DNA from: a virus
Lineage: Duplodnaviria; Heunggongvirae; Uroviricota; Caudoviricetes
Strand: one strand, 5' to 3'
DNA length: 64,000 bases
Virus record (IMG/VR): IMGVR_UViG_3300047393_000100
In this document: one piece after another, positions 1-64,000 of the stretch
Layout of the letters: each line of letters opens with the position of its first letter
How positions within the stretch are numbered: the stretch's first letter is position 1
Program-made: the position numbers and the translations under genes
Notes under the pieces: model-generated
What the model was told of the DNA's origin: nothing
Databases searched by the model: none
What the model saw: only the letters and a program-made list of their open reading frames with translations

Positions 1-44
1 TGGCATGGGAGCCGGAAAAGCAGGTTCGATTCCTGTAGAACAAG
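1..44 (+). tRNA. partial tRNA (3' portion); the 5' end lies upstream of the window
   Basis: T-arm GCAGG/TTCGATT/CCTGT at 20-36, 3' acceptor strand AGAACAA and a discriminator. A preceding GGC..GCC hairpin suggests a long variable arm. Confidence 0.4.
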
Positions 45-267
45 CGAACAGGGTTTCACACTTAGACAGCCAACTATGGAAAGTGTAATTGGGATGCTTC
101 AGTCACTGGTGTGATAGACGGTCTGTAAAATCGTTCTGTAAGAGGGTATGGTTCGATTCCACTACAAGGCACTGTCGGCGCCCAAAGGACGCATGACCTG
201 GTCAGAGATTTATTCTTGCAAACTCAATACCTAAAGTTGAGCTGCCAATCTACGGGATTGGCTTTAT

Positions 268-343
268 GCCTCCATGGGCAAACTGGAAAAGCCGTCTGAC
301 TTAGGATCAGAAGATTTTGTGGGTTCAACTCCCACTGGAGGTA
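268..343 (+). tRNA. tRNA with anticodon UAG, class I architecture
   Basis: Acceptor GCCTCCA/TGGAGGT, anticodon stem TCTGA/TCAGA, loop CTTAGGA with U33, and a perfect T-arm GTGGG/TTCAACT/CCCAC; 76 nt. A UAG anticodon would decode Leu, yet there is no long variable arm. Confidence 0.5.
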
Positions 344-346
344 CGA

Positions 347-470
347 AGGAGAGGTAGTGAAGCTGTAGTTGAGAAGTAGAGTGTATTAATTGTCGAAAAA
401 GGGTTTATAGTAAACAGACGTCACTCATTGCACTTAACCAGAAACCCTGAAATACCCGAAGCCTCTCTTA
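347..470 (+). ncRNA. conserved structured non-coding element, copy A (paralog of 57335-57417)
   Basis: About 75 nt alignable to copy B. The stem GGGTTT..AAACCC here corresponds to GGGTTA..TAACCC in copy B, a compensatory change. It contains the shared core ACTCATTGCACT. Confidence 0.35.
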
Positions 471-473
471 AAT

Positions 474-547
474 AGTCAATTAGCTCAGTTGGTTAGAGCA
501 TCGCACTGATACTGCGAGGGTCGTAAGTTCGAGTCTTACATTGACTA
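474..547 (+). tRNA. tRNA-Ile (anticodon GAT)
   Basis: Acceptor AGTCAAT/ATTGACT, D-arm GCTC-AGTTGGTTA-GAGC, anticodon arm TCGCA-CTGATAC-TGCGA, T-arm GTAAG-TTCGAGT-CTTAC; 74 nt. Confidence 0.8.
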
Positions 548-552
548 CATTA

Positions 553-639
553 TGGAAAGTAAACTGAATAGGATTCAGGACCGCTTGCTAAGCGAATCGT
601 GCATTAATTCGCATGGGGATCGATACCTCTGCTTTCCAC
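553..639 (+). ncRNA. non-canonical tRNA-like element
   Basis: 7-bp terminal pairing TGGAAAG/CTTTCCA separated by 87 nt. Internal hairpins CTGAAT-AGG-ATTCAG and GCGAAT..ATTCGC. The T-loop-like GGATCGATACC is atypical. Confidence 0.25.
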
Positions 640-824
640 AATTACCGATTTGATCTAGGATCGAAAATATCTCATAAGTATTTTCAGACAAGAGCGTAAC
701 TTGTAGTCGGTACAATATGGTGTTTGAAGCTTTTTAGTGAAGTGCAAGACTGTGAATCTTGAGAAGACGGGGCAGTACCGTCCTAACACCCAAATTATTA
801 CCAATATATAAATAAGAATTAAAC

Positions 825-895
825 TGGTCTATGGTGTAATGGTAACACAACGGTTTTTGGTGCAGTCGTTTGGGGTTCGAGTCCCTATAGACCAA
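825..895 (+). tRNA. tRNA-Gln (anticodon TTG)
   Basis: Acceptor TGGTCTA/TAGACCA, D-arm GTGT-AATGGTA-ACAC, anticodon arm ACGGT-TTTTGGT-GCAGT with one mismatch, T-arm TGGGG-TTCGAGT-CCCTA; 71 nt. It overlaps the 5' end of listed ORF 839..1417, which therefore probably starts at 911. Confidence 0.6.
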
Positions 896-910
896 CAAAT
901 TATAATTAAA

Positions 911-1417
911 ATGGACAAATATTCAAAGACGCTCGTGCTTGATTCGAGTTTTATGCCAAGAAGCATTATTAGTAGTTTGCGAGCTTTCTCAATTATTTAT
1001 AAAGGAAATGCAAGTGTCGTTGAAAACTTTGATGTACAGTTTAAAGTCGCAGACCCAGAACTTGTAATTTATAAACCTTCAGTTATTAGAGTACCTAAGT
1101 ACGTGCATACTCGCATTCATAAAGTTCCATTAACAAGAGAAAATATTTTTAAAAGAGATAATCATACATGTGTATATTGTGGTTATAATAATAATGCCAG
1201 AAAACTTACAATTGACCATGTGATTCCACAATCAAAGGGTGGACCTAATACATGGGATAATCTTGTTACTGCATGTGGAAAATGTAATGGTGAAAAGGCA
1301 GATTTAACATTAGAGGAGTTTGGTAAAGAAATTCCAGTACCTGTAAGACCTCATTATTTAATGTTAATGAAATCAGTATCATATATCCCAGATAATTGGA
1401 GACCTTATTTATTTTAA
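911..1417 (+). CDS. HNH endonuclease
   Basis: HNH motifs CVYCGY..DHVIPQSKGG..WDNLVTACGKCN. Start moved to the ATG at 911 because 839-895 is a tRNA. Confidence 0.8.
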   Translation: MDKYSKTLVLDSSFMPRSIISSLRAFSIIYKGNASVVENFDVQFKVADPELVIYKPSVIRVPKYVHTRIHKVPLTRENIFKRDNHTCVYCGYNNNARKLTIDHVIPQSKGGPNTWDNLVTACGKCNGEKADLTLEEFGKEIPVPVRPHYLMLMKSVSYIPDNWRPYLF

Positions 1418-1442
1418 TATATACTTTAAATAATATATTAAA

Positions 1443-2531
1443 ATGTCAATACCTTATAGTGGTTCAATATCCATGGGACAGGTTGCTCGCGAGCAATGTA
1501 AACCATTATTAAATGTAAAAATGCGAGATATATCTTCATTTGCAGGATATGTTATAAAAGATTCAATTTCTGAATTTTATGGATATAATAGAATATATCC
1601 ATCAGTATCTGGTCTTTTTAGTCCCAGTTTAAGCAGTCTTGCAATGACTAAAATATCTGGAATGACAGGAATTTGGGGTACAGGTCAAATAACGTATATT
1701 GGATCAGCTCCTCTTAATTTAACATTAAAATGGTATGGATCAGGACAATCTTCATATCCAGGATCTCCTGAATTATATTCACCATGGGCAAATGCATATG
1801 CAACTCAACTTAATTTAACAACAGGGCAAGCATTTACCCTAATGACCGGTTATATAAATACTGCGGAAACTGCAATAAGCGTAAATGCACAAGGATTTAC
1901 ATGTGGGCAATCGTATCCAGCGATTGCAACAAGTACTCCAGTTGCAGTTCCTCCAACTACTACAACGGAAAATTCATTTGTATTTGATGCAGACTTTATT
2001 GTATTAACTTACCAATTCACAGATGGACAAGATTTGGATATAAAGGTTAGAATGGCTAGTCCAGATATTGGGCAGAATACTGTAGCAAATTATATCGGAT
2101 ATCCGGCTCCGGTTCCTCATACTGATAAATGGCCACAGACAGGTAGACCTATATTATCATGGGGTGGTGATCAAACAGGAATTGGTCTTGAATCCGTTTT
2201 AATAGATGTTGTAGCATTTCAATTAGCGTATCCTACTGCAACAAAAATGATAATAGATTTAAGGGCATCATGGTTTGTTACTAAAGGATTTAATCCTGTC
2301 AGCGTTATAGCCAAAATGTATACTGGAGGTACGATGGCAGTAAATACTAGTACAAGGAATTGGGTATGTACTGGCTATTCAGCTACTTCTACTGTAAATT
2401 CGGTTTCCAAAAGTATAACATCAATGTATACCACTGCAGGCAGTGGTGATAGATTAGCAACATTAACATATGACATCTCAACGGGACTAGGAACATTTAA
2501 CACCAATGATACTACAACACCTACTGTATAA
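1443..2531 (+). CDS. Ser/Thr/Gly-rich protein, paralog family 1 (possible structural or fibre protein)
   Basis: N-terminus MSIPYSGSISMGQ plus an EFYGY motif, shared with 7420..7890 and 7974..8414. Confidence 0.6.
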   Translation: MSIPYSGSISMGQVAREQCKPLLNVKMRDISSFAGYVIKDSISEFYGYNRIYPSVSGLFSPSLSSLAMTKISGMTGIWGTGQITYIGSAPLNLTLKWYGSGQSSYPGSPELYSPWANAYATQLNLTTGQAFTLMTGYINTAETAISVNAQGFTCGQSYPAIATSTPVAVPPTTTTENSFVFDADFIVLTYQFTDGQDLDIKVRMASPDIGQNTVANYIGYPAPVPHTDKWPQTGRPILSWGGDQTGIGLESVLIDVVAFQLAYPTATKMIIDLRASWFVTKGFNPVSVIAKMYTGGTMAVNTSTRNWVCTGYSATSTVNSVSKSITSMYTTAGSGDRLATLTYDISTGLGTFNTNDTTTPTV

Positions 2532-2560
2532 ATTGTTAATAACTTTTATAAAAATAATTA

Positions 2561-2589
2561 GCCAAACATTTTCTTGTTTGGCTTTTTTT
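2561..2589 (+). terminator. Rho-independent terminator
   Basis: Hairpin GCCAAAC-ATTTTCTT-GTTTGGC followed by T7. A near-identical copy sits at 15999-16027. Confidence 0.7.
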
Positions 2590-2592
2590 AGT

Positions 2593-2619
2593 TATATTTA
2601 CATTATAATTAAAAAAACA
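2593..2619 (+). promoter_or_regulatory. conserved phage promoter-like box (TATATTTACATTATAATTAAAA...)
   Basis: One member of a family of at least 18 boxes placed 5-10 nt upstream of start codons. Confidence 0.6.
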
Positions 2620-2627
2620 TAAATAAA

Positions 2628-2942
2628 ATGAACACAGTAGACCAAATTGAAATTGTAAAAGAAGTAGTAAAAAATTATTTTGCAGATAATGCACAATGGT
2701 TAAATTTATCTGAATTATCAGAATCTGAAAAATCGCATATTATTGCCATAGGAACTTCAATTCTTTGCACTAAATGGAAAGTTGGATATGAAGGTGGCGG
2801 ATTTGTACAATCATTTGTTAATAATGATTTAATGGGAGCTATTGGAAGTGCCGATGGTACTTCATATAAAGGTTTTAAATTCTTTGCAAGTTTAATGTAT
2901 AATGTTGGAATGCCTTCAAAATTAACACCAAAATATAATTAA
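2628..2942 (+). CDS. hypothetical protein
   Basis: ORF directly downstream of a promoter box. Confidence 0.5.
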   Translation: MNTVDQIEIVKEVVKNYFADNAQWLNLSELSESEKSHIIAIGTSILCTKWKVGYEGGGFVQSFVNNDLMGAIGSADGTSYKGFKFFASLMYNVGMPSKLTPKYN

Positions 2943-2943
2943 T

Positions 2944-3201
2944 ATGAAAAAAATAATAGTAATTCTAGCAATTGTTCTAATGATTACGTCATGTAAAAAA
3001 GAGCATGAAACAACTGGAGTGTACATCACACCCGCCCGGGCAAAAGAAATCCAATATGATGTTAAATTTCTTTTTGAAAAAGATGGTATTAAAATATATC
3101 GTTTTTATAATGAAGGTAGATACCATTATTTCACAACAAATGGCGAAACAATGACTTCACAGGTATCTAATAAAACATCATATGAGGACAATATTCAGTA
3201 A
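2944..3201 (+). CDS. putative lipoprotein
   Basis: Signal peptide with lipobox ...MITSC. Confidence 0.5.
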   Translation: MKKIIVILAIVLMITSCKKEHETTGVYITPARAKEIQYDVKFLFEKDGIKIYRFYNEGRYHYFTTNGETMTSQVSNKTSYEDNIQ

Positions 3202-3242
3202 AAATAAATCACATAAAGTTTTTTTATGTTAGATAAAAGGTT

Positions 3243-3275
3243 TATATTTACATATCAAATTAAAACAAAGAACTT
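3243..3275 (+). promoter_or_regulatory. promoter-like box variant
   Basis: TATATTTACATATCAAATTAAAACAAAG immediately upstream of the ATG at 3276. Confidence 0.5.
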
Positions 3276-3431
3276 ATGGTAATTTATACAGTAATCCCAT
3301 TCTATTTCGATGGAATTGAAATCTTTCAAAATGATGTTGCAAGTTTTGAAAATTACGATGATGCATATTATTTTGCAACAAACCATTTAGATGGAAGAAG
3401 ATTTGAAATTATTGAAAACTTTTTAAAATAA
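3276..3431 (+). CDS. small hypothetical protein (paralog of 58141..58296)
   Basis: MVIYTVIPFYFDGIEIF...IIENFLK has the same length and clear similarity to MTIYTVIPFFSDGIEIF...IIENELN. Too short to appear in the ORF track. Confidence 0.5.
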   Translation: MVIYTVIPFYFDGIEIFQNDVASFENYDDAYYFATNHLDGRRFEIIENFLK

Positions 3432-3437
3432 AAAATT

Positions 3438-4172
3438 ATGGCACAAATATTTAAAGTAGGAGGTTGCATCAGGGATAAGTTTCTGGGCATCGATTCAAAG
3501 GATATAGATTTTACATTCGTTTGTGAAGAATCACAGACAGTTGAGCAGGGTTGGTTAGAGATGCGATCTTGGATGCTTGAGAGAGGATTTGAAATCTTCT
3601 TAGAAACACAAGATTGTTTTACAATCCGAGCAAAGTTTCCAAAGGACCATCAGTTCTCTGGATTGGTTGCAGATTTTGTAATGGCAAGAAAAGAGGTTGG
3701 ATACGTTGAAGGAACCCGTAGACCTATTTTAGAATTGGGTACTCTGGAAGATGATTTACTTCGTAGAGACTTTACCTTAAATGCCCTAGCAGAAGATATT
3801 GATGGAAACATTATTGATCTTTTTGGTGGTATTGAAGATTTAAAGATGGGAATTCTAAGAACTCCAATGGATGCTAACATTACAATGATGGATGACCCAT
3901 TAAGAATTTTAAGAGCCTTAAGATTTACAGTTACTAAGGATTTCTTTATGAGCGATGATATTTGGGAAGCAATGAAACAACCAAACATCTTAAAGAAACT
4001 TGAACAAACCGTAAGTAGTCAAAGAATCAGAGAAGAACTACTTAAAATGTTTCAATTTAACACACCAAGAACATTTAGATTGTTAATGGATGTAGATGAA
4101 ATTATCCCTGGGTTCTTAGAATTGATTTTTAAAGATGGAATGTGGTTACAACCCACTACTAAAAAAATATAA
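3438..4172 (+). CDS. tRNA nucleotidyltransferase (CCA-adding) / poly(A) polymerase family, head domain
   Basis: N-terminal GGCIRDKFLG..DIDF matches the GGxVRD..DxD nucleotidyltransferase head motif. 244 aa, shorter than a full cellular enzyme. Confidence 0.65.
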   Translation: MAQIFKVGGCIRDKFLGIDSKDIDFTFVCEESQTVEQGWLEMRSWMLERGFEIFLETQDCFTIRAKFPKDHQFSGLVADFVMARKEVGYVEGTRRPILELGTLEDDLLRRDFTLNALAEDIDGNIIDLFGGIEDLKMGILRTPMDANITMMDDPLRILRALRFTVTKDFFMSDDIWEAMKQPNILKKLEQTVSSQRIREELLKMFQFNTPRTFRLLMDVDEIIPGFLELIFKDGMWLQPTTKKI

Positions 4173-4174
4173 TT

Positions 4175-4420
4175 ATGAAAAAGTTTTTAGAATTTATCGC
4201 TTGGGAATTGGTAGTACCATTAGCATCGAATATTTTTATGTTTCTCATGGGAATGGTTATGTTCGGATGGGCTCTTAGTTTTTTCGGATTAATGGTATTT
4301 TTTGTGCCAAGTCCAATATGGGTAAGATGGGTCGTAGGGATCTTTGATTCTTTCTGCGCAATCATGATAATCTATGGATGGATATATGATGCATGGAAAA
4401 GGGGTTATAAACAAAATTAA
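4175..4420 (+). CDS. small membrane protein
   Basis: Two or three hydrophobic helices. Confidence 0.45.
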   Translation: MKKFLEFIAWELVVPLASNIFMFLMGMVMFGWALSFFGLMVFFVPSPIWVRWVVGIFDSFCAIMIIYGWIYDAWKRGYKQN

Positions 4421-4439
4421 TTTTTTAAATATAATACTT

Positions 4440-4733
4440 ATGAAACGGGTAGAAGATAAAGAAATTTTAATATGTGAATGTCATTCAACTGACCATCAAC
4501 TTGTAATATTATACGAGGAAGACACATTAGAGGGAGGACATACATATCCGATGTGTTATTTCCATATACATCTAGCAAAGAAACCATTTTGGCAACGAGT
4601 TAAGTATGGACTAAAATATATCTTTGGATATCAGTGTAATTATGGTGCGTTTGATGAGTTTATATTTAACCCAAAGGATGCTAATAAATTACAAGAGTTG
4701 GTAAACTATTTAAAAAAGATTAAAAATGATTAG
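4440..4733 (+). CDS. hypothetical protein
   Basis: ORF 4374..4733 trimmed to the in-frame ATG at 4440 after the preceding gene. Confidence 0.4.
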   Translation: MKRVEDKEILICECHSTDHQLVILYEEDTLEGGHTYPMCYFHIHLAKKPFWQRVKYGLKYIFGYQCNYGAFDEFIFNPKDANKLQELVNYLKKIKND

Positions 4734-5130
4734 AGTATATTTAGATGATGTAAGAACTCCGGTTGATAAAGATTGGACTGTAGTAAGAAACTATGAAGAA
4801 TTTGTTGATACCGTTACTTACATTGGACTTGAGAACATTGACTTAATCTCATTAGACCATGATTTAGGAGATACTGCAATGGCCGAATGGCAACGAAACG
4901 TTTATCATAATTACGAATTAAATTATGATAATATTCTAGAAAAGACTGGAATGGATTGTACTAAATGGTTAGTAGAACAATGGATGGATGGAAGTCCAGT
5001 AGTTGATGTTGTAATCCATTCTGCGAATGCAATTGGTAGCGCAAATATGATGGGTTATATTAATAACTATCGACATATTCATAGGTTACCTCAAAATTGC
5101 GTAAGAGTACGCATAGAACATACTGTATAA
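4726..5130 (+). CDS. hypothetical protein
   Basis: ORF only. Confidence 0.45.
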   Translation: MIRVYLDDVRTPVDKDWTVVRNYEEFVDTVTYIGLENIDLISLDHDLGDTAMAEWQRNVYHNYELNYDNILEKTGMDCTKWLVEQWMDGSPVVDVVIHSANAIGSANMMGYINNYRHIHRLPQNCVRVRIEHTV

Positions 5131-5140
5131 ATCTTATATT

Positions 5141-5536
5141 ATGAATAATAATTTGATGACAAGAGAAGAGATGGATGCTTTCTTAGAAAGTATCGGAGGC
5201 TTAAACAATGGTTATTTTACTGACAGGCCACCTATTAAGAGTCGAGGTTTCTTTTCAGTTTCTGACGGTTGGTTAGGAATTATTAAGAGATTGATTGAAG
5301 ATCTTATAGAACTTGGATGGAACAAAGAAATTTGTCAAGTCAAAGAAAAGTTCGGTGGCCTTAGATTTTATATCAATAGCGGAAGCGAAGAGATTTGGCA
5401 ACGTATTAGATTAGCTGAAGATGCTTCGTATATTACGTGTGAAAAATGCGGTGAATTAGGTCAAATCAGAGGAAATGGCTGGATTTCAACATTATGTGAT
5501 GAACATAGTGGAGGCAAGAAAATTCTAGAAATTTAA
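5141..5536 (+). CDS. hypothetical protein with C-terminal zinc ribbon
   Basis: CEKCG...CDEH. Confidence 0.45.
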   Translation: MNNNLMTREEMDAFLESIGGLNNGYFTDRPPIKSRGFFSVSDGWLGIIKRLIEDLIELGWNKEICQVKEKFGGLRFYINSGSEEIWQRIRLAEDASYITCEKCGELGQIRGNGWISTLCDEHSGGKKILEI

Positions 5537-5574
5537 GATAGTTTCGAATATATAATTCTAAAAGGAATTTTATT

Positions 5575-6360
5575 ATGAAAGCATCTTTATTAAATATTAA
5601 AACATCGCCATTAGATGAAAGGGACATTATTATAGAAACAATAATTAGTCCAAATCTACAAATACAATCTGACTTAGATTATAGAAAAGATATGCCAGAA
5701 GTATGGGACCAAGGAGAAGATGGTCCCTGTTCTAGTTTTGCAGCTGCTGCAATTAAAGCATGGCAGGAGAAGATGAATTATGGACTAAATGAGGAACTTT
5801 CACAATATTTTATATACAATATAAGACCCGATAAATCAATCAAGGGAATTAACCCAAGGATTACCATGCGACTATTACAATCATGGGGAATACCTCGCAA
5901 GAAAATTTATAACAATAGACCAATATCTGACGTTAACAAATTATCTAAAGAGATATTAGATGATGCAAAAAATCATAGAATACTTGGGTATGCTGCAGTA
6001 AATACAATAGACGGTTTAAAGGGTTCTTTAATTAAAAATGGTCCAGCATATATTGCAATGCCAGTTTATAATGAAAGCGATACATTTTGGAAAGGTGGCA
6101 AGGGAGATAAAATGTTAGGTGGACATGCGTTAGTAGTGGTAGGTTATAATAAGATTGGATTTATTATAAGAAATTCATGGGGTTCTAATTGGAATGGAGA
6201 TGGACACACAATATATCCTTACACTGAGTTTGGAATGCACCTAGAAATTTGGACATCAATTGACGATACAACATCAACTCGGCAAGTTCCTTCAACTACA
6301 CCGAAACCAGAAAGAAAGGGTATTGCAGGATTGTTTAAAAGGATATTTGGTAAAAATTAA
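5575..6360 (+). CDS. papain-like cysteine peptidase (C1 family)
   Basis: Catalytic Cys motif GPCSSFAAAA; His/Asn region GGHALVVVGY...NSWGSNWNGDG. Confidence 0.7.
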   Translation: MKASLLNIKTSPLDERDIIIETIISPNLQIQSDLDYRKDMPEVWDQGEDGPCSSFAAAAIKAWQEKMNYGLNEELSQYFIYNIRPDKSIKGINPRITMRLLQSWGIPRKKIYNNRPISDVNKLSKEILDDAKNHRILGYAAVNTIDGLKGSLIKNGPAYIAMPVYNESDTFWKGGKGDKMLGGHALVVVGYNKIGFIIRNSWGSNWNGDGHTIYPYTEFGMHLEIWTSIDDTTSTRQVPSTTPKPERKGIAGLFKRIFGKN

Positions 6361-6404
6361 CAAAAAATTAACACTTATTTTTTTCAAGTATTAAATATTA
6401 TAGT

Positions 6405-6437
6405 TATATTTACATATCTAATTTAAACAAATAAAAT
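6405..6437 (+). promoter_or_regulatory. promoter-like box
   Basis: TATATTTACATATCTAATTTAAACAAATAAAATC upstream of the ATG at 6439. Confidence 0.5.
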
Positions 6438-6438
6438 C

Positions 6439-7383
6439 ATGAAAAAATTATTATTATTATCTGCAATTATATTATTAATGTCATGTGATCCTGGAGAAAT
6501 TCAAGTAGATCCTAAACCTACTCCTCCAATCGTATCAGATGCTCCATTAGCACCAGATCCTATAATCGATACGCCAGTTCCTACTATAAATCTTTCAAAT
6601 TTACCAGAATGGACATTGATTCCAGACCAAAAATTTGAGAATGCATTAATTGCACAGGGAATTGACGATATTTCCGATGGAAGGGTATTAACCAGTAAGA
6701 TATCAACATTGAAAGTATTAAAGGTTGAACACGCTGGAGTAACTAATACTACTGGTCTTGAGAATTTCTTAAGTTTAGAATTTCTTTCTCTATGGGATAA
6801 TCCAATAACTTCAATAGATCTTACACATAATGTTCTGTTACAAATACTAGGATTAAGCGAAACATATCTGGAAACCGTGGATTTATCTAAAAATACAGAA
6901 TTATATAGCGCAGAATTTCAAGGAAATAGTGATAAAAATGAAGATCCAAACTATCCATGGGGTAAAACTAGAGGATTTACATCATTGGATTTTAGTCATA
7001 ATCTTAAACTTCAAAGAATTTATGTAATGTGCAATAGATTAACATCGCTAAATGTTAGAATGTTACCTAAACTAACTGATTTATGGATAGGATGTTCATA
7101 TACAGGACGCACTGGAGGAAATTATATTAAAACAATAGATCTTACTGGTAATCCACGCCTTGGAACATTCATAGTGGCAGGAGGAACCTTTGAATATATT
7201 GATGCCAGAAACGCAAATAGCTCAGGTAATATAATGGTTAATGTTGTCCTTAAAAATAATCCAGATCTAACAAAGGTTAGAGTTACAAATTTAGCGTTAA
7301 TTAAATCTGTTAATGCAATGACTAGACCTGAAGGTCAAAGAGAACCATGGTATTTTGATGCACATACTATTTTATTTGAATAA
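6439..7383 (+). CDS. lipoprotein with leucine-rich-repeat-like segments
   Basis: Signal plus lipobox LLMSC. Repeated LxxLxLxxN-like units. Confidence 0.5.
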   Translation: MKKLLLLSAIILLMSCDPGEIQVDPKPTPPIVSDAPLAPDPIIDTPVPTINLSNLPEWTLIPDQKFENALIAQGIDDISDGRVLTSKISTLKVLKVEHAGVTNTTGLENFLSLEFLSLWDNPITSIDLTHNVLLQILGLSETYLETVDLSKNTELYSAEFQGNSDKNEDPNYPWGKTRGFTSLDFSHNLKLQRIYVMCNRLTSLNVRMLPKLTDLWIGCSYTGRTGGNYIKTIDLTGNPRLGTFIVAGGTFEYIDARNANSSGNIMVNVVLKNNPDLTKVRVTNLALIKSVNAMTRPEGQREPWYFDAHTILFE

Positions 7384-7419
7384 ATAAAGATATATAATAA
7401 ATAAATAAAGATTAATAAA

Positions 7420-7890
7420 ATGGGATTACCATATAGCGGCCAAATATCGATGGGAAATATAAATACTGAGCTCGGAAGAGCAAGTAATACTCCTAATACG
7501 AGATTGGCAGGTGGATTAACTCCGACAATATCTTCTCTATTTGGATTGGCAGATTCAACAATAAATAAAGTAGCTCCTCATCGTATTTCAGAATTTTACG
7601 GTTATTCAAGGGATTATATATCATTCAGTGGATTATATTCAATTGGATATAATGGAAGCGTCAATGGAACTGTTACTGTATCTGGGGGTCCACATAATTT
7701 TTCAGCAGGCGCAACTCAATTCGGAGGAGGAACAACGACTGCGAATATCGTAGTAAACGGTATATCTAGAAGCCGTACTCAAGCTGGAAATGGAACATCA
7801 TATTCAACAACCTTTCAATTAGGAGAAGGAGTATATTCATATTCATTAAGCGTATCTTTGACTGGTAGTGGTAGTGGTTTTATAAATTAA
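7420..7890 (+). CDS. Ser/Thr/Gly-rich protein, paralog family 1
   Basis: MGLPYSGQISMGN.. and SEFYGY, shared with 1443 and 7974. Confidence 0.55.
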   Translation: MGLPYSGQISMGNINTELGRASNTPNTRLAGGLTPTISSLFGLADSTINKVAPHRISEFYGYSRDYISFSGLYSIGYNGSVNGTVTVSGGPHNFSAGATQFGGGTTTANIVVNGISRSRTQAGNGTSYSTTFQLGEGVYSYSLSVSLTGSGSGFIN

Positions 7891-7973
7891 AATATTTCTT
7901 AAAAATATAATATATCTATTAATATGAATGATATGTTAGACTAAATTAGATATATAAAAAAAAAAATAATAAT

Positions 7974-8414
7974 ATGAGTTTAGTATATAGTGGGGCAATT
8001 TCTTTAGGACAAATTAATACAGAAATGGGAGGACCTGGAACTAATAAAAGTTTAACTTCTAATTCGGTCAATGCAGGAAAGGCGCCAGACCATGGCATCC
8101 GAGAATTTTATGGTTATACCCGAAAATACGTATCCTTTAGTTCATTATATTCTATAGGATATAACGGTAGCGCAAGTGGAACTGTTACAATAACGGGAGC
8201 AGCTAATTTTTCAGCAGCAGCACTAAAAACAAATACAGGTGGTATAAATGTTTCAATAACTGTTGGAGGAATTACCAGAACTGCATCGAGGTCTACTGCA
8301 GGAACTACATTTTCTACTACATTTCAACGAGGAACGGGTACATACGCATATTCGTTGAGTGTAAGTTCATTAGTCGGCTCTGGCTCTGGATACATAGACG
8401 TTGTAATGGTTTAA
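7974..8414 (+). CDS. Ser/Thr/Gly-rich protein, paralog family 1
   Basis: MSLVYSGAISLGQ.. and REFYGY. Confidence 0.55.
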   Translation: MSLVYSGAISLGQINTEMGGPGTNKSLTSNSVNAGKAPDHGIREFYGYTRKYVSFSSLYSIGYNGSASGTVTITGAANFSAAALKTNTGGINVSITVGGITRTASRSTAGTTFSTTFQRGTGTYAYSLSVSSLVGSGSGYIDVVMV

Positions 8415-8451
8415 TTTTAAAATATTTTATTAATTCTAAAAAATTCATTAA

Positions 8452-9411
8452 ATGAATATTAAAGGAATTCATGTGTTTAAGGGAGTAAGTGAAAAATCTT
8501 ACTCCGAACACATCTTATTGATTCAAACACTTTCTGCCCTAGAGTGGAAGAAAAATGGACCAATACATTTATATACTACAGAAAAGGATTTAATCTTTTT
8601 CAAAAAAATGGGCATGGATGTTTTATATGATAATATAAATACTGATGTTCTTGAAGAGCCAGACGATATATATTGGCCACACTTCGGTGCTGCTACTAAA
8701 ATGAAGGTTCTTAATTCCATTCAAGAATTTCCAGTTGCATTTATAGATAATGATTTAATTTATAAGGATAAATTAGATGAGTCTATTTTAAATTATGATA
8801 TAACCTATTTGCATGATGAAGGCAGATTTTGGAGAAATTATCCAGATGTGTCTTTATTGGGTAAAAGAAAGGATTATCAATTTCCAAATATTCCGGAACT
8901 TAATACATGTAATCCCATTAATGTTGGATTCTTTATTATAAATAATAAAGAACTTAAAGAAAGATATTGCAAACTAGCATTAGATTTCATGACTAAAAAT
9001 AATAGTTTATCTGCTCCTGTTAAATGGGCAAATCCTGACCTAAGAAAGTTTTGGAAACCATTATTTGCAGAACAACGATTATTATCTGCAGTCGTCGATA
9101 ATGGAGGATTTACAAGAAACCAATTATTTCCATATACATATTATGGAGATACTTGTAATTGGACGCATATTAAAGAAAATGTTAGAATTACCAGCGATAA
9201 TTTATATAAAAAGGAAAAGTTTACATGGTTTCATTTATGGGGAGAAAAGGTGGCATACAAAAAGCCAGCATTTAAACCTCTTAAAGTTATAATGTTTTAT
9301 CAATTATTGAATGAATTATTTAATAGAAAAGACCAAAGAATCACACAAATTGCATGGAATATTTTGGATTGGTTAAAGAAATCAAATTCATCTAATGAAT
9401 ATAATATATGA
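8452..9411 (+). CDS. putative nucleotide-sugar transferase-like protein, paralog family 2
   Basis: Clear paralog of 10995..11966 (..NGPI.LYT...DxLYDxINTxxL..) and more distantly of 10129..10998. Confidence 0.55.
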   Translation: MNIKGIHVFKGVSEKSYSEHILLIQTLSALEWKKNGPIHLYTTEKDLIFFKKMGMDVLYDNINTDVLEEPDDIYWPHFGAATKMKVLNSIQEFPVAFIDNDLIYKDKLDESILNYDITYLHDEGRFWRNYPDVSLLGKRKDYQFPNIPELNTCNPINVGFFIINNKELKERYCKLALDFMTKNNSLSAPVKWANPDLRKFWKPLFAEQRLLSAVVDNGGFTRNQLFPYTYYGDTCNWTHIKENVRITSDNLYKKEKFTWFHLWGEKVAYKKPAFKPLKVIMFYQLLNELFNRKDQRITQIAWNILDWLKKSNSSNEYNI

Positions 9412-10154
9412 AAATAGAAGTAGTAACATTTGTAAATATATCTACAAATTATGCACGCAAATATAAAAAATGTATAGATTCTCAGAGAGAATGGGCCCAA
9501 TTACATGGAATGGGATATACTGTATTTGAATATGCTGCTAAAAATGATTTGCAAAATGATTGGGAATTTTATATTAATTATTTTAATATAATAAGGGAAG
9601 ATGGAATCTATTATCTTGGAATATTACCAAGTGTTATGATTTTAAATAAACATGAAAATCCATTTGAAAATATTCAATGGGGTGGAATTCTTGTCAACTC
9701 ATGCGTAAATCCATCATTCTATATGTCGCCAAACATAACTGATGAATATTTATTAGAAACTATAATGTTTTCTAAATTATTTAAAGATACTCCTACTAGT
9801 TTACCAATGTTAGGACTTAGAATTATTATTTGTAAGACAATTGATTATGTTGTAGAATATAAAGATTTGCATGTTGGCATGCCATATATTCAGGGTCTTT
9901 CATCTGGAATGGAAATGCACTTAGATACAAATAAAGAAGGTATTGTTGAAGTTTCGTATAGTCCTAGATTGTTAGAAGATGATCAGTTCTATCGACCTGG
10001 AGATTTTGCAGTTAATATTCCATTTAAAAATAACTTTGGGAAAGCATATATTATAGAATTCTCTCGTATTAAAAAACAGATAGATAAGATAATGAAATTA
10101 GGAAAGAGTTTGGAACAAGATTTATCATATGAAAAAGGCAATTTGGGTTCTTGA
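9408..10154 (+). CDS. hypothetical protein (possible GT-A-like transferase)
   Basis: The N-terminus MKIEVVTFVN resembles the start of Gma12/Mnn10-type sugar transferases. Weak. Confidence 0.4.
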   Translation: MKIEVVTFVNISTNYARKYKKCIDSQREWAQLHGMGYTVFEYAAKNDLQNDWEFYINYFNIIREDGIYYLGILPSVMILNKHENPFENIQWGGILVNSCVNPSFYMSPNITDEYLLETIMFSKLFKDTPTSLPMLGLRIIICKTIDYVVEYKDLHVGMPYIQGLSSGMEMHLDTNKEGIVEVSYSPRLLEDDQFYRPGDFAVNIPFKNNFGKAYIIEFSRIKKQIDKIMKLGKSLEQDLSYEKGNLGS

Positions 10155-10998
10155 AAATATTAAAGAATCTGACGATTTCTATGATGAATTAACAATTATT
10201 ATGTTAATTGCAAGTATATGCTCATGGAAAAGGCATAATATTACATTTGATGAATTGCATTGCGATTCTAGAACACTAGAAAAATTAAAAGAATTTAATA
10301 TATTACATCTATGGGATAACGTAGATACTTCGATCGTTGATTCCTATACATCCATTAATAAAACTACATTTTGGGCAAGTTCAAAGGTTAGAGTCCTACT
10401 TGCACAAAATGAGTGTGTTTCATTAATTGACACTGATTTTATTTCATATGCTCCTATTTATAATATTGGAAATGAATATCCTATAATCTATTCGCATGAT
10501 GAAGATGGATTACAGTGGTATTGTGGAACAGAAGATCCCTATATTAAGAAAATAAAAGGATTGCCTATATGGCTAATCCATACTCCAAATAAATCAGCGC
10601 TCAATGTATGTTATTTAAGTTTTAATGATATAGAAATCCAACAGGAATATGCAAAATATGCCGTGAAATGCATGGAAGAATTAAGTATGTATGATGCTCC
10701 AGTAGGGGTGCACATGGTCTGGGCAGAGCAAAAAATACTCAAACAGATTATTACACATCACCAAATCGAGTGTAAGACATTGATTAAGAATGTATTCTCA
10801 TGTGAATCTAAGAACTTTAAAGAAGATCTTTTTAACTATTCAGGGGAATGGACATATAATGAATCTTTAACTAAATATTATCATGTTGGATTTGATAAAA
10901 AAGATCTTAGAAACGAAGGATCCGATTTAAAATTCTTATATATAATTTGTAGAGATTATATAGATATAGAGTCACTTAAACTTAAATTCACAAAATGA
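10129..10998 (+). CDS. paralog family 2 protein
   Basis: Similar architecture to 8452 and 10995. Confidence 0.5.
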   Translation: MKKAIWVLENIKESDDFYDELTIIMLIASICSWKRHNITFDELHCDSRTLEKLKEFNILHLWDNVDTSIVDSYTSINKTTFWASSKVRVLLAQNECVSLIDTDFISYAPIYNIGNEYPIIYSHDEDGLQWYCGTEDPYIKKIKGLPIWLIHTPNKSALNVCYLSFNDIEIQQEYAKYAVKCMEELSMYDAPVGVHMVWAEQKILKQIITHHQIECKTLIKNVFSCESKNFKEDLFNYSGEWTYNESLTKYYHVGFDKKDLRNEGSDLKFLYIICRDYIDIESLKLKFTK

Positions 10999-11966
10999 AA
11001 GCAATACATGTAAATTGGACTGCACCTTTTTTTAATAAAGAAAGACTAAGAGGACATGGATTTTCTATAACTAAAGATTTAAATTCAATAGAGTATAGTA
11101 TTCCCGACTATCAAATATTATATACAATTCTATCAATACTTAGATGGAAATTACATAATGGACCTATAAAATTATACACAGATTCAATAGGTTTAAATTA
11201 TTATAAAACAATCGGAATAGATGCATTATACGATGATATCAATACTGAGTTTCTAGATAATTTAACGGGAGTCGATGCAGCGTATTACTGGACTTCTGGC
11301 AAAATACAAGCACTTCGAAACGAAAATGAACCATTTGTGTTTTTAGATCAGGATTTTATAGTTAGAGGAACCATACCAGAATCCTTTTATTATGGAGATA
11401 TTGGAATTGGACACTGGGAAATTCCAAGAGGTAATTATTATTTTACTAAAAAACAGTGGGAGTCTGAAATTAAACATGTTTCATTTCCTATAAATTATAA
11501 TTGTAATGCATATTCACCTAATACATCTTTTGTTTATTTTGGATCTAATTCTGCCATTGATGAATACGTAAACGCACATAAAGAATTAATAAACTCCGGA
11601 GATAATGAAGTACCTGAGTGGTTTTGGTTAGCAACTGACCAAGGTATTTTAGGACATATTATTAGGGAACATGAATATCACACAAATACATTAACAAATA
11701 GAATATTTTTAGCAGATAGCGATTATGCTAAAGTAGAAGATAGAAAGTTTGGATATTCTGAACAATGGTACTATCCAACTGAATTTGATTCTAGTAAAAA
11801 TGAATTAGAATGGGAACACGTTTGGTTAGCCAAGGTGGTATATGCGTCAAATCCTTTATTATTATCGAATGACTGCACACGATTTTATGAAGAGATAAAA
11901 AACGTTTTTCCAGAATATTCTTATATTTTAAAAGAAACAAGATTAAAACAATATGAAAATAGTTAG
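10995..11966 (+). CDS. paralog family 2 protein
   Basis: Strong similarity to 8452..9411. Confidence 0.55.
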   Translation: MKAIHVNWTAPFFNKERLRGHGFSITKDLNSIEYSIPDYQILYTILSILRWKLHNGPIKLYTDSIGLNYYKTIGIDALYDDINTEFLDNLTGVDAAYYWTSGKIQALRNENEPFVFLDQDFIVRGTIPESFYYGDIGIGHWEIPRGNYYFTKKQWESEIKHVSFPINYNCNAYSPNTSFVYFGSNSAIDEYVNAHKELINSGDNEVPEWFWLATDQGILGHIIREHEYHTNTLTNRIFLADSDYAKVEDRKFGYSEQWYYPTEFDSSKNELEWEHVWLAKVVYASNPLLLSNDCTRFYEEIKNVFPEYSYILKETRLKQYENS

Positions 11967-12741
11967 AGTTCTTTGGGGTAATAGTGATACTACATGGAAT
12001 GAAATTCCTGAAAAACCACTATTCGATAATGAAATAGTATATGTATGGGGAACTGAAAATCAGGCAAGATTAATTTCTAGAGGATATAATACAATTATAT
12101 TAGGACCTTATATCACACAACCAGAATACAGCAACATATATACTCATTTCGTGCATAAATTACATGCTCTTTCCGTTGCTGAAAAGGATTTCGAAGAATA
12201 TCTATTTTTGGATTGGGATGTTAATATTGTAAAAAAAATAGATGACCAGTTCTGGGATTTAATAAGAAGCAATGGACCTATACAGATTCCAACGTATAGT
12301 TATCCTAAAGGATATGAAAGTGTTGTATCAAAATTCTTATTAGATAATCCTGAAAATGAAAAGGTTAAGAATTTAGATCCTAACATTATTAAATGGATTA
12401 ATGTACAAAATACAATGTTAGAGAAATATAGCTGGGATTTTGAGGATATTAATGTTGTTCCTAATTTCTGTTTTTTTTATTCAAATGGTACAAATGCAAT
12501 ATCTAAACTTATGGAAATATATCGTAAATACAATATTAAAACATGTATTGAAGAATTTTGTATGTTTATTTTTGCAAACTGCACACTTGAAGATTTTATA
12601 AATACATATGAACCTCTGGTTATTAATGGATGTAGAGATGATTATCATCATTTTGATAATTTAGATGACTATTCAATACTAAAAATAAATCAGCATGTAA
12701 AAACCATAATATATAAAAATATTTATCTAGTACATCAATAA
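11953..12741 (+). CDS. hypothetical protein (possible transferase)
   Basis: ORF; N-terminus MKIVRVLWG. Confidence 0.45.
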   Translation: MKIVRVLWGNSDTTWNEIPEKPLFDNEIVYVWGTENQARLISRGYNTIILGPYITQPEYSNIYTHFVHKLHALSVAEKDFEEYLFLDWDVNIVKKIDDQFWDLIRSNGPIQIPTYSYPKGYESVVSKFLLDNPENEKVKNLDPNIIKWINVQNTMLEKYSWDFEDINVVPNFCFFYSNGTNAISKLMEIYRKYNIKTCIEEFCMFIFANCTLEDFINTYEPLVINGCRDDYHHFDNLDDYSILKINQHVKTIIYKNIYLVHQ

Positions 12742-12742
12742 T

Positions 12743-13456
12743 ATGCATTTTAAAGATCCAATAATAGAGTCAGGCATCCAAGATATTAAATATCTAGCAC
12801 CAATTCCAATATATCAACATCAATTTGAAGATGATGATTTCAGTAATAGAGTTTATGCATTTGGGTTTGAAACCTTAAATGAAAAACAAAAACAAATGGG
12901 ACAAGAACTTCCAGGAAGATTTGATGATGAGAGGCAAGAAACATTCCAAGTATGGTATGACAGAGCAGATCAATGGGTAGAGGAAAATGAATTACAACCA
13001 ATTGGCAGCAGATTTTGGACACCTCCTAATGATTTTTTAGATATTGATAATGTGGATGTTCATATAATTAGGCAAAGAATTGAAAATGGATATTTACATT
13101 TATTGAATTCTCTTGGATATTCACATGAATCAACTCCAATAATTACTGAAAGTTGGATGCAATATTATGATCCATATAGCGGAAGAGGACATAATGCACA
13201 TAATCACTGTAGATGGAGTGCAAGTGAAGCAAAACCAATGATGTTTAGTGGAGGTTACTACCTATCAGATGGATTACCAATTAAAGACCATCCATACTCT
13301 GGAGTATTTGCGTTTCATATTAGAGGTATGAAATATTATATAAGACCCAAAAAAGGAATGTTAATTATTTGGCCTTATGATATTATTCATTCTGTTGAGC
13401 CTTTTTATGGAGCAGAGCACCGATGTGTAATTAACTTTAATATACAACTCAAGTAA
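12743..13456 (+). CDS. putative 2OG-Fe(II) oxygenase
   Basis: C-terminal H..D...H-like pattern (WPYDIIHSVEP..AEHR). Weaker than 13456. Confidence 0.45.
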   Translation: MHFKDPIIESGIQDIKYLAPIPIYQHQFEDDDFSNRVYAFGFETLNEKQKQMGQELPGRFDDERQETFQVWYDRADQWVEENELQPIGSRFWTPPNDFLDIDNVDVHIIRQRIENGYLHLLNSLGYSHESTPIITESWMQYYDPYSGRGHNAHNHCRWSASEAKPMMFSGGYYLSDGLPIKDHPYSGVFAFHIRGMKYYIRPKKGMLIIWPYDIIHSVEPFYGAEHRCVINFNIQLK

Positions 13457-14016
13457 TGGAAAATATAGGATATGATATTTTCGTTTTTAGAAAAAGTATT
13501 CCTTTTCAAACAATAGAATTATGTAATACTATTAGAAATGAATCCAACTCTGATGGAAGAATCGATGCTAACGATATTTTAATGGAAAGCTTTAATAGTT
13601 TTATTAAAGAATTATATAATGATGTGATTCTAGATTATTTAAAAATATATGATGTAGAGAACGGAATAGGTTATAACTCAAGTATTGATACCGTTAATGA
13701 AATTAAGGAGTATGTTAGTCCATTATGGCGAGAAGTATTTTTATTAAAATATTCTGAAACATATCCCATCTCTTATGAAAAAAACGTGCATTGGGATTTT
13801 TCTATGTTTACTATTGTCGGATGTTTAAACGATGAATTTGAAGGAGGTGAACTTGAATTTCCTAGGCAAGAAATAAGTGTTTTATTAAAAAAAGGAGATA
13901 TTGTGATTTTTCCAGGAGGGTTAACCCATCCGCATTTTGTGAATAAAGTTACCAAGGGAGAGAGATATGTTATCGTTGGTCAAACCCTATATCCTGGCTT
14001 AAATAAAATAAAATAA
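13456..14016 (+). CDS. 2OG-Fe(II) oxygenase (prolyl 4-hydroxylase-like)
   Basis: FPGGLTHPHFVNKVTKGERYVIVGQ and an upstream H.D-like segment, typical of the P4Hc family. Confidence 0.6.
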   Translation: MENIGYDIFVFRKSIPFQTIELCNTIRNESNSDGRIDANDILMESFNSFIKELYNDVILDYLKIYDVENGIGYNSSIDTVNEIKEYVSPLWREVFLLKYSETYPISYEKNVHWDFSMFTIVGCLNDEFEGGELEFPRQEISVLLKKGDIVIFPGGLTHPHFVNKVTKGERYVIVGQTLYPGLNKIK

Positions 14017-15063
14017 ATGAAAGTATATTGTACATTACCATTTACCAGAATGAAAATAAATTCTGATGGAGAATATCATTCATGTTGCCACCAGAATATA
14101 CATTATGGAAATATAATAAAGGAGGATATTACAATAAAGGAAGCATTTGATAAAGACATTATCAAAGATATTCAAAATTCTATTTTAGGAAATAATTTAC
14201 ACGATGCTTGTAATACCCCTAGGTGTCCATTTTATTCAAAACGAAATGAATTAGATACGCTATTCATGAACGATGTAGAATATACGGACCAACCTATTGA
14301 TTTTGAACTTTCATTACCATCTTCGCATTGTAATATAGGAGGAACAGACCCTACACCTGATACTGCATGCCCAATGTGCCCTAGGGCATCTGTGTCTTTT
14401 ATTGAGCATGAACCATCCATTGATTTAATAGAAATAGTATTGGATAAATTAAAACCTATTATGAATAAGGTTAAAATACTAAATATACAGGGAATCGCTG
14501 AACCGTTTTGGAAAGGAAAAGTATTTGAAATTTTAAATAAATTAGATTTTAAAAAATATAGAAATGTTATACATTTTTGGAGTTTTACAAATGGAACAGT
14601 ATTTGGAGATAAAATACAAGATAAATTTATAGAAATGGTAGGATTTGCTAGTTTAGGATTTTCAATAGATGCAGCAACACCCGAAACGTATATTAAAGTA
14701 AGAAAATTAAATTACTTTAAAACTATTGAGAGAAATTTAAAAAAATATTTCGAAAAAACAAAGAATCTTAAAAATGAAAATGGTTGGTTACATTCGTTTA
14801 CGACATATAATATCAATATGATAAATGTGCATGAAATGGAACAAATGGTCAGGTGGTCACATGGGATAGGGGCAGATAGAACAGAATTTACATTAACATT
14901 TATAAGTGCTCCTGAAATTCCAATAGGTACCGAAAATATATGTAATAAAGATAATTGGCATATATTTTGGGAAGGACAACAAAGGGCGATGCATGTTGCA
15001 AAGGAATTAAATTATAGTGTAACATTTTATGTTCCATTTCATGGAGGATTTTTAAATAATTAA
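14017..15063 (+). CDS. Cys-rich protein (possible Fe-S or radical-SAM-related)
   Basis: Several Cys clusters (SCCHQ, CNTPRCP, CNIGG...CPMCP). No canonical CxxxCxxC. Confidence 0.45.
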   Translation: MKVYCTLPFTRMKINSDGEYHSCCHQNIHYGNIIKEDITIKEAFDKDIIKDIQNSILGNNLHDACNTPRCPFYSKRNELDTLFMNDVEYTDQPIDFELSLPSSHCNIGGTDPTPDTACPMCPRASVSFIEHEPSIDLIEIVLDKLKPIMNKVKILNIQGIAEPFWKGKVFEILNKLDFKKYRNVIHFWSFTNGTVFGDKIQDKFIEMVGFASLGFSIDAATPETYIKVRKLNYFKTIERNLKKYFEKTKNLKNENGWLHSFTTYNINMINVHEMEQMVRWSHGIGADRTEFTLTFISAPEIPIGTENICNKDNWHIFWEGQQRAMHVAKELNYSVTFYVPFHGGFLNN

Positions 15064-15065
15064 TT

Positions 15066-15968
15066 ATGAGAGATTTTATAGTTGCCAGGTCTTGGCGCAC
15101 GTTTGACAAACAACAATTAGTTGCACTTACTGAAATATGTAAAATAATTGTTCAACAAGAAAGATATATTGATAATGCCGAAATACATTTAAATATTAAT
15201 AATCCAAATCATGAAATGCAGGCAAAGGCATTTCAATTACTTCCCCCTGGTGTTAGTTTATTTTTTTATGATAACGCTGAACTTGAACAATACGTAAGGG
15301 ATTGTGGAATTGAACCAGACATAGAAAAGTACAGAGAATGGGAATGGATATACCATATCATATTACACCATAAATTATATCATGAAAGAGGTAATGATTA
15401 CGTTTTAACATATGATGATGATATTTTATTTAATGATGTTGATTTTTCAGATATAGTACATTTCGTAACTACTAAAATTCCATTTAGTATTGCGGATCAA
15501 TTTGTTGATGCAGATAAACCAATGATGGGTAAACTTATTGAAAAATTTGGCAATGAATTATTTGAAAATTATTATCGATGTCATGGTAATGATAAATCTG
15601 GAAACTCTGGTTTTATGGGATTTAACAACAGTACGATGTCTCTGTTTACTTCTAAGGAGGATTTTCAATGGTTGATTAATTCATTTATATATAAGAGATG
15701 GGACCACATGACGATGCAGGGTACATCATGGGACACCTATAAGGTATTAATACAGGAACAATCATTACTATCAATATTAAATAGAGCGTATTCAAATACG
15801 GAACATATCATACTATTACATAGTGATGGGTATATTTTGACAACCGACATGGAATTAATGAAACAGAGTAAAATAATGCATTTTATTTCAACTACAAAAT
15901 ATTCCGAAGAATACACGCAACTTATTGAGAATAAGTATACTATATTACAAGAGGTATTTAAAATATAA
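15066..15968 (+). CDS. hypothetical protein
   Basis: ORF. Confidence 0.5.
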   Translation: MRDFIVARSWRTFDKQQLVALTEICKIIVQQERYIDNAEIHLNINNPNHEMQAKAFQLLPPGVSLFFYDNAELEQYVRDCGIEPDIEKYREWEWIYHIILHHKLYHERGNDYVLTYDDDILFNDVDFSDIVHFVTTKIPFSIADQFVDADKPMMGKLIEKFGNELFENYYRCHGNDKSGNSGFMGFNNSTMSLFTSKEDFQWLINSFIYKRWDHMTMQGTSWDTYKVLIQEQSLLSILNRAYSNTEHIILLHSDGYILTTDMELMKQSKIMHFISTTKYSEEYTQLIENKYTILQEVFKI

Positions 15969-15998
15969 ATTGTTAATAACTTTCTTTGAAAATAAGTA

Positions 15999-16027
15999 GC
16001 CAAACATTTTTTTGTTTGGCTTTTTTT
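15999..16027 (+). terminator. Rho-independent terminator
   Basis: GCCAAAC-ATTTTTTT-GTTTGGC plus T7; duplicate of 2561-2589. Confidence 0.7.
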
Positions 16028-16030
16028 GTT

Positions 16031-16057
16031 TAGATTTACATTATAATTAAAACAAAT
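16031..16057 (+). promoter_or_regulatory. promoter-like box
   Basis: TAGATTTACATTATAATTAAAACAAAT. Confidence 0.55.
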
Positions 16058-16070
16058 AAAAAACACCATT

Positions 16071-16475
16071 ATGATGAATTCAATCCAAAAAGAAGTTAAA
16101 ATAGTTTTAAGTCCATCAAGCGAACAATATGCTAAAATTCGTGCAGAGTATTTTGAAAAAACAGGAAGCGATAATTACTATGATAATCGTGATCTTTTTG
16201 ACCAAATGGTTAAAGATGTTCAAACAGAATGGATATTGGAAAATGTAACATTTGGTAATGCACAATGTTTTGCTGAACCAATTCGTATCGCACACCCTGA
16301 TCAATGTGTTTCATTATATAATGACGGTAATGGAAGTTTCATTGGTAACACGTCTTGGAATGACCAGATTAAAATGTTTTGGGAGTACCCAGTATATTCA
16401 ATCGAAGGAGCAGAAATCATGCTGGCACGTCAACAAGAGGCCGAGGAGCAAGAATTAATTGCTTCTTGGGAGTAA
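16071..16475 (+). CDS. hypothetical protein
   Basis: ORF after a promoter box. Confidence 0.5.
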   Translation: MMNSIQKEVKIVLSPSSEQYAKIRAEYFEKTGSDNYYDNRDLFDQMVKDVQTEWILENVTFGNAQCFAEPIRIAHPDQCVSLYNDGNGSFIGNTSWNDQIKMFWEYPVYSIEGAEIMLARQQEAEEQELIASWE

Positions 16476-16582
16476 TTAATCTATAAGAATTGAAACAAAA
16501 AATCACAAGTGCAATATAACTTAAGTCTTTAAGCCTGAGGGTAAAATCATTAATCCCGGGAAACTTTTTAAATCTATAAATT

Positions 16583-16786
16583 ATGAAAATATTAATAATC
16601 TTATTAGCATTTCTTTCATTTTCATGTAAACCAGCAGAAGATCGTATAAAGGATCATAGCTACACCAAAGAATGGTATTACCAAAATGTTCAAAGATACC
16701 AAGTATATCAGACCAAATATGGCGAACGATACATATTGGTACTAAATAATAGAGAATCAAAGTACATTAGAAAATATTTAAAATAA
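16583..16786 (+). CDS. small lipoprotein
   Basis: Signal plus SFSC lipobox. Confidence 0.45.
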   Translation: MKILIILLAFLSFSCKPAEDRIKDHSYTKEWYYQNVQRYQVYQTKYGERYILVLNNRESKYIRKYLK

Positions 16787-16797
16787 TTATTATAGAT

Positions 16798-17142
16798 ATG
16801 AAAGCAATAACATATTATAGAGTATGCCATAAAGAAACACTACAGGGACTTTGGTACAATTACAATGGAGAATTTACTGGATTAATTCACAACGCATTTG
16901 ATTTTTGTGAGAATAGTTCATTAGAAATGGAATTCGATGAAACCATAGTTGGATGGTTATCTGCAGTAGAATCATTAGAAGATTTATGGAAATGGTTCAC
17001 TCAGGATGATATTAAAGAACTACAAGATTATGGCTGGTATATTCATGAATTCGAAGCAGAAGATGTTAAATTCTATGAAAGGTTTCAACATCTTGTAATT
17101 AAACAAGAAACATCAAAAGTAATAAAATTAATAAGACTTTAA
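16798..17142 (+). CDS. hypothetical protein
   Basis: ORF. Confidence 0.45.
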   Translation: MKAITYYRVCHKETLQGLWYNYNGEFTGLIHNAFDFCENSSLEMEFDETIVGWLSAVESLEDLWKWFTQDDIKELQDYGWYIHEFEAEDVKFYERFQHLVIKQETSKVIKLIRL

Positions 17143-17145
17143 ATC

Positions 17146-17562
17146 ATGGAAAAACTATCAAACTTAAAATGGTACCTTGCACTTCCAATATGGTATGCAA
17201 TAATGACCACTTTGACATTTATAATATGGTTTGGACTTTCTCAAGCTATGGGTGGACCTGAAGATGTATTTACAAATCCAGTAACCTGTCTTAAATTTTC
17301 AAGTCTAATGGCTATTCCATTTACTGCAATAACCTTATTAACGATTAATATGTCCAACTCTAGTCAGAAATTCTGGGATAGAGCCGAAGAGGTTAGTGAA
17401 AGAATTGAAGCTGCTGAAACTACAAAGGAACTGCATGAGATAATCAATGATGAATTTATAAAAGGTGGAACTCTTAGAAGATTATCAGGCGGAGGACCCC
17501 ACTATGAGAAAATGAAACAAATGATAGCCATTATAAAAACCAAACTTAAATACGTAAAATAA
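17146..17562 (+). CDS. membrane protein
   Basis: Two TM helices; ends in the IVNNFL-type repeat. Confidence 0.45.
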   Translation: MEKLSNLKWYLALPIWYAIMTTLTFIIWFGLSQAMGGPEDVFTNPVTCLKFSSLMAIPFTAITLLTINMSNSSQKFWDRAEEVSERIEAAETTKELHEIINDEFIKGGTLRRLSGGGPHYEKMKQMIAIIKTKLKYVK

Positions 17563-17613
17563 AATTGTTAATAACTTTTTGCAAATAAGTTTTCACGGGT
17601 CAAATTTAATAGC

Positions 17614-17640
17614 TATATTTACATTATAATTAAAACAAAT
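17614..17640 (+). promoter_or_regulatory. promoter-like box
   Basis: TATATTTACATTATAATTAAAACAAAT, preceded by the long repeat from 17566. Confidence 0.6.
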
Positions 17641-17645
17641 ATCAT

Positions 17646-17975
17646 ATGAACAGATTAATTTTTATTTTAGCAGGAGTGATTATAGTTGGATCAATCACAT
17701 TTGGAATTAAATCGTATAGCCACACTGAAACCATTAGTGCAAAGGTAGAAGGTAAGGAAAGAATCACAGAACAAAATGGAAAGCATTTAGATTCTTATTA
17801 TTTAGTGTATACTAACAAAGGTACCTTGAAGTTGGAAGATGACCTTTTTCGCGGTAATTTTTACTCAAGTGATGTGTATGGAAAACTTAGACAAGATTCT
17901 ACGTATACCTTTAAAACATCAGGTTACCGTATTGGTTTTATAAGTTCTTATCCTAATATCATAGAAGTTAAGTAA
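17646..17975 (+). CDS. membrane-anchored hypothetical protein
   Basis: N-terminal TM helix. Confidence 0.45.
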   Translation: MNRLIFILAGVIIVGSITFGIKSYSHTETISAKVEGKERITEQNGKHLDSYYLVYTNKGTLKLEDDLFRGNFYSSDVYGKLRQDSTYTFKTSGYRIGFISSYPNIIEVK

Positions 17976-17976
17976 T

Positions 17977-18387
17977 ATGGAAAAAGATTTTACACCTTAC
18001 GAACAAGCATTGGCCCTAAAAGAATTAGGGTTTAATAGAAGAACGTCTGCACAGTATAATACGCGACAAGGTGATGAATGGATATTAACATTTGATTTGT
18101 CGGGAGAAGGTCAATATCCTAACAATTCTTCAGCATGTATAGCACCAACATTCTCACAAGCATTTAGATGGTTTAGAGAGAAATATAGTTTATCTGTGTG
18201 GGTTACATCAAAAACAGTTGAGAGCAATACAATATACATTCCATGTGGTAGAACAATCCCCGATACTATCAAAAAAGAACTCGCTGTTGATATTATACCT
18301 TATGCAGCTTTTAAAAACTACGAAGAAGCAGAACTTGAATGTTTAAAGAAACTAATAGAAATCGTTAAAACAAAAGAAGTATGTTAA
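17977..18387 (+). CDS. hypothetical protein
   Basis: ORF. Confidence 0.45.
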   Translation: MEKDFTPYEQALALKELGFNRRTSAQYNTRQGDEWILTFDLSGEGQYPNNSSACIAPTFSQAFRWFREKYSLSVWVTSKTVESNTIYIPCGRTIPDTIKKELAVDIIPYAAFKNYEEAELECLKKLIEIVKTKEVC

Positions 18388-18626
18388 GCCCCGCAAAATA
18401 CGTAATTGTCAATGGATGTGCCATTATATTCTCAGCAGCAATCCAACACAAAGATATGGTTGGTTACAATAAAAAAGCAACAGGAGCTGGTTTTGTAAGA
18501 TTTATCTTTGATGAAAAAAACGATCAGATTAAAGCAATAGCTTATGGAAAATCAATCTCGCTTGGAATAGAGTCACATGAAAGAGACTCAAGAATTTTAA
18601 CAATGCAAATCACTAATACTTATTAA
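18381..18626 (+). CDS. hypothetical protein
   Basis: ORF. Confidence 0.4.
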   Translation: MLSPAKYVIVNGCAIIFSAAIQHKDMVGYNKKATGAGFVRFIFDEKNDQIKAIAYGKSISLGIESHERDSRILTMQITNTY

Positions 18627-18627
18627 A

Positions 18628-19038
18628 ATGCAAAAACATTATTTTGAATTAGATAAAGTAGAGTCAATTACTTTAACATTAGAAAGAGAATCAAGTTACC
18701 AATGGTATCCAGAGACCCCTGCTCCTCCTAAAACATTTTTGGGATTTTTATTTGGACAACAACCTTTAATTCCAGCGGGTTGGAATGAGTATAGAGATGA
18801 TGATGGAAATGAATGTAGACTATGGAATAGAAAACAATCCACATATTTTGCAGATTATTCATGGTATCGAATAGATGAAGTCAATAAAAAGATTTATAAT
18901 AAAGCGCACGTTACGGTGTATTTAAGTTATAAACATTCATTAGGAACAAATTTCGAATCTAATGAAGAGGCTCAGGAATATGTAGATTCATTAATAGAAG
19001 ATTCAGATAAAGGTTTTCACGTAATCATAAATAATTAA
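18628..19038 (+). CDS. hypothetical protein
   Basis: ORF. Confidence 0.45.
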   Translation: MQKHYFELDKVESITLTLERESSYQWYPETPAPPKTFLGFLFGQQPLIPAGWNEYRDDDGNECRLWNRKQSTYFADYSWYRIDEVNKKIYNKAHVTVYLSYKHSLGTNFESNEEAQEYVDSLIEDSDKGFHVIINN

Positions 19039-19172
19039 AAATATGAAACATTTTTCAATATCATTAGTATACATTGCATTCTTTACTTTAATCGGTTTTG
19101 CATGTTATTTTACAATGTCGGCATGGCCATTATGGGCACTAGTATTTACACCAACATATTCAAATAAAGATA

Positions 19173-19385
19173 ATGAGTAACGAATTTAAAAATGTAATTC
19201 CAGGTAAGATTTATCGACATTATAAAGGAGGAATTTATAAGGTTCTTCACCTGGCAAAGAATACGGATAATGATGAAGATATGGTTATCTATCAATCAAC
19301 ACAATTTGGTAGTTATCATGCAAGACCTTTAACCAATTGGAATACTCCAGTCAATAATAAGCCAAGATTTTATGAATGTAATTGA
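19173..19385 (+). CDS. hypothetical protein
   Basis: ORF. Confidence 0.4.
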   Translation: MSNEFKNVIPGKIYRHYKGGIYKVLHLAKNTDNDEDMVIYQSTQFGSYHARPLTNWNTPVNNKPRFYECN

Positions 19386-19671
19386 TAAAAGAAATCAATT
19401 TTTAGAAATGGATGGTTTGTATTTTGAGTCTGAGACACATGAATGGTTCTATGATAAAAGTAGTACCAATTATGCCCAGACAAACAATGGGTTGTACAAA
19501 GATTCCCTAAAAAATATTTATTGTTTTATTACTAGAAACAAAGAAACTGGAGAATACGATAGGGTAATGATGGATTCGAAAATAAATGAAGTTATTTTCG
19601 ATACAAAATCTTTAGAAGGAATTGGATTTGAAATTGACCGATTAAAAGTAGCAAAAAGATTTAAATTATAG
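19372..19671 (+). CDS. hypothetical protein
   Basis: ORF. Confidence 0.4.
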   Translation: MNVIDKRNQFLEMDGLYFESETHEWFYDKSSTNYAQTNNGLYKDSLKNIYCFITRNKETGEYDRVMMDSKINEVIFDTKSLEGIGFEIDRLKVAKRFKL

Positions 19672-19674
19672 ATT

Positions 19675-20091
19675 ATGAAAGATGTATTAGAATATATGAG
19701 AAGTCCTGAGGGACAAAATGCAATGAAAGTGTATTTTGACAAGCTTGCACAAAGAGATGCTATTGAAATGGCAAGGGCACAAAAATTATTAGAAATGTAT
19801 AAGGTTTGCGACGATTCAACATTTGATTACTTAATGTTAGATATTTTAGTTAAGCAAGAAAAATACGATCAAAGACATTATGATACTTATTCAGATAGAA
19901 CTTTGCATATTATGAATTTAATGTGGGAAATAGCATCGAAAGAAGGTGTTGAAATAGACCCAATTGATGGTTTAACAGAGAATTTCTCATCAATGGTTTA
20001 TGATTATTATGGTTACCAATTCGCAATCACACATGGACAAGGTTCGGTGTTAAGTGTGTATCGCCAAAACGAATTAAGATACAGAAGTTAA
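19675..20091 (+). CDS. hypothetical protein
   Basis: ORF. Confidence 0.45.
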   Translation: MKDVLEYMRSPEGQNAMKVYFDKLAQRDAIEMARAQKLLEMYKVCDDSTFDYLMLDILVKQEKYDQRHYDTYSDRTLHIMNLMWEIASKEGVEIDPIDGLTENFSSMVYDYYGYQFAITHGQGSVLSVYRQNELRYRS

Positions 20092-20093
20092 TT

Positions 20094-20459
20094 ATGGAAT
20101 CAATATTAGATAAAAAGATAGATTTTAAGGATGCGATTGATTCAATTAAAAGAGTACTTGGAATCTTATTTCCATGGGTTAGTCTTTTTAAAAGTATTAA
20201 AAATGAAACGTTTTATTCAAACACATTATATGATATTAAACAGGGGCATCCTGTTATAATTAGATCTGAAAAGATAATGTCTCAATATGAAAAAATGTAT
20301 GGCAGAATAGATTCGCAATTCGCATTAGATACTGTTAAGATGGGAATTAAGCGTGAAATCTGTGATGAAATCATGAGAAGTGATTTATTTGAATGGCAAA
20401 TCGAAGGTACTACAATGGGAACCAAAGTTGCTGCAAGAATAATTATTAATAAGTTTTAA
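20094..20459 (+). CDS. hypothetical protein
   Basis: ORF. Confidence 0.45.
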   Translation: MESILDKKIDFKDAIDSIKRVLGILFPWVSLFKSIKNETFYSNTLYDIKQGHPVIIRSEKIMSQYEKMYGRIDSQFALDTVKMGIKREICDEIMRSDLFEWQIEGTTMGTKVAARIIINKF

Positions 20460-20499
20460 AAATAAGTATTAAAACATTTTTTATATCGAAACTTTTAGT

Positions 20500-20530
20500 T
20501 ATATTTACATATAAATTAAAACAAACATAC
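20500..20530 (+). promoter_or_regulatory. promoter-like box
   Basis: TATATTTACATATAAATTAAAACAAACATACA. Confidence 0.55.
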
Positions 20531-20531
20531 A

Positions 20532-21410
20532 ATGATAATATTAGATTTAGTTAACCCGGAAAAATCGCAAATCAAGTACAAAATTAGTCAATTCCCAGAT
20601 GGTCAACAAACAGTAGACCTTACAGAATGGAATGACTTATTGAGATATACTGATGCTGTAAAAATTAGCTCACGTTTAAATAGTTTTAAAGATTTAGAAT
20701 TAATTATTTGTGCAACCACTGCGATCAGAAATATTAAACCTACCAGAGAAATTATCCTTTACGTTCCTTATTTTGTAGGTGCTCGTTCAGATCGCAAATT
20801 TAGCGAAGGTGGAGTTAATTATCTAAAACAGGTAATTTGTCCAATTATTAATTCTTTAAATTTTATAACTGTAATTACGTTAGATCCACACTCTGATGTA
20901 TTGGAAGCATGCTTGAATAACTATGAAAAATTAGATAATCACATACTAGCAAAATATGCACTTTCAAATATAGATAATAAAAAAGATGCTCAAGAAAGAA
21001 TTTGTTTAGTAAGCCCAGATGCTGGAGCATATAAGAAAATCTTTGATGTTGCTAAAAAGTTTGGAATTCAAAATGTTGTTACTGCAAATAAAGTAAGAGA
21101 CATGAAAACTGGTAATATTCTTAAGACCGAGGTTCCAAACCTACCAGGAATTGTTGGAGATGATTTACAATATGTAATCATCGATGATATTTGCGATGGT
21201 GGTAGAACATTTAATGAACTAGCAAAGGCAATTAGAGAACAACGAAGTGATGCAAAGATCTATTTAGTAGTAACCCATGGTATCTTTAGCGCTGGATTTA
21301 AAGAATTATCACAATACTTCGAAGGAATTTATACAACAAATAGTTATCGAGAAGTTGCAGATAATGAATATGAAGAAAAAACAAACACAATAGTATTTAA
21401 AGTAATATAA
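20532..21410 (+). CDS. ribose-phosphate pyrophosphokinase (PRPP synthetase)-like protein
   Basis: PRTase-type fold with VIIDDICDGGRT (the PRPP-binding loop, D-D-x-x-D-x-G) and a Prs-like layout. Could equally be an ADP-ribose-processing Prs homolog. Confidence 0.6.
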   Translation: MIILDLVNPEKSQIKYKISQFPDGQQTVDLTEWNDLLRYTDAVKISSRLNSFKDLELIICATTAIRNIKPTREIILYVPYFVGARSDRKFSEGGVNYLKQVICPIINSLNFITVITLDPHSDVLEACLNNYEKLDNHILAKYALSNIDNKKDAQERICLVSPDAGAYKKIFDVAKKFGIQNVVTANKVRDMKTGNILKTEVPNLPGIVGDDLQYVIIDDICDGGRTFNELAKAIREQRSDAKIYLVVTHGIFSAGFKELSQYFEGIYTTNSYREVADNEYEEKTNTIVFKVI

Positions 21411-21622
21411 TGTATACTATAGATTCATTAACAACATTAGGATATGTTATAGAAATTAGTTTGGATAGAACAAGTACTCCTAAATTCGCGTTTGACATAT
21501 GGAAATATGAACACTTTGGAAATTATGAACTAATTAAAGTCAGAGAATGGTATTTATACCGAACATGGCAAGAAGCATTTGAAGCAGCAGTAGAAGAATT
21601 AAAACACTTAAATTTAATATAA
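21410..21622 (+). CDS. hypothetical protein
   Basis: ORF. Confidence 0.4.
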   Translation: MYTIDSLTTLGYVIEISLDRTSTPKFAFDIWKYEHFGNYELIKVREWYLYRTWQEAFEAAVEELKHLNLI

Positions 21623-21754
21623 AAATGAATAAAGAAATTAAAACAGAAACAACGGACCAATTAGTATTAGTTCATGATGTAATTTTAGGCTCAAGATATG
21701 AGTTGCAATCGGTTGAAGTAGAGGCAGATCTAGGTGCTCCAGATGAAACTATTG

Positions 21755-22255
21755 ATGAGCAATAGAGAATATCGAATGTATGGCTTGGTACCTTATAACT
21801 TAAGCCCAATCCAACAAGGTATCCAATTTGGACATGCTGTGGTAGAATATGGAATTGAATTTATTGAAAACCAAGAATACCAAGAATGGGCTAGAAGAGA
21901 TAAAACTTTTATTATTCTAAACGGCGGTACTACTAATTCAAATACAATGAGATTAGGAACTCTTAACCAACATTATCATGAATTAAATGACAATGGTATT
22001 AAAATTGGAGAATTTCATGAGCCAGATTTAGGAGATCAATTAACTGCAGTAGTTTTTATAGTTGATGATCGAGTATTTGACAAGGTAAATTGGCCAGACT
22101 TAGTTCCATTACAATTCAATAATGGATTTATGAATCCAGAAGACCTAGATGAGTACCGAAAAAATGAATTCGACGAATGGAAGAAACAATTTGGAGATGA
22201 TGCAGAGCAAATCGTATTCCTAAGATATTTTTTAAAAAACTTTAGATTAGCATAA
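21755..22255 (+). CDS. hypothetical protein
   Basis: ORF 21734..22255. The likely start is the ATG at 21755, which overlaps the stop of an upstream 46-aa ORF (21625..21765). Confidence 0.45.
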   Translation: MSNREYRMYGLVPYNLSPIQQGIQFGHAVVEYGIEFIENQEYQEWARRDKTFIILNGGTTNSNTMRLGTLNQHYHELNDNGIKIGEFHEPDLGDQLTAVVFIVDDRVFDKVNWPDLVPLQFNNGFMNPEDLDEYRKNEFDEWKKQFGDDAEQIVFLRYFLKNFRLA

Positions 22256-22256
22256 G

Positions 22257-22772
22257 ATGTATCAAGAAATAGAAGGTGATTTAATTGCTATGGCAAAACA
22301 AGGTAAGTTTGATGTAATTACACATGGTTGTAATTGTTTGTCAAATATGGGAGCAGGAATAGCACCTCAAATGGCAAAAGCATTTGGAGTTGATAAATTT
22401 GAAATGGAAACTTGGGGTGCAACAATCGAAAAACTAGGATGTATTGATTGGCAAACAGTAGTTCTTGGAGAAAATACAATTTGGTCTTTAGAAGATTATA
22501 AGAACAATCGAGATGAACCAGAATTAGTAGTTGTGAATTCATATACACAATATAGATATGGTAAGAATCATAAAGATGGAGTTGCTAAACCTATTGACTA
22601 CGAAGCACTTACATTATGCATGCGTAAAATCAATAATAAATTTAATGGTAAACATATTGGACTTCCAAAGATTGGCGCCGGTTTGGCAGGTGGAGATTGG
22701 AATAGAATCAAACGTATTATTCAAACAGAATTAAAAGACATGAAAGTGTCAGTAATAATTTATAAACCATAG
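22257..22772 (+). CDS. macro domain protein (ADP-ribose binding / processing)
   Basis: ITHGCNC..MGAGIA..KIGAGLAGGDW pattern typical of macro domains. Confidence 0.65.
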   Translation: MYQEIEGDLIAMAKQGKFDVITHGCNCLSNMGAGIAPQMAKAFGVDKFEMETWGATIEKLGCIDWQTVVLGENTIWSLEDYKNNRDEPELVVVNSYTQYRYGKNHKDGVAKPIDYEALTLCMRKINNKFNGKHIGLPKIGAGLAGGDWNRIKRIIQTELKDMKVSVIIYKP

Positions 22773-22775
22773 AAA

Positions 22776-23261
22776 ATGAAAGTAACAGATAAACATGTAT
22801 TTTTCTGGAATGGAATTTACTCACAATGGCATAAAGCACCAATGACAATTGACAAGATTGAATATAATTCTTGTGAACAATACATGATGCATCAAAAGGC
22901 ATTATTATTTGGAGATGAAGATATTGCAGAGCAAATTATGCAAGAAACGAATCCAAGAGAACAAAAGAAATTTGGCAGAATGATTAGAAACTTTGATAAA
23001 ACTATTTGGGATAAAAATTGTTTGGCAATTGTTTATGAAGGAAACTTGGCAAAATTCAGACAAAATGCTGGATTAAGAGAAGAAATGTTAAATACTGGCG
23101 ATCGTATCTTTGTAGAGGCTTCTCCATTAGATAATATTTGGGGTATTGGACTTGATGAAAATGCCGAAGGAATTGATGATCCATCATATTGGTTAGGTTT
23201 AAATCTTTTAGGACAAGCATTAACTCTTGTAAAAAATCAAATTAAATCTGAAATAAGATGA
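22776..23261 (+). CDS. NADAR (DUF1768, YbiA-like) domain protein
   Basis: FFW..YSQW...EQYMMHQKALLFGD...NIWGIGL are characteristic NADAR motifs. Confidence 0.65.
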   Translation: MKVTDKHVFFWNGIYSQWHKAPMTIDKIEYNSCEQYMMHQKALLFGDEDIAEQIMQETNPREQKKFGRMIRNFDKTIWDKNCLAIVYEGNLAKFRQNAGLREEMLNTGDRIFVEASPLDNIWGIGLDENAEGIDDPSYWLGLNLLGQALTLVKNQIKSEIR

Positions 23262-23542
23262 GACAATCAGGTAAAACTACAAGATTAGTGGATGCTGCAG
23301 TTCAATATTTATTTGAACACGGATCTATTAGAATCTTAACAAACTCTGAAGTATTTGATAGAAATTCACTGAGAGGTTATAGACCAGAACAAGTCGATAT
23401 GCTTTTAAAATTTATCGATCCAGATACTAGGCCAGATAATAGAGCACAACAGTATTTTATTGAAGCATTAGATAGAAGACTTGCAACCGAACATGGAGGA
23501 AGCACTGAAAGAATTAGTGCAACAGAATTTAAAGTAATTTAA
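23258..23542 (+). CDS. hypothetical protein
   Basis: ORF. Confidence 0.45.
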   Translation: MRQSGKTTRLVDAAVQYLFEHGSIRILTNSEVFDRNSLRGYRPEQVDMLLKFIDPDTRPDNRAQQYFIEALDRRLATEHGGSTERISATEFKVI

Positions 23543-23694
23543 TATGAAAAGATTAGTAGAATTATTAGCACCATCGTATTTAGGATTTGCTCTAGCCGCA
23601 TTTGCGCATATCACATGGTATCAATGGGAATTTTATGCAATTATAGTTCCATTTTATATTTTAGTAAAAATAACGGATTTTAATAAAGACGAAG

Positions 23695-24273
23695 ATGAGT
23701 AGAACAGAATTTCACACAGGAAAATTATATCCAGTCAAAATTGAAAATAGTCTGGAAGAAACTTGCAGAAGTATTGCAAAACGACATGATGTTGAACTAA
23801 GTGAAGATTGGCAAGAAGACTTTAGGGATGCTTTTGATGAGTATGCTACTAAGATAATAAGCCAACCCGAGGAGTATTTTATTCATGGAGAAAATCTTTA
23901 TAGAGTTATTGACCATATCGAATCAGACGATGATGAGTCCTTTATGAAACTTAGGCATAATGGAGATGGTAGTATTTCCTTTATTGGTCAATTCTATAAT
24001 GGAGGTACATGTTTTTCCGAAATTTTAGAAGAATCATTAAATGATTTAAAACCAAGTTATCAAGTTCAGATTAAAGAAGCAGTTGACCATATTGTTGAAG
24101 TCCATGGAGTTGAACAACCTTTTACAATTCCAGGCGCTGGTAAATTAATCAAGGAATATATGAGCCTTGAAAAGGCTATTGAATTATTTGAAGGTGCCAA
24201 GAATGAAGCTGCCGGAAATGCATTTAGATCTTCAGCGTATGAGGCAACACTAGAAACAATCTTAAAAGTATGA
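23695..24273 (+). CDS. hypothetical protein
   Basis: ORF. Confidence 0.45.
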   Translation: MSRTEFHTGKLYPVKIENSLEETCRSIAKRHDVELSEDWQEDFRDAFDEYATKIISQPEEYFIHGENLYRVIDHIESDDDESFMKLRHNGDGSISFIGQFYNGGTCFSEILEESLNDLKPSYQVQIKEAVDHIVEVHGVEQPFTIPGAGKLIKEYMSLEKAIELFEGAKNEAAGNAFRSSAYEATLETILKV

Positions 24274-24458
24274 ACAAATATAGAGTAGAATGTAGAATAG
24301 GTTCAAGCTGTACGATTAGAACAATTGAATGCAGAGAAATGACAATTAATGAAGGTTCATATTGTTTTTGGACCGGAGAATATGGAAAGACTAATAAATT
24401 AGTTTATGCATTTCCAATAATGAATTCCATAGTAGAAGGTATTCATGAAGAAAATTAA
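24270..24458 (+). CDS. small Cys-containing protein
   Basis: ORF. Confidence 0.35.
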   Translation: MNKYRVECRIGSSCTIRTIECREMTINEGSYCFWTGEYGKTNKLVYAFPIMNSIVEGIHEEN

Positions 24459-24471
24459 CATAAAATTAACA

Positions 24472-24499
24472 CTCGGGATTTTCTAGTCTCGAGTTTTTT
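24472..24499 (+). terminator. Rho-independent terminator
   Basis: ACTCGGGA-TTTTCTAG-TCTCGAGT followed by a T-run. Confidence 0.55.
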
Positions 24500-24502
24500 G
24501 TT

Positions 24503-24533
24503 TATATTTACATTATAATTAAAACAATAACAA
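24503..24533 (+). promoter_or_regulatory. promoter-like box
   Basis: TATATTTACATTATAATTAAAACAATAACAA. Confidence 0.6.
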
Positions 24534-25325
24534 ATGCCAGAATTAGCAGAACTTAGATTAACTTCAGAATATATTAAAACCGTTTCAAATGGTAGAGAAT
24601 TTACACGAATAGAAAAAAGTCAAGCACATAAGGGTATTGAATTTTCAGCCCCATATCCTACATTTAAAATCAGTGCAAAAAGTAAAGGTAAGGAAATTGT
24701 TATGTATCTTTATCCGAATGAAGCAACACCAGTATATACTCCAATTCGAATGACAATGGGAATGTCAGGACATTTTCAACTCACCGAAACTGGTAAAGAA
24801 GCAAAGCATGCACATCTTAAATTTTATAGTACAGATGGTTATACATTGAGTTTTGTAGATGTAAGAAGATTTGGTAAATGGAAATTAGGAGAAGAATGGT
24901 CAAGCAATAGAGGACCAGATCCAACTTTAGAATTTCAAAACTTTGTTAGAAATGTTAAAGAAAATTTACATAAAAAAGATTTTGACAAACCTATTTGCGA
25001 GGTCTTAATGAATCAAAAATATTTCAATGGTATTGGTAATTATTTACGTGCCGAGATATTATATAGAGTAGATGTAAATCCATTTATCAGTGCAAGAGAA
25101 GCCTTACAAGGTAATCCAGAAATATATCAACTATGTAAATGGGCACCAATGCAGGCCTATAAATTAGGAGGTGGCCAATTAAAGGATTGGGAAAATCCAT
25201 TTGGTAAAGAATCTGAGATGAAATCATGGTCGGAATTTATGAGATGCTATAACAATCCAAAAATGAATAAAGTAGTAGATACAAATAAAAGAACCTTTTG
25301 GTTCGATCCTAAATGGAACAAATAA
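24534..25325 (+). CDS. Fpg/Nei (endonuclease VIII)-like DNA glycosylase, no zinc finger
   Basis: N-terminal MPELAELR carries the catalytic Pro2 and Glu3 as in MPELPEV of Fpg/Nei. No C-terminal Cys4 finger, as in NEIL1 and mimivirus Nei. Family assignment is tentative. Confidence 0.5.
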   Translation: MPELAELRLTSEYIKTVSNGREFTRIEKSQAHKGIEFSAPYPTFKISAKSKGKEIVMYLYPNEATPVYTPIRMTMGMSGHFQLTETGKEAKHAHLKFYSTDGYTLSFVDVRRFGKWKLGEEWSSNRGPDPTLEFQNFVRNVKENLHKKDFDKPICEVLMNQKYFNGIGNYLRAEILYRVDVNPFISAREALQGNPEIYQLCKWAPMQAYKLGGGQLKDWENPFGKESEMKSWSEFMRCYNNPKMNKVVDTNKRTFWFDPKWNK

Positions 25326-25335
25326 CTTTTAAATT

Positions 25336-25584
25336 ATGACAGATTTACAAAAATGGGAAGCAGTTAATCAATGCGAAACTGCAAAAGAATTAGAAACCCT
25401 AATTCTAGAGAATTTTTCAGATGGTGAAGGAAAGATCCAAGGTCGATCTAGAAAGTTCGATACCGTTGAAATGCTAGTTGGTTTAACAATGTTTATGAAG
25501 AATCAAATGCACCCTAATATTCTTACTAGAGAGTTTGGTATTCGTCAACAGGCAATTTATTTGAAATCTGTTGAAACAAATTAA
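25336..25584 (+). CDS. hypothetical protein
   Basis: ORF. Confidence 0.4.
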   Translation: MTDLQKWEAVNQCETAKELETLILENFSDGEGKIQGRSRKFDTVEMLVGLTMFMKNQMHPNILTREFGIRQQAIYLKSVETN

Positions 25585-25648
25585 GTAATACTTATATAAT
25601 AACCATAACCAGCATCCAACTAACGAAGGTTGCACAATACCATATATT

Positions 25649-26449
25649 ATGAAAAACGATGCATTAGGCGATCGCATGAAAGAGTTCTACGAAGATAGAA
25701 CCAGAATCAAACTTCCAAGAAGAACTTACACAATTATTCGAATTGATGGTAAGGCATTCCACACTTACACTAAAGGATTAACAAGACCATTTGATGAGGG
25801 TCTAATTGAAGACATGAATGCAACTACTGCATATTTATGTAAAAACATCCAAGGCGCTAAATTCGGTTATGTGCAATCAGATGAGATTAGTTTAGTCTTA
25901 ACAGACTTTGATGACTTAGGAACTCATGCTTGGTTCGACAACAACTTACAGAAAATGGTAAGTGTTGCTGCTTCTATGGCAACTGCAGAATTCAATAAAC
26001 TTAGGTTAATGCGATTCATGAAAGATAGCATGATCTTTTTAGAACCTGAAGATATTGGAAAATTCAAAATGGCTGAGTTCGACGCTAGAGCATTTCAAAT
26101 TCCATTTATCGATGAGGTAGAAAACTATTTTATTTGGAGACAACAGGATGCTGTAAGAAATTCAATCTCTTCAGTTGCACAAAGTCTTTATAGTACTACA
26201 GAATTACATGGTAAAAAAACAAGTGATATGCAAGAATTGATCTTCCAGAAGGGAATTAACTGGAATGATTATGATTTTCGTTTGAAACGAGGCGCAATAA
26301 TCGGAAAGGTAGAAGTTGTAACTACAACTAGCGATGTTAATTACACGAGAAATAAATGGCAAGTTATTGAAACTCCAACATTTACTCAAGATAGATTTTT
26401 TATTAAAGGATTACTAAACACTAAAAAGAAAGAAAATGAATTGGTTTAA
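25649..26449 (+). CDS. tRNA-His guanylyltransferase (Thg1)-like protein
   Basis: N-terminal MKEFYEDRTR..LPRRTYTIIRIDGKAFHTYTKGL matches the Thg1 N-terminal catalytic region. Confidence 0.6.
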   Translation: MKNDALGDRMKEFYEDRTRIKLPRRTYTIIRIDGKAFHTYTKGLTRPFDEGLIEDMNATTAYLCKNIQGAKFGYVQSDEISLVLTDFDDLGTHAWFDNNLQKMVSVAASMATAEFNKLRLMRFMKDSMIFLEPEDIGKFKMAEFDARAFQIPFIDEVENYFIWRQQDAVRNSISSVAQSLYSTTELHGKKTSDMQELIFQKGINWNDYDFRLKRGAIIGKVEVVTTTSDVNYTRNKWQVIETPTFTQDRFFIKGLLNTKKKENELV

Positions 26450-26951
26450 AAGATTATTTGGAATTAAAGAAGTAGAAGTTCAACTCATGGAAAGAAAGGA
26501 AACCTATAATCCAATCAGTGGCACTTCTAAAACAAATGAGATAGATGGCCATGAAATTGCCAAACAAAGACTTATTAAGGAATTAAAAGGTTCTTTAGGA
26601 ACAAAGGGTACTCCTGGAATAGGCGGAATACAATCTCAAGTAAATACTCAAACCAGAGTAATAGGTGCTAATGATTCTAATAATGACTACTTATCATTAA
26701 TGGCAATTGCATCTATGGTAAATTCCAGTGATAATTCAAATACAATTGAAGAAACTACAGTCGGTACTGGATTCCATGATGGAGGGTTTGGTGGTGGAGA
26801 TTTCTCAGGTAGTGGTTCAGGAGGTTCATGGGAAGATAATAGCTCATCTAGCAATTCAAGTTCTTATGATTCTGGAAGCTCATATGATTCTAGTTCATCG
26901 AGTGATTCAAGTTCTTATGACTCAGGTTCATCTAGTTCCAGTGATTATTAG
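26436..26951 (+). CDS. Ser/Gly-rich low-complexity protein
   Basis: C-terminal SSYDSGS repeats. Confidence 0.45.
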   Translation: MNWFKRLFGIKEVEVQLMERKETYNPISGTSKTNEIDGHEIAKQRLIKELKGSLGTKGTPGIGGIQSQVNTQTRVIGANDSNNDYLSLMAIASMVNSSDNSNTIEETTVGTGFHDGGFGGGDFSGSGSGGSWEDNSSSSNSSSYDSGSSYDSSSSSDSSSYDSGSSSSSDY

Positions 26952-27013
26952 AATTGTTAATAACTTTTTGAAAAGAATTCACTAAAAGTTTTCAATATAT
27001 CGAATATTATAGT

Positions 27014-27045
27014 TATATTTACATTATAATTAAAACAAACAAAAT
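27014..27045 (+). promoter_or_regulatory. promoter-like box
   Basis: Consensus box preceded by the long repeat from 26954. Confidence 0.6.
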
Positions 27046-27267
27046 ATGAAAACACTTTTAACAATTACAGTTCTAGGAATAGGATTATTATTTTTAGCAA
27101 TCTATTATGAACAAGGAAGAGATCCTTATGAAGAAGGAATGCATTTGGATTATAAAATAGAAATAGTAAATGGCTTTGTATATAAGAGCCTAGATCGACA
27201 TAGGGGAACAATACAAGTACTGAATTCCGATGGAACTCCATTGCGAGATGGTAAAAAAATATACTAA
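27046..27267 (+). CDS. small membrane protein
   Basis: One TM helix. Confidence 0.4.
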   Translation: MKTLLTITVLGIGLLFLAIYYEQGRDPYEEGMHLDYKIEIVNGFVYKSLDRHRGTIQVLNSDGTPLRDGKKIY

Positions 27268-27299
27268 ATAATTCACAATATAATTAAAAACAAACATAT

Positions 27300-28865
27300 A
27301 TGAACCCATTATTTTTAACAGACGGTTACAAAACAGGACATCACCAACAATATCCAAAAGGAACTACGTTGGTTTATTCTAACTTCACTCCTCGTAGTAA
27401 CAAGTATGCTCCTAAAGGTTGCGATCAATTAGTATCATTTGGTCAACAAATGGTAGTTAAACAAATTCACGAAGCATTCGATAAAGATTTCTTTAGTAAA
27501 CATAAAGACGAAGTTTGTGGAGAAATGAAACGCGAATTGTCAATGTACTTAAATACTGACTATGATGTTAGTCACTTTGAAGCTTTGCATGATTTAGGTT
27601 ATTTGCCTATCATTGTTAAGTCAATTAAAGAAGGTAGTTTAGTACCAATGAGAGTTCCAGTATTGACAATTTACAATACACATCCAGATTTCTATTGGAT
27701 TACAAACTATTTAGAAACAGTTATTTCTAACTTATTGTGGAAACCAATGACTTCTGCAACTATGGCGCATTCTTATCGTAAGTTATTTACTTCATGGCAA
27801 GAAAAAACCGATGCTGAAAAAGGTTGGTTCGTAGATTGGCAAGCACATGATTTCTCAATGAGAGGTTTAGATTCTATTGATGCTACTATTAGTTCAGGTT
27901 TGGGTCACTTAACAAGTTTCTCAGGTTCAGACAGTTTACCAGCAATCTTTGGAGCAAGAAAATTCTATAATGAAACTGGATTTGTGTCCGGTTCGGTAAA
28001 TGCAACTGAACATTCAGTTATGTGTGCTGGTAGTAAAGAAGATGAGGTTGGAACATTTAGAAACTTGATGGAAACATATCCAACTGGAATTCTTTCAATA
28101 GTCAGCGACACATGGGATCTTTGGAAAGTTTGTACCAGTCACTTAGTTATCTTAAAAGAAGAGATTTTAGCAAGAGAAGGTAAAGTAGTTATTAGACCTG
28201 ACTCTGGAGATCCAGTCGATATTATTTGTGGATTAAATACACAACCAAAGGGTGTTAAAGGAACTAATGGACCTGGACCAGAAGTTACTACAAATGCAGA
28301 ATTGGACAAAGAACATCCTGCACAAAAAGGTGTTATTGAATTATTATGGGATGTATTTGGTGGAGAAATCAACGAACAAGGTTATAAAGTATTAGATCCT
28401 CACATTGGAGCAATATATGGAGATTCAATCACATTAGACCGTGCTGAACAAATCTTTACAAGATTAGAAGCAAAGGGATTCGCAAGTACAAACATAGTTT
28501 TAGGCGTAGGTTCATTTACATATCAATTTAACACAAGAGATACATTCGGGTTTGCAATGAAAGCCACTTATGTTGAAATAAAAGAACATTTTAGAACAGT
28601 TAAAGACGAGAATGGTAATTATACACACTCTGAAGAAATCATTATAGGTCGTGAAATCTTCAAAGATCCAATCACCGATGATGGTATTAAGAAATCTGCA
28701 AAAGGTTTATTAAGAGTTGTTGGAGATGAAACATGTATGTTATTAGAAGATCAATGTACATGGGACGATGAAGCTACTGGTAAATTAAAGGTAATTTATA
28801 ATAATGGTCAATTTGAAAACCAAACTACTTTGACAGAAATTCGTGAACGTTTAACAAATTCATAA
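27300..28865 (+). CDS. nicotinamide phosphoribosyltransferase (NAMPT/NadV) family
   Basis: N-terminal NP(I/L)(F/L)xTD(G/S)YK hallmark (MNPLFLTDGYKTGHHQQYP) and ~520 aa length, typical of NadV. Confidence 0.75.
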   Translation: MNPLFLTDGYKTGHHQQYPKGTTLVYSNFTPRSNKYAPKGCDQLVSFGQQMVVKQIHEAFDKDFFSKHKDEVCGEMKRELSMYLNTDYDVSHFEALHDLGYLPIIVKSIKEGSLVPMRVPVLTIYNTHPDFYWITNYLETVISNLLWKPMTSATMAHSYRKLFTSWQEKTDAEKGWFVDWQAHDFSMRGLDSIDATISSGLGHLTSFSGSDSLPAIFGARKFYNETGFVSGSVNATEHSVMCAGSKEDEVGTFRNLMETYPTGILSIVSDTWDLWKVCTSHLVILKEEILAREGKVVIRPDSGDPVDIICGLNTQPKGVKGTNGPGPEVTTNAELDKEHPAQKGVIELLWDVFGGEINEQGYKVLDPHIGAIYGDSITLDRAEQIFTRLEAKGFASTNIVLGVGSFTYQFNTRDTFGFAMKATYVEIKEHFRTVKDENGNYTHSEEIIIGREIFKDPITDDGIKKSAKGLLRVVGDETCMLLEDQCTWDDEATGKLKVIYNNGQFENQTTLTEIRERLTNS

Positions 28866-29140
28866 TGAATAGACAAAACTCACCAGTACCATTAATAATA
28901 GTAATTTTAGCTGCACTAGTAATCTTTATGGTTACTAGTTGCAAACCAGAAAATTATAAAGAACCTAATTATTCTATTAATCAAGATAAATATGAACTAG
29001 ATAGTAATTCACATTTTACCGATAAAGCTTATAAAATATATACATTAGAGGGTTGTGAATATATTGTAATAAGTACAGGTTCAGGTAAATGGGGTACACA
29101 TAAAGGAAATTGTACAAATATAATTCATTCACTAAGATAA
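28865..29140 (+). CDS. small lipoprotein
   Basis: Signal plus VTSC lipobox. Confidence 0.4.
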   Translation: MNRQNSPVPLIIVILAALVIFMVTSCKPENYKEPNYSINQDKYELDSNSHFTDKAYKIYTLEGCEYIVISTGSGKWGTHKGNCTNIIHSLR

Positions 29141-29141
29141 C

Positions 29142-29618
29142 ATGGAAGTAATTAAACCAGAACCAAGAAACACATTCTATTTAGATAAACATACAAAAAT
29201 ATTTTTAGCAGGTTCTATAGAAATGGGAAAGGCAGAAGATTGGCAATCCATGATTCCTACTATATTTGAAAATAGACAAGAACTTGTTTTCTTTAATCCT
29301 CGCAGAGATGATTGGGATAGTTCATGGGAACAAAATGAATCAAATCCTCAGTTTAACTATCAAGTTAATTGGGAATTAGATCATCTTGATGAAGCTGACT
29401 TAATTTTCATGTACTTCTCACCAGAAACCAAGAGTCCAATTAGTTTATTAGAACTTGGATTATATGCAAATTCTGGCAAAATGATAGTATGTTGCCCCGA
29501 TACTTTTTATCGTAAAGGTAATGTAGATATTGTATGTAGCAAGTTTAATGTTCCTGTTTATAATACAATAGGATCAGCAATTGGTAGATTAAGAACAGAA
29601 TTAAAAGATATAAAATAA
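29142..29618 (+). CDS. nucleoside 2-deoxyribosyltransferase-like protein
   Basis: IFLAGSIEMG...FFNP..D....E pattern typical of the NDT / Rossmann-like fold. Confidence 0.5.
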   Translation: MEVIKPEPRNTFYLDKHTKIFLAGSIEMGKAEDWQSMIPTIFENRQELVFFNPRRDDWDSSWEQNESNPQFNYQVNWELDHLDEADLIFMYFSPETKSPISLLELGLYANSGKMIVCCPDTFYRKGNVDIVCSKFNVPVYNTIGSAIGRLRTELKDIK

Positions 29619-29620
29619 GT

Positions 29621-29893
29621 ATGAAAGATAAATTAGGACTTATAAATTACGAAGGAGATTGCCTTAAAGTAATCAAAGGTTACAACACATTGATTGTTAA
29701 AGACCAATACGGAAAGGTAGCATTAGAAACAGATGTCAAAGGATTATATGATTTCATTGATGGTACATCAAATATTATAGATAGCAAAGGAAAAGAATGG
29801 GATTTTTTGAAAGAACACAAAGATGCTAAACCATCTCTTTTTAAAATACATGAATTCCTTAAGGATTTTAATATTAAAATTTGCAAATGTTAA
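29621..29893 (+). CDS. hypothetical protein
   Basis: ORF. Confidence 0.4.
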   Translation: MKDKLGLINYEGDCLKVIKGYNTLIVKDQYGKVALETDVKGLYDFIDGTSNIIDSKGKEWDFLKEHKDAKPSLFKIHEFLKDFNIKICKC

Positions 29894-29934
29894 TATCTTT
29901 TAGAAATAAAGGTTAAAATACAAATAATTAAAAC

Positions 29935-30642
29935 ATGAAAATAACCCTAATTAGCGACACGCATACTAAACATTGGGAACTTGAAGGAGATCTTCCAGGA
30001 GGAGATGTATTGATTCATGCTGGAGATATTATGAATTCAGGCAGAAATATAGAAGATATTAAAGATTTCTGTAATTGGTTCGATAAACAAAACTACGATT
30101 CAAAGATTTTCATTGCTGGAAATCATGATAGAATGTTTGAGGATTATCCTGAAAAAGCAATGGAAATTGTTAATTCATATAAAATGATAACATATCTACA
30201 GGATTCATGGATTAAACTAGGGAATGATGGACAGTTTAATGATGATACAATGGTTAAAATATATGGTAGTCCGTGGCAACCTGAATTTTACAGTTGGGCA
30301 TTTAATTTACCAAAGGGTGGTCCTGGATTAATGTCAAAATGGGAAGCAATCCCAAAAGATACAGATATTTTAGTAACGCATTGCCCACCACAAGATCATT
30401 TAGATACGAGTGGACCTCCATATAATGAAGGACATTTAGGTTGCGCTTTACTTAGAGAAAAGGTAGATGAACAACCACCAAAGATAATGGTATTTGGACA
30501 TATCCATGGAAGTTATGGATATAAATTTCATAATGGAACTCATTTCTTTAATGCATCTATTTTAGATGAAAGATATGATTATGTTAACAAACCAGTTACA
30601 TTTAATTGGAACCCTGAAACAAACGAAATAATATTTATATAA
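29935..30642 (+). CDS. calcineurin-like metallophosphoesterase
   Basis: LISDTH..GD..GNHD..GH.H motifs. Confidence 0.65.
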   Translation: MKITLISDTHTKHWELEGDLPGGDVLIHAGDIMNSGRNIEDIKDFCNWFDKQNYDSKIFIAGNHDRMFEDYPEKAMEIVNSYKMITYLQDSWIKLGNDGQFNDDTMVKIYGSPWQPEFYSWAFNLPKGGPGLMSKWEAIPKDTDILVTHCPPQDHLDTSGPPYNEGHLGCALLREKVDEQPPKIMVFGHIHGSYGYKFHNGTHFFNASILDERYDYVNKPVTFNWNPETNEIIFI

Positions 30643-30647
30643 TCATC

Positions 30648-31283
30648 ATGGAACCAGAAAAAGACATATTTGATCAGTGGGCTGAAGAACGTGAAAAAAA
30701 ATCATGGATAGTAAGAAAGTTAGAATACATTCCAATTTGGTGGAATCATGATGGCAGATATCTACATAAAGAAATTAAGGTAGGAATCAAAAACATTTGG
30801 TATTGGTTGCCTATTATTTGGAAAGATCGTAATTGGGATTCTCATTATATCTTTGAAATCATGATTCATAAAATCAAAGCACAATCCAAATATATCGGAG
30901 AACGCGGTATGCATACACGATCCGAAAGGGATGCAGAAATTATGATGACATGTGTTCGTCTAATGAAATTAATTCAAGATGATTTTTATAGTTCTGAGTA
31001 TTCAGATTATCATACAACAAAGCATTGGTTTGAAGACGTACCCGGAAAGGAAGGATATAGTTCATGGGAGTCTAAATTAATGGAAGAAAACTTTGATGAT
31101 TTCTTTAAAAAATATCCATTAATCTATAAAAGAGTTATCAAAGGGGAAGGACCATTTAATTTAGAAGGGCGCGACGATGACAAACAAGTCATTGCAATGA
31201 ATATTGGCCATATTAATCATAATAGAGCAAGTAAATTGTTATTTAACTTAATGGAAGAAAATATCCAACGATGGTGGGATTAA
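30648..31283 (+). CDS. hypothetical protein
   Basis: ORF. Confidence 0.45.
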   Translation: MEPEKDIFDQWAEEREKKSWIVRKLEYIPIWWNHDGRYLHKEIKVGIKNIWYWLPIIWKDRNWDSHYIFEIMIHKIKAQSKYIGERGMHTRSERDAEIMMTCVRLMKLIQDDFYSSEYSDYHTTKHWFEDVPGKEGYSSWESKLMEENFDDFFKKYPLIYKRVIKGEGPFNLEGRDDDKQVIAMNIGHINHNRASKLLFNLMEENIQRWWD

Positions 31284-31333
31284 ATTGTTAATAACTTTAT
31301 AAAGATAAGTTTTTACAATTCAAATATTATAGT

Positions 31334-31365
31334 TATATTTACATTATAATTAAAACAACATATTA
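31334..31365 (+). promoter_or_regulatory. promoter-like box
   Basis: Consensus box; long repeat from 31285. Confidence 0.6.
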
Positions 31366-31596
31366 ATGAAAGAAAAATTTAAAGATTTCTACGAATACTT
31401 CCTTAAGTATTATTTATGGTTTTGCTTAGGGATAGTTACAATTAAAGCAATAGATCTTGCAAATTACTTAATGACATATCCAAACGATATAACATTTTTT
31501 GTAGGTTTATTTATTTACACAGTGTGTATCGGTGGTATAGGATACGCAATTTATTCAGTATTTAACAATTTAAAAGAAAAAAAAGATGAGAATTAA
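31366..31596 (+). CDS. small membrane protein
   Basis: Two TM helices. Confidence 0.4.
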   Translation: MKEKFKDFYEYFLKYYLWFCLGIVTIKAIDLANYLMTYPNDITFFVGLFIYTVCIGGIGYAIYSVFNNLKEKKDEN

Positions 31597-32431
31597 ATCG
31601 ATTTTAGTAATTATTTCAGTATTATTAGTATTAATATTTTTAGCAAATTCATGTGAGCGTATAGACGCAGGACATGTTGGAGTACAGGTTAACCTTTATG
31701 GAAGTGGAAAAGGAGTAGATGATGTAACAGCATGTACTGGGGTTGTATTTTTTAATCCAATTTCAACAAAAATTTATGAATTTCCAACATATATTCAACA
31801 TAAAGAATATAAGAAAACAGCAGATACCGATGATTCGTTTATTGTAAACAGTAAAGATGGATCTGAATTCAGGGTTTCACCTATTATGAACTACTCTGTT
31901 AAGGCAGAAATGGTACCTGCAATCTTTGCAAAATACCGTAGATCTTTACCGGAAATTGAGGAAGGATTTTTAAAGACTGCAGTTTATGATGCATTTCGAT
32001 TAGCTACTAATAAATATACAGCTGATGAATTAATTTCGAACCGTGCAATATTTGAGGTAGAAGTACGAAGATTATTAGAAGGACAATTACTTAAGGAAGG
32101 ATTTATTATTAATCAATTTACTTCAAATTTAATTTATCCTGAAACATTTAAACGATCAATTGAAGCAAAAAATAACGCAGTACAATCGGCATTACAAGCT
32201 GAAAATCAAGTTAAAACAGCAGAAGCACAGGCTAAAATTAAAGTTGCAACGGCAAATGGTAATGCTCAAGCTATGTTAACTGCAGCCAAAGCCGAAGCCG
32301 AGGCAAATAGTTTAAAACAAAAAACTATTACACCTATGTTACTTCAATTAGAATGGATTAATAAATGGAATGGTAAATTACCCGTAACAATGTTAGGTGA
32401 TAAAACAAATTCAATGATCGGTATTAAATAA
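31586..32431 (+). CDS. SPFH / band-7 (prohibitin-like) domain lipoprotein
   Basis: Lipobox LANSC, an SPFH-like core and an Ala/Gln-rich coiled-coil tail (QAENQVKTAEAQAK...). Confidence 0.55.
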   Translation: MRIKSILVIISVLLVLIFLANSCERIDAGHVGVQVNLYGSGKGVDDVTACTGVVFFNPISTKIYEFPTYIQHKEYKKTADTDDSFIVNSKDGSEFRVSPIMNYSVKAEMVPAIFAKYRRSLPEIEEGFLKTAVYDAFRLATNKYTADELISNRAIFEVEVRRLLEGQLLKEGFIINQFTSNLIYPETFKRSIEAKNNAVQSALQAENQVKTAEAQAKIKVATANGNAQAMLTAAKAEAEANSLKQKTITPMLLQLEWINKWNGKLPVTMLGDKTNSMIGIK

Positions 32432-32457
32432 GACATCATATATAAGATTAAATTAAA

Positions 32458-32479
32458 GGTCCCTATAGGGACCTTTTTT
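32458..32479 (+). terminator. Rho-independent terminator
   Basis: Palindrome GGTCCCTATAGGGACC followed by T6. Confidence 0.65.
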
Positions 32480-32538
32480 CTGTTAATAACTTTTTGAAAA
32501 CATGTGTAAATAAATTTTCATGGTTCAAATATTATAGT

Positions 32539-32570
32539 TATATTTACATTATAATTAAAACAAACAAATT
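32539..32570 (+). promoter_or_regulatory. promoter-like box
   Basis: Consensus box. Confidence 0.6.
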
Positions 32571-32795
32571 ATGATACGAAGTAAACAAGAAACTAACCAA
32601 CCAATTATCATAGACCTTACCGGTCCTGATGGAAATGCATTTGCGCTTATGGCCTACGCTAAAAGATTTGCAACTCAATTATGTTGGAAAGATAAAGGTT
32701 CTGCACTTATCGAAGATATGATGAGTAGTGATTACGAACATCTTTTGGAAGTATTCGATAATGCATTTGGAGAATTTGTAATCTTAGAAAGATAG
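32571..32795 (+). CDS. hypothetical protein
   Basis: ORF. Confidence 0.4.
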   Translation: MIRSKQETNQPIIIDLTGPDGNAFALMAYAKRFATQLCWKDKGSALIEDMMSSDYEHLLEVFDNAFGEFVILER

Positions 32796-32797
32796 TT

Positions 32798-33442
32798 ATG
32801 AAAATAGTAGTAGAAAAAGGACAAAGAGTATTTTTTACAAGTGATACTCATTATAACCATACTAATATATGTGGAGGTATTTCTCAATGGGATGGTTCAA
32901 GAGGAACACGTGAGTTTAATACATTGCACCAGATGAATCAAGTTCTGGTAGATAATATAAACAATACAGTAGGAGAAAATGACGTATTAATTCACCTAGG
33001 TGACTGGAGTTTTGGTGGAATTGAGAAAATATCTGAGTTTAGAAACCGAATAGTTTGTAAAAACATTCACCTAATCTTAGGAAATCATGACCATCATATT
33101 GAAAATGACAAGGAGGATGTTAGAGATAATTTCTTAAGTGTTAATCATTACGCATATGTTACTGTGGTAATGCAGGCAATTTCTAAGAACCTTCCTGCAC
33201 AAAAGAACAGATTTATATTAAGTCACTACCCAATGGCAAGTTGGCAAGATATGGGACAAGGGGTTATGCATTTACATGGCCATGTTCATTTACCGAAAGG
33301 TAGAAGAGTAGGTCCAGGCAGAATGATGGATGTTGGAGTTGATGGAAACGATTTAAAACCAATTGAATTACGTGATGTTCTTTCTATTTTAAATAAGCAA
33401 CCTATTAAATCAATGTTTGCGTTTAAAGACCACCATGAATAA
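32798..33442 (+). CDS. metallophosphoesterase
   Basis: FFTSDTHYNH..GD...GNHDHH..H.H motifs. Confidence 0.65.
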   Translation: MKIVVEKGQRVFFTSDTHYNHTNICGGISQWDGSRGTREFNTLHQMNQVLVDNINNTVGENDVLIHLGDWSFGGIEKISEFRNRIVCKNIHLILGNHDHHIENDKEDVRDNFLSVNHYAYVTVVMQAISKNLPAQKNRFILSHYPMASWQDMGQGVMHLHGHVHLPKGRRVGPGRMMDVGVDGNDLKPIELRDVLSILNKQPIKSMFAFKDHHE

Positions 33443-33683
33443 GAAACAAAACTTTAATTTTTTATATAATATCAGTATGGCATATTACAATGGACCTAGG
33501 AGAAAAAAGAAGGTAGATCCTTCAATAGTAAGACGTAGAACTACTGCTGAAGATTTTGAAAATACCCTAAGCAGGGCAAAGATCGACGATAACCAAGTAA
33601 ATTTGCATAGTACATTTAAAACAATAGATGGTGTACCTCACAAATTTAAAGAAGGTAAATGGATTCCACTAACTAAAATTTAA
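33417..33683 (+). CDS. hypothetical basic protein
   Basis: ORF; start uncertain. Confidence 0.35.
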   Translation: MRLKTTMNKKQNFNFLYNISMAYYNGPRRKKKVDPSIVRRRTTAEDFENTLSRAKIDDNQVNLHSTFKTIDGVPHKFKEGKWIPLTKI

Positions 33684-33687
33684 AAAA

Positions 33688-34110
33688 ATGAAAGCAACAT
33701 TAAATCACAAATTAAAAAGAATTAAGCAAAAATTTTATATCTGGAGAAAATCAACATTTGATTCAACATATAAGGGAGAGGTTGATAGCCAACAAACTTC
33801 AGCTTATTTAATTTGTAAAAAACTAATTGAAAAACCAGGAGCAATTCTTTTGATGTCTCCATTGAGTGGTAAAAGGTATATCAAATTAGATAGTGATGAA
33901 ATTTTTGTAATTATTAGTTCAACCTCTATTCAAATTATTAATCATGTTTATAGTTATACAATTCCAATTGGAGGTAGAATTTTAAATAAAACATTGGATG
34001 TTTTTGATAGTAAAATGGAAGATACTCGTTCAAAAATGGAGAACAATATGAAAGGAAATATTCAAAAATCATTAAATCAAATCAAAAAAGAATTAGATAA
34101 TAATTTATAA
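33688..34110 (+). CDS. hypothetical protein
   Basis: ORF. Confidence 0.45.
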   Translation: MKATLNHKLKRIKQKFYIWRKSTFDSTYKGEVDSQQTSAYLICKKLIEKPGAILLMSPLSGKRYIKLDSDEIFVIISSTSIQIINHVYSYTIPIGGRILNKTLDVFDSKMEDTRSKMENNMKGNIQKSLNQIKKELDNNL

Positions 34111-34137
34111 AAAGTTTCAATTTAAAACCAAACAAAC

Positions 34138-34314
34138 ATGAAAAATTTAATCGGAGGATTATCAGTAGAATTAGACAATGACACAATTATGATTAGAGAT
34201 TCTAAAACTTCTGAGCTTATACAGGCAAAGGTGGTCTCAGCAAATGATGCAGTAGATACCTATATGAATTTGGTTAAAGTATTAAAAGAAAAACATGCTA
34301 AACGTATCGCGTAA
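34138..34314 (+). CDS. small hypothetical protein
   Basis: 58-aa ORF after AAAACCAAACAAAC; missing from the track because it is under 60 aa. Confidence 0.35.
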   Translation: MKNLIGGLSVELDNDTIMIRDSKTSELIQAKVVSANDAVDTYMNLVKVLKEKHAKRIA

Positions 34315-34541
34315 TGATTAAAGTACAAACAAACACGTATGATTCCTCAACTGTAAAGGCGTCATCATATGATTATGCGACAAAAGATTTAATAGTAGTA
34401 TTTGTTCATGCTACTTATCTTTATAAGAATGTAAATGAGACAGATTATTTATCATTTGCAAATGATAAATCACAAGGTATTGCACTTAACAATGTGATTA
34501 AAGGAAAGTACGACTTTGAAAAGTGCGAAGATGAAAAATAA
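34314..34541 (+). CDS. hypothetical protein
   Basis: ORF. Confidence 0.4.
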   Translation: MIKVQTNTYDSSTVKASSYDYATKDLIVVFVHATYLYKNVNETDYLSFANDKSQGIALNNVIKGKYDFEKCEDEK

Positions 34542-34591
34542 TGATTACATTTATTGGAATGATGAATGGAATCCACCAATTATAAAATAAT

Positions 34592-34954
34592 ATGGAAAGA
34601 TTTATAATACATAAGAACCTTAAAAAGGTTGAAATCCTAATGAGCTTTCATAAAACAGAAGATGGTAAAGAATTACCAAAGGTAATTGCCCTTGCAGAAT
34701 CAACAAGAAGGCCTTATGTTTCCGAAAAGTGGAGTAACCTTGGTGAAATTACATATAAAGCTTCTTATAACAAAAGAAATGGTAATCTTGTAAAGAATTA
34801 TTATTTAGTATGGGGAGATGACGATCGATTTGAAGAGTCAGGATTCCAACGTTTAACCACATCGTCTGGTAGAAAGGTATCATTTAAATCTGCATTAAAG
34901 ATTTTTAATGATGCAAGAAAAGCAACAGAATTTTTAAACTTTTCTAAGATTTAA
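34592..34954 (+). CDS. hypothetical protein
   Basis: ORF. Confidence 0.45.
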   Translation: MERFIIHKNLKKVEILMSFHKTEDGKELPKVIALAESTRRPYVSEKWSNLGEITYKASYNKRNGNLVKNYYLVWGDDDRFEESGFQRLTTSSGRKVSFKSALKIFNDARKATEFLNFSKI

Positions 34955-34964
34955 GATATAAAAC

Positions 34965-35189
34965 ATGACATTAAGAGAAAGGTTTCAGCAATGGTTTATT
35001 AATGACGAAGATGAACACTATGAAGGGATGGTAGAAACTGTTGCTATCGAACATGAAAAAATAGCAGATGATTTTGCTATTGGATTTACAGATTGGTGTA
35101 TTGAAAATGAGGTGTTTTACGCAATAAAGTTTGGTAGGATGCAAACAAAAGCAATATTAGAAATTTATAAAAAAGAAAAAGGATTATGA
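34965..35189 (+). CDS. 74-aa protein, paralog of 51523..51747
   Basis: About 75% identical to the second copy (MTL(R/K)..F.QWFINDE(D/E)EHYEGMVETVAIEHEK). Confidence 0.55.
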   Translation: MTLRERFQQWFINDEDEHYEGMVETVAIEHEKIADDFAIGFTDWCIENEVFYAIKFGRMQTKAILEIYKKEKGL

Positions 35190-35365
35190 TAACAATTATT
35201 GGATATATCTTATCAATTATATTATTAATAATAATAGTATTATTTTTTATAGTTTTATGGTTTAATGAAGAGGAAGAACCTAATGGAAATTCACAACAAA
35301 GTGAAAGACAAAAAAGAAATGATGATTACGATAATAATATTTATTTATAAAAAAGAAAAAGGATT

Positions 35366-36046
35366 ATGAGGTATATTTCAATCGATATCGAAACAACAGG
35401 ATTAGACTCAGAAACAAATCAAATTCTTTCAATAGGAGCAGTAATAGAAGATACGTTAAATCCTCTTCCATTTGAACAGTTGCCAAAATTTCACGCAGTT
35501 ATAAAACGTGAAAGTGTTTATGGAAGTATTTTTGCATTGAACCTAAACAAAGATTTAATCCAAGCAATGAAGGATTATTCTGAAGCAAAAACAGATGAAT
35601 TTAAACAAGAAATTGAAGAATCTTTTGGAGCTAAGTTTTACCATGAAGATGAGGTTGTTGAAGCACTTTACCATTTTTGTTATAGAAATGGATTAGTTCC
35701 ATTTGACCCTAATTTCTTAAATAAACAAATTAAAGTAGTTGATGGTATTGCATATCCAATCTTAGGTTCAAATATGGTTAAAACTTATTTAAACTGTGCC
35801 GGTAAAAACTTTGCAGGATTTGACAAGAAATTCTTAGAGAAATTGCCAAGATGGAAACAAGTATTTTCAATTAGAAGCAGAGTATTAGACCCAGGAATCT
35901 TATTTGTTGATTGGATTAATGATGAGAGCATTCCAAGTTTAGATCAATGCAAAGAGCGCGCAGGAATTAAGGGTGTTGTAACTCATAATGCTGTTGAAGA
36001 TGCAATGGATGTTGTAATGTTACTTAGACAATGTTATAAATCATAG
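35366..36046 (+). CDS. DnaQ-like 3'-5' exonuclease
   Basis: Exo I motif ISIDIETTGLD; C-terminal H..AVEDA. Confidence 0.65.
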   Translation: MRYISIDIETTGLDSETNQILSIGAVIEDTLNPLPFEQLPKFHAVIKRESVYGSIFALNLNKDLIQAMKDYSEAKTDEFKQEIEESFGAKFYHEDEVVEALYHFCYRNGLVPFDPNFLNKQIKVVDGIAYPILGSNMVKTYLNCAGKNFAGFDKKFLEKLPRWKQVFSIRSRVLDPGILFVDWINDESIPSLDQCKERAGIKGVVTHNAVEDAMDVVMLLRQCYKS

Positions 36047-36048
36047 GG

Positions 36049-36384
36049 ATGGGACTACTTCAAAAAATATCATGGAACACAAGAAAATGGAACCTTAAGT
36101 TTAATTTACTTGAAGTTTATTTACATGATGGTGATGGATGTTGGGGATTTTCATTTTGTGAAGTAATTAAAAAATATAGGCCATACTCATTATTATCGAT
36201 TGAGTTTAGATTGCCAAATGGGGCTGAAAGAACAAAGGTACAGATTACAAATTGGGACTTTCTTTATTTAAGTACACCATTATATGATTGGTATCTTGAT
36301 TTAGATGAAAGTATCACATGGGGGCATAAACCAACGAGAGTTCAAAGGATAGGAATCAATATTGTACAAAAACTTTTTAAATAA
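36049..36384 (+). CDS. hypothetical protein
   Basis: ORF. Confidence 0.4.
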   Translation: MGLLQKISWNTRKWNLKFNLLEVYLHDGDGCWGFSFCEVIKKYRPYSLLSIEFRLPNGAERTKVQITNWDFLYLSTPLYDWYLDLDESITWGHKPTRVQRIGINIVQKLFK

Positions 36385-36525
36385 TGTGGATAGGAATTGG
36401 AATAATAATTATTGCGCTATTAGTATGGTCATGGCTTTTTTACGAGATAAAGAATGCACCTGAAATCGATGAAAATGGTAATATAATCACCAAGAAAAAA
36501 GATAAAAATTAACAAAACTTTAACA

Positions 36526-36553
36526 CCTGAGATTATTTAGTCTCAGGTTTTTT
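36526..36553 (+). terminator. Rho-independent terminator
   Basis: CCTGAGA-TTATTTAG-TCTCAGG followed by T6. Confidence 0.65.
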
Positions 36554-36556
36554 GTT

Positions 36557-36585
36557 TATATTTACATTATAATTAAAACAAACAA
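36557..36585 (+). promoter_or_regulatory. promoter-like box
   Basis: Consensus box. Confidence 0.6.
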
Positions 36586-36903
36586 ATGATGACACGTAAA
36601 CTAGAAATTTTAGGATTGATTGAATTAACATCAAAGAGACAAGCAAACAACGGAACGTTAAGATTTCACGATCCAATTACAAGCTGCGATTATTTTAGTT
36701 ATGCTAGTGGGTATGTTCGACGCAAACCAAGAAATACAGTAATCTATCAATTAAATAAAAAAATAACGGTTAAGAGAGAATCTCAATATAGGGCAGGCAC
36801 TTTTTTCGAATGTTACGAAAGAGTAATGGAAATGTCTGAAGAAAAAAGAATCGATATTATTGCAAGAGCAACTGTAAACTTTAGAAAATATCTAAACAAA
36901 TAA
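36586..36903 (+). CDS. hypothetical protein
   Basis: ORF. Confidence 0.45.
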   Translation: MMTRKLEILGLIELTSKRQANNGTLRFHDPITSCDYFSYASGYVRRKPRNTVIYQLNKKITVKRESQYRAGTFFECYERVMEMSEEKRIDIIARATVNFRKYLNK

Positions 36904-37466
36904 TGAATTGCCTGATAGTTATAGCGCATCCAGATCGTACGTCCTTTGAGAATACAAAACTCATAAAGACTTTGAAAATGCGATATACAAAGGATGGACA
37001 TAAGGTAAATATAGTTGATCTTTATCTTGATGATTATAATCCATCTTCATTTGTTGGAGATCTTTCAAATATTAATGATAACGCATTTGCAAAATCATAT
37101 AGACATTTAATAAAAACGTCAAACCATATTTGGATTATTTCACCAACAAGATGGTTATCAATGTCTCCTTTAGTCGAAGGATTTATTGACCAGGTATTTA
37201 TCAGTGGGTTTGCATTTAAGGACGGTAGAGGACTTCTAGGTGATAGAAAACTTGGAGTAGTATTAACATCTACTTCACCTAATAATGTAAGATGGAAGAC
37301 CTTAGATATAATGTGGGTAAGACTTAAGTTAATGGTATTTCCTCAAGTATTTAAGTTTAAAAACATTAAAATATATCAAATTTGGAATGTTAAAAAATCT
37401 ACAAACCTAGAACTCAATACACACCTACAGAGAATAAATCAAATTGTTAATAACTTTTTGAAATAA
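36903..37466 (+). CDS. flavodoxin-like NAD(P)H-dependent oxidoreductase (MdaB/NQO-like)
   Basis: N-terminal LIVIAHPDRTSFENTKL resembles the flavodoxin-like quinone reductase family. The C-terminus runs into the IVNNFLK repeat. Confidence 0.45.
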   Translation: MNCLIVIAHPDRTSFENTKLIKTLKMRYTKDGHKVNIVDLYLDDYNPSSFVGDLSNINDNAFAKSYRHLIKTSNHIWIISPTRWLSMSPLVEGFIDQVFISGFAFKDGRGLLGDRKLGVVLTSTSPNNVRWKTLDIMWVRLKLMVFPQVFKFKNIKIYQIWNVKKSTNLELNTHLQRINQIVNNFLK

Positions 37467-37492
37467 ATGTTTCACAGTTCAAATATTATAGT

Positions 37493-37524
37493 TATATTTA
37501 CATTATAATTAAAACAAACAAATT
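37493..37524 (+). promoter_or_regulatory. promoter-like box
   Basis: Consensus box; long repeat from 37444. Confidence 0.6.
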
Positions 37525-38817
37525 ATGTACTTAGCCGAAATACAAGAGTTTATAGATGCTCAGAATTCTACAAATTCAAATACTGACAAATTAAATGTTT
37601 TAAAGCAATACGCAGATAATGAATCTGTAAAAAAAGCGCTTGAATATACATATAACACATTTAAACAGTATGGTGTTACTTCAACAAATTGCAAGAAACT
37701 TAGCCATCTTTCGAGTTATGGTTTTTCTTCTCTTTTTGATTTATTAGATGATTTAAATTCTAGACATCTTACCGGACATAATGCAATTAGTTGTGTTAAT
37801 GGATTTGTAGAGGCAAATAAAAGACACGAGGATTTAATCTTTTCTATTATTGATAGAAATCTTAAAACTCGTTCAACAACCTCCATGATTAACAAGGTGA
37901 TTCCTAATTTAATTCCAACGTTTGATGTTGCTTTGGCAAATTCATATGATGAAAAAACTGCAAAGAAAGTTAACATGAATGAAGATGTTTGGTACGTTAG
38001 TAGAAAATTAGATGGATGCAGATGTATTTGTATTATTGATGAAAATGGAGAACCTACTTATTTTTCAAGAGGAGGAAATGAATTTCTAACACTTAAAAAT
38101 TTAGATGCTGAAATCATTTCGTTAGGTCTTAAGAATATGGTAATTGATGGAGAAATTTGTATGATGGATGCAAATGGAAATGAGAATTTCCAAGGTATCA
38201 TTAAAGAAATCAAACGCAAAGATCATACGATTAAAAATCCATTCTTTTATATGTTTGATATTCTAACAATGGATGCGTTTATTACAAAGGAAGGAACAAC
38301 TCCATTTTCAATTAGAAATGTTCAATTAGACAATTTATTCTTTGAAAAGGAATTTAAAAATATTGGATATTTAGAACAAACGATTTTGATTGATGAAAAA
38401 ATGTTAACCTATTACATTGGAGTAGCCAAAGAGCAGGGATGGGAAGGACTTATGTTACGCAAAGATGCAACATACCAAGGAAAACGTAGTAATGATATTT
38501 TAAAGGTTAAGCAATTTTATGATGCAGAATATATAGTAGTTGATTTAGAGAATGCAATCAATAGGGTTATAGTTGATGGTAAAGAGGTTGAAGAGATGAT
38601 GTTAAAAAATATCATTATAGAACATAAAGGAAGCAGAGTGCAAGTTGGTAGTGGATTTTCACATGAACAAAAACGTCATTACTTTACAAATCCTAAAGAA
38701 ATTCTTGGAAAACAAGTGACGGTACAGTATTTCGAAGAAACACATAACCAGAACGGCGGTACAAGCTTAAGATTTCCAACTATAAAAACAGTATGGGAAA
38801 CTAAAAGAAATATCTAA
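37525..38817 (+). CDS. ATP-dependent DNA ligase
   Basis: Motif I KLDGCRC (KxDG) plus downstream adenylation and OB-like motifs. Confidence 0.7.
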   Translation: MYLAEIQEFIDAQNSTNSNTDKLNVLKQYADNESVKKALEYTYNTFKQYGVTSTNCKKLSHLSSYGFSSLFDLLDDLNSRHLTGHNAISCVNGFVEANKRHEDLIFSIIDRNLKTRSTTSMINKVIPNLIPTFDVALANSYDEKTAKKVNMNEDVWYVSRKLDGCRCICIIDENGEPTYFSRGGNEFLTLKNLDAEIISLGLKNMVIDGEICMMDANGNENFQGIIKEIKRKDHTIKNPFFYMFDILTMDAFITKEGTTPFSIRNVQLDNLFFEKEFKNIGYLEQTILIDEKMLTYYIGVAKEQGWEGLMLRKDATYQGKRSNDILKVKQFYDAEYIVVDLENAINRVIVDGKEVEEMMLKNIIIEHKGSRVQVGSGFSHEQKRHYFTNPKEILGKQVTVQYFEETHNQNGGTSLRFPTIKTVWETKRNI

Positions 38818-39410
38818 TGCTGATTGCACCTCCTACTGGTTCTTATGAATTAGAACTTTATATACAATGGTTAAAGAAACATAACCTTACATGCAATATA
38901 TTAACGCCTGACGTTACCAAAATAGATCAACCATTATTATTATGTGGAGGAGCAGATGTCGGTATAAATAAAAGGAGAGATAGGTTAGAATTTAATTGGA
39001 TACGAAGTGCTATTGAAAATGGACAACCTATAATTGGAGTGTGTAGGGGAATGCAACTCTTGAACGTTTATTTTGGAGGAATAGTAAAAAGTTTAAATGA
39101 AACTATTACCGAATCACATAGATTAGATTCATTTGAAGACGATGATGACCACGGCAAGAGAGTTTCACAATACCATTTGGTAAAGGATCTTGATGGAAAC
39201 CAAATAATGGTTAATAGCAGACACCATCAATATTGTTATAAGATTGCAAAGAATTTTAAAGTAACATATACATCAATTGATGGTGGAAATATACCAGAGG
39301 CGTTTGAAGATAGGTCACGTGGTATTTATGCAGTTCAATGGCATCCTGAAAGATTTGAGTCTGATAATAATATGATTCCATTAAACTTTTTAAATGAAAC
39401 AAATATTTAA
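38817..39410 (+). CDS. class I glutamine amidotransferase-like protein (peptidase C26 / gamma-glutamyl hydrolase type)
   Basis: GVCRGMQLLN nucleophile elbow and a downstream His (VQWHPE). Confidence 0.6.
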   Translation: MLIAPPTGSYELELYIQWLKKHNLTCNILTPDVTKIDQPLLLCGGADVGINKRRDRLEFNWIRSAIENGQPIIGVCRGMQLLNVYFGGIVKSLNETITESHRLDSFEDDDDHGKRVSQYHLVKDLDGNQIMVNSRHHQYCYKIAKNFKVTYTSIDGGNIPEAFEDRSRGIYAVQWHPERFESDNNMIPLNFLNETNI

Positions 39411-39427
39411 TATCTAATAAAATAAAC

Positions 39428-39670
39428 ATGGAAGAGCAAGGTACATTATTAGAAGAGGCAAGTTTTAGATTCTCACAAGATGCCAATTGTCTGTCAGATG
39501 CAGATGATTATGAATTCTTAGAAATAGAAACACGTTCAAGTTTAGGAATTGATAGAGATGAAGATTGCTTCTTTATATTAAAGACACAAAAATGGTCAGT
39601 CGATTCAATCGAAGATCTTGAAAAACTATTTAATCGAATTAAAAAAGTAATTGAAAATGTCAGTAAATAA
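39428..39670 (+). CDS. hypothetical acidic protein
   Basis: ORF. Confidence 0.4.
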   Translation: MEEQGTLLEEASFRFSQDANCLSDADDYEFLEIETRSSLGIDRDEDCFFILKTQKWSVDSIEDLEKLFNRIKKVIENVSK

Positions 39671-39899
39671 AAAAGTTACAATAGTTGGTGATGAATTTAG
39701 AACTAACCTATTATCATTAACTGAAGGAGGATCTACTGTTGAAGTACATTATGTAAACAGAGTTAAAGTTTATACTAATGTAAAAAATACAACAGCATAT
39801 ATTAACGCAATTAAATTAAAGAATGAAACAATTAATGAAAAGATTGTAGAGGTTTATATTAATGGTGTAAAAACAAAACATGTATGGCCAAAAGAGTAG
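39651..39899 (+). CDS. hypothetical protein
   Basis: ORF. Confidence 0.4.
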   Translation: MKMSVNKKVTIVGDEFRTNLLSLTEGGSTVEVHYVNRVKVYTNVKNTTAYINAIKLKNETINEKIVEVYINGVKTKHVWPKE

Positions 39900-40093
39900 T
39901 ATCAACAACAGTTTGCACAAATTGCTTAGATGAATTTGTAACAAAGGAAATGTACACTGTCGTTAGAAAATCACACAGAGGAGTTCCAGATAATAATGAA
40001 GAATATTATACACCATATTGTGAGGAATGTATAAAAGATACAAGTTTTTATTTAAGAATATTAAAAGAACCTACTCCATTACAAAAGAAATAG
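39884..40093 (+). CDS. small zinc-binding protein
   Basis: CTNC...CEEC. Confidence 0.4.
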   Translation: MAKRVVSTTVCTNCLDEFVTKEMYTVVRKSHRGVPDNNEEYYTPYCEECIKDTSFYLRILKEPTPLQKK

Positions 40094-40289
40094 ATATATA
40101 AAAACAAAGCATATACTATGGAATTTATAATTGGATTAGTAATTATTACAGGAATTGTAATTTACTTAAAAACTAGAAAAAGCAAAGCAAATAATAATAC
40201 AAATTATTATAATTATTAAAAATAAATGAAACTTTTTTGTTTAGACTTATATAAATATAGTAATTAATTAATATTTAAAACAAACAAAA

Positions 40290-40451
40290 ATGGAAGATTT
40301 ATTAAACCAAATCGTAGCAGCAGTTGATTCAGTAAGAGAAGACGCAGCTAAATTTGAAGAAAAAGGAAATGGTGCTGCTGGAACTAGGGTTCGTAAGGCA
40401 ATGCAAACTATTAAGACCCTTGCACAGGATGTAAGAGTTCAAGTATCTGAG
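40290..40451 (+). CDS. small Ala/Lys-rich protein (possible nucleoid-associated)
   Basis: 53-aa ORF preceded by a variant box TTTAAAACAAACAAAA; not in the ORF track. Confidence 0.35.
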
Positions 40452-40713
40452 GCTAAAAAAGTCTAATTGATTTAAAAAACTGTTCGAGTAGGCATTAAGA
40501 CTTATTCACTCTAATGCTAAAGTGGTGGACTCCATATAAAGATAAAGGTTACTAATCAAAAACGACATTGAATAGTTCTGATACTGGACTTGAGATTAGC
40601 GCGGTTAAATTCCGAAGTGATATAAGTTTTAAATGGGATAGGCTAGTTTCTTATATTGCAAATTTTTAAATGATATATATTATCGATGTTCTTATACATA
40701 TTAAATTATTAAA

Positions 40714-40853
40714 GGTTCCTTACAGCAATTAAATTCTATAAGGAAACAGAAGTCGAAAGACGTTGTAGGTTCGAGTCCTACCTCTCCAACAAATATTAAA
40801 TTATTTGGAGAGTGGAGGAATTGGTATACTCATCTGTCAAAGAAAACGGAACC
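40714..40853 (+). ncRNA. circularly permuted / split tRNA-like element
   Basis: The 3' half (40746-40789) comprises anticodon-stem 3' strand ACAGA, a variable hairpin, T-arm GTAGG-TTCGAGT-CCTAC and 3' acceptor strand CTCTCCA. After a 17-nt linker comes the 5' half (40806-40837): acceptor TGGAGAG, which is the perfect complement, then TG, a D-arm GAG..CTC, and anticodon-stem 5' strand TCTGT, the perfect complement of ACAGA. Flanking GGTTCC (40714) pairs with GGAACC (40848). Confidence 0.4.
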
Positions 40854-40860
40854 TGTATTT

Positions 40861-40933
40861 GGGGCTATGGTGAAATTGGTTATCACGCTGCCCTTGCACG
40901 GCTGTATTCAGAGTTCGAATCTCTGTAGCTCCA
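40861..40933 (+). tRNA. tRNA-Ala (anticodon TGC)
   Basis: Acceptor GGGGCTA/TAGCTCC carrying the G3:U70 Ala identity pair. D-arm GTGA-AATTGGTTA-TCAC, anticodon loop CTTGCAC, T-arm CAGAG-TTCGAAT-CTCTG; 73 nt. Confidence 0.8.
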
Positions 40934-41017
40934 CTCTATTTTTAAAGGATACGTTCAGCAAATTAAAAAACTTGATCTGTAAATTCAACAAAAAGTTATC
41001 CTGTAAAATATTAAAAT

Positions 41018-41103
41018 GCTCGGGTGGTGAAACTGGTAGACACGCTGGACTTAAAATCCAGTTGACAGCAATGTCAGTGCGGGTTCGATTCCCGCCCCGA
41101 GTA
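41018..41103 (+). tRNA. tRNA-Leu (anticodon TAA), type II
   Basis: Acceptor GCTCGGG/CCCGAGT, anticodon arm CTGGA-CTTAAAA-TCCAG, long variable arm TGACA..TGTCA, T-arm GCGGG-TTCGATT-CCCGC; 86 nt. ORFs 40867..41109(+) and 40908..41165(-) overlap it and are spurious. Confidence 0.8.
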
Positions 41104-41111
41104 CTATAAAT

Positions 41112-41196
41112 GGAAGATTGGCAGAGTGGTCGATCGCGGCAGTCTTGAAAACTGTTGTACTGCAAGGTACCGTAGGTTCGAATCCTACATCTTCCG
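41112..41196 (+). tRNA. tRNA-Ser (anticodon TGA), type II
   Basis: Acceptor GGAAGAT/ATCTTCC, anticodon arm GCAGT-CTTGAAA-ACTGT, variable arm GTAC-TGCAAG-GTAC, T-arm GTAGG-TTCGAAT-CCTAC; 85 nt. Confidence 0.7.
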
Positions 41197-41331
41197 CCTT
41201 TTTCAATTTATTAATAAAAAAAAGTAAATTGAAGTTAAGTCTTTAGAATAAGACATTAAAGAATTCAAATGTTGGAATGTTAATTATTCCTAAAATTACT
41301 ATAAAGGTGATGTTAGTAACCTTCCAACAAT

Positions 41332-41402
41332 GGGCTGTTCGTTTAGAGGCAAGACGCGAGACTCCGACACTTGAAAGATGGGTTCGATTCCCATACGGTC
41401 CA
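41332..41402 (+). tRNA. tRNA-Arg (anticodon CCG)
   Basis: Acceptor GGGCTGT/ACGGTCC with two G-U pairs, D-arm GTTT-AGAGGCA-AGAC, anticodon loop CTCCGAC, T-arm ATGGG-TTCGATT-CCCAT; 71 nt. Confidence 0.6.
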
Positions 41403-41570
41403 CAAAATTAATAATGTCTTCGATATTCTGTTGTATTTTCATGAACTACAATAGAGTATGTTAGGTTGAAATGCCTTGCTACCGCCAAGAGTTAAGGCTT
41501 TTAAAGTCTGGGCTACGAACAGTCGGAGTCAATATTGAAAATATTATTAATCTTATTAAACTATTTAAAA

Positions 41571-41837
41571 ATGAATGAAGTAGCAGTAACAGTATTACCA
41601 CATCCCATAACGACTTTTATCTTAGGGGCCTTAATTTTCTCAATGGCATTTATCTTTATGGAATTTAAAAGGCTTGTCGCGGAGACAAAGACATTTAATA
41701 TTCTACTTAAAAAATTAGAAGAACATTGTGACAAAATGGAAATCAGCTTTGACAATAAATTGGACGAAGTTTCAAGAAAGGTAGATTCAAGAGTTGATAA
41801 AGCTATTTCTGTTGCTAGAAGAAAAATAGATAAATAG
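41571..41837 (+). CDS. membrane plus coiled-coil hypothetical protein inside the tRNA cluster
   Basis: ORF 41535..41837; the more likely start is MNEVAVT at 41571. The coding status of a gene inside a tRNA array is uncertain. Confidence 0.35.
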   Translation: MNEVAVTVLPHPITTFILGALIFSMAFIFMEFKRLVAETKTFNILLKKLEEHCDKMEISFDNKLDEVSRKVDSRVDKAISVARRKIDK

Positions 41838-41844
41838 TTAAATT

Positions 41845-41916
41845 GGTCCATTCGTTCAACGGTTAGGATGCTACCCTGTCACGGTAGCGATGAGAGTTCG
41901 ATTCTCTCATGGACCG
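41845..41916 (+). tRNA. tRNA-Asp (anticodon GTC)
   Basis: Acceptor GGTCCAT/ATGGACC, anticodon arm CTACC-CTGTCAC-GGTAG, T-arm GAGAG-TTCGATT-CTCTC; 72 nt. Confidence 0.8.
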
Positions 41917-42083
41917 CTTCTTAAAACCGAATCACGTTAAGGTAGTAGTAGTCTCGTGCGGTAACGATGAAACAGTCGTTGAGTCTTTTAGAACAAGACA
42001 TAAAAGAATTCGAAACCTTAGAAGTAATTCTTAAAACTATCAATGAAGGTGATATCGGTGACCTTCTAATCCACACAAAAATG

Positions 42084-42105
42084 GGGCTTCGGTCCCATTT
42101 TTTTA
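42084..42105 (+). terminator. Rho-independent terminator closing the tRNA cluster
   Basis: GGGGC-UUCG-GUCCC stem-loop followed by T7. Confidence 0.7.
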
Positions 42106-42152
42106 TGAAACAAACTCTCTACTTTTAATATAAATACTAAAATCATATTAAC

Positions 42153-42578
42153 ATGAAAGATATATTACTATTTTGGCCTCGATTCTTTAATGAGGCATGG
42201 ATTACAAGAAAATACTACAATGCAGTTAAAGGTATTGAAAAAGAATTAAATAAATCTAATTTAAGAATTGATTGGATTGGTAGAATTTATGGTGTTGTAG
42301 AAATCAAAGAAGAATTTAGAACACAACCTGAAATGATACAGCAATCAATGGTATTTCAGGAATTAGGACCAATTAACGAAATTCTAATGAAATATGGTTT
42401 ATCTGATTTATCATATCCTGAAATAAGTAAAATTCCAGAAACAAACCAATTTCTTGTAGTTTTATATCCTGAAAATGATTACTTCAATACAATTTCTTTC
42501 TTAAGAAATATCATTTTCTTAGGTATATTATTCGGTGCTAGTTTTTTAGTAAATGAGTTAATTAACTTATTTGTATGA
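42153..42578 (+). CDS. hypothetical protein with C-terminal TM helix
   Basis: ORF. Confidence 0.45.
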   Translation: MKDILLFWPRFFNEAWITRKYYNAVKGIEKELNKSNLRIDWIGRIYGVVEIKEEFRTQPEMIQQSMVFQELGPINEILMKYGLSDLSYPEISKIPETNQFLVVLYPENDYFNTISFLRNIIFLGILFGASFLVNELINLFV

Positions 42579-43318
42579 ATGAACGCATAGAACGTGTTGA
42601 AGTCAATGGATTAAGACATTACAAGGTTACTGTTGATGGCGAGATTATAGGAGTCTTTCCAAGTATGACAACGATTCTTGGTGAAACAAAGGAAAAAGGT
42701 GGATTTGATGAATGGCGAAATAAAGTAGGTCATGAAGAGGCAGATAGAATCTCAAATCTATCAATGAATCGAGGTACAATTATGCATAGACTTATTGAAT
42801 TGTATAAAGGTATTAAGGGTACTCCAGCTGAACGTTTGCTAGAGTTGAAGAATATTGCATCAACCGATAAAGAGGTCAATCAATTTAACAAGGATCCATT
42901 AGGAGATGAATGGTTAAAGGCAGGGTGGGAATTCTTTATGAAGTTTTGGAATCACCCTGTTGAATTTTTCGATAGAATCGAGGAGGTACTTGCCGCTGAA
43001 AGATTTATATGGTCAAAAAGAGGTTATGCTGGCACACTTGATAATGTATCTAATACATTTGATAGAGGAGTACTTATCATTGATTATAAGAATAGTAGAA
43101 AGCCAAAGAAAGACGAGTGGATAGAAGATTATTTCTGTCAAGTTGCAGGTTATTCTGTTGCATATTATGAAAGAACTGGAATAGTTCCACAGGGTTGCGA
43201 AATATGGATGGCAAATGAAGTAGAAGACAAACCACAGATATTTAAAATGACATACGATGATATGAAATACTATTTTAAAGAATTTATGAAACGATTAAGA
43301 CAATACAATGAGAAATAA
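42575..43318 (+). CDS. PD-(D/E)XK family nuclease (Cas4/RecB-like fold)
   Basis: GTLD...IIDYKNSRK resembles the D..(D/E)xK core. Confidence 0.5.
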   Translation: MNERIERVEVNGLRHYKVTVDGEIIGVFPSMTTILGETKEKGGFDEWRNKVGHEEADRISNLSMNRGTIMHRLIELYKGIKGTPAERLLELKNIASTDKEVNQFNKDPLGDEWLKAGWEFFMKFWNHPVEFFDRIEEVLAAERFIWSKRGYAGTLDNVSNTFDRGVLIIDYKNSRKPKKDEWIEDYFCQVAGYSVAYYERTGIVPQGCEIWMANEVEDKPQIFKMTYDDMKYYFKEFMKRLRQYNEK

Positions 43319-43961
43319 AACAGAAGATACATGGCAAATCTTGAGAATTCAAGGTGAATTTACAAAAGGATTTGATATATTTAGTGAACTTGATGCATGC
43401 ATCTCAGTATTTGGAAGCGCAAGAACAGAAGTTGATAGTAAATGGTATGAAGAAGCTAGAAAGTTTGGTTCATTAATTTGTGGAGAAGGATTTGGTGTAA
43501 TTACAGGAGGAGGTCCAGGTATTATGCAAGCTGCAAATCAAGGTGCAAAGGAATCTGGAGGTAAATCAATTGGAATTGGAATTGAATTACCATTCGAAAA
43601 TGGCATGAATCCATACGTAGATCTTGGCGTTGAAAATAGATATTTTTTTACACGAAAGGTAATGTTCCTTAAATATTCACAAGGATTTGTAGTATTTCCA
43701 GGTGGTTTAGGAACTCTTGATGAATTCTTTGAGGCAGTTACCCTCGCACAGTGTGGCCACAATATTAAATATCCAATAGTATTAGTTGGTAAGGATTATT
43801 GGACAGGACTAATAGATTGGTTAAAAAATGTTGCAGTTGAAAATGGAATGATCAGTGAAAAGGATTTAAATCTTTTTAGAATAGTAGACACTGCATCAGA
43901 TGCCAGAGATAAAATAGTAGAATATCATAACAAATATAAAACTAGCGAAACTAATTTCTAA
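43308..43961 (+). CDS. LOG family protein (TIGR00730; cytokinin riboside 5'-monophosphate phosphoribohydrolase-like)
   Basis: GGGPGIMQAANQGA and PGGLGTLDEFFE motifs, both diagnostic of LOG proteins. Confidence 0.7.
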   Translation: MRNKTEDTWQILRIQGEFTKGFDIFSELDACISVFGSARTEVDSKWYEEARKFGSLICGEGFGVITGGGPGIMQAANQGAKESGGKSIGIGIELPFENGMNPYVDLGVENRYFFTRKVMFLKYSQGFVVFPGGLGTLDEFFEAVTLAQCGHNIKYPIVLVGKDYWTGLIDWLKNVAVENGMISEKDLNLFRIVDTASDARDKIVEYHNKYKTSETNF

Positions 43962-44298
43962 AATAATTAACCCAAGAAAATAGTTTACGAGATTTTAAAT
44001 AGTCAGGATTTGATTGATTCTCGTAAGCTTCTTTTTCGAATGAAATATTATAGTAAGATTTCTTAGTAGATCCATATATAAAGATACCAATAAACCATTC
44101 AAATAAATATAAAATATAGAATGGAATTACTAATAGTTCTTGTTGTTGCTTGATATGAATACTTTCATGATTAATTACAATCCAATTCTTATTCGGTCTA
44201 ATAATTACAAATGGCCAAATAGTTATACCTCCAACTCGCATAAACCAACTTATAGAGTTTAGGAATGATTCTGATTTAATTATAATAGGTGTTTTCAT
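43951..44298 (-). CDS. small membrane-associated HExxH metallopeptidase-like protein
   Basis: The only sizeable minus-strand ORF; it fills an otherwise empty 397-bp + strand gap. Contains HESIH and a downstream Glu (FEKEAYENQ). Confidence 0.45.
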   Translation of the reverse strand: MKTPIIIKSESFLNSISWFMRVGGITIWPFVIIRPNKNWIVINHESIHIKQQQELLVIPFYILYLFEWFIGIFIYGSTKKSYYNISFEKEAYENQSNPDYLKSRKLFSWVNYFRN

Positions 44299-44358
44299 AT
44301 TGTATATATTTGAAACTATTTTTAAAAATAAAATATAATTTTAAACTAAATAAATTAA

Positions 44359-45444
44359 ATGAAAGCAAATAAAAAATTTCTGTACAATTACTTAAATGCA
44401 TTTTCGCCAGTTGCACAAGAACAAGAGGGCCAAAGGATATGGGTAGATTATATTAGTCAATTTGCTGATACAGTAAAGACGGATGCATACGGAACCGCAT
44501 ATGGAGTACTTAATCGTAAGACAAAAGCAGGAGATGGCATTAAAATTACAACACACAAGGTAGTTATCGAAGCACATTGTGACGAAATCGCATGGATTAT
44601 TACACATATCGAAAGTGATGGAATGATCAGAGTTAAAAGGCATGGAGGTTCAGATAATATGATTGCTCCTTCTAAAACAGTAATGATTCATACACATGAT
44701 GGCAAAAAATTACGTGGTCTTTTTGGATGGCCAGCAATTCATACTCGTGCCGAATATACATCAAAGGGATATGAGCAACAAGAACTATGGGTAGATATGG
44801 GACTTGCTGACAAAGAAGCAGTTGATAAGGCAGGTGTTGAAATCGGAAATCTAATTACATTTGATACTCAATTAGAAGAAATTGGAGACTATTATGTAGG
44901 TCGTTCATTGGATAATAAGATTGGTGGTTATATCATTGCAGAAGCACTTAGAGAGATTGTAGAGCAAAAAATAAACCTTCCATATGATTTATATGTAGTT
45001 AATTCAGTACAAGAAGAGGTTGGCTTACATGGTGCCAAGTTAATAGCAAAAACATTAAAGGCAGATTTGGCATTGGTGCATGACGTTTGCCATAATACGA
45101 ATACTCCTAAAATTGATAAAGCAAAAGATGGAGATAATAAAGGAGGAGCTGGACCATGTTTGGAATATACTGCACAAAACCACAGAGAAATTAATAAAAT
45201 GTTAAGAGAAGTTGCAAAGGAATCTAATATTCCAGTTCAATTAACAGTAGGATCTATGGGTAATGATACAATGGCATTCTTTCTAGAAGGTACACCGACC
45301 GCTATTTTAGCAACTCCATTAAAATATATGCATACTACTTGCGAAATGGCTCATCGCCGAGACGTAAAATATGCAATCAAATTATTTGTCGAGTTCTTAA
45401 AGGCTTTAACACCTGAAAAAATTGATGCTATTAATAGAGCTTAA
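44359..45444 (+). CDS. M42 family metallopeptidase (glutamyl aminopeptidase / FrvX-like)
   Basis: HCDEIAWIITHIESDGMIRVKRHGG and a downstream D..EE..G motif. Confidence 0.65.
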   Translation: MKANKKFLYNYLNAFSPVAQEQEGQRIWVDYISQFADTVKTDAYGTAYGVLNRKTKAGDGIKITTHKVVIEAHCDEIAWIITHIESDGMIRVKRHGGSDNMIAPSKTVMIHTHDGKKLRGLFGWPAIHTRAEYTSKGYEQQELWVDMGLADKEAVDKAGVEIGNLITFDTQLEEIGDYYVGRSLDNKIGGYIIAEALREIVEQKINLPYDLYVVNSVQEEVGLHGAKLIAKTLKADLALVHDVCHNTNTPKIDKAKDGDNKGGAGPCLEYTAQNHREINKMLREVAKESNIPVQLTVGSMGNDTMAFFLEGTPTAILATPLKYMHTTCEMAHRRDVKYAIKLFVEFLKALTPEKIDAINRA

Positions 45445-45446
45445 TT

Positions 45447-46121
45447 ATGATAACTTTTATAATTCCAACACTCTGGAAATCAGATAGAATCAACGATACC
45501 ATAAATTCATTTAATAGATGCAGTAATCCAGATATTGAATTAATAATAATCGATAATACAAATTCAGATTATGTATCAAATGATAAAAGGATTAAGGTTA
45601 TAAAACAGAAACAAAATATCTTTGTAAATCCAGCATGGAATTTAGGAGTATCTATGTCACATAATAAATATGTGTGTATTGTCAATGATGACATTTCTCT
45701 TAATATAAATGTATTACTTAATAATTTAGATAATTTTATAGAAACAGATCCAAACTTTGGTATTATAGGTTGCAATGAAAATAACATACGAAAATACAAA
45801 GATACCAACAGCGATACTGATGTTTTGTCTCTGATTGAATTAGATATTAGAACATATGGATTTGGTTGCATGATGATTTTAAATAAAAATAATTATATAG
45901 AAATCCCTGACTGTTTTAAGATATTTTACGGAGATGACTATCTATATTATTACAATAAAAATATTTTTAATAGAAGCATTTATAGTATAGAAAATTTAAG
46001 TACTCCTGGTGAAATTTCAGTCACTAGTATAGATTTTGAAAAAGATTACATACAGAAAGAGGATAAATATTGGCAAGATGAAATTATCAAGTTAAATGAT
46101 AAAATAAACAGGAATATATAA
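45447..46121 (+). CDS. family 2 glycosyltransferase
   Basis: IIPT...LIIIDN...VNDDI (DxD) layout. Confidence 0.55.
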   Translation: MITFIIPTLWKSDRINDTINSFNRCSNPDIELIIIDNTNSDYVSNDKRIKVIKQKQNIFVNPAWNLGVSMSHNKYVCIVNDDISLNINVLLNNLDNFIETDPNFGIIGCNENNIRKYKDTNSDTDVLSLIELDIRTYGFGCMMILNKNNYIEIPDCFKIFYGDDYLYYYNKNIFNRSIYSIENLSTPGEISVTSIDFEKDYIQKEDKYWQDEIIKLNDKINRNI

Positions 46122-46151
46122 TAGCAATAAACACTTAAAAACAAACAAATT

Positions 46152-46439
46152 ATGGAAAAAATAAATATTTTTTTATTAAAACATGGTACTAAATTAATTT
46201 TAGCATTTATAATTTTAACTTGGTTAAAAACATGTTCAATCGATTCAGAAGTTTCAACTCTTAAAAAAGAGGCTCGTATTGAAAAAATCGTAATCGATTC
46301 ATTGCCATCTGCTACTGAGATTAAAATCGAAGGATTAAAGGTTGAAAAAAGAATGATTCAGGCAACTGACAGAAAAATGTTAGATGTGCAAAGACAAACT
46401 CAAATTGAAAAAGAAATAAAAGAATTAGAATCCAAATAA
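46152..46439 (+). CDS. small membrane protein
   Basis: N-terminal TM; lies before the lysis-like genes. Confidence 0.4.
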   Translation: MEKINIFLLKHGTKLILAFIILTWLKTCSIDSEVSTLKKEARIEKIVIDSLPSATEIKIEGLKVEKRMIQATDRKMLDVQRQTQIEKEIKELESK

Positions 46440-46654
46440 TGGCTATTGAAAAAAGATCCCAAGGATTTGGTGATGATGTTGCTAAGTTTGCTAAATTAAT
46501 TAAAGCAGATAAGGTTGCAGACGAAATAGCAAAGAAACTTGGTTATAGCGGATGCGGTTGTGGAGAAAGACAAGAATCTCTAAATGATCCAGACCTTTTA
46601 ATCAATAAAGTATTTTATAAAAATAAAGAAGAAGATGAAAACATCAAAGAGTAA
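46439..46654 (+). CDS. hypothetical protein
   Basis: ORF. Confidence 0.4.
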   Translation: MAIEKRSQGFGDDVAKFAKLIKADKVADEIAKKLGYSGCGCGERQESLNDPDLLINKVFYKNKEEDENIKE

Positions 46655-47150
46655 ATTAGTTAATACGTTTATAATTGGAACATTTGTGTCACTTTATTTG
46701 CTTGTGAGTGTTATCTCAACTATCCACGTAATTGACTTTTTTAAATTGTCAAACCCAGAATGGTTGGCTATTTCATTAGCAATTGGGTTTGAGGTTGGAG
46801 CTGCGGCATCGTTAGCCGCATTGATAACCTTAGATAAAATGAACAAAACATTGGTATGGGCATTATTTATTACAATTACATTAATGCAAATGCAAGGAAA
46901 TATGTATTACGCGTTTATCAACCTAAAGGAATATAACGGATGGGTAGAGTTATTTAATCTTATTGAATGGGAACCTCTTGCACAAAAAAGATTATTAGCA
47001 GCAGTTTCAGGCGCTATTTTACCATTGGTTGCATTAGGATTTATTAAATCTCTAGTAGATTATATTAAACCAGAGACTGAGGCGGATGATATTAATATAA
47101 ATGACCTTGATGTAATTGCAGAGGAGATTAACCATCCAAAAAAAAAGTAA
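46635..47150 (+). CDS. multi-pass membrane protein (holin-like candidate)
   Basis: Four predicted TM helices, about 2 kb upstream of the amidase. Confidence 0.4.
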   Translation: MKTSKSKLVNTFIIGTFVSLYLLVSVISTIHVIDFFKLSNPEWLAISLAIGFEVGAAASLAALITLDKMNKTLVWALFITITLMQMQGNMYYAFINLKEYNGWVELFNLIEWEPLAQKRLLAAVSGAILPLVALGFIKSLVDYIKPETEADDININDLDVIAEEINHPKKK

Positions 47151-47176
47151 TTAGCGTAGAAGAACAAATTGAATCA

Positions 47177-47533
47177 ATGCGAGATGTAGTTGATTCATAT
47201 GATACTCTAGATGAAGAAATTACAGATTGGAATGCAACTTTAATGGATGGCTTAGAAGAAGAGGATCCAATTGAATATGACATCATTTCGACGGATGAAA
47301 AGGAACCAGAAATTAAAACAATAATTATCGAAAAACCGATTGAGGTTATCAGAGAAGTTCCAGTAGAAGTTATCAAAGAGGTTATCAGAGAAGTTCCAGT
47401 TGAAAAAGGTATTTTAAATACTATTAATACTTTAAGTTCTTCAGCAGTAGGAGGAACTAAAGGACCTTTATACAATTTTAGAACAAGAGTCTCACCTGAT
47501 GACGATAAGAATAGAAGTATTAGTCAAGATTAA
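47177..47533 (+). CDS. acidic protein with tandem EVIREVPVE repeats
   Basis: An in-frame ~24-bp tandem DNA repeat. Chosen over the antisense ORF 47128..47475(-). Confidence 0.45.
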   Translation: MRDVVDSYDTLDEEITDWNATLMDGLEEEDPIEYDIISTDEKEPEIKTIIIEKPIEVIREVPVEVIKEVIREVPVEKGILNTINTLSSSAVGGTKGPLYNFRTRVSPDDDKNRSISQD

Positions 47534-47548
47534 CTTTAACATAGAAAT

Positions 47549-47968
47549 ATGAGTGAATTAATAATTGGAAAGGTTAGATTAAAAAACCAATACATAAGTA
47601 AAAAAATTGAAGCAGGGACCCTTAAACAGGTCCTTAATTCAACATATCACACTGCATATAGACTTTATTTAATTACAAATGGAATTAAAGAACTACAGGA
47701 TTTTGCAAATATTAATAGTGAAGAATATTTATTAACATCATATATTAAAACTGAATGTGGATTTGCCGGAGAAGCAAAGGATCAGATTTGGGCAATTACA
47801 CATCTACAACCATTACTAAGAAAAACACCAAAATATATTTTAAGATGTGAACTTATACATCTTAAAACAAATAAGGTTATTTATAAATGTGTTCTAGAAC
47901 ATAAACAGCAAACTGTTATATACAACCAAATACAAGAATGCATTGATAATTTAAAAGAAATAATATGA
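47549..47968 (+). CDS. hypothetical protein
   Basis: ORF. Confidence 0.45.
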   Translation: MSELIIGKVRLKNQYISKKIEAGTLKQVLNSTYHTAYRLYLITNGIKELQDFANINSEEYLLTSYIKTECGFAGEAKDQIWAITHLQPLLRKTPKYILRCELIHLKTNKVIYKCVLEHKQQTVIYNQIQECIDNLKEII

Positions 47969-48861
47969 GAAGCTTATTAAAAAGAGGAGATAATGGAGAA
48001 GATGTTAAATTACTTCAAAAGGCCTTAGGATTAAAGGGAGATGGAAACTTTGGTCCAAAAACAGAAGATGCTGTTAAAAACTTTCAAGGAAGTCATGGCC
48101 TTGTAATCGATGGATTAGTAGGACCAACCACTCAGCGTTTAATATTTAAACAAGACCTTGAAAACCACATAGATACACAATTAACAGTCCATTCCTTTGA
48201 ATTATTATATATGGATAATGATGAATATTATTCTGGACCAAATAAACCGGAGTATTTATTTTTGCATCATACAGCAGGCGGACCAAATCCAGTTAGCACA
48301 GTAAAGCAATGGAACGATGATATTAGGGGTAAAATTGCAACAGAGTTTGTAATTGGAGGACCATCGATAAATGGTAAAGAAACCAAATATGATGGTATAA
48401 TTGTTAAATGTATGCCAGATGGTGCATATGCAAATCATCTTGGAGATAATGGTTCTCGATCAATGCATGTTAATTCAGTAGGAATTGAAGTTTGTAATTT
48501 TGGTCCATTAACTAAAGTAGGTGAAGTATTTAAAACATACACAGGTGCAATTGTCCACAAGGATCAGGTATGCGATTTAGGATTCATATTTCGAGGAAGT
48601 AGATATTATCATAAATATTCAGATGCGCAAATAGAGGCACTCAGAGAACTAATCTTGTTTATTAAAGAACGAAATGGAATCAATATTAAAAAAGGATTAG
48701 TCGAATGGTTAAATACTAAAACGCCAGCCGAAGCATTTGATTTTAATAAAGATGCATGGGCAGGTAAAGTTAAAGGTATGTTAAGTCACACATCAACTAG
48801 AAAAGATAAATCCGATATGTCTCCACAACCTAATTTAATCACAATGTTAAAATCTTTATAA
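47965..48861 (+). CDS. endolysin: peptidoglycan-binding domain plus N-acetylmuramoyl-L-alanine amidase (amidase_2/PGRP-like)
   Basis: N-terminal PG_binding_1-like LLKRGDNGEDVKLLQKALG..DGNFGPKT. A downstream catalytic region with conserved His/Cys. Confidence 0.6.
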   Translation: MRSLLKRGDNGEDVKLLQKALGLKGDGNFGPKTEDAVKNFQGSHGLVIDGLVGPTTQRLIFKQDLENHIDTQLTVHSFELLYMDNDEYYSGPNKPEYLFLHHTAGGPNPVSTVKQWNDDIRGKIATEFVIGGPSINGKETKYDGIIVKCMPDGAYANHLGDNGSRSMHVNSVGIEVCNFGPLTKVGEVFKTYTGAIVHKDQVCDLGFIFRGSRYYHKYSDAQIEALRELILFIKERNGINIKKGLVEWLNTKTPAEAFDFNKDAWAGKVKGMLSHTSTRKDKSDMSPQPNLITMLKSL

Positions 48862-49535
48862 TGAAACCAACTGTAGATACCGGTAGAATTGAAACCATAT
48901 CAAATATCTTAAATAACTCGGCTGCAAAGACAGGGGTTGAAATAGGAGTTTTTAAAGGAGAATTCTCAAGAAACATTTTAGAAAGATGGAATGGAACCTT
49001 ATACCTTGTAGATCCATGGAGAGAATTATCAGATGAAGAATACCTAGACTCATCAAATCACAAGAACCATCAAGATGCTTTTGCACAAACAATGGAATCT
49101 ATTAAAGGATTTGAAAACAGGGCATTTATGCTAAGAGGATTAGGAGAGGAAATGGTTCATCTGTTTCAAGATAATTCACTAGACTATATTTATATTGATG
49201 GCAATCATGATTATGACCATGTGAAACAAGACCTTGAATTATGGTGGCCAAAATTAAAAGAAGGAGGTTTACTTGCCGGCCATGATTATTTATTAGTAGA
49301 TTGGCCAACCGCACCTAAAATGGATAATGGCAAAGATATACATGTATGGGCAGATGGATACCAGTGGTCTCTCAGAGATTATCCAGGTAACGTAGAAGAT
49401 GGATATGCAGGAGTATTTGGAGTTAATCCAGCTGTTGATGAATTTGTAAATGAACATAAACTAAAATATGAACTTACAAATGAATGGACATCCTCATTTA
49501 TAATTATTAAACCAAAAGGAAACAAATCTAAATAA
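48861..49535 (+). CDS. class I SAM-dependent methyltransferase (TylF/MycF-like)
   Basis: VEIGVFKGEFS, LYLVDPW and IYIDGNHDYD..GGLLAGHDY motifs. Confidence 0.55.
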   Translation: MKPTVDTGRIETISNILNNSAAKTGVEIGVFKGEFSRNILERWNGTLYLVDPWRELSDEEYLDSSNHKNHQDAFAQTMESIKGFENRAFMLRGLGEEMVHLFQDNSLDYIYIDGNHDYDHVKQDLELWWPKLKEGGLLAGHDYLLVDWPTAPKMDNGKDIHVWADGYQWSLRDYPGNVEDGYAGVFGVNPAVDEFVNEHKLKYELTNEWTSSFIIIKPKGNKSK

Positions 49536-49570
49536 ATTTATATAATAATCAATAACTAAAATTTTAAATT

Positions 49571-49786
49571 ATGTCACAAGTTAACGAACAGGTAATTGAA
49601 CAAAATCAGGAATCAAACCCAGATTTTCAACCAATTTTCGAAGAGATCCAAGGAATGGACCAAACGGGAGCAGTTAATGTATTAATTCAAGCAGCGGGTC
49701 AGGCACAAGCGTCAGGAGCTCTTTCAGTTAGAGATTCTGTGATGGTTGCTCAAGCAATTAATCTATTACAACCGGGTACGATTTAA
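49571..49786 (+). CDS. small Gln/Ala-rich protein
   Basis: ORF. Confidence 0.35.
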   Translation: MSQVNEQVIEQNQESNPDFQPIFEEIQGMDQTGAVNVLIQAAGQAQASGALSVRDSVMVAQAINLLQPGTI

Positions 49787-50120
49787 GAATCTAACTACTG
49801 TTATTTAATCAAAGACTCTAAGAAATTAGGGTCTTTTTTATTTTCAGAGTTCTCAGGGAATTTTTGGAAAATTTATTTTTAGGGGTGATATAGCACCCCT
49901 AACCCCTAGCCCCCATGCACGGGCAAATCCCCAGTAATAGTCAGAGGGCCACAGAATATTTAAATTACTGTAACCCTCTAAATGCTTTGATGAATACCCA
50001 ACCGACCATCCAAAACCTACGATGCTGCATGAGATGATGAGGTGCCCTCTAGGGGAGAATATCATATGCAACATAGTATTAAGATACTTAAATCCCCTAC
50101 ACCACGTCGCCCAATTGGAT

Positions 50121-50258
50121 TTAATTGCCCTGTCCCTTGTATATTTTTTTGTAGTTTTGAGAGCCTTTGTTTTTTGAAGATTTAGTTTTTGCGTGTACGC
50201 CCTTTCTTACCTTTTTAGGTTTTTCTTTAGTTAGGACTGATGCTGAAGTTTTAGCCAT
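50121..50258 (-). CDS. small Lys-rich basic protein (candidate)
   Basis: Minus-strand 45-aa ORF MAKTSASVLTKEKPKKVRKGVHAKTKSSKNKGSQNYKKIYKGQGN, inside the compositionally atypical island 49790-50340. Confidence 0.3.
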   Translation of the reverse strand: MAKTSASVLTKEKPKKVRKGVHAKTKSSKNKGSQNYKKIYKGQGN

Positions 50259-50362
50259 GAGAAATGTTATATTTTTAAGGATATTTATCCACTACTAGGG
50301 CATCTTTTTGATCATTTTTGAAAATAAATAGAAAAAAGTTTTCACGGGTCAAAAACTTTAGT

Positions 50363-50397
50363 TATATTTACATTATAATTAAAACAAACAAATAAAA
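50363..50397 (+). promoter_or_regulatory. promoter-like box
   Basis: Consensus box upstream of a 27-aa membrane ORF at 50399. Confidence 0.55.
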
Positions 50398-50485
50398 GAT
50401 GGATTTAGGTACAAGTATAATGATGTCAGTTATGTTCATATGTTGGGCAGCTGTAATGATCGCAATTATTAAAAATAGGTAGAAC

Positions 50486-50686
50486 ATGGAGCCAGTTTAT
50501 ATAATTATAGCAGGCATAGGTTCATTAATCGCACTATCGATACTACTGATATTAACACCATATAATATAAAGTATAAAGGTAAGTGTATTATACATGATT
50601 GGGAGTATAAAATTTCGTGTGAATGGACATGGGAGATTAATCGAAGATACGTTTGTAAAAAATGTCAAAAAATAGAGAAAGCATGA
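50486..50686 (+). CDS. small membrane protein with CxxC pair
   Basis: ORF. Confidence 0.4.
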   Translation: MEPVYIIIAGIGSLIALSILLILTPYNIKYKGKCIIHDWEYKISCEWTWEINRRYVCKKCQKIEKA

Positions 50687-51519
50687 TAAAAAATATCCAC
50701 ATAGTAGCAACAGAAAATTCAAGTAAATTATCTTACAATAAAGATGGTGTATTAGTTTTACACAGACTTCAATGGAGAAAGGGTACACAACACATTTACA
50801 TCACTGCAGACGCAGATATTAATGAGAATGATTATATTATTACTAAAGATGGTAGATTAGTTCAAGTATCTTATTTACTATCTAAAGATTTAGAAGGTGC
50901 ATCAAAGGTAGTCCTAACAACAGATCATGACTTAATCAATAATGATGTTCAAAAGATTGACGATGAGGATTTTGCATGGTTTGTGAAAAATCCAAGTTGT
51001 GAGTTTGTTGAAATTAAAATCGTGCATAGTTTTGGAGAATTGCCAAATAATGAATTTTTATCTAATAAAATAATTTACAAAGCAATCATTCCAAAAAAGA
51101 ACTTCTATTGTGGTGATGAGGTTGATTATGACGATAAGTGTTTAGAACAATGCGAAAATTGTAATGATTGTACAGGAGTTGATTATGGGTATTTACCAAA
51201 AGAATTCAAACACGAATTCAAAGTACTAACTAAAGAAGAAGTAATGGAAGGAAGAAGTTCAGCTTATGAGTTTATTGATTTTGATAAACAAGATATGAAA
51301 ACTGCAAACGAATTTTATAATGAAGATTTAACTCCTTTACAAAATATGATTGAATTTGCTAAATGGCAACAAAAAGGAAGTTATAGTGAGGAAGATATGA
51401 TTGAAGCATCAAAGTATGGTTATAACTTTCACAAAACAACTCAATTCCCTACGCAAGAATTTGAAGATAGTTGTATTAGAAATACTAAGCAATGGTTGAC
51501 ACGAATTAGAAAGAAATAA
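50662..51519 (+). CDS. hypothetical protein
   Basis: ORF. Confidence 0.5.
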   Translation: MSKNRESMIKNIHIVATENSSKLSYNKDGVLVLHRLQWRKGTQHIYITADADINENDYIITKDGRLVQVSYLLSKDLEGASKVVLTTDHDLINNDVQKIDDEDFAWFVKNPSCEFVEIKIVHSFGELPNNEFLSNKIIYKAIIPKKNFYCGDEVDYDDKCLEQCENCNDCTGVDYGYLPKEFKHEFKVLTKEEVMEGRSSAYEFIDFDKQDMKTANEFYNEDLTPLQNMIEFAKWQQKGSYSEEDMIEASKYGYNFHKTTQFPTQEFEDSCIRNTKQWLTRIRKK

Positions 51520-51522
51520 GAT

Positions 51523-51747
51523 ATGACACTAAAGGATAAATTTGAACAATGGTTCATCAATGACGAAGAAGAACACTATGAAGGTATGGTAGAAACAGTT
51601 GCCATTGAACATGAAAAGGTAGCAGACGAGTTTGCTATTGATTTTGCAGAGTGGTGTGTTAAAAATGAATTATTTTACGCAATACAATATGGTCGTATTG
51701 AAACAAAGGAACTATTAAAAATCTATAAAAAAGAGAAAGGATTATGA
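51523..51747 (+). CDS. 74-aa protein, paralog of 34965..35189
   Basis: High identity; the same ATGA overlap with the next gene. Confidence 0.55.
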   Translation: MTLKDKFEQWFINDEEEHYEGMVETVAIEHEKVADEFAIDFAEWCVKNELFYAIQYGRIETKELLKIYKKEKGL

Positions 51748-52313
51748 AAGTAATATTCCTAGATAACGATGGTGTTATCTGTCTCCTTAATAATTGGGGA
51801 GGTCGGCAAAAGAAATGGGCCAAATACAGATCTGCCAATCCAGAAAGTAGTCTATTTTTAAAAGATGCTCCTGTTGAGATAAGATTTGATGATTTTGATA
51901 AAAAGGCAATTAAGGTACTTAATCAGATCCTAGAAGAGACTGGTGCTGAAATTGTTGTAAGTTCTGATTGGAAATTGCATGCAACATTAGAGGAACTTGG
52001 AGATTACTATGAAGCACAAGGGATTATTAAACGTCCAATTGCAATTACTCCAAATCTACATGAATTCGATCCAGAAACAAATGACATGTTTATGTGGAAA
52101 AGATGGTTAGAACGTAAAAGAATTCTCGAGATTGAAAGATATTTAATGACCACTCCCTGTATAGATCAATGGGTTGCAGTTGACGATTTAAACATGAGTC
52201 CTGGAGCAAATGGAGGAATTGGACTTGCAAATTTTGTCTTGACTCCTCGAAGTGCTGAAGGAATCAAGCAATGTAACATTAAAGATGAAATTGTTAATAA
52301 CTTTTTAGAATAA
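51744..52313 (+). CDS. HAD-superfamily phosphatase-like protein
   Basis: Motif I FLDNDGV; paralog of 53304..53789. Confidence 0.55.
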   Translation: MKVIFLDNDGVICLLNNWGGRQKKWAKYRSANPESSLFLKDAPVEIRFDDFDKKAIKVLNQILEETGAEIVVSSDWKLHATLEELGDYYEAQGIIKRPIAITPNLHEFDPETNDMFMWKRWLERKRILEIERYLMTTPCIDQWVAVDDLNMSPGANGGIGLANFVLTPRSAEGIKQCNIKDEIVNNFLE

Positions 52314-52339
52314 ATGTTTCATGGTTCAAATATTATAGT

Positions 52340-52374
52340 TATATTTACATTATAATTAAAACAAACAAATACAC
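52340..52374 (+). promoter_or_regulatory. promoter-like box
   Basis: Consensus box; long repeat from 52291. Confidence 0.6.
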
Positions 52375-53304
52375 ATGGAAAATTCAATCAAAGTAGGTTA
52401 CGATTCTAAAACAGGTCTTTACACTTTTAAACCAACCACTGGATATGCTTCAACTATTGAAGTAAATGGAAAATCTGCAGTAGATGCATTAAGAGGTATT
52501 AGAGCTGGAGAATTAATTACACTTTCTGAAAAACCAGAAACTATTACATACAAAACAACGGCTAGAAAGTTAATTGGTTATGATAATATTGAAGACATGA
52601 CCACAATTACTCTTAGTGAATATCAAAAACTTAGACAGGTTGTTATTGACTCTAGGTTATATCTTGATGAAGATGCTGATGAGGAGGATGAATTCACTTA
52701 CAAAACATTAGAAGATGAGGTATTTGCTGTAAGATTCTTTAGAAGTTATAAAGCAATTTATGAAAATATTACCAATGTTCATAATTTAGAAATTGAATTA
52801 ATTGAATATCCAGTAAGTGCCTATAGAAACATTATTCCATTACATTCTATGGATGCTAAAAATGTTTTTGAAACTAACTGTAAATTTACTCCAAATAACA
52901 CTGAGTTATTCTTTGAGATTTGTGCTAGTTATGGAATTGATAAAAGTAGAATTGATATTCCTACACATTCTGGTTTAAGATTTGTAAAGATTGATGACAA
53001 ATTCATTGGAGGTATGGAAGACTTTGAAAGAACTTCAAGTGTTTCAATTATTAATTCGTATGAGACTTGCATCGAAAGAATGGAAGGTATTAAAACAAAA
53101 TTAACAGATTTGATAAGCTTTCATTTTGCGCGTCAATCAACAAAAATTATTGACAAGTCAACTGTTGGCCACTTATTAACTGAATTAACAATCTTAAAGA
53201 ATACTGTTAACGATCTTGATGTTAAACAAAAAGAACACAATTCACAAAGAGCAATCCTAAACCGAATTGCAGACTTACTTAATGTTTATAAAGAACAAGC
53301 ATAA
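52375..53304 (+). CDS. hypothetical protein
   Basis: ORF. Confidence 0.5.
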   Translation: MENSIKVGYDSKTGLYTFKPTTGYASTIEVNGKSAVDALRGIRAGELITLSEKPETITYKTTARKLIGYDNIEDMTTITLSEYQKLRQVVIDSRLYLDEDADEEDEFTYKTLEDEVFAVRFFRSYKAIYENITNVHNLEIELIEYPVSAYRNIIPLHSMDAKNVFETNCKFTPNNTELFFEICASYGIDKSRIDIPTHSGLRFVKIDDKFIGGMEDFERTSSVSIINSYETCIERMEGIKTKLTDLISFHFARQSTKIIDKSTVGHLLTELTILKNTVNDLDVKQKEHNSQRAILNRIADLLNVYKEQA

Positions 53305-53789
53305 TGAAAGTTATATTTTTAGATTTCGATGGAGTTCTTAATGTAATCTCCCAAGGTCATGATGGCTTTGGGGGAATATTCCATCCTGAATTTGTAGAAA
53401 ATCTTAAACATATCTTAGATGAAACATGTGCAAAATTAGTTATTAGTTCTTCTTGGCGTCACATGGGACTTGAGAAATTAAATATGATGTGGGAACATCG
53501 AGGTTATCCTGGAGAAATTATTGGAATTACACCGGATCTTTGGAGAAATGTTGTAGGTGAAGACTTCCATGAAAAAATGCAAAGAGGTCATGAAATTCAA
53601 GCAATCTTAGATCAAAAACCCGAAATAATTAATTACGTTATTCTTGACGACGACGACGATATGTTACCTACTCAACGAGGAAATTTTGTAATGTGTTCTA
53701 ATAATATCAATCATCCAGATTGTATTGATATAGGATATGGTTTAACTAAAGAATGTACAAATAAAGCAATAAGAATTTTAAATTGTTAA
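53304..53789 (+). CDS. HAD-superfamily phosphatase-like protein
   Basis: Motif I FLDFDGVLN, motif II SSSWR, C-terminal DDDDD. Confidence 0.55.
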   Translation: MKVIFLDFDGVLNVISQGHDGFGGIFHPEFVENLKHILDETCAKLVISSSWRHMGLEKLNMMWEHRGYPGEIIGITPDLWRNVVGEDFHEKMQRGHEIQAILDQKPEIINYVILDDDDDMLPTQRGNFVMCSNNINHPDCIDIGYGLTKECTNKAIRILNC

Positions 53790-53831
53790 TAACTTTTTGA
53801 AATAAATGTTTCCCATGTCAAATATAATAGT

Positions 53832-53863
53832 TATATTTACATTATAATTAAAACAAACAATAT
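53832..53863 (+). promoter_or_regulatory. promoter-like box
   Basis: Consensus box. Confidence 0.6.
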
Positions 53864-54172
53864 ATGTCAACTGAAAAAGTAGAGATTACAGTAATTAAAA
53901 CTAAACCTTTAAAATCAACCACGAGTGTTGAAGGTACCCTTGTACAATGTAGTAATAACCTTTGGTATGCCATTATTACAATGAGACCCAGTAGAAATCC
54001 ATGGTTTATGAAAGCAGTATCTGCTACTTCGACAGGTAGAACTGATATTAGTGCTGAACACTTTTCAATGAAATGTGCTGGTGTAAATCGACCAAATCCA
54101 GAAGATGGAGTTCAAACTTTATTAAATGCACTCAATGGAATTGAAGTTCCAAAGGACAAAATTGCGTATTAA
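53864..54172 (+). CDS. hypothetical protein
   Basis: ORF. Confidence 0.45.
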   Translation: MSTEKVEITVIKTKPLKSTTSVEGTLVQCSNNLWYAIITMRPSRNPWFMKAVSATSTGRTDISAEHFSMKCAGVNRPNPEDGVQTLLNALNGIEVPKDKIAY

Positions 54173-54190
54173 TAGTAAAAGCAAAGTAAA

Positions 54191-54799
54191 ATGATAAACA
54201 ACCTAGAAATAATCAAACCTCTCTTAAACTTTGAAAGCAAAGGAGACTTTTATATGCTATATGTGCTTAAACGTAAGAAAGATCAACCTGAAGATGAACG
54301 AGATAATCATCAATCAGTAAGAACTATTAAGACCTATTGTATTGAGAGTATTGAACACCTAGAACGCAGGTGGAGTGAAATACAGGACCTGTGTGAGATG
54401 TTTAAGGCTCGAGCATATATTCATGTTCAAAAACAAAATCACCGTGATGTGTCACTTAATATGATGGTTGCACTGGCACAAAGAATCCAGGATGGTAACC
54501 CAAATCAAAAGGGTTTATTTGATTCTGTAGTTGGTCAAATCAAAACACACGAAAAGAGATGGATTGTAGATATTGATACTAAAGATGAACAATTTGATAG
54601 AGAAGTTCAATTATTTATTAATACTAAATGTAGACCCTTTGGCGCGAAAATTATTGCTAACATCAGAACTAAAAATGGAAATCATTTAATCACAGAAAGA
54701 TTTGATGTTAAAACTTTTAGTGAAAAATTTCCTGAGATAGACATTCAACGTAAAAATCCAACACTTTTATATTATCCAAATAGCTTAGAAGATTGTTAA
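54191..54799 (+). CDS. hypothetical protein
   Basis: ORF. Confidence 0.45.
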   Translation: MINNLEIIKPLLNFESKGDFYMLYVLKRKKDQPEDERDNHQSVRTIKTYCIESIEHLERRWSEIQDLCEMFKARAYIHVQKQNHRDVSLNMMVALAQRIQDGNPNQKGLFDSVVGQIKTHEKRWIVDIDTKDEQFDREVQLFINTKCRPFGAKIIANIRTKNGNHLITERFDVKTFSEKFPEIDIQRKNPTLLYYPNSLEDC

Positions 54800-54841
54800 T
54801 AACTTTTTGAAATAAATGTTTCATGTTTCAAATATTATAGT

Positions 54842-54873
54842 TATATTTACATTATAATTAAAACAAATACATT
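54842..54873 (+). promoter_or_regulatory. promoter-like box
   Basis: Consensus box. Confidence 0.6.
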
Positions 54874-55074
54874 ATGACGACAAAATCAATTTTAGAAAAA
54901 GCCGAAACACTAAATGCAGAAGAATTCGTAAGATTCTTGGATTTAGCAAATATCGAATATTGCATTTTAGATTGTGACCTATTAGATTATAACAATGAAT
55001 ATTGCAACATTGAAGTTAAAGGTTTTAATGAAGATGAATCTATATTATTCTGCGATGGCAAACTACAAAAATAA
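54874..55074 (+). CDS. hypothetical protein
   Basis: ORF. Confidence 0.4.
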   Translation: MTTKSILEKAETLNAEEFVRFLDLANIEYCILDCDLLDYNNEYCNIEVKGFNEDESILFCDGKLQK

Positions 55075-55208
55075 TAACGATACAAATTTGATTATCTTCA
55101 TAATATTATTATCAGGATTTTGTCTTGGTTTTATAGTTGCTCAGGCAATATATGATAAAAGACCTATTACAGAAGAGGAATATTATGAATCACAAAAACA
55201 ACAATATT

Positions 55209-55622
55209 ATGAATAAAGTTTTATATATCATAAGAGGACTTCCAGGAAGTGGAAAATCCACATTGGCACATAGTTTGGTTGACGACGCTAAATTAGTATG
55301 TGAAGCAGATAAGTACCATATAGATGAAAATGGTAAATATAATTGGAAACCGGAAAATATAAAAGCAGCACATTCTTGGTGTCAAAATCAAGTCAAAAAC
55401 ATGATGTCATATACTGGATTTGGTTCTTTTTATAATAAAATAGTGGTTTCAAATACCTTCACACAGGAATGGGAAATGCAAGAGTATTTAGATATGGCAA
55501 AGGAACATGGATATATGGTATTTTCTATTATTGTAGAAAATAGGCATGGTGGAATAAATATACACAATGTTCCAGATGATACGTTAACTAAAATGAGAGA
55601 TCGTTTTGAAGTAAAATTATAG
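55209..55622 (+). CDS. P-loop kinase (polynucleotide / nucleotide kinase-like)
   Basis: Walker A GLPGSGKST close to the N-terminus when started at the ATG at 55209. The track ORF 55137 is extended upstream in frame. Confidence 0.55.
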   Translation: MNKVLYIIRGLPGSGKSTLAHSLVDDAKLVCEADKYHIDENGKYNWKPENIKAAHSWCQNQVKNMMSYTGFGSFYNKIVVSNTFTQEWEMQEYLDMAKEHGYMVFSIIVENRHGGINIHNVPDDTLTKMRDRFEVKL

Positions 55623-55623
55623 C

Positions 55624-56364
55624 ATGAGAAAGATACTAATATGCATGTTTCTTTGTTATACATCATCAGCATATTCTCAAACTAAAATAAAGATTGGTAT
55701 TGGTGCAAATACATCATCCGGAAACGCAAATATAATAGGATTATCTTCGCAATTTTCTTTAAGTAGAGAAGACTCTACTAGAGTTTGGTCTATTCACCCT
55801 AGTTTTGTTTACACGCTAATTAAAAATAATAATAATGACTGGGAAGAAAGACAAAGAGAATCTTATATCAGTGGATCATATACTCAGAAATTTGGCCGTT
55901 GGAAATTAATTGGAATTGTCGAAGCTGAAAATTCAGCATTGAAAAAGATTCTTATCAGAGGATCTTCAGGTATTGGTGTCGAGTATGATATATTACGAAA
56001 AAAGCAAACAACGATTGCATTATCCAATGTAATTATGCCTGAAATTTATCAATCTGAGATTCCTTTGGTAAAAGATCTTTTTAGTGTTCGAAGTAGTACA
56101 CGATTTAAAATAGTATGGACCGGACCTATAAAAATTCAATTAGTTACATTTTTTCAACCTGCGATATGGTCAGATCAAGAATTAGATTTTTTAGATAATA
56201 TACAATTACGAAGCATAAATTCAATAGAGTTTCCTATATCAAAAAAGTTATCACTTACATGTTATCTTAACGTGAATACTTCAACATTTTCACATTATAT
56301 AAATCCTAAAGTGGAATCAACCGATATGAACACATCTATATTATTTACTTATAAAAATTTTTAA
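55624..56364 (+). CDS. secreted / outer-membrane beta-barrel-like protein
   Basis: Signal peptide, alternating-polarity strands, and a C-terminal aromatic residue (..YKNF). Confidence 0.45.
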   Translation: MRKILICMFLCYTSSAYSQTKIKIGIGANTSSGNANIIGLSSQFSLSREDSTRVWSIHPSFVYTLIKNNNNDWEERQRESYISGSYTQKFGRWKLIGIVEAENSALKKILIRGSSGIGVEYDILRKKQTTIALSNVIMPEIYQSEIPLVKDLFSVRSSTRFKIVWTGPIKIQLVTFFQPAIWSDQELDFLDNIQLRSINSIEFPISKKLSLTCYLNVNTSTFSHYINPKVESTDMNTSILFTYKNF

Positions 56365-56365
56365 T

Positions 56366-56947
56366 ATGAAACTATACACACAAAAACAGGTTAAAGAACT
56401 TTTAGAAACACAGAGAGGTAATTGTTATGTTGCAGTTAAAATTATAACTAAAGATGAAGAAATTGCAAGTTTAGCATCTAATGCACCCCTTCCGGGTGGT
56501 GATGATTTCGATAAGTACTATGGAATAGATCCAGAATCTTTATTTAAAGAGGATTTAGAGGACAGAGAATTACAAGGAAACTATGAATGTTTTAAGAAGC
56601 ACAGAGAATCTGCAAAGACATCATATAACACAATAGTTCCAACTCTAAATTCTATGATTAGTAAAATAGTTAATCTTAAAGAATTAATAGTTTCATTATC
56701 AGTACAGGGATTGCCAACTGAAAAGGCTGTAAAAAGACTTGCCAAACTTGACAATAGTTTTACTAAACTTTCAGAAAAGGCAGATCAGTACAAGGAAGAG
56801 ATGGATAAACAGGACACTTTGATTGATAGATATAAGCGTTTAAACGAATCTAAATTGTTTATGCATTGGAAATATTTAACACACTTAAAGGTCACAAAAG
56901 AATTGTGGATGGATTGGAAGAAACAATATGAAGATGTAATGATATAA
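56366..56947 (+). CDS. hypothetical protein
   Basis: ORF. Confidence 0.45.
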   Translation: MKLYTQKQVKELLETQRGNCYVAVKIITKDEEIASLASNAPLPGGDDFDKYYGIDPESLFKEDLEDRELQGNYECFKKHRESAKTSYNTIVPTLNSMISKIVNLKELIVSLSVQGLPTEKAVKRLAKLDNSFTKLSEKADQYKEEMDKQDTLIDRYKRLNESKLFMHWKYLTHLKVTKELWMDWKKQYEDVMI

Positions 56948-56952
56948 TATAT

Positions 56953-57234
56953 ATGGAATTACCAACAGATTATACAAAGCTAAAACCTAAACAGAGAAGA
57001 GAGGTTAGAGAACAATACATAAAGGATCAAAATAATAAATGTATGCATTGTGATGAAGAGTTAGATAAACAACCACCTTTAAACATATTAAATAAATCAA
57101 TAAATTGGAGATTATTTCCAATTGGGTTTTTACAAAATCCTATTCATCTCCAACATTGCCATAAAACAAATATGACTGAAGGCGCAATACACGCTTACTG
57201 TAATGCAGTTTTATGGCAATATGAAGGTAGATAA
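56953..57234 (+). CDS. endonuclease VII-like (HNH-type) small nuclease candidate
   Basis: CMHCDEEL ... HLQHCHKTNMTEGAIHAYCN resembles the C..C / HCH..G..RG..C.CN signature of T4 endo VII. Confidence 0.4.
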   Translation: MELPTDYTKLKPKQRREVREQYIKDQNNKCMHCDEELDKQPPLNILNKSINWRLFPIGFLQNPIHLQHCHKTNMTEGAIHAYCNAVLWQYEGR

Positions 57235-57240
57235 TAAAAG

Positions 57241-57440
57241 AAGAACCTGCTACATAACACGGCGCCAAATTAATTGTGACATGTACTATCTGGAAGGTCA
57301 GGTCAGGTTCTTTAGATTTACCAATGCTCGCTGTTAATTGAGAGGTAGAGGGTATTAATTTCCGAACAAGGGTTAATAGTAGGAAGACGCCACTCATTGC
57401 ACTCAATCAGTAACCCTGCTCTTGTTCTTCTAATGTGAGA
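57241..57440 (+). ncRNA. conserved structured non-coding element, copy B
   Basis: 9-bp stem AAGAACCTG..CAGGTTCTT. The segment 57345-57417 aligns to 347-470 with a compensated stem (GGGTTA..TAACCC). Upstream parts also align to 160-267. Confidence 0.35.
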
Positions 57441-57482
57441 AATCCTGTTAGTTAATAAGAAAGACCAAGGTTGGTAAATTTT

Positions 57483-57573
57483 AATCGGTTGGTGTAAGAT
57501 CTGGAGTTCTAGACGATGGTAACATGGGCGGCCTGGCGCTGCTATGATAAGGGTTCGAATCCCTTACCGATTT
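57483..57573 (+). tRNA. type II-length tRNA-like gene, identity unresolved
   Basis: Perfect 7-bp acceptor AATCGGT/ACCGATT and T-arm AAGGG-TTCGAAT-CCCTT. I could not find a canonical anticodon arm among the 91 nt. Confidence 0.35.
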
Positions 57574-57612
57574 CAAATAATTAGATTGAACACAATTATT
57601 GACACGGCTCTG

Positions 57613-57679
57613 CAGAGCTAGGAGAGGTTTGGTTAGCTCTGTACAGTACAAGCACGAGGTTCGAATCCTCGCTCTCCAC
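57613..57679 (+). ncRNA. tRNA-like 3' domain, homolog of 40746-40789
   Basis: 8-bp hairpin CAGAGCTA..TAGCTCTG whose loop contains GGAGAG. Then T-arm CGAGG-TTCGAAT-CCTCG and 3' acceptor strand CTCTCCA, the same acceptor sequence as the permuted element at 40782. Confidence 0.3.
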
Positions 57680-57979
57680 TAAAAACTACTTGAGTAGGTG
57701 GGAGTGGTCAATCAACAACTCACCGAAGTTTCAGGTAAAAACTATATAGAAACGGGATGGCCGAGCCCATATAGGTAAGTAGGAAGTTAGTGTTTTTTTA
57801 GGAGGATTGGATTAGTTTTTAACATTAACGAAAGGAGTCAAGTAATATGTAATGGCAAAGTTGGTTATGTCATCCTGTAAAAAAGGTTATATCGTCGCAA
57901 GTTCGAGTCCTGCCTTGACCACGCTAATTAAACTAGTTTATGAACAGTCTTTGAGGTGAGATGCCTTCATTAGAACGGA

Positions 57980-58045
57980 AGTCAGGTGAAAGTAGGCTAA
58001 GACGAATTAAGTTTCGCGTTGCAGGTTCGATTCCTGTCCTGACTA
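57980..58045 (+). ncRNA. short tRNA-like element (66 nt)
   Basis: Perfect acceptor AGTCAGG/CCTGACT and T-arm GCAGG-TTCGATT-CCTGT, but too short for a D-arm plus anticodon arm. Confidence 0.3.
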
Positions 58046-58108
58046 CAAATTGTTAACAACTTTTTGAAAATAATTGCTTAAAGATTTTCATGGTTCAAAG
58101 TTTATAGT

Positions 58109-58140
58109 TATATTTACATTATAATTAAACAAACAATATT
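58109..58140 (+). promoter_or_regulatory. promoter-like box
   Basis: Consensus box; long repeat from 58050. Confidence 0.6.
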
Positions 58141-58296
58141 ATGACAATTTACACTGTTATCCCATTCTTTTCTGATGGTATCGAAATCTTTGCGAACGAT
58201 GTTAAAAGCTTCTCCACGTTTGATGCTGCCTACTTCTATGCTACAAACCACTGCTCTGGAAAAACATTTGACATAATTGAAAACGAATTAAACTAA
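58141..58296 (+). CDS. small protein, paralog of 3276..3431
   Basis: MTIYTVIPFFSDGIEIFANDV...IIENELN. Confidence 0.5.
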   Translation: MTIYTVIPFFSDGIEIFANDVKSFSTFDAAYFYATNHCSGKTFDIIENELN

Positions 58297-58300
58297 AAAT

Positions 58301-59236
58301 ATGAATTGTAATTATAGAATATTAAAGGACGTACATATCGGACAAAGAGTTCGTAAAACAAAGGACAAAACTACAGTTCCTTTTAAAAATGACCCGATGA
58401 CGGACGTAAAAATCATGAATTGGAACCAATTAGGTTTTCAACTAAGTCACCCTGATTTACCAAAAGATATTTGGGTTGATTTCCATCAATTACCATTAGA
58501 CACTATCCAGTTAGAATATGGAGTTATTAAGAATCCAATCACGTTTGTAGAGCAGGTAATGGTAGGCGGTTCGATGGTACTGGTTAGAGCAGATACTCTA
58601 GATTATATGGAGATGATAATTGACAAAAAAGACAAAGAAGATGCTACATTACATGGTGTTAGGGAATTGACACCCGGTGATAGGGTAATCAGTGCAATAT
58701 GTAAACATGGAAATGTGATGGTATACTTAGGTACATTCAATATTGCAACTTATGCATATTCTAGAAGCTATTCATATAATTACAGAAGTAATGGTGTAAT
58801 AGTCTATTACGTTAATGAAACTCCTGAAAGAGCCTTCTTTGCATACGAAGACCCTGATGGAACATACAATATTAAATCATATCCTATTCAAAACAAAATA
58901 GTCAAAGAAAATTATTTAGCATCTGATAAAGATAAAGGAGATAAAGTTGACCCTCAATTTATTGACGAGTCTAAGAACTTACAAATGATCTTGGATTTTG
59001 CGCTGTCCAGAGGATATGAAGCAAAACATTCCGATGAAAAAATAGATGAAGTTAAAAAACAATACTCTAAAATGAAATATGGCGAATATGACCCTATCTG
59101 TTTCATGCAAAAGGGTAAAACCAACATTAGAGAAAATGCAGTTAATTTTGTATTGGAAGGTAATTTAATGGAAACAACCCATGTTTATTTAAATAAACAA
59201 GATGCACACATTGCATATGACAATTTGAGAAGATAA
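58301..59236 (+). CDS. hypothetical protein
   Basis: ORF. Confidence 0.5.
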   Translation: MNCNYRILKDVHIGQRVRKTKDKTTVPFKNDPMTDVKIMNWNQLGFQLSHPDLPKDIWVDFHQLPLDTIQLEYGVIKNPITFVEQVMVGGSMVLVRADTLDYMEMIIDKKDKEDATLHGVRELTPGDRVISAICKHGNVMVYLGTFNIATYAYSRSYSYNYRSNGVIVYYVNETPERAFFAYEDPDGTYNIKSYPIQNKIVKENYLASDKDKGDKVDPQFIDESKNLQMILDFALSRGYEAKHSDEKIDEVKKQYSKMKYGEYDPICFMQKGKTNIRENAVNFVLEGNLMETTHVYLNKQDAHIAYDNLRR

Positions 59237-59294
59237 ATCGATATTAACTTTTAAAATAATTGCTTAAAGATTTTCACATGTCAGGTTTTTTGTC

Positions 59295-59326
59295 TATATT
59301 TACACTATAATTAAACAAACAATATT
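59295..59326 (+). promoter_or_regulatory. promoter-like box variant
   Basis: TATATTTACACTATAATTAAACAAACAATATT upstream of a 46-aa ORF (59327..59466). Confidence 0.5.
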
Positions 59327-59530
59327 ATGAAAATGGATTGGAAAAAGATGGGATTTAAAACTGAAAAAGAGTACAATCAATTCTTAGAAGAAAAATGGCA
59401 ATCTTTAAAAAAGAAATTAGAAGAGCCTGAAATTAAAGCAGTATTTGAAAGATTAGCAGACAGATAAATTACAGGTGAAACATATATTGAAACCAATATA
59501 TAAATCATATAAAACTTAACATAAATTGGA

Positions 59531-59821
59531 ATGGATTCTACAAAAATAACATTTAAGGGTTTCTTAAATTGTTTTAAAAGTATAGAGTTTAATATACTTA
59601 CAAACAAGAAGAAGGAATACGATGTACAAAAAATCGAGTCGGTACATTCTTCAGTTTCATATCTATCCAAAATGTTGCAGAATGCACGTAGGGAACTTGC
59701 TAAGGCATACAAATCACATAAAGCAGGAAAACTATCTATCGAGGAATTATTTGATTACGAGTGGCATGTGAGTGAATTGGAACAACAACTTAAAAATATT
59801 GAAGACCTTAATCAAGAATAA
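59531..59821 (+). CDS. hypothetical protein
   Basis: ORF. Confidence 0.4.
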   Translation: MDSTKITFKGFLNCFKSIEFNILTNKKKEYDVQKIESVHSSVSYLSKMLQNARRELAKAYKSHKAGKLSIEELFDYEWHVSELEQQLKNIEDLNQE

Positions 59822-59823
59822 TT

Positions 59824-60261
59824 ATGAAGTACGTTGAATTTATTATTGAAGAATATTTAAAAGATAATTACAAAGTAACTCTTGACCAACCTAAGAATCA
59901 AGATGGAAGCAAACCTAAGTTTATTAATAAGCTTGGACCATATGTCCAAGTTGATGTCCAAGTAGAAGTTTTAGCAATTTATACAAGATCTGCCGAATTA
60001 TTTTTAACATTCGATGGATTAATTACTAAGAGCATTTTCTATATGCCAACACATAAAAGCCCAGAACAATTATCTAATGAAATTTATCAAAAAATAGATA
60101 AACTAGTTAATAAAGTGATGTTGGAAAATGGCAAGGAGGAATGGATTCGCGAAGAGTACAAAAAGAAAGCGGAACGACTTAGTGCAAAATTAGCAGAGGT
60201 TGTAGGAAAAATAAATGAAATAGATGCGAAACGAGATAGTCAAAATTATTTGCAAGATTAG
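59824..60261 (+). CDS. hypothetical protein
   Basis: ORF. Confidence 0.45.
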   Translation: MKYVEFIIEEYLKDNYKVTLDQPKNQDGSKPKFINKLGPYVQVDVQVEVLAIYTRSAELFLTFDGLITKSIFYMPTHKSPEQLSNEIYQKIDKLVNKVMLENGKEEWIREEYKKKAERLSAKLAEVVGKINEIDAKRDSQNYLQD

Positions 60262-60478
60262 AGGACACAACTACTCTTATAATTTTGGATGGATGCCAAC
60301 AAAATGTAAATGTAAAAGATGTGGTATGAAATGGAAAACAATTAATAATCCAGAATATACTCCAGGTAAATCAAATCCACTTGAAATTGATATTTATGAA
60401 TGGGTTGAAGATAATTCAATTGAATCAAAACCAAGTATTAACACAAATTGGGATGATGAACCTGATTTAATGTCTTAA
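60224..60478 (+). CDS. small zinc-ribbon protein
   Basis: CKIRGH...CKCKRCGMKW. Confidence 0.4.
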   Translation: MRNEIVKIICKIRGHNYSYNFGWMPTKCKCKRCGMKWKTINNPEYTPGKSNPLEIDIYEWVEDNSIESKPSINTNWDDEPDLMS

Positions 60479-60847
60479 AAAATGAGTAAAGTAAATTTAA
60501 TCGAAGAAGATTTATGGGACCATTACAGTGGACTACCAAATCCATTATGGTACGAATACAAAAAAGATTTAGAGGATGAAGAAGACGATACAGATAATAG
60601 TATTGATTTGGGAACTACTGATAAAAAGATTTAAACACAAAAGAAAAAGTATATGGGACCTATAAAAAAACTTAGTAATTGTATAGTACTTAAATGAACA
60701 GAGAAATTAAAAAAGGTGTACAAGAAATCATAGATGCTCTTTACGATAGCGCCGGGTTTGATGATTGGTGGGATATTATAGGTGAGGAATTAGAAGAAGA
60801 GATTATTGAGGAATTAGAGGAGATAATTAAACGTAGATTTGAAAAAA

Positions 60848-62038
60848 ATGAATAAACTAGACAAACAATACACAGACCTCCTCCAAGACATTCTTGATAA
60901 TGGAGTAAAGAAGCAAGACAGAACTGGAACTGGAACGATTTCAGTATTTGGAAGACAAATACGTCACGATATGAAAGATGGTTTTCCTCTCTTGACTACT
61001 AAGAAAATGCCTTTCAAAACAATCGTAACAGAATTGCTATGGTTTTTAAGAGGCGATACAAATATTAAATATTTAGTTGATAATGGTTGTAATATTTGGA
61101 ATGGAGATGCATATAAGAATTATGAAAACAATTGGTTAAAAGAAAATCCACCAATGGCTGGACCTTATACTGACCCCTGTTTAACTATGAAGGAGTTTAT
61201 TGATAAAATAAAAAATGATAAAGAATTTAGTGATAGATTTGGAAATCTAGGTCCAATTTATGGTAAGCAATGGAGAAGTTGGACAGCTATGGATACTTCA
61301 GAAATAAAAATACACACATATAAAATAGACCAAATCCAAAATCTAATCAACGACCTTAAAACAAATCCAGACTCAAGACGATTAATGGTTAATGCTTGGA
61401 ATGTTGGAGAATTAGACCAAATGGTTCTTCCACCTTGTCATTATGGATTTCAAGTTTATACAAGAGAGTTAAGTGAACAAGAAAGAATAAACCTTCTTCA
61501 TATTAAAAACGGAAATAAAGGTCATCATATAGAAGCAGGGTTTAATATGTTAGACGAATTTGACATTCCAACCAGAGCAATCTCTTTAATGTGGAATCAA
61601 CGTTCAGTAGATACCTTCTTAGGATTGCCATTCAATATAGCTTCTTATGGATTGTTATTGGAGATAATATCAAAAGAAGTTAATATGGTTCCTGACCAAT
61701 TGATTGGTAACTTAGGGGATGTTCATTTGTATTCAAATCATATTGATGCTGCTAAAGAACAAATAGGAAGAGAGTTAACTTATGATGAGAAAGTAGAATA
61801 TGCTCGTTCGTTGTATGGTAAGGAAGAGTGGTGGGATATTAATGACAAGAGAGTTATAGTAGTTCTACAGAAAAAGAAACGAACAAGAGAACCTTTTCCA
61901 TTACCAATGGTTAAACTAAGCTCAGGCCATAACCTTAGAGCAATCTTAAAGGGTAATTTTGAAGAAATCGAAATCAGCGATATTATATTAATAAATTATC
62001 AATCGCATCCTGTAATTAAAGCACCTTTAAGTAATTAA
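60848..62038 (+). CDS. thyA: thymidylate synthase (ThyA) family protein with two insertions
   Basis: DRTGTGT, LGPIYGKQWR, LPPCHYGFQVY, FLGLPFNIASY and GDVHLYSNH all match ThyA motifs. Roughly 35-40-aa insertions follow the catalytic-Cys region and precede the C-terminus. Start set to the ATG at 60848; the track starts at a TTG at 60839. Confidence 0.75.
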   Translation: MNKLDKQYTDLLQDILDNGVKKQDRTGTGTISVFGRQIRHDMKDGFPLLTTKKMPFKTIVTELLWFLRGDTNIKYLVDNGCNIWNGDAYKNYENNWLKENPPMAGPYTDPCLTMKEFIDKIKNDKEFSDRFGNLGPIYGKQWRSWTAMDTSEIKIHTYKIDQIQNLINDLKTNPDSRRLMVNAWNVGELDQMVLPPCHYGFQVYTRELSEQERINLLHIKNGNKGHHIEAGFNMLDEFDIPTRAISLMWNQRSVDTFLGLPFNIASYGLLLEIISKEVNMVPDQLIGNLGDVHLYSNHIDAAKEQIGRELTYDEKVEYARSLYGKEEWWDINDKRVIVVLQKKKRTREPFPLPMVKLSSGHNLRAILKGNFEEIEISDIILINYQSHPVIKAPLSN

Positions 62039-62041
62039 TAC

Positions 62042-62275
62042 ATGATAGAAACAATAGGATATATTGCAACAGCAATTACTGGAATATCTTTAATGATGGA
62101 AAATCTTAAAATGCTAAGATTAATAAATACAGTAGGATGCTTGATATGGATTGTGTATGGATTAATGGTAGATAGTATGCCAGTTGTAATTACAAACGTT
62201 GGTATTTTTGGTATACATGTTGCTAAACTTTTAAAGGAAGAATATAAAAGGAATTTAACAAATGATAGAAACTAG
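62042..62275 (+). CDS. small membrane protein
   Basis: Two TM helices. Confidence 0.4.
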   Translation: MIETIGYIATAITGISLMMENLKMLRLINTVGCLIWIVYGLMVDSMPVVITNVGIFGIHVAKLLKEEYKRNLTNDRN

Positions 62276-62600
62276 ACCATGGGGAACATATGAGGTCCTC
62301 TTAGATGCAGAAAACGTAAAAGTTAAAAGAATTATAGTTAATCCAAATCAAAGATTATCGTACCAGTACCATCATAAAAGACAAGAACATTGGACAGTAG
62401 TTGAAGGAGAATTAACGATTATCTTAAATGAATATGATTATTTAAGATTACCTGGTGAATCTATTCATATTCCTTTAGGTGCGCATCATAGGGCATGGAA
62501 TAAAACAGATACACCAGTTACATTTATAGAAGTTCAAACTGGAACTTATTTCGGAGAAGATGATATTGTAAGATTAGAAGATGATTATAGTAGAGATTAA
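62262..62600 (+). CDS. cupin domain protein (mannose-6-phosphate isomerase type II C-terminal-like)
   Basis: WGTYEVL...YQYHHKRQEHWTVVEGEL cupin motifs. Confidence 0.55.
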   Translation: MIETRPWGTYEVLLDAENVKVKRIIVNPNQRLSYQYHHKRQEHWTVVEGELTIILNEYDYLRLPGESIHIPLGAHHRAWNKTDTPVTFIEVQTGTYFGEDDIVRLEDDYSRD

Positions 62601-62603
62601 ATT

Positions 62604-63011
62604 ATGAAAAAAGGAGTTATCGCAGGTAATTTTGATGTACTGCATCCTGGATATATTAAAATGTTTAAAGAGGCGGCCGCGAATTGTGACTGCCTCGTTG
62701 TTTTATTGCATAGGGATCCTTCTATTGAAAGGCCTGATAAATTAAAACCAATTCTTTCAGTAGAAGAAAGAAGGGAAATGTTATTAGAACTTAAATCTAT
62801 ATGTGATGTATTAACATATACATATGAAGTTCAACTTTTAGATATAATAAAAAATGGTGACTTTGACGTTAGATTTTTAGGAGATGATTATATTGGAAAA
62901 CCATTTACTGGAGATAATCTTAATATTCCAATTTATTATCTAAATAGAGAACATGGATGGTCAACTACTAAGTATAAAAAATTAATAGCGAATACATTAA
63001 ATGGAAGATAG
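62604..63011 (+). CDS. cytidylyltransferase-like nucleotidyltransferase (HxGH superfamily; possibly NMNAT or sugar-phosphate nucleotidyltransferase)
   Basis: N-terminal GNFDVLHPGY, a variant of the (T/H)xGH motif. Confidence 0.5.
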   Translation: MKKGVIAGNFDVLHPGYIKMFKEAAANCDCLVVLLHRDPSIERPDKLKPILSVEERREMLLELKSICDVLTYTYEVQLLDIIKNGDFDVRFLGDDYIGKPFTGDNLNIPIYYLNREHGWSTTKYKKLIANTLNGR

Positions 63012-63132
63012 ACAAATTACTTGCCAAAAATGTGGCAAAATGTTAAAGGAAACAGGTAGTGATCAGAATGGAAAATATAAGACATGTAGATCTTGTAACA
63101 TCGTAGTTACAAAAATTGTGGATATATAATAA

Positions 63133-63342
63133 ATGAAATTTAAAACATTTAAAGAATTAATAGAATCTAAAACAATAGGTCAAGAATCTATTGAACCTAA
63201 TAATGTCGATAATCCAGTACGCAAAGGAGATGGCGAGGATGCAAGATTAATAAAAATAAGACAATTCAAAGGAAACGTCGAAGACTACAAAAATTACTGG
63301 TATGATAGAATCAATAAAGGCAATAGTTCAACAATTAATTAG
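63133..63342 (+). CDS. hypothetical protein
   Basis: ORF. Confidence 0.4.
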   Translation: MKFKTFKELIESKTIGQESIEPNNVDNPVRKGDGEDARLIKIRQFKGNVEDYKNYWYDRINKGNSSTIN

Positions 63343-63628
63343 CGAATGGGGATGGGCAATTGCCGTTGCTCTATTAACTATAGCAATGAAAGATGCTTTA
63401 AGTAAATTTTGGTTAGGTATTCAGTTTTTATGGGGTAATGATTTTAATGTAGATGACATAGTTTATATTAATGGAAATAAAAAAGCTAGAATAGTTCGAC
63501 AAGGAATATTCAAAACAACATTTTATTTATATGAACATGATAGAAAATTCGTAGTACCTAACGATAGAATTTGGACATTAAATTTAGAAAAGGAACTTCC
63601 AAAGGAAAATACAAGAAATAGTTACTAA
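63302..63628 (+). CDS. membrane-anchored hypothetical protein
   Basis: N-terminal TM helix. Confidence 0.4.
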   Translation: MIESIKAIVQQLISEWGWAIAVALLTIAMKDALSKFWLGIQFLWGNDFNVDDIVYINGNKKARIVRQGIFKTTFYLYEHDRKFVVPNDRIWTLNLEKELPKENTRNSY

Positions 63629-64000
63629 AGATGAAACTTATTCATTTTTAGTGATATATAAATCATAGTATAACACTATAAAATCAAAAATTATTTATTA
63701 TGGATTTCATCAACGAAGTAACCTCTGCTTCGCTAGATGAACCAAGAAAAGAAGTATCTGCTGAAATTTTTAACGAATTGCAAGATGAATTTGCTATTGA
63801 GTTGTTTTTTGAAGATGATGAATCATTTGCTTATCGATTGGTCCAGTTTGGTGTTGGCGGTCCAGGTTAAAAGAATTAAAAGTGTATCTATTTGGTACAC
63901 TTTTTTTATTTAAATAAATACAATAAACAAATAAATTTATGAAAAACATAATTAATAAAGTAACATCTTTTTTCAAAAAGAAAGAAGTTAAAGTAGAAGA

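What the first reader, a model, noticed from the sequence alone, without database searches (positions are those of the whole stretch)
40714..40853. Apparently circularly permuted (3' half then 5' half) tRNA-like gene
Reading 5'->3' on the + strand, a complete tRNA 3' half comes first: anticodon-stem 3' strand ACAGA, a variable hairpin GTC-GAAA-GAC, a perfect T-arm GTAGG/TTCGAGT/CCTAC, the 3' acceptor strand CTCTCCA and a discriminator A. After 17 nt comes the matching 5' half: TGGAGAG (exact complement of the acceptor), TG, a D-arm with GG, and TCTGT (exact complement of ACAGA). Three independent perfect complementarities in the wrong linear order argue against chance. The whole unit is bracketed by GGTTCC (40714) and GGAACC (40848), so the precursor could bring its ends together for cleavage. 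Permuted tRNA genes are known from a red alga and some archaea; I know of none in a phage. The same genome encodes a candidate end-healing and sealing toolkit that could in principle mature such a precursor: a P-loop kinase, HAD phosphatases, a ligase, a CCA-adding enzyme and Thg1. A related 3' domain with the identical CTCTCCA acceptor lies at 57613-57679.
Basis: partly seen in the sequence, partly recalled or inferred. Interest (0 to 1): 0.8.

Follow-up and report, generated by a model that had tools for sequence, protein, structure and literature searches.

The report
Phage Y-RNA-like sealed tRNA mimic
The "back-to-front tRNA" is real and conserved, but it is most likely a phage non-coding RNA that mimics a tRNA with a sealed tip, of the Y-RNA type that partners Ro60-like proteins, and not a gene for a working tRNA.

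Summary
They are not chance. A covariance model built only from other phages' sequences finds this site at 68 bits (E 2e-14), and all stems show compensatory changes in 17 relatives.

It is not a tRNA gene awaiting end-joining. It belongs to a large phage RNA family with three parts:
- a tRNA-shaped body whose acceptor stem is closed by a loop;
- a 7-bp terminal stem at the open end, followed by a conserved CUUACAGCAA motif;
- a CCUGU tail.

The same "handle" also occurs on ~57-nt RNAs with no tRNA body, including one at 40946-41002.

Family members lie beside, and co-oriented with, a ~470-aa DUF2828/vWA protein whose predicted fold is Ro60. This is the layout of YrlA-type Y RNAs, already described in the literature as resembling circularly permuted tRNAs with closed acceptor stems.

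The window copy has no anticodon loop and no BHB motif. Its relatives have shortened or tetraloop-capped acceptor hairpins.

The handle and the protein family differ from classical YrlA/TROVE, and Rfam does not call these RNAs. No Ro60-like gene lies in this 64-kb window, so the partner here is inferred.

Verdict: new variant of a known kind.

The parts
40713..40719 (+). Terminal stem P1, 5' strand (AGGTTCC)
   Evidence: Pairs with 40848-40854. P1 pairs in 94% of cells, with compensatory changes in 7/7 pairs, in 63 family members. GGTTCC/GGAACC becomes GGTTTC/GAAACC in relatives.
40720..40728 (+). Conserved single-stranded handle motif TTACAGCAA. With C40719 it reads CTTACAGCAA.
   Evidence: CAGCAA is invariant in alignments A4 and A5, although it was part of the retrieval pattern. 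The un-imposed upstream positions read C (68%), U/A, U (71%), A (69%) in 91 units. The exact 11-mer CCTTACAGCAA occurs once in the window.
40729..40745 (+). 5' linker (TTAAATTCTATAAGGAA), A/U-rich; part of the large asymmetric internal loop
   Evidence: Conserved in the near subgroup. No consistent pairing with the 3' linker.
40746..40750 (+). Anticodon-stem equivalent, 3' strand (ACAGA; tRNA positions 39-43)
   Evidence: Pairs with 40833-40837. 92.7% of cells paired, 5/5 pairs with changes on both sides.
40752..40761 (+). Variable-arm hairpin GTC-GAAA-GAC (class II tRNA type)
   Evidence: GUC/GAC becomes AUC/GAU in L219. The same GTCGAAAG...GGTTCGA arrangement occurs in 102 ordinary class II and other tRNAs out of 120 pattern matches.
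40765..40781 (+). T arm GTAGG/TTCGAGT/CCTAC
   Evidence: 100% paired in A4 and 99.7% in A5. The T-loop motif was found.
40782..40812 (+). Sealed acceptor hairpin: CTCTCCA (40782-40788), 17-nt A/U-rich cap (40789-40805), TGGAGAG (40806-40812)
   Evidence: 7 bp; 92.7% paired in A4 and 95.7% in A5, with 7/7 pairs covarying. Cap length is not conserved: 4 nt in L001, and 2-8 nt in most of the family.
40813..40832 (+). U8-G9 equivalents (TG), D arm GAG/GAATTGGTATA/CTC, and A26 equivalent
   Evidence: D stem 100% paired; GAG/CUC, GUG/CAC and GCG/CGC all occur. The GG of the D loop is invariant. The U8-like T is present in 78 of 85 units.
40833..40837 (+). Anticodon-stem equivalent, 5' strand (TCTGT; positions 27-31)
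   Evidence: Partner of 40746-40750.
40838..40847 (+). 3' linker CAAAGAAAAC (A-rich)
   Evidence: An A-rich run before P1' is a family feature; the model consensus reads AAAAA.
40848..40857 (+). P1 3' strand GGAACCT plus conserved tail GTA (reads CCUGU)
   Evidence: After P1' the next bases are G in 87%, U in 71% and U in 70% of 91 units, and these positions were not imposed by the search. tRNA-Ala starts at 40861, so RNase P cleavage there would set the 3' limit of this RNA.
40946..41002 (+). Second, short family member: handle only (AGGATAC GTTCAGCAAATTA ... small hairpin ... GTTATCCT, then GT), with no tRNA body
   Evidence: R1 scores 23.9 bits, E 0.002, aligning P1, CAGCAA, the A-run and P1'. 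It is conserved downstream of the long unit in L124 and L126. A structural scan finds only these two handle units in non-coding DNA of the window.

Best explanation
Window 40713-40854 most likely encodes a stable non-coding RNA of about 140 nt of the Y-RNA type. More precisely, it is a YrlA-like tRNA mimic.

Shown:
- It folds into a tRNA cloverleaf in which the acceptor stem is closed by a loop, so there is no free CCA end.
- The anticodon loop is replaced by an internal loop and a 7-bp terminal stem formed by the RNA's own 5' and 3' ends.
- Next to that stem sits a conserved single-stranded CUUACAGCAA motif, and after it a CCUGU tail.
- This 'handle' defines a large phage RNA family. Its variable insert is either a tRNA-like body or a small hairpin.
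- Family members are encoded beside, and co-oriented with, a protein that has the Ro60 fold (DUF2828 ring domain plus a vWA domain with an intact DxSxS MIDAS motif).

Inferred:
- The handle docks the Ro60-like ring, as Y RNA stems dock Ro60.
- The tRNA-shaped module presents an intact elbow and a 12-bp acceptor/T helix to a tRNA-recognising partner. Because it is sealed, it cannot be charged or trimmed at the 3' end.
- It therefore acts as a tether or gate that couples the Ro60-like protein to tRNA surveillance or repair. In this phage that would sit alongside its own tRNA cluster, CCA-adding-type enzyme and Thg1.
- The RNA is probably co-transcribed with the downstream tRNAs, and its 3' end is freed by RNase P cutting at tRNA-Ala (40861).
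- For this particular genome the protein partner must be encoded outside the 64-kb window or supplied by the host.
For: Structure and family membership:
- R1, trained without this sequence, hits at 68.3 bits, E 2e-14.
- Covariation supports the structure in A4 and A5 (90.8% paired against 63.1% shuffled; covariation score 0.743 against 0.215).
- The handle is shared by short units.
- Un-imposed positions of the motif and tail are conserved.

Protein link:
- A DUF2828+DUF7788 gene is present in 35 of 103 RNA-bearing loci, and on the same strand in 36 of 36 RNA-gene pairs.
- It is present in 44 of 116 RNA-pattern loci against 3 of 120 control loci retrieved by a tRNA pattern, and at least 2 of those 3 (L071, L097) also carry strong family RNAs.
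- Starting from the protein, 78 new loci gave 72 R1 hits, all on the gene's strand. Of the 20 hits at 45 bits or more, 19 lie upstream and 11 within 600 nt of the gene.
- 16 of 45 matches in bacterial genome contigs also carry the gene.

Fold:
- The AlphaFold model has pLDDT 83 and pTM 0.84.
- The top 11 PDB matches are all full-length Ro60/TROVE proteins: Xenopus and human Ro60, Deinococcus Rsr and Thermus phage phiLo Ro60 (E 7.5e-8 to 2.3e-5, TM 0.43-0.64).
- Supporting hits: PHROG 850 'RNA-binding protein'; weak Pfam vWA_Ro60; MIDAS D273/S275/S277 invariant.

Cultured phages:
- E. coli phage VpaE1: 66 bits, about 1 kb downstream of the gene, inside the tRNA cluster.
- Mycobacteriophage DyoEdafos: three units directly after the 'Ro-like RNA binding protein' gene, followed by a terminator.
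- Cyanophage BUCT-ZZ01 and Listeria phage LMSP-25: units directly flanking the gene, with RtcB and an RNA ligase nearby in LMSP-25.

Precedent:
- YrlA RNAs have the same order (V-T-closed acceptor-D inside a 5'/3' stem), lie next to Ro60 genes on the same strand, and occur in phages (PMC4201824; 10.1101/312249; PMC12135203).
- A paralogous unit in relative L056 scores 34.5 bits on Rfam YrlA.
Against: - No Ro60-like, TROVE or DUF2828 gene is found in the 64-kb window by a family HMM run over all six-frame ORFs. None is found within the DNA held for the nine closest loci. Only 2 of about 15 Leu-like ('type B') loci have one.
- Rfam YrlA gives no hit on the window copy even at E<=10.
- YrlA's GNCGAAN0-1G motif is not at the 5' end here.
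- Binding of the handle to the Ro60-like protein is untested.
- Co-orientation is weak evidence in phages, whose gene modules are usually co-oriented.
- R1 hits below about 50 bits also fall on ordinary tRNA pairs, so only the strong hits count.
- Expression and the RNA ends are unverified. The promoter-like site at 40656-40683 is no better than chance.
Confidence: 0.65

Rival explanations
1. True circularly permuted tRNA gene. The terminal stem and internal loop are cut out, the ends are ligated to make an anticodon loop, and RNase P and a 3' nuclease then open the acceptor loop. The phage CCA-adding enzyme finishes a functional, chargeable tRNA.
For: - All four tRNA arms are present in permuted order, with a perfect 7-bp acceptor stem and an A at the discriminator position.
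- The phage encodes a CCA-adding-type enzyme and Thg1.
- Most 'type A' family members keep a hairpin with a 7-nt loop that looks like an anticodon loop: U33-like in 73%, purine-37-like in 92%.
- Authors of the YrlA structure raised the same possibility.
Against: - The window copy has no sequence from which a 7-nt loop with U33 could be assembled.
- There is no bulge-helix-bulge motif. The only candidate 4-bp helix, UUCU/AGAA, has both 3-nt flanks on one strand and does not covary in L125 or L036.
- The 'leader' is the most conserved part of the unit and also exists without any tRNA body.
- Acceptor hairpins in the nearest relatives are shortened, mismatched or tetraloop-capped.
- No splicing endonuclease, RtcB or Rnl-type ligase was seen among about 40 window ORFs scanned. 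The ligase present is of DNA-ligase type.
Confidence: 0.04
2. Two-piece tRNA-like RNA. The RNA is made as above, but RNase P cuts the 17-nt acceptor cap at the 5' side of U40806. The upstream piece is then trimmed and given CCA. The result is a nicked, CCA-tailed molecule held together by the anticodon-like and terminal stems, as reported for Mycobacterium smegmatis YrlA.
For: - M. smegmatis YrlA, which has a 7-bp acceptor stem, is cleaved by RNase P in vitro and carries added CCA in vivo (PMC4201824).
- The window copy has exactly 7 bp and a long single-stranded cap.
- A phage CCA-adding-type enzyme is encoded at 3438-4172.
Against: - The long cap is not conserved, even in the closest relative (L001 has a 4-nt cap).
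- Most family members have 2-8-nt caps, which are poor RNase P and 3'-trimming substrates.
- Selection therefore appears to act on a closed hairpin.
Confidence: 0.12
3. Ro60-independent decoy. The sealed tRNA mimic works alone as a sponge for a host tRNA-targeting defence nuclease or another tRNA-binding factor, and the handle only stabilises the ends.
For: - There is no Ro60-like gene near this copy or its nine closest relatives.
- It lies within a phage tRNA cluster, alongside tRNA-repair enzymes.
- A sealed acceptor end would resist 3'-end attack.
Against: - The handle's primary sequence (CUUACAGCAA and the CUGU tail) is conserved far beyond what end-stabilisation needs.
- The handle occurs without any tRNA body directly beside Ro60-like genes.
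- The window copy lacks an anticodon loop, which is the target of most known anticodon nucleases.
Confidence: 0.14
4. Non-functional relic of a tandem tRNA duplication, or simply a structured 5' leader of the tRNA operon.
For: - Permuted order is what a tandem duplication followed by loss of both outer halves would leave.
- Type A units still carry a 2-3-nt duplicate of the anticodon-stem 5' strand after the D arm.
- The element lies 6 nt upstream of tRNA-Ala.
Against: - Ninety-one distinct units, plus hits in cultured phages of Proteobacteria, Actinobacteria, Firmicutes and Cyanobacteria, show compensatory changes in every helix.
- The unit is 97-100% conserved across 207 of the 239 Felixounavirus genomes that carry it.
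- Many units are not followed by a tRNA.
Confidence: 0.03

Closest known systems
YrlA-type bacterial and phage Y RNAs (Rfam RF02553; Chen et al. 2014, PMC4201824; Wang et al. 2018, 10.1101/312249)
   Same: - The 5' and 3' ends pair.
- Inside lies a tRNA-like domain in the order variable region, T arm, closed acceptor stem-loop, D arm.
- The T and D loops are conserved for the elbow.
- There is no free CCA.
- At family level, members are encoded next to and on the same strand as a Ro60-fold protein.
- They occur in phages.
- They are described in print as resembling circularly permuted tRNAs.
   Different: - The protein-side module differs. Here it is a short 7-bp terminal stem plus single-stranded CUUACAGCAA and a CCUGU tail. 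YrlA has a long bulged stem with GNCGAAN0-1G.
- The linked protein is Pfam DUF2828+DUF7788, not TROVE. Sequence searches barely connect the two, and only the fold does.
- Most members keep an anticodon-arm-like hairpin, which YrlA lacks.
- The acceptor hairpin is usually exactly 7-8 bp.
- Rfam's model scores 34.5 bits at best on a paralogue (gathering score 69) and gives nothing on the window copy.
Yrl1/Yrl2 of Thermus phage phiLo with phiRo60 (PMC12135203; PDB 9KOP, 9L5Y)
   Same: A phage-encoded Ro60 homologue has small RNAs encoded immediately beside the gene. The RNAs bind the ring and host PNPase in vitro. The phiLo Ro60 structure is the second-best fold match to the DUF2828 protein model.
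   Different: The phiLo RNAs are stem-bulge-stem RNAs defined by a CGAA motif. The text read here does not describe a tRNA-like body for them. The protein is a recognised TROVE-domain protein.
Circularly permuted tRNA genes of Cyanidioschyzon merolae and some archaea
   Same: The gene order has the 3' half before the 5' half. The acceptor strands are joined by a short linker, and the ends pair beyond the anticodon stem.
   Different: Those precursors carry a bulge-helix-bulge motif, are circularised by the splicing endonuclease and a ligase, and yield a normal anticodon loop and a chargeable tRNA. None of these features is found here.
Two-piece (permuted) tmRNA genes
   Same: In the gene, the T arm and 3' acceptor strand come before the 5' acceptor strand.
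   Different: There is no tag reading frame and there are no pseudoknots. ARAGORN and the Rfam tmRNA models find nothing here. The unit is only 142 nt long.
Dictyostelium Class I RNAs (Rfam RF01414; PMC7919456)
   Same: - A terminal stem starting with a conserved G.
- Immediately after it, a single-stranded CCUUACAGCAA, which is present exactly at window 40718-40728.
- A variable middle.
- A 3' stem strand followed by CUGU.
- A length of about 57 nt for the short phage units.
- Rfam sub-threshold hits of 19-29 bits.
   Different: - The host is a eukaryote, with its own promoter element.
- The known binding protein is an RRM protein.
- No tRNA-like insert has been reported.
- Scores are below Rfam's gathering score of 41.5, and there were no hits in a 66-kb set of cultured-phage loci.
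- Whether this is homology, horizontal transfer or convergence is undecided.

Membership tests
YrlA-type Y RNA | The 5' and 3' ends form a stem that encloses a tRNA-like domain in the order (V)-T-acceptor-like stem-loop-D | tested here: met
   Sequence, end-to-end model alignment and covariation in all helices.
YrlA-type Y RNA | The acceptor-like stem is a closed hairpin, with no free CCA and no anticodon loop | tested here: met
   A 7-bp stem with a 17-nt cap at 40782-40812, and no anticodon loop in the window copy. Closed hairpins are found family-wide.
YrlA-type Y RNA | GNCGAAN0-1G motif near the 5' end (the proposed Ro60 contact) | tested here: not met
   The only match, GUCGAAAG (40752-40759), is the loop of the variable hairpin. 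That configuration occurs in 102 ordinary tRNAs out of 120 pattern matches. The conserved 5' motif is CUUACAGCAA instead.
YrlA-type Y RNA | Encoded within about 4 kb of, and on the same strand as, a Ro60 orthologue (this locus) | tested here: not met
   No hit to the DUF2828/vWA family HMM among all six-frame ORFs of the 64-kb window. Pfam scans of about 40 ORFs show no TROVE domain. The rest of the genome could not be fetched.
YrlA-type Y RNA | Encoded next to, and on the same strand as, a Ro60-fold protein (family level) | tested here: met
   - 36 of 36 RNA-gene pairs are on the same strand.
- The gene is in 44 of 116 RNA-pattern loci against 3 of 120 control loci.
- 11 of 20 strong hits lie within 600 nt of the gene.
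- The fold match to Ro60 has E 7.5e-8 to 2.3e-5.

YrlA-type Y RNA | Reaches Rfam RF02553's gathering score (69 bits) | tested here: not met
   No YrlA hit on window 40300-42300 at E<=10. The best score in a relative's paralogous unit is 34.5 bits.
YrlA-type Y RNA | Bound by the Ro60 protein in vivo; carries tRNA-type modifications (TruB, DusA) | not testable with these tools
   Needs immunoprecipitation and modification mapping.
Circularly permuted tRNA gene (C. merolae / archaeal type) | The 3' half lies upstream of the 5' half, with complementary acceptor strands | tested here: met
Circularly permuted tRNA gene (C. merolae / archaeal type) | Leader and trailer form a bulge-helix-bulge motif at the joining site | tested here: not met
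   Between the anticodon-like stem and P1 the strands are 26 nt and 10 nt. The only 4-bp candidate helix (UUCU/AGAA) has both 3-nt flanks on the same strand and is not maintained in L125 or L036.
Circularly permuted tRNA gene (C. merolae / archaeal type) | Joining yields a 7-nt anticodon loop (U33, anticodon, purine 37) | tested here: not met
   No combination of the bases flanking UCUGU (CAAAGAA...) and ACAGA (...UAAGGAA) gives U at position 33.
Circularly permuted tRNA gene (C. merolae / archaeal type) | Canonical 7-bp acceptor stem and a removable linker, conserved among orthologues | tested here: not met
   L001 has 4+3 bp with a C.A mismatch and a UUUA cap, L124 has a bulged hairpin, and L129 is imperfect with a GAAA cap.
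Circularly permuted tRNA gene (C. merolae / archaeal type) | A splicing endonuclease and an RNA ligase are available | tested here: inconclusive
   None was seen among about 40 window ORFs. The ligase at 37525-38817 is an ATP-dependent DNA ligase by Pfam. Smaller ORFs, the rest of the genome and the host were not examined.
Two-piece tmRNA | Tag reading frame, pseudoknots and recognition by tmRNA models | tested here: not met
   ARAGORN finds no tmRNA. Rfam gives only a 6-bit T-loop fragment.
Dictyostelium Class I RNA (RF01414) | Short 5'/3' stem with a 5' G, an adjacent CCUUACAGCAA, and a CUGU 3' end | tested here: met
   GGTTCC + CCTTACAGCAA (40718-40728, exact) + GGAACC-TGT (40848-40856). 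The same features appear in the family consensus at positions not imposed by the search.
Dictyostelium Class I RNA (RF01414) | Length 42-65 nt and the Rfam gathering score (41.5 bits) | tested here: not met
   The long unit is 142 nt and scores 22 bits, E 0.46. The short unit at 40946-41002 is 57 nt but gave no RF01414 hit. The best phage unit scores 29.3 bits.

The most novel reading that the evidence does not exclude
The terminal-stem/CUUACAGCAA/CUGU handle may be the same RNA module as in Dictyostelium Class I RNAs. On this reading the phage RNAs and Class I RNAs form one cross-kingdom class of small RNAs whose handle docks Ro60-fold (DUF2828-type) proteins, with the middle of the RNA (a tRNA mimic here) as an exchangeable effector module. 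That would give the long-unexplained Class I RNAs a candidate partner and function. It would also show that Y-RNA-like systems are far more widespread than TROVE annotation suggests. The evidence does not exclude convergence, and I could not check whether dictyostelids encode a DUF2828 protein.
Probability: 0.15. Interest if true: 0.8.

Novelty: new variant of a known kind. Interest (0 to 1): 0.55.

Why it matters
For this finding, it replaces an exotic reading (the first permuted tRNA gene in a phage) with a better supported one: a Y-RNA-type tRNA mimic, a kind known since 2014.

Beyond the window, following it up brought out several things I could not find described in the searchable literature or in Rfam:
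- A distinct, very common phage RNA family with its own conserved handle.
- The family is linked to the DUF2828/DUF7788 proteins encoded in 705 cultured phage genomes. Most are annotated as hypothetical, and some as 'Ro-like RNA binding protein'. These proteins adopt the Ro60 fold.
- Members sit unannotated, or mis-called as tRNAs, in workhorse phages: Felix O1-like coliphages, cluster L-type mycobacteriophages, Listeria P100-like phages and cyanophages.

What a sealed tRNA mimic does for a Ro60 ring is an open question for YrlA as well. These phages make it testable by genetics and biochemistry.

The find also warns annotators that 'half tRNAs in the wrong order' in phage tRNA clusters are likely to be these RNAs.

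Tried and rejected
- A normal-order tRNA that explains the stems: none found by ARAGORN, by Rfam at gathering scores, or at E<=10.
- GUCGAAAG as YrlA's Ro60-binding GNCGAANG motif: rejected. Of 120 viral matches to GTCGAAAG...GGTTCGANTCC, 102 were ordinary tRNAs, mostly Leu, Ser and Tyr.
- The exact 13-mer ATATTAAATTATT, present both upstream of the unit and in the acceptor cap, as a promoter or processing signal: not conserved in relatives, and matches with up to 2 mismatches are not enriched in the window.
- Bulge-helix-bulge motif: not present (see the membership test).
- Extending the window to look for a Ro60-like gene: the look-up of encoding contigs returned only contigs of 3.3 kb or less.
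- Linking DUF2828 to Ro60 by sequence: the PDB profile search gave only E~1 hits in the vWA region and Pfam gave vWA_Ro60 at E 0.02-0.04. A fold comparison was needed.
- Using all R1 hits at E<1e-3 as family members: rejected after control loci showed 30-45-bit hits on ordinary tRNA pairs. Only hits of about 45-55 bits or more were used.
- Rfam Class I model on cultured-phage loci: no hits at E<=5 in 66 kb.
- Sources that were not available: the afdb50 fold library, the supplements of Chen 2014 and the 2020 Annual Review on bacterial Ro60.
- The 57613-57679 element as a relative: it is a normal-order minihelix and not a family member.
Full report
**1. The observation**

- The unit runs from 40713 to 40854 on the + strand.
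- The terminal pairing is 7 bp, AGGTTCC/GGAACCT.
- tRNA-Ala starts 6 nt further on, at 40861.
- Neither ARAGORN nor the Rfam tRNA models find a normal-order tRNA here, even at E<=10.
- The minimum-energy fold is more stable than every one of 200 shuffles (z = -2.9). On its own that is weak evidence. The strong evidence is comparative.

**2. Relatives**

- An exact-match scan of viral contigs found a close relative (L001).
- Looser patterns then found the same unit in eight further distinct forms.
- Ninety-one distinct sequences from those loci also close a 6-bp terminal stem.

The shared architecture, 5' to 3', is:
- A-GG terminal stem;
- N-U-N-CAGCAA;
- an A/U-rich linker;
- a tRNA body;
- an A-rich linker;
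- the terminal stem's 3' strand, followed by U-G-U.

The body contains a T arm, a closed acceptor hairpin, U8-like and R9-like bases, and a D arm.

The majority, here called type A, also have a hairpin before a 5-nt variable loop.
- Its loop is 7 nt long and resembles an anticodon loop: U33-like in 73%, purine-37-like in 92%, A38-like in 84%.
- Support for this helix in the MAFFT alignment is only 64%.

The window's subgroup, type B, is Leu-like.
- It has a 3-bp D stem, a GAAUUGGUAKA loop and a class II variable hairpin.
- It keeps the anticodon stem but has no anticodon loop. The stem leads straight into the handle.

**3. Covariation**

Type A alignment A5, 63 sequences:
- 90.8% of cells form standard pairs, against 63.1% after shuffling and 34-43% when partners are slid.
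- The covariation score is 0.743 against 0.215.
- Pairing by helix: terminal stem 94% (7/7 pairs with changes on both sides), acceptor hairpin 95.7% (7/7), T arm 99.7%, D arm 98.4%.

Type B alignment A4, 17 sequences including the window:
- 90.1% paired against 71.9% after shuffling.
- The ACAGA/UCUGU stem is 92.7% paired, with 5/5 pairs changed on both sides.
- The acceptor hairpin is 92.7% paired.

Covariance model R1 was built from A5 only.
- It finds the window unit at 68.3 bits, E 2e-14, over the full model.
- It finds one further unit at 40946-41002 (23.9 bits) that has the handle but only a small hairpin in place of the tRNA body.
- A structural scan confirms that these are the only two handle units in non-coding DNA of the window. 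Both end in CCUGU.

**4. Why it is not a tRNA precursor**

- The window copy has nothing from which a 7-nt anticodon loop with U33 could be assembled, and it has no bulge-helix-bulge motif.
- The 'leader' is the best conserved part of the unit.
- The leader also exists without any tRNA body, often in tandem with tRNA-like units. Examples are relatives L056 and L097, Listeria phage LMSP-25 and mycobacteriophage DyoEdafos.
- The acceptor hairpin is under selection as a closed hairpin.
  - The window's closest relative, L001, replaces the 17-nt cap with a 4-nt cap on a mismatched stem.
  - L124 and L129 are also non-canonical.
- The 13-mer shared by the cap and the upstream flank is not conserved.

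**5. The protein link**

One relative, L097, encodes a 481-aa DUF2828+DUF7788 protein 3.7 kb downstream on the same strand.

Starting from the RNA:
- Searching all loci held found the protein in 35 of 103 RNA-bearing loci. It was on the RNA's strand in 36 of 36 pairings, often within 300 nt.
- With a family profile, 46 loci carry the protein.
- As a control, the 120 loci retrieved by a plain class II tRNA pattern hold the protein in only 3. At least 2 of those 3 (L071, L097) also contain strong family RNAs.

Starting from the protein:
- 78 new loci gave 72 R1 hits, all on the gene's strand.
- Of the 20 hits at 45 bits or more, 19 lie upstream of the gene and 11 within 600 nt.
- Caveat 1: R1 also gives 30-45-bit hits on ordinary tRNA pairs, so weak hits were not counted.
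- Caveat 2: co-orientation alone means little in phages.

In bacterial and archaeal genomes:
- A pattern scan of 596 Gb found only 45 matches.
- About 28 of them are strong R1 hits, and 16 carry the protein nearby. One is in the Succinimonas amylolytica isolate genome.
- The system therefore looks essentially phage-borne.

**6. What the protein is**

- Pfam gives DUF2828 plus DUF7788, with weak VWA_2 and vWA_Ro60 hits.
- The vWA MIDAS residues D273, S275 and S277 are invariant.
- PHROGs places it in family 850, 'RNA-binding protein'.
- A profile search of PDB sequences reaches Ro60 only at E about 1.
- An AlphaFold model of P0018 from a 57-sequence alignment has pLDDT 83 and pTM 0.84.
- The model's 11 best PDB matches are all full-length Ro60/TROVE proteins: Xenopus and human Ro60, Deinococcus Rsr and Thermus phage phiLo Ro60. 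E-values run from 7.5e-8 to 2.3e-5, TM-scores from 0.43 to 0.64, and about 520-540 columns align. The next matches are isolated vWA domains at E>0.01.
- The protein is encoded in 705 cultured phage genomes. Some annotate it as 'Ro-like RNA binding protein'.

**7. Cultured phages**

R1 finds strong, unannotated units in the following phages:
- E. coli phage VpaE1: 66 bits, inside the tRNA cluster, 1 kb after the Ro60-like gene.
- Mycobacteriophage DyoEdafos: 62 bits, flanked by two short units, directly after the 'Ro-like' gene and before an intrinsic terminator.
- Cyanophage BUCT-ZZ01: 56 bits, directly after the gene.
- Listeria phage LMSP-25: three short units directly before the gene, with RtcB and an RNA ligase a few genes further on.

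The VpaE1 unit is present in 239 mostly Felix O1-like genomes. It is unannotated in most of the records listed, and labelled as a tRNA or a hypothetical protein in a few.

**8. Comparison with what is known**

The layout matches YrlA Y RNAs (PMC4201824):
- a terminal stem from the two ends;
- then V, T, a closed acceptor-like stem-loop and D;
- a position next to and co-oriented with a Ro60 orthologue;
- presence in phages.

Further points of contact:
[quoted passage not shown] They discuss the algal and archaeal permuted pre-tRNAs as look-alikes (10.1101/312249).
- M. smegmatis YrlA, which has a 7-bp stem, is cut by RNase P and receives CCA. This is why a two-piece form of the window RNA is kept as a rival.
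- Phage Ro60 with adjacent Y-like RNAs that also bind host PNPase has been shown for Thermus phage phiLo (PMC12135203).
- Jumbo-phage surveys mention a TROVE protein with a tRNA-like partner (PMC7824862).

The present family differs in four ways:
- the handle (CUUACAGCAA and a CUGU tail, not GNCGAAN0-1G);
- the protein family (DUF2828, not TROVE);
- the frequent retention of an anticodon-arm-like hairpin;
- invisibility to Rfam's YrlA model at its threshold.

Full-text searches found no description of this RNA family or of RNAs associated with DUF2828. Subscription-only literature was not searchable.

**9. The window's own context and the main gap**

- The window is phage-like. Genes are co-oriented and include an HNH nuclease, an amidase, thymidylate synthase, NAMPT and others.
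- It carries tRNA genes, a CCA-adding-type nucleotidyltransferase (3438-4172), Thg1 (25649-26449), two metallophosphatases and an ATP-dependent DNA ligase.
- It has no Ro60-fold gene. Neither does the DNA held for the nine closest loci.
- Relatives come from contigs of up to 256 kb, so the gene may lie elsewhere. I could not fetch more of the genome.
- For this copy the Ro60 partnership is therefore an inference from family membership. That is why confidence is 0.65 and not higher.

**10. An unexpected resemblance**

Rfam's only hit on the unit is the Dictyostelium Class I RNA model (22 bits, E 0.46). Short units in a relative reach 29 bits.

Class I RNAs are defined by four features (PMC7919456):
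- a terminal stem with a conserved 5' G;
- an adjacent single-stranded CCUUACAGCAA;
- a variable middle;
- a CUGU 3' end.

In the 91 phage units, the positions my search did not impose read C-U-U-A before CAGCAA, and G (87%), U (71%), U (70%) after the terminal stem. The window has the 11-mer exactly.

This could be convergence. It is recorded as the most novel reading not excluded.

**11. Verdict**

- The 'permuted tRNA' description is correct as anatomy, but the maturation-to-tRNA mechanism is not supported.
- The element is best explained as a Y-RNA-type sealed tRNA mimic, belonging to a large and apparently unannotated phage family tied to Ro60-fold DUF2828 proteins.
- It is a new variant of a known kind.

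Noticed in passing
window 40718-40728 and 40853-40856; family-wide (L332 4664-4928, L331 5462-5728, L056): The handle matches the defining features of Dictyostelium Class I RNAs: a 5' G stem, CCUUACAGCAA, a CUGU tail, and a length of about 57 nt for the short units. Rfam RF01414 gives sub-threshold hits of 19-29 bits. Positions not imposed by my search are conserved. One family member lies in a giant-virus MAG contig (L131).
   Followed up: partly
window 40946-41002: A second, short family member with the handle and a small hairpin but no tRNA body. It lies between tRNA-Ala and tRNA-Leu and is conserved in L124 and L126.
   Followed up: yes
window 57483-57575, 57621-57677, 57838-57921, 57980-58043, and about 95-172: A cluster of tRNA-like minihelices, each with an acceptor stem and a canonical T arm but an irregular or shortened core. 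Neither ARAGORN nor Rfam at gathering score calls them. They are in normal order and are not members of the handle family.
   Followed up: partly
window 365-449 and 57343-57428: An ~85-nt repeat, about 85% identical between the two copies. Each copy lies just upstream of a tRNA or tRNA-like gene. One stem carries a compensatory change (GGGUUU/AAACCC versus GGGUUA/UAACCC). There is no Rfam match and the function is unknown.
   Followed up: partly
alignment A5 (type A units from L128-L243): The 2-3 nt after the D arm pair with the last bases of the anticodon-like hairpin's 3' strand (79% and 84% for the 27-43 and 28-42 equivalents). The 5' strand of the anticodon stem is thus present twice. This is the footprint expected if these units arose from tandem tRNA genes.
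   Followed up: partly
L328 (E. coli phage VpaE1, KM657822.1 26308-26432) and 238 other, mostly Felix O1-like, genomes: The family unit is 97-100% conserved across most of these mainly Felixounavirus genomes. It is unannotated in most of the records listed, or labelled as tRNA-Ile/Met, tRNA-Thr or a hypothetical protein.
   Followed up: yes
L330 1737-2137; L332 3470-4021 and 983-1081: The Ro60-like genes of cultured phages sit in islands of non-coding RNA genes. Cyanophage BUCT-ZZ01 has a permuted tmRNA there (112 bits). Listeria phage LMSP-25 has a ROOL-like RNA (88.5 bits, just under the gathering score) and a drum RNA, with RtcB and an RNA ligase downstream.
   Followed up: no
L330 7711-7824: In tandem arrays, the Rfam tRNA model can read a 'tRNA with a 40-nt insert' across two adjacent units: acceptor 5' strand and D arm from one unit, anticodon arm and T arm from the next. 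This explains some of the mis-annotations as tRNAs.
   Followed up: no
window 40698-40710 and 40793-40805: The exact 13-mer ATATTAAATTATT occurs twice, once immediately upstream of the unit and once in the acceptor cap. It is not conserved in relatives.
   Followed up: yes
window 37525-39410; L056 3648-6002; L126 5538-6857: An ATP-dependent DNA ligase lies 2-3 kb upstream of the RNA cluster in the window, L056 and L126. In the window and L056 a glutamine amidotransferase/peptidase C26 gene follows it. The ligase has a weak secondary hit to the RNA_ligase family (E about 2e-4).
   Followed up: no
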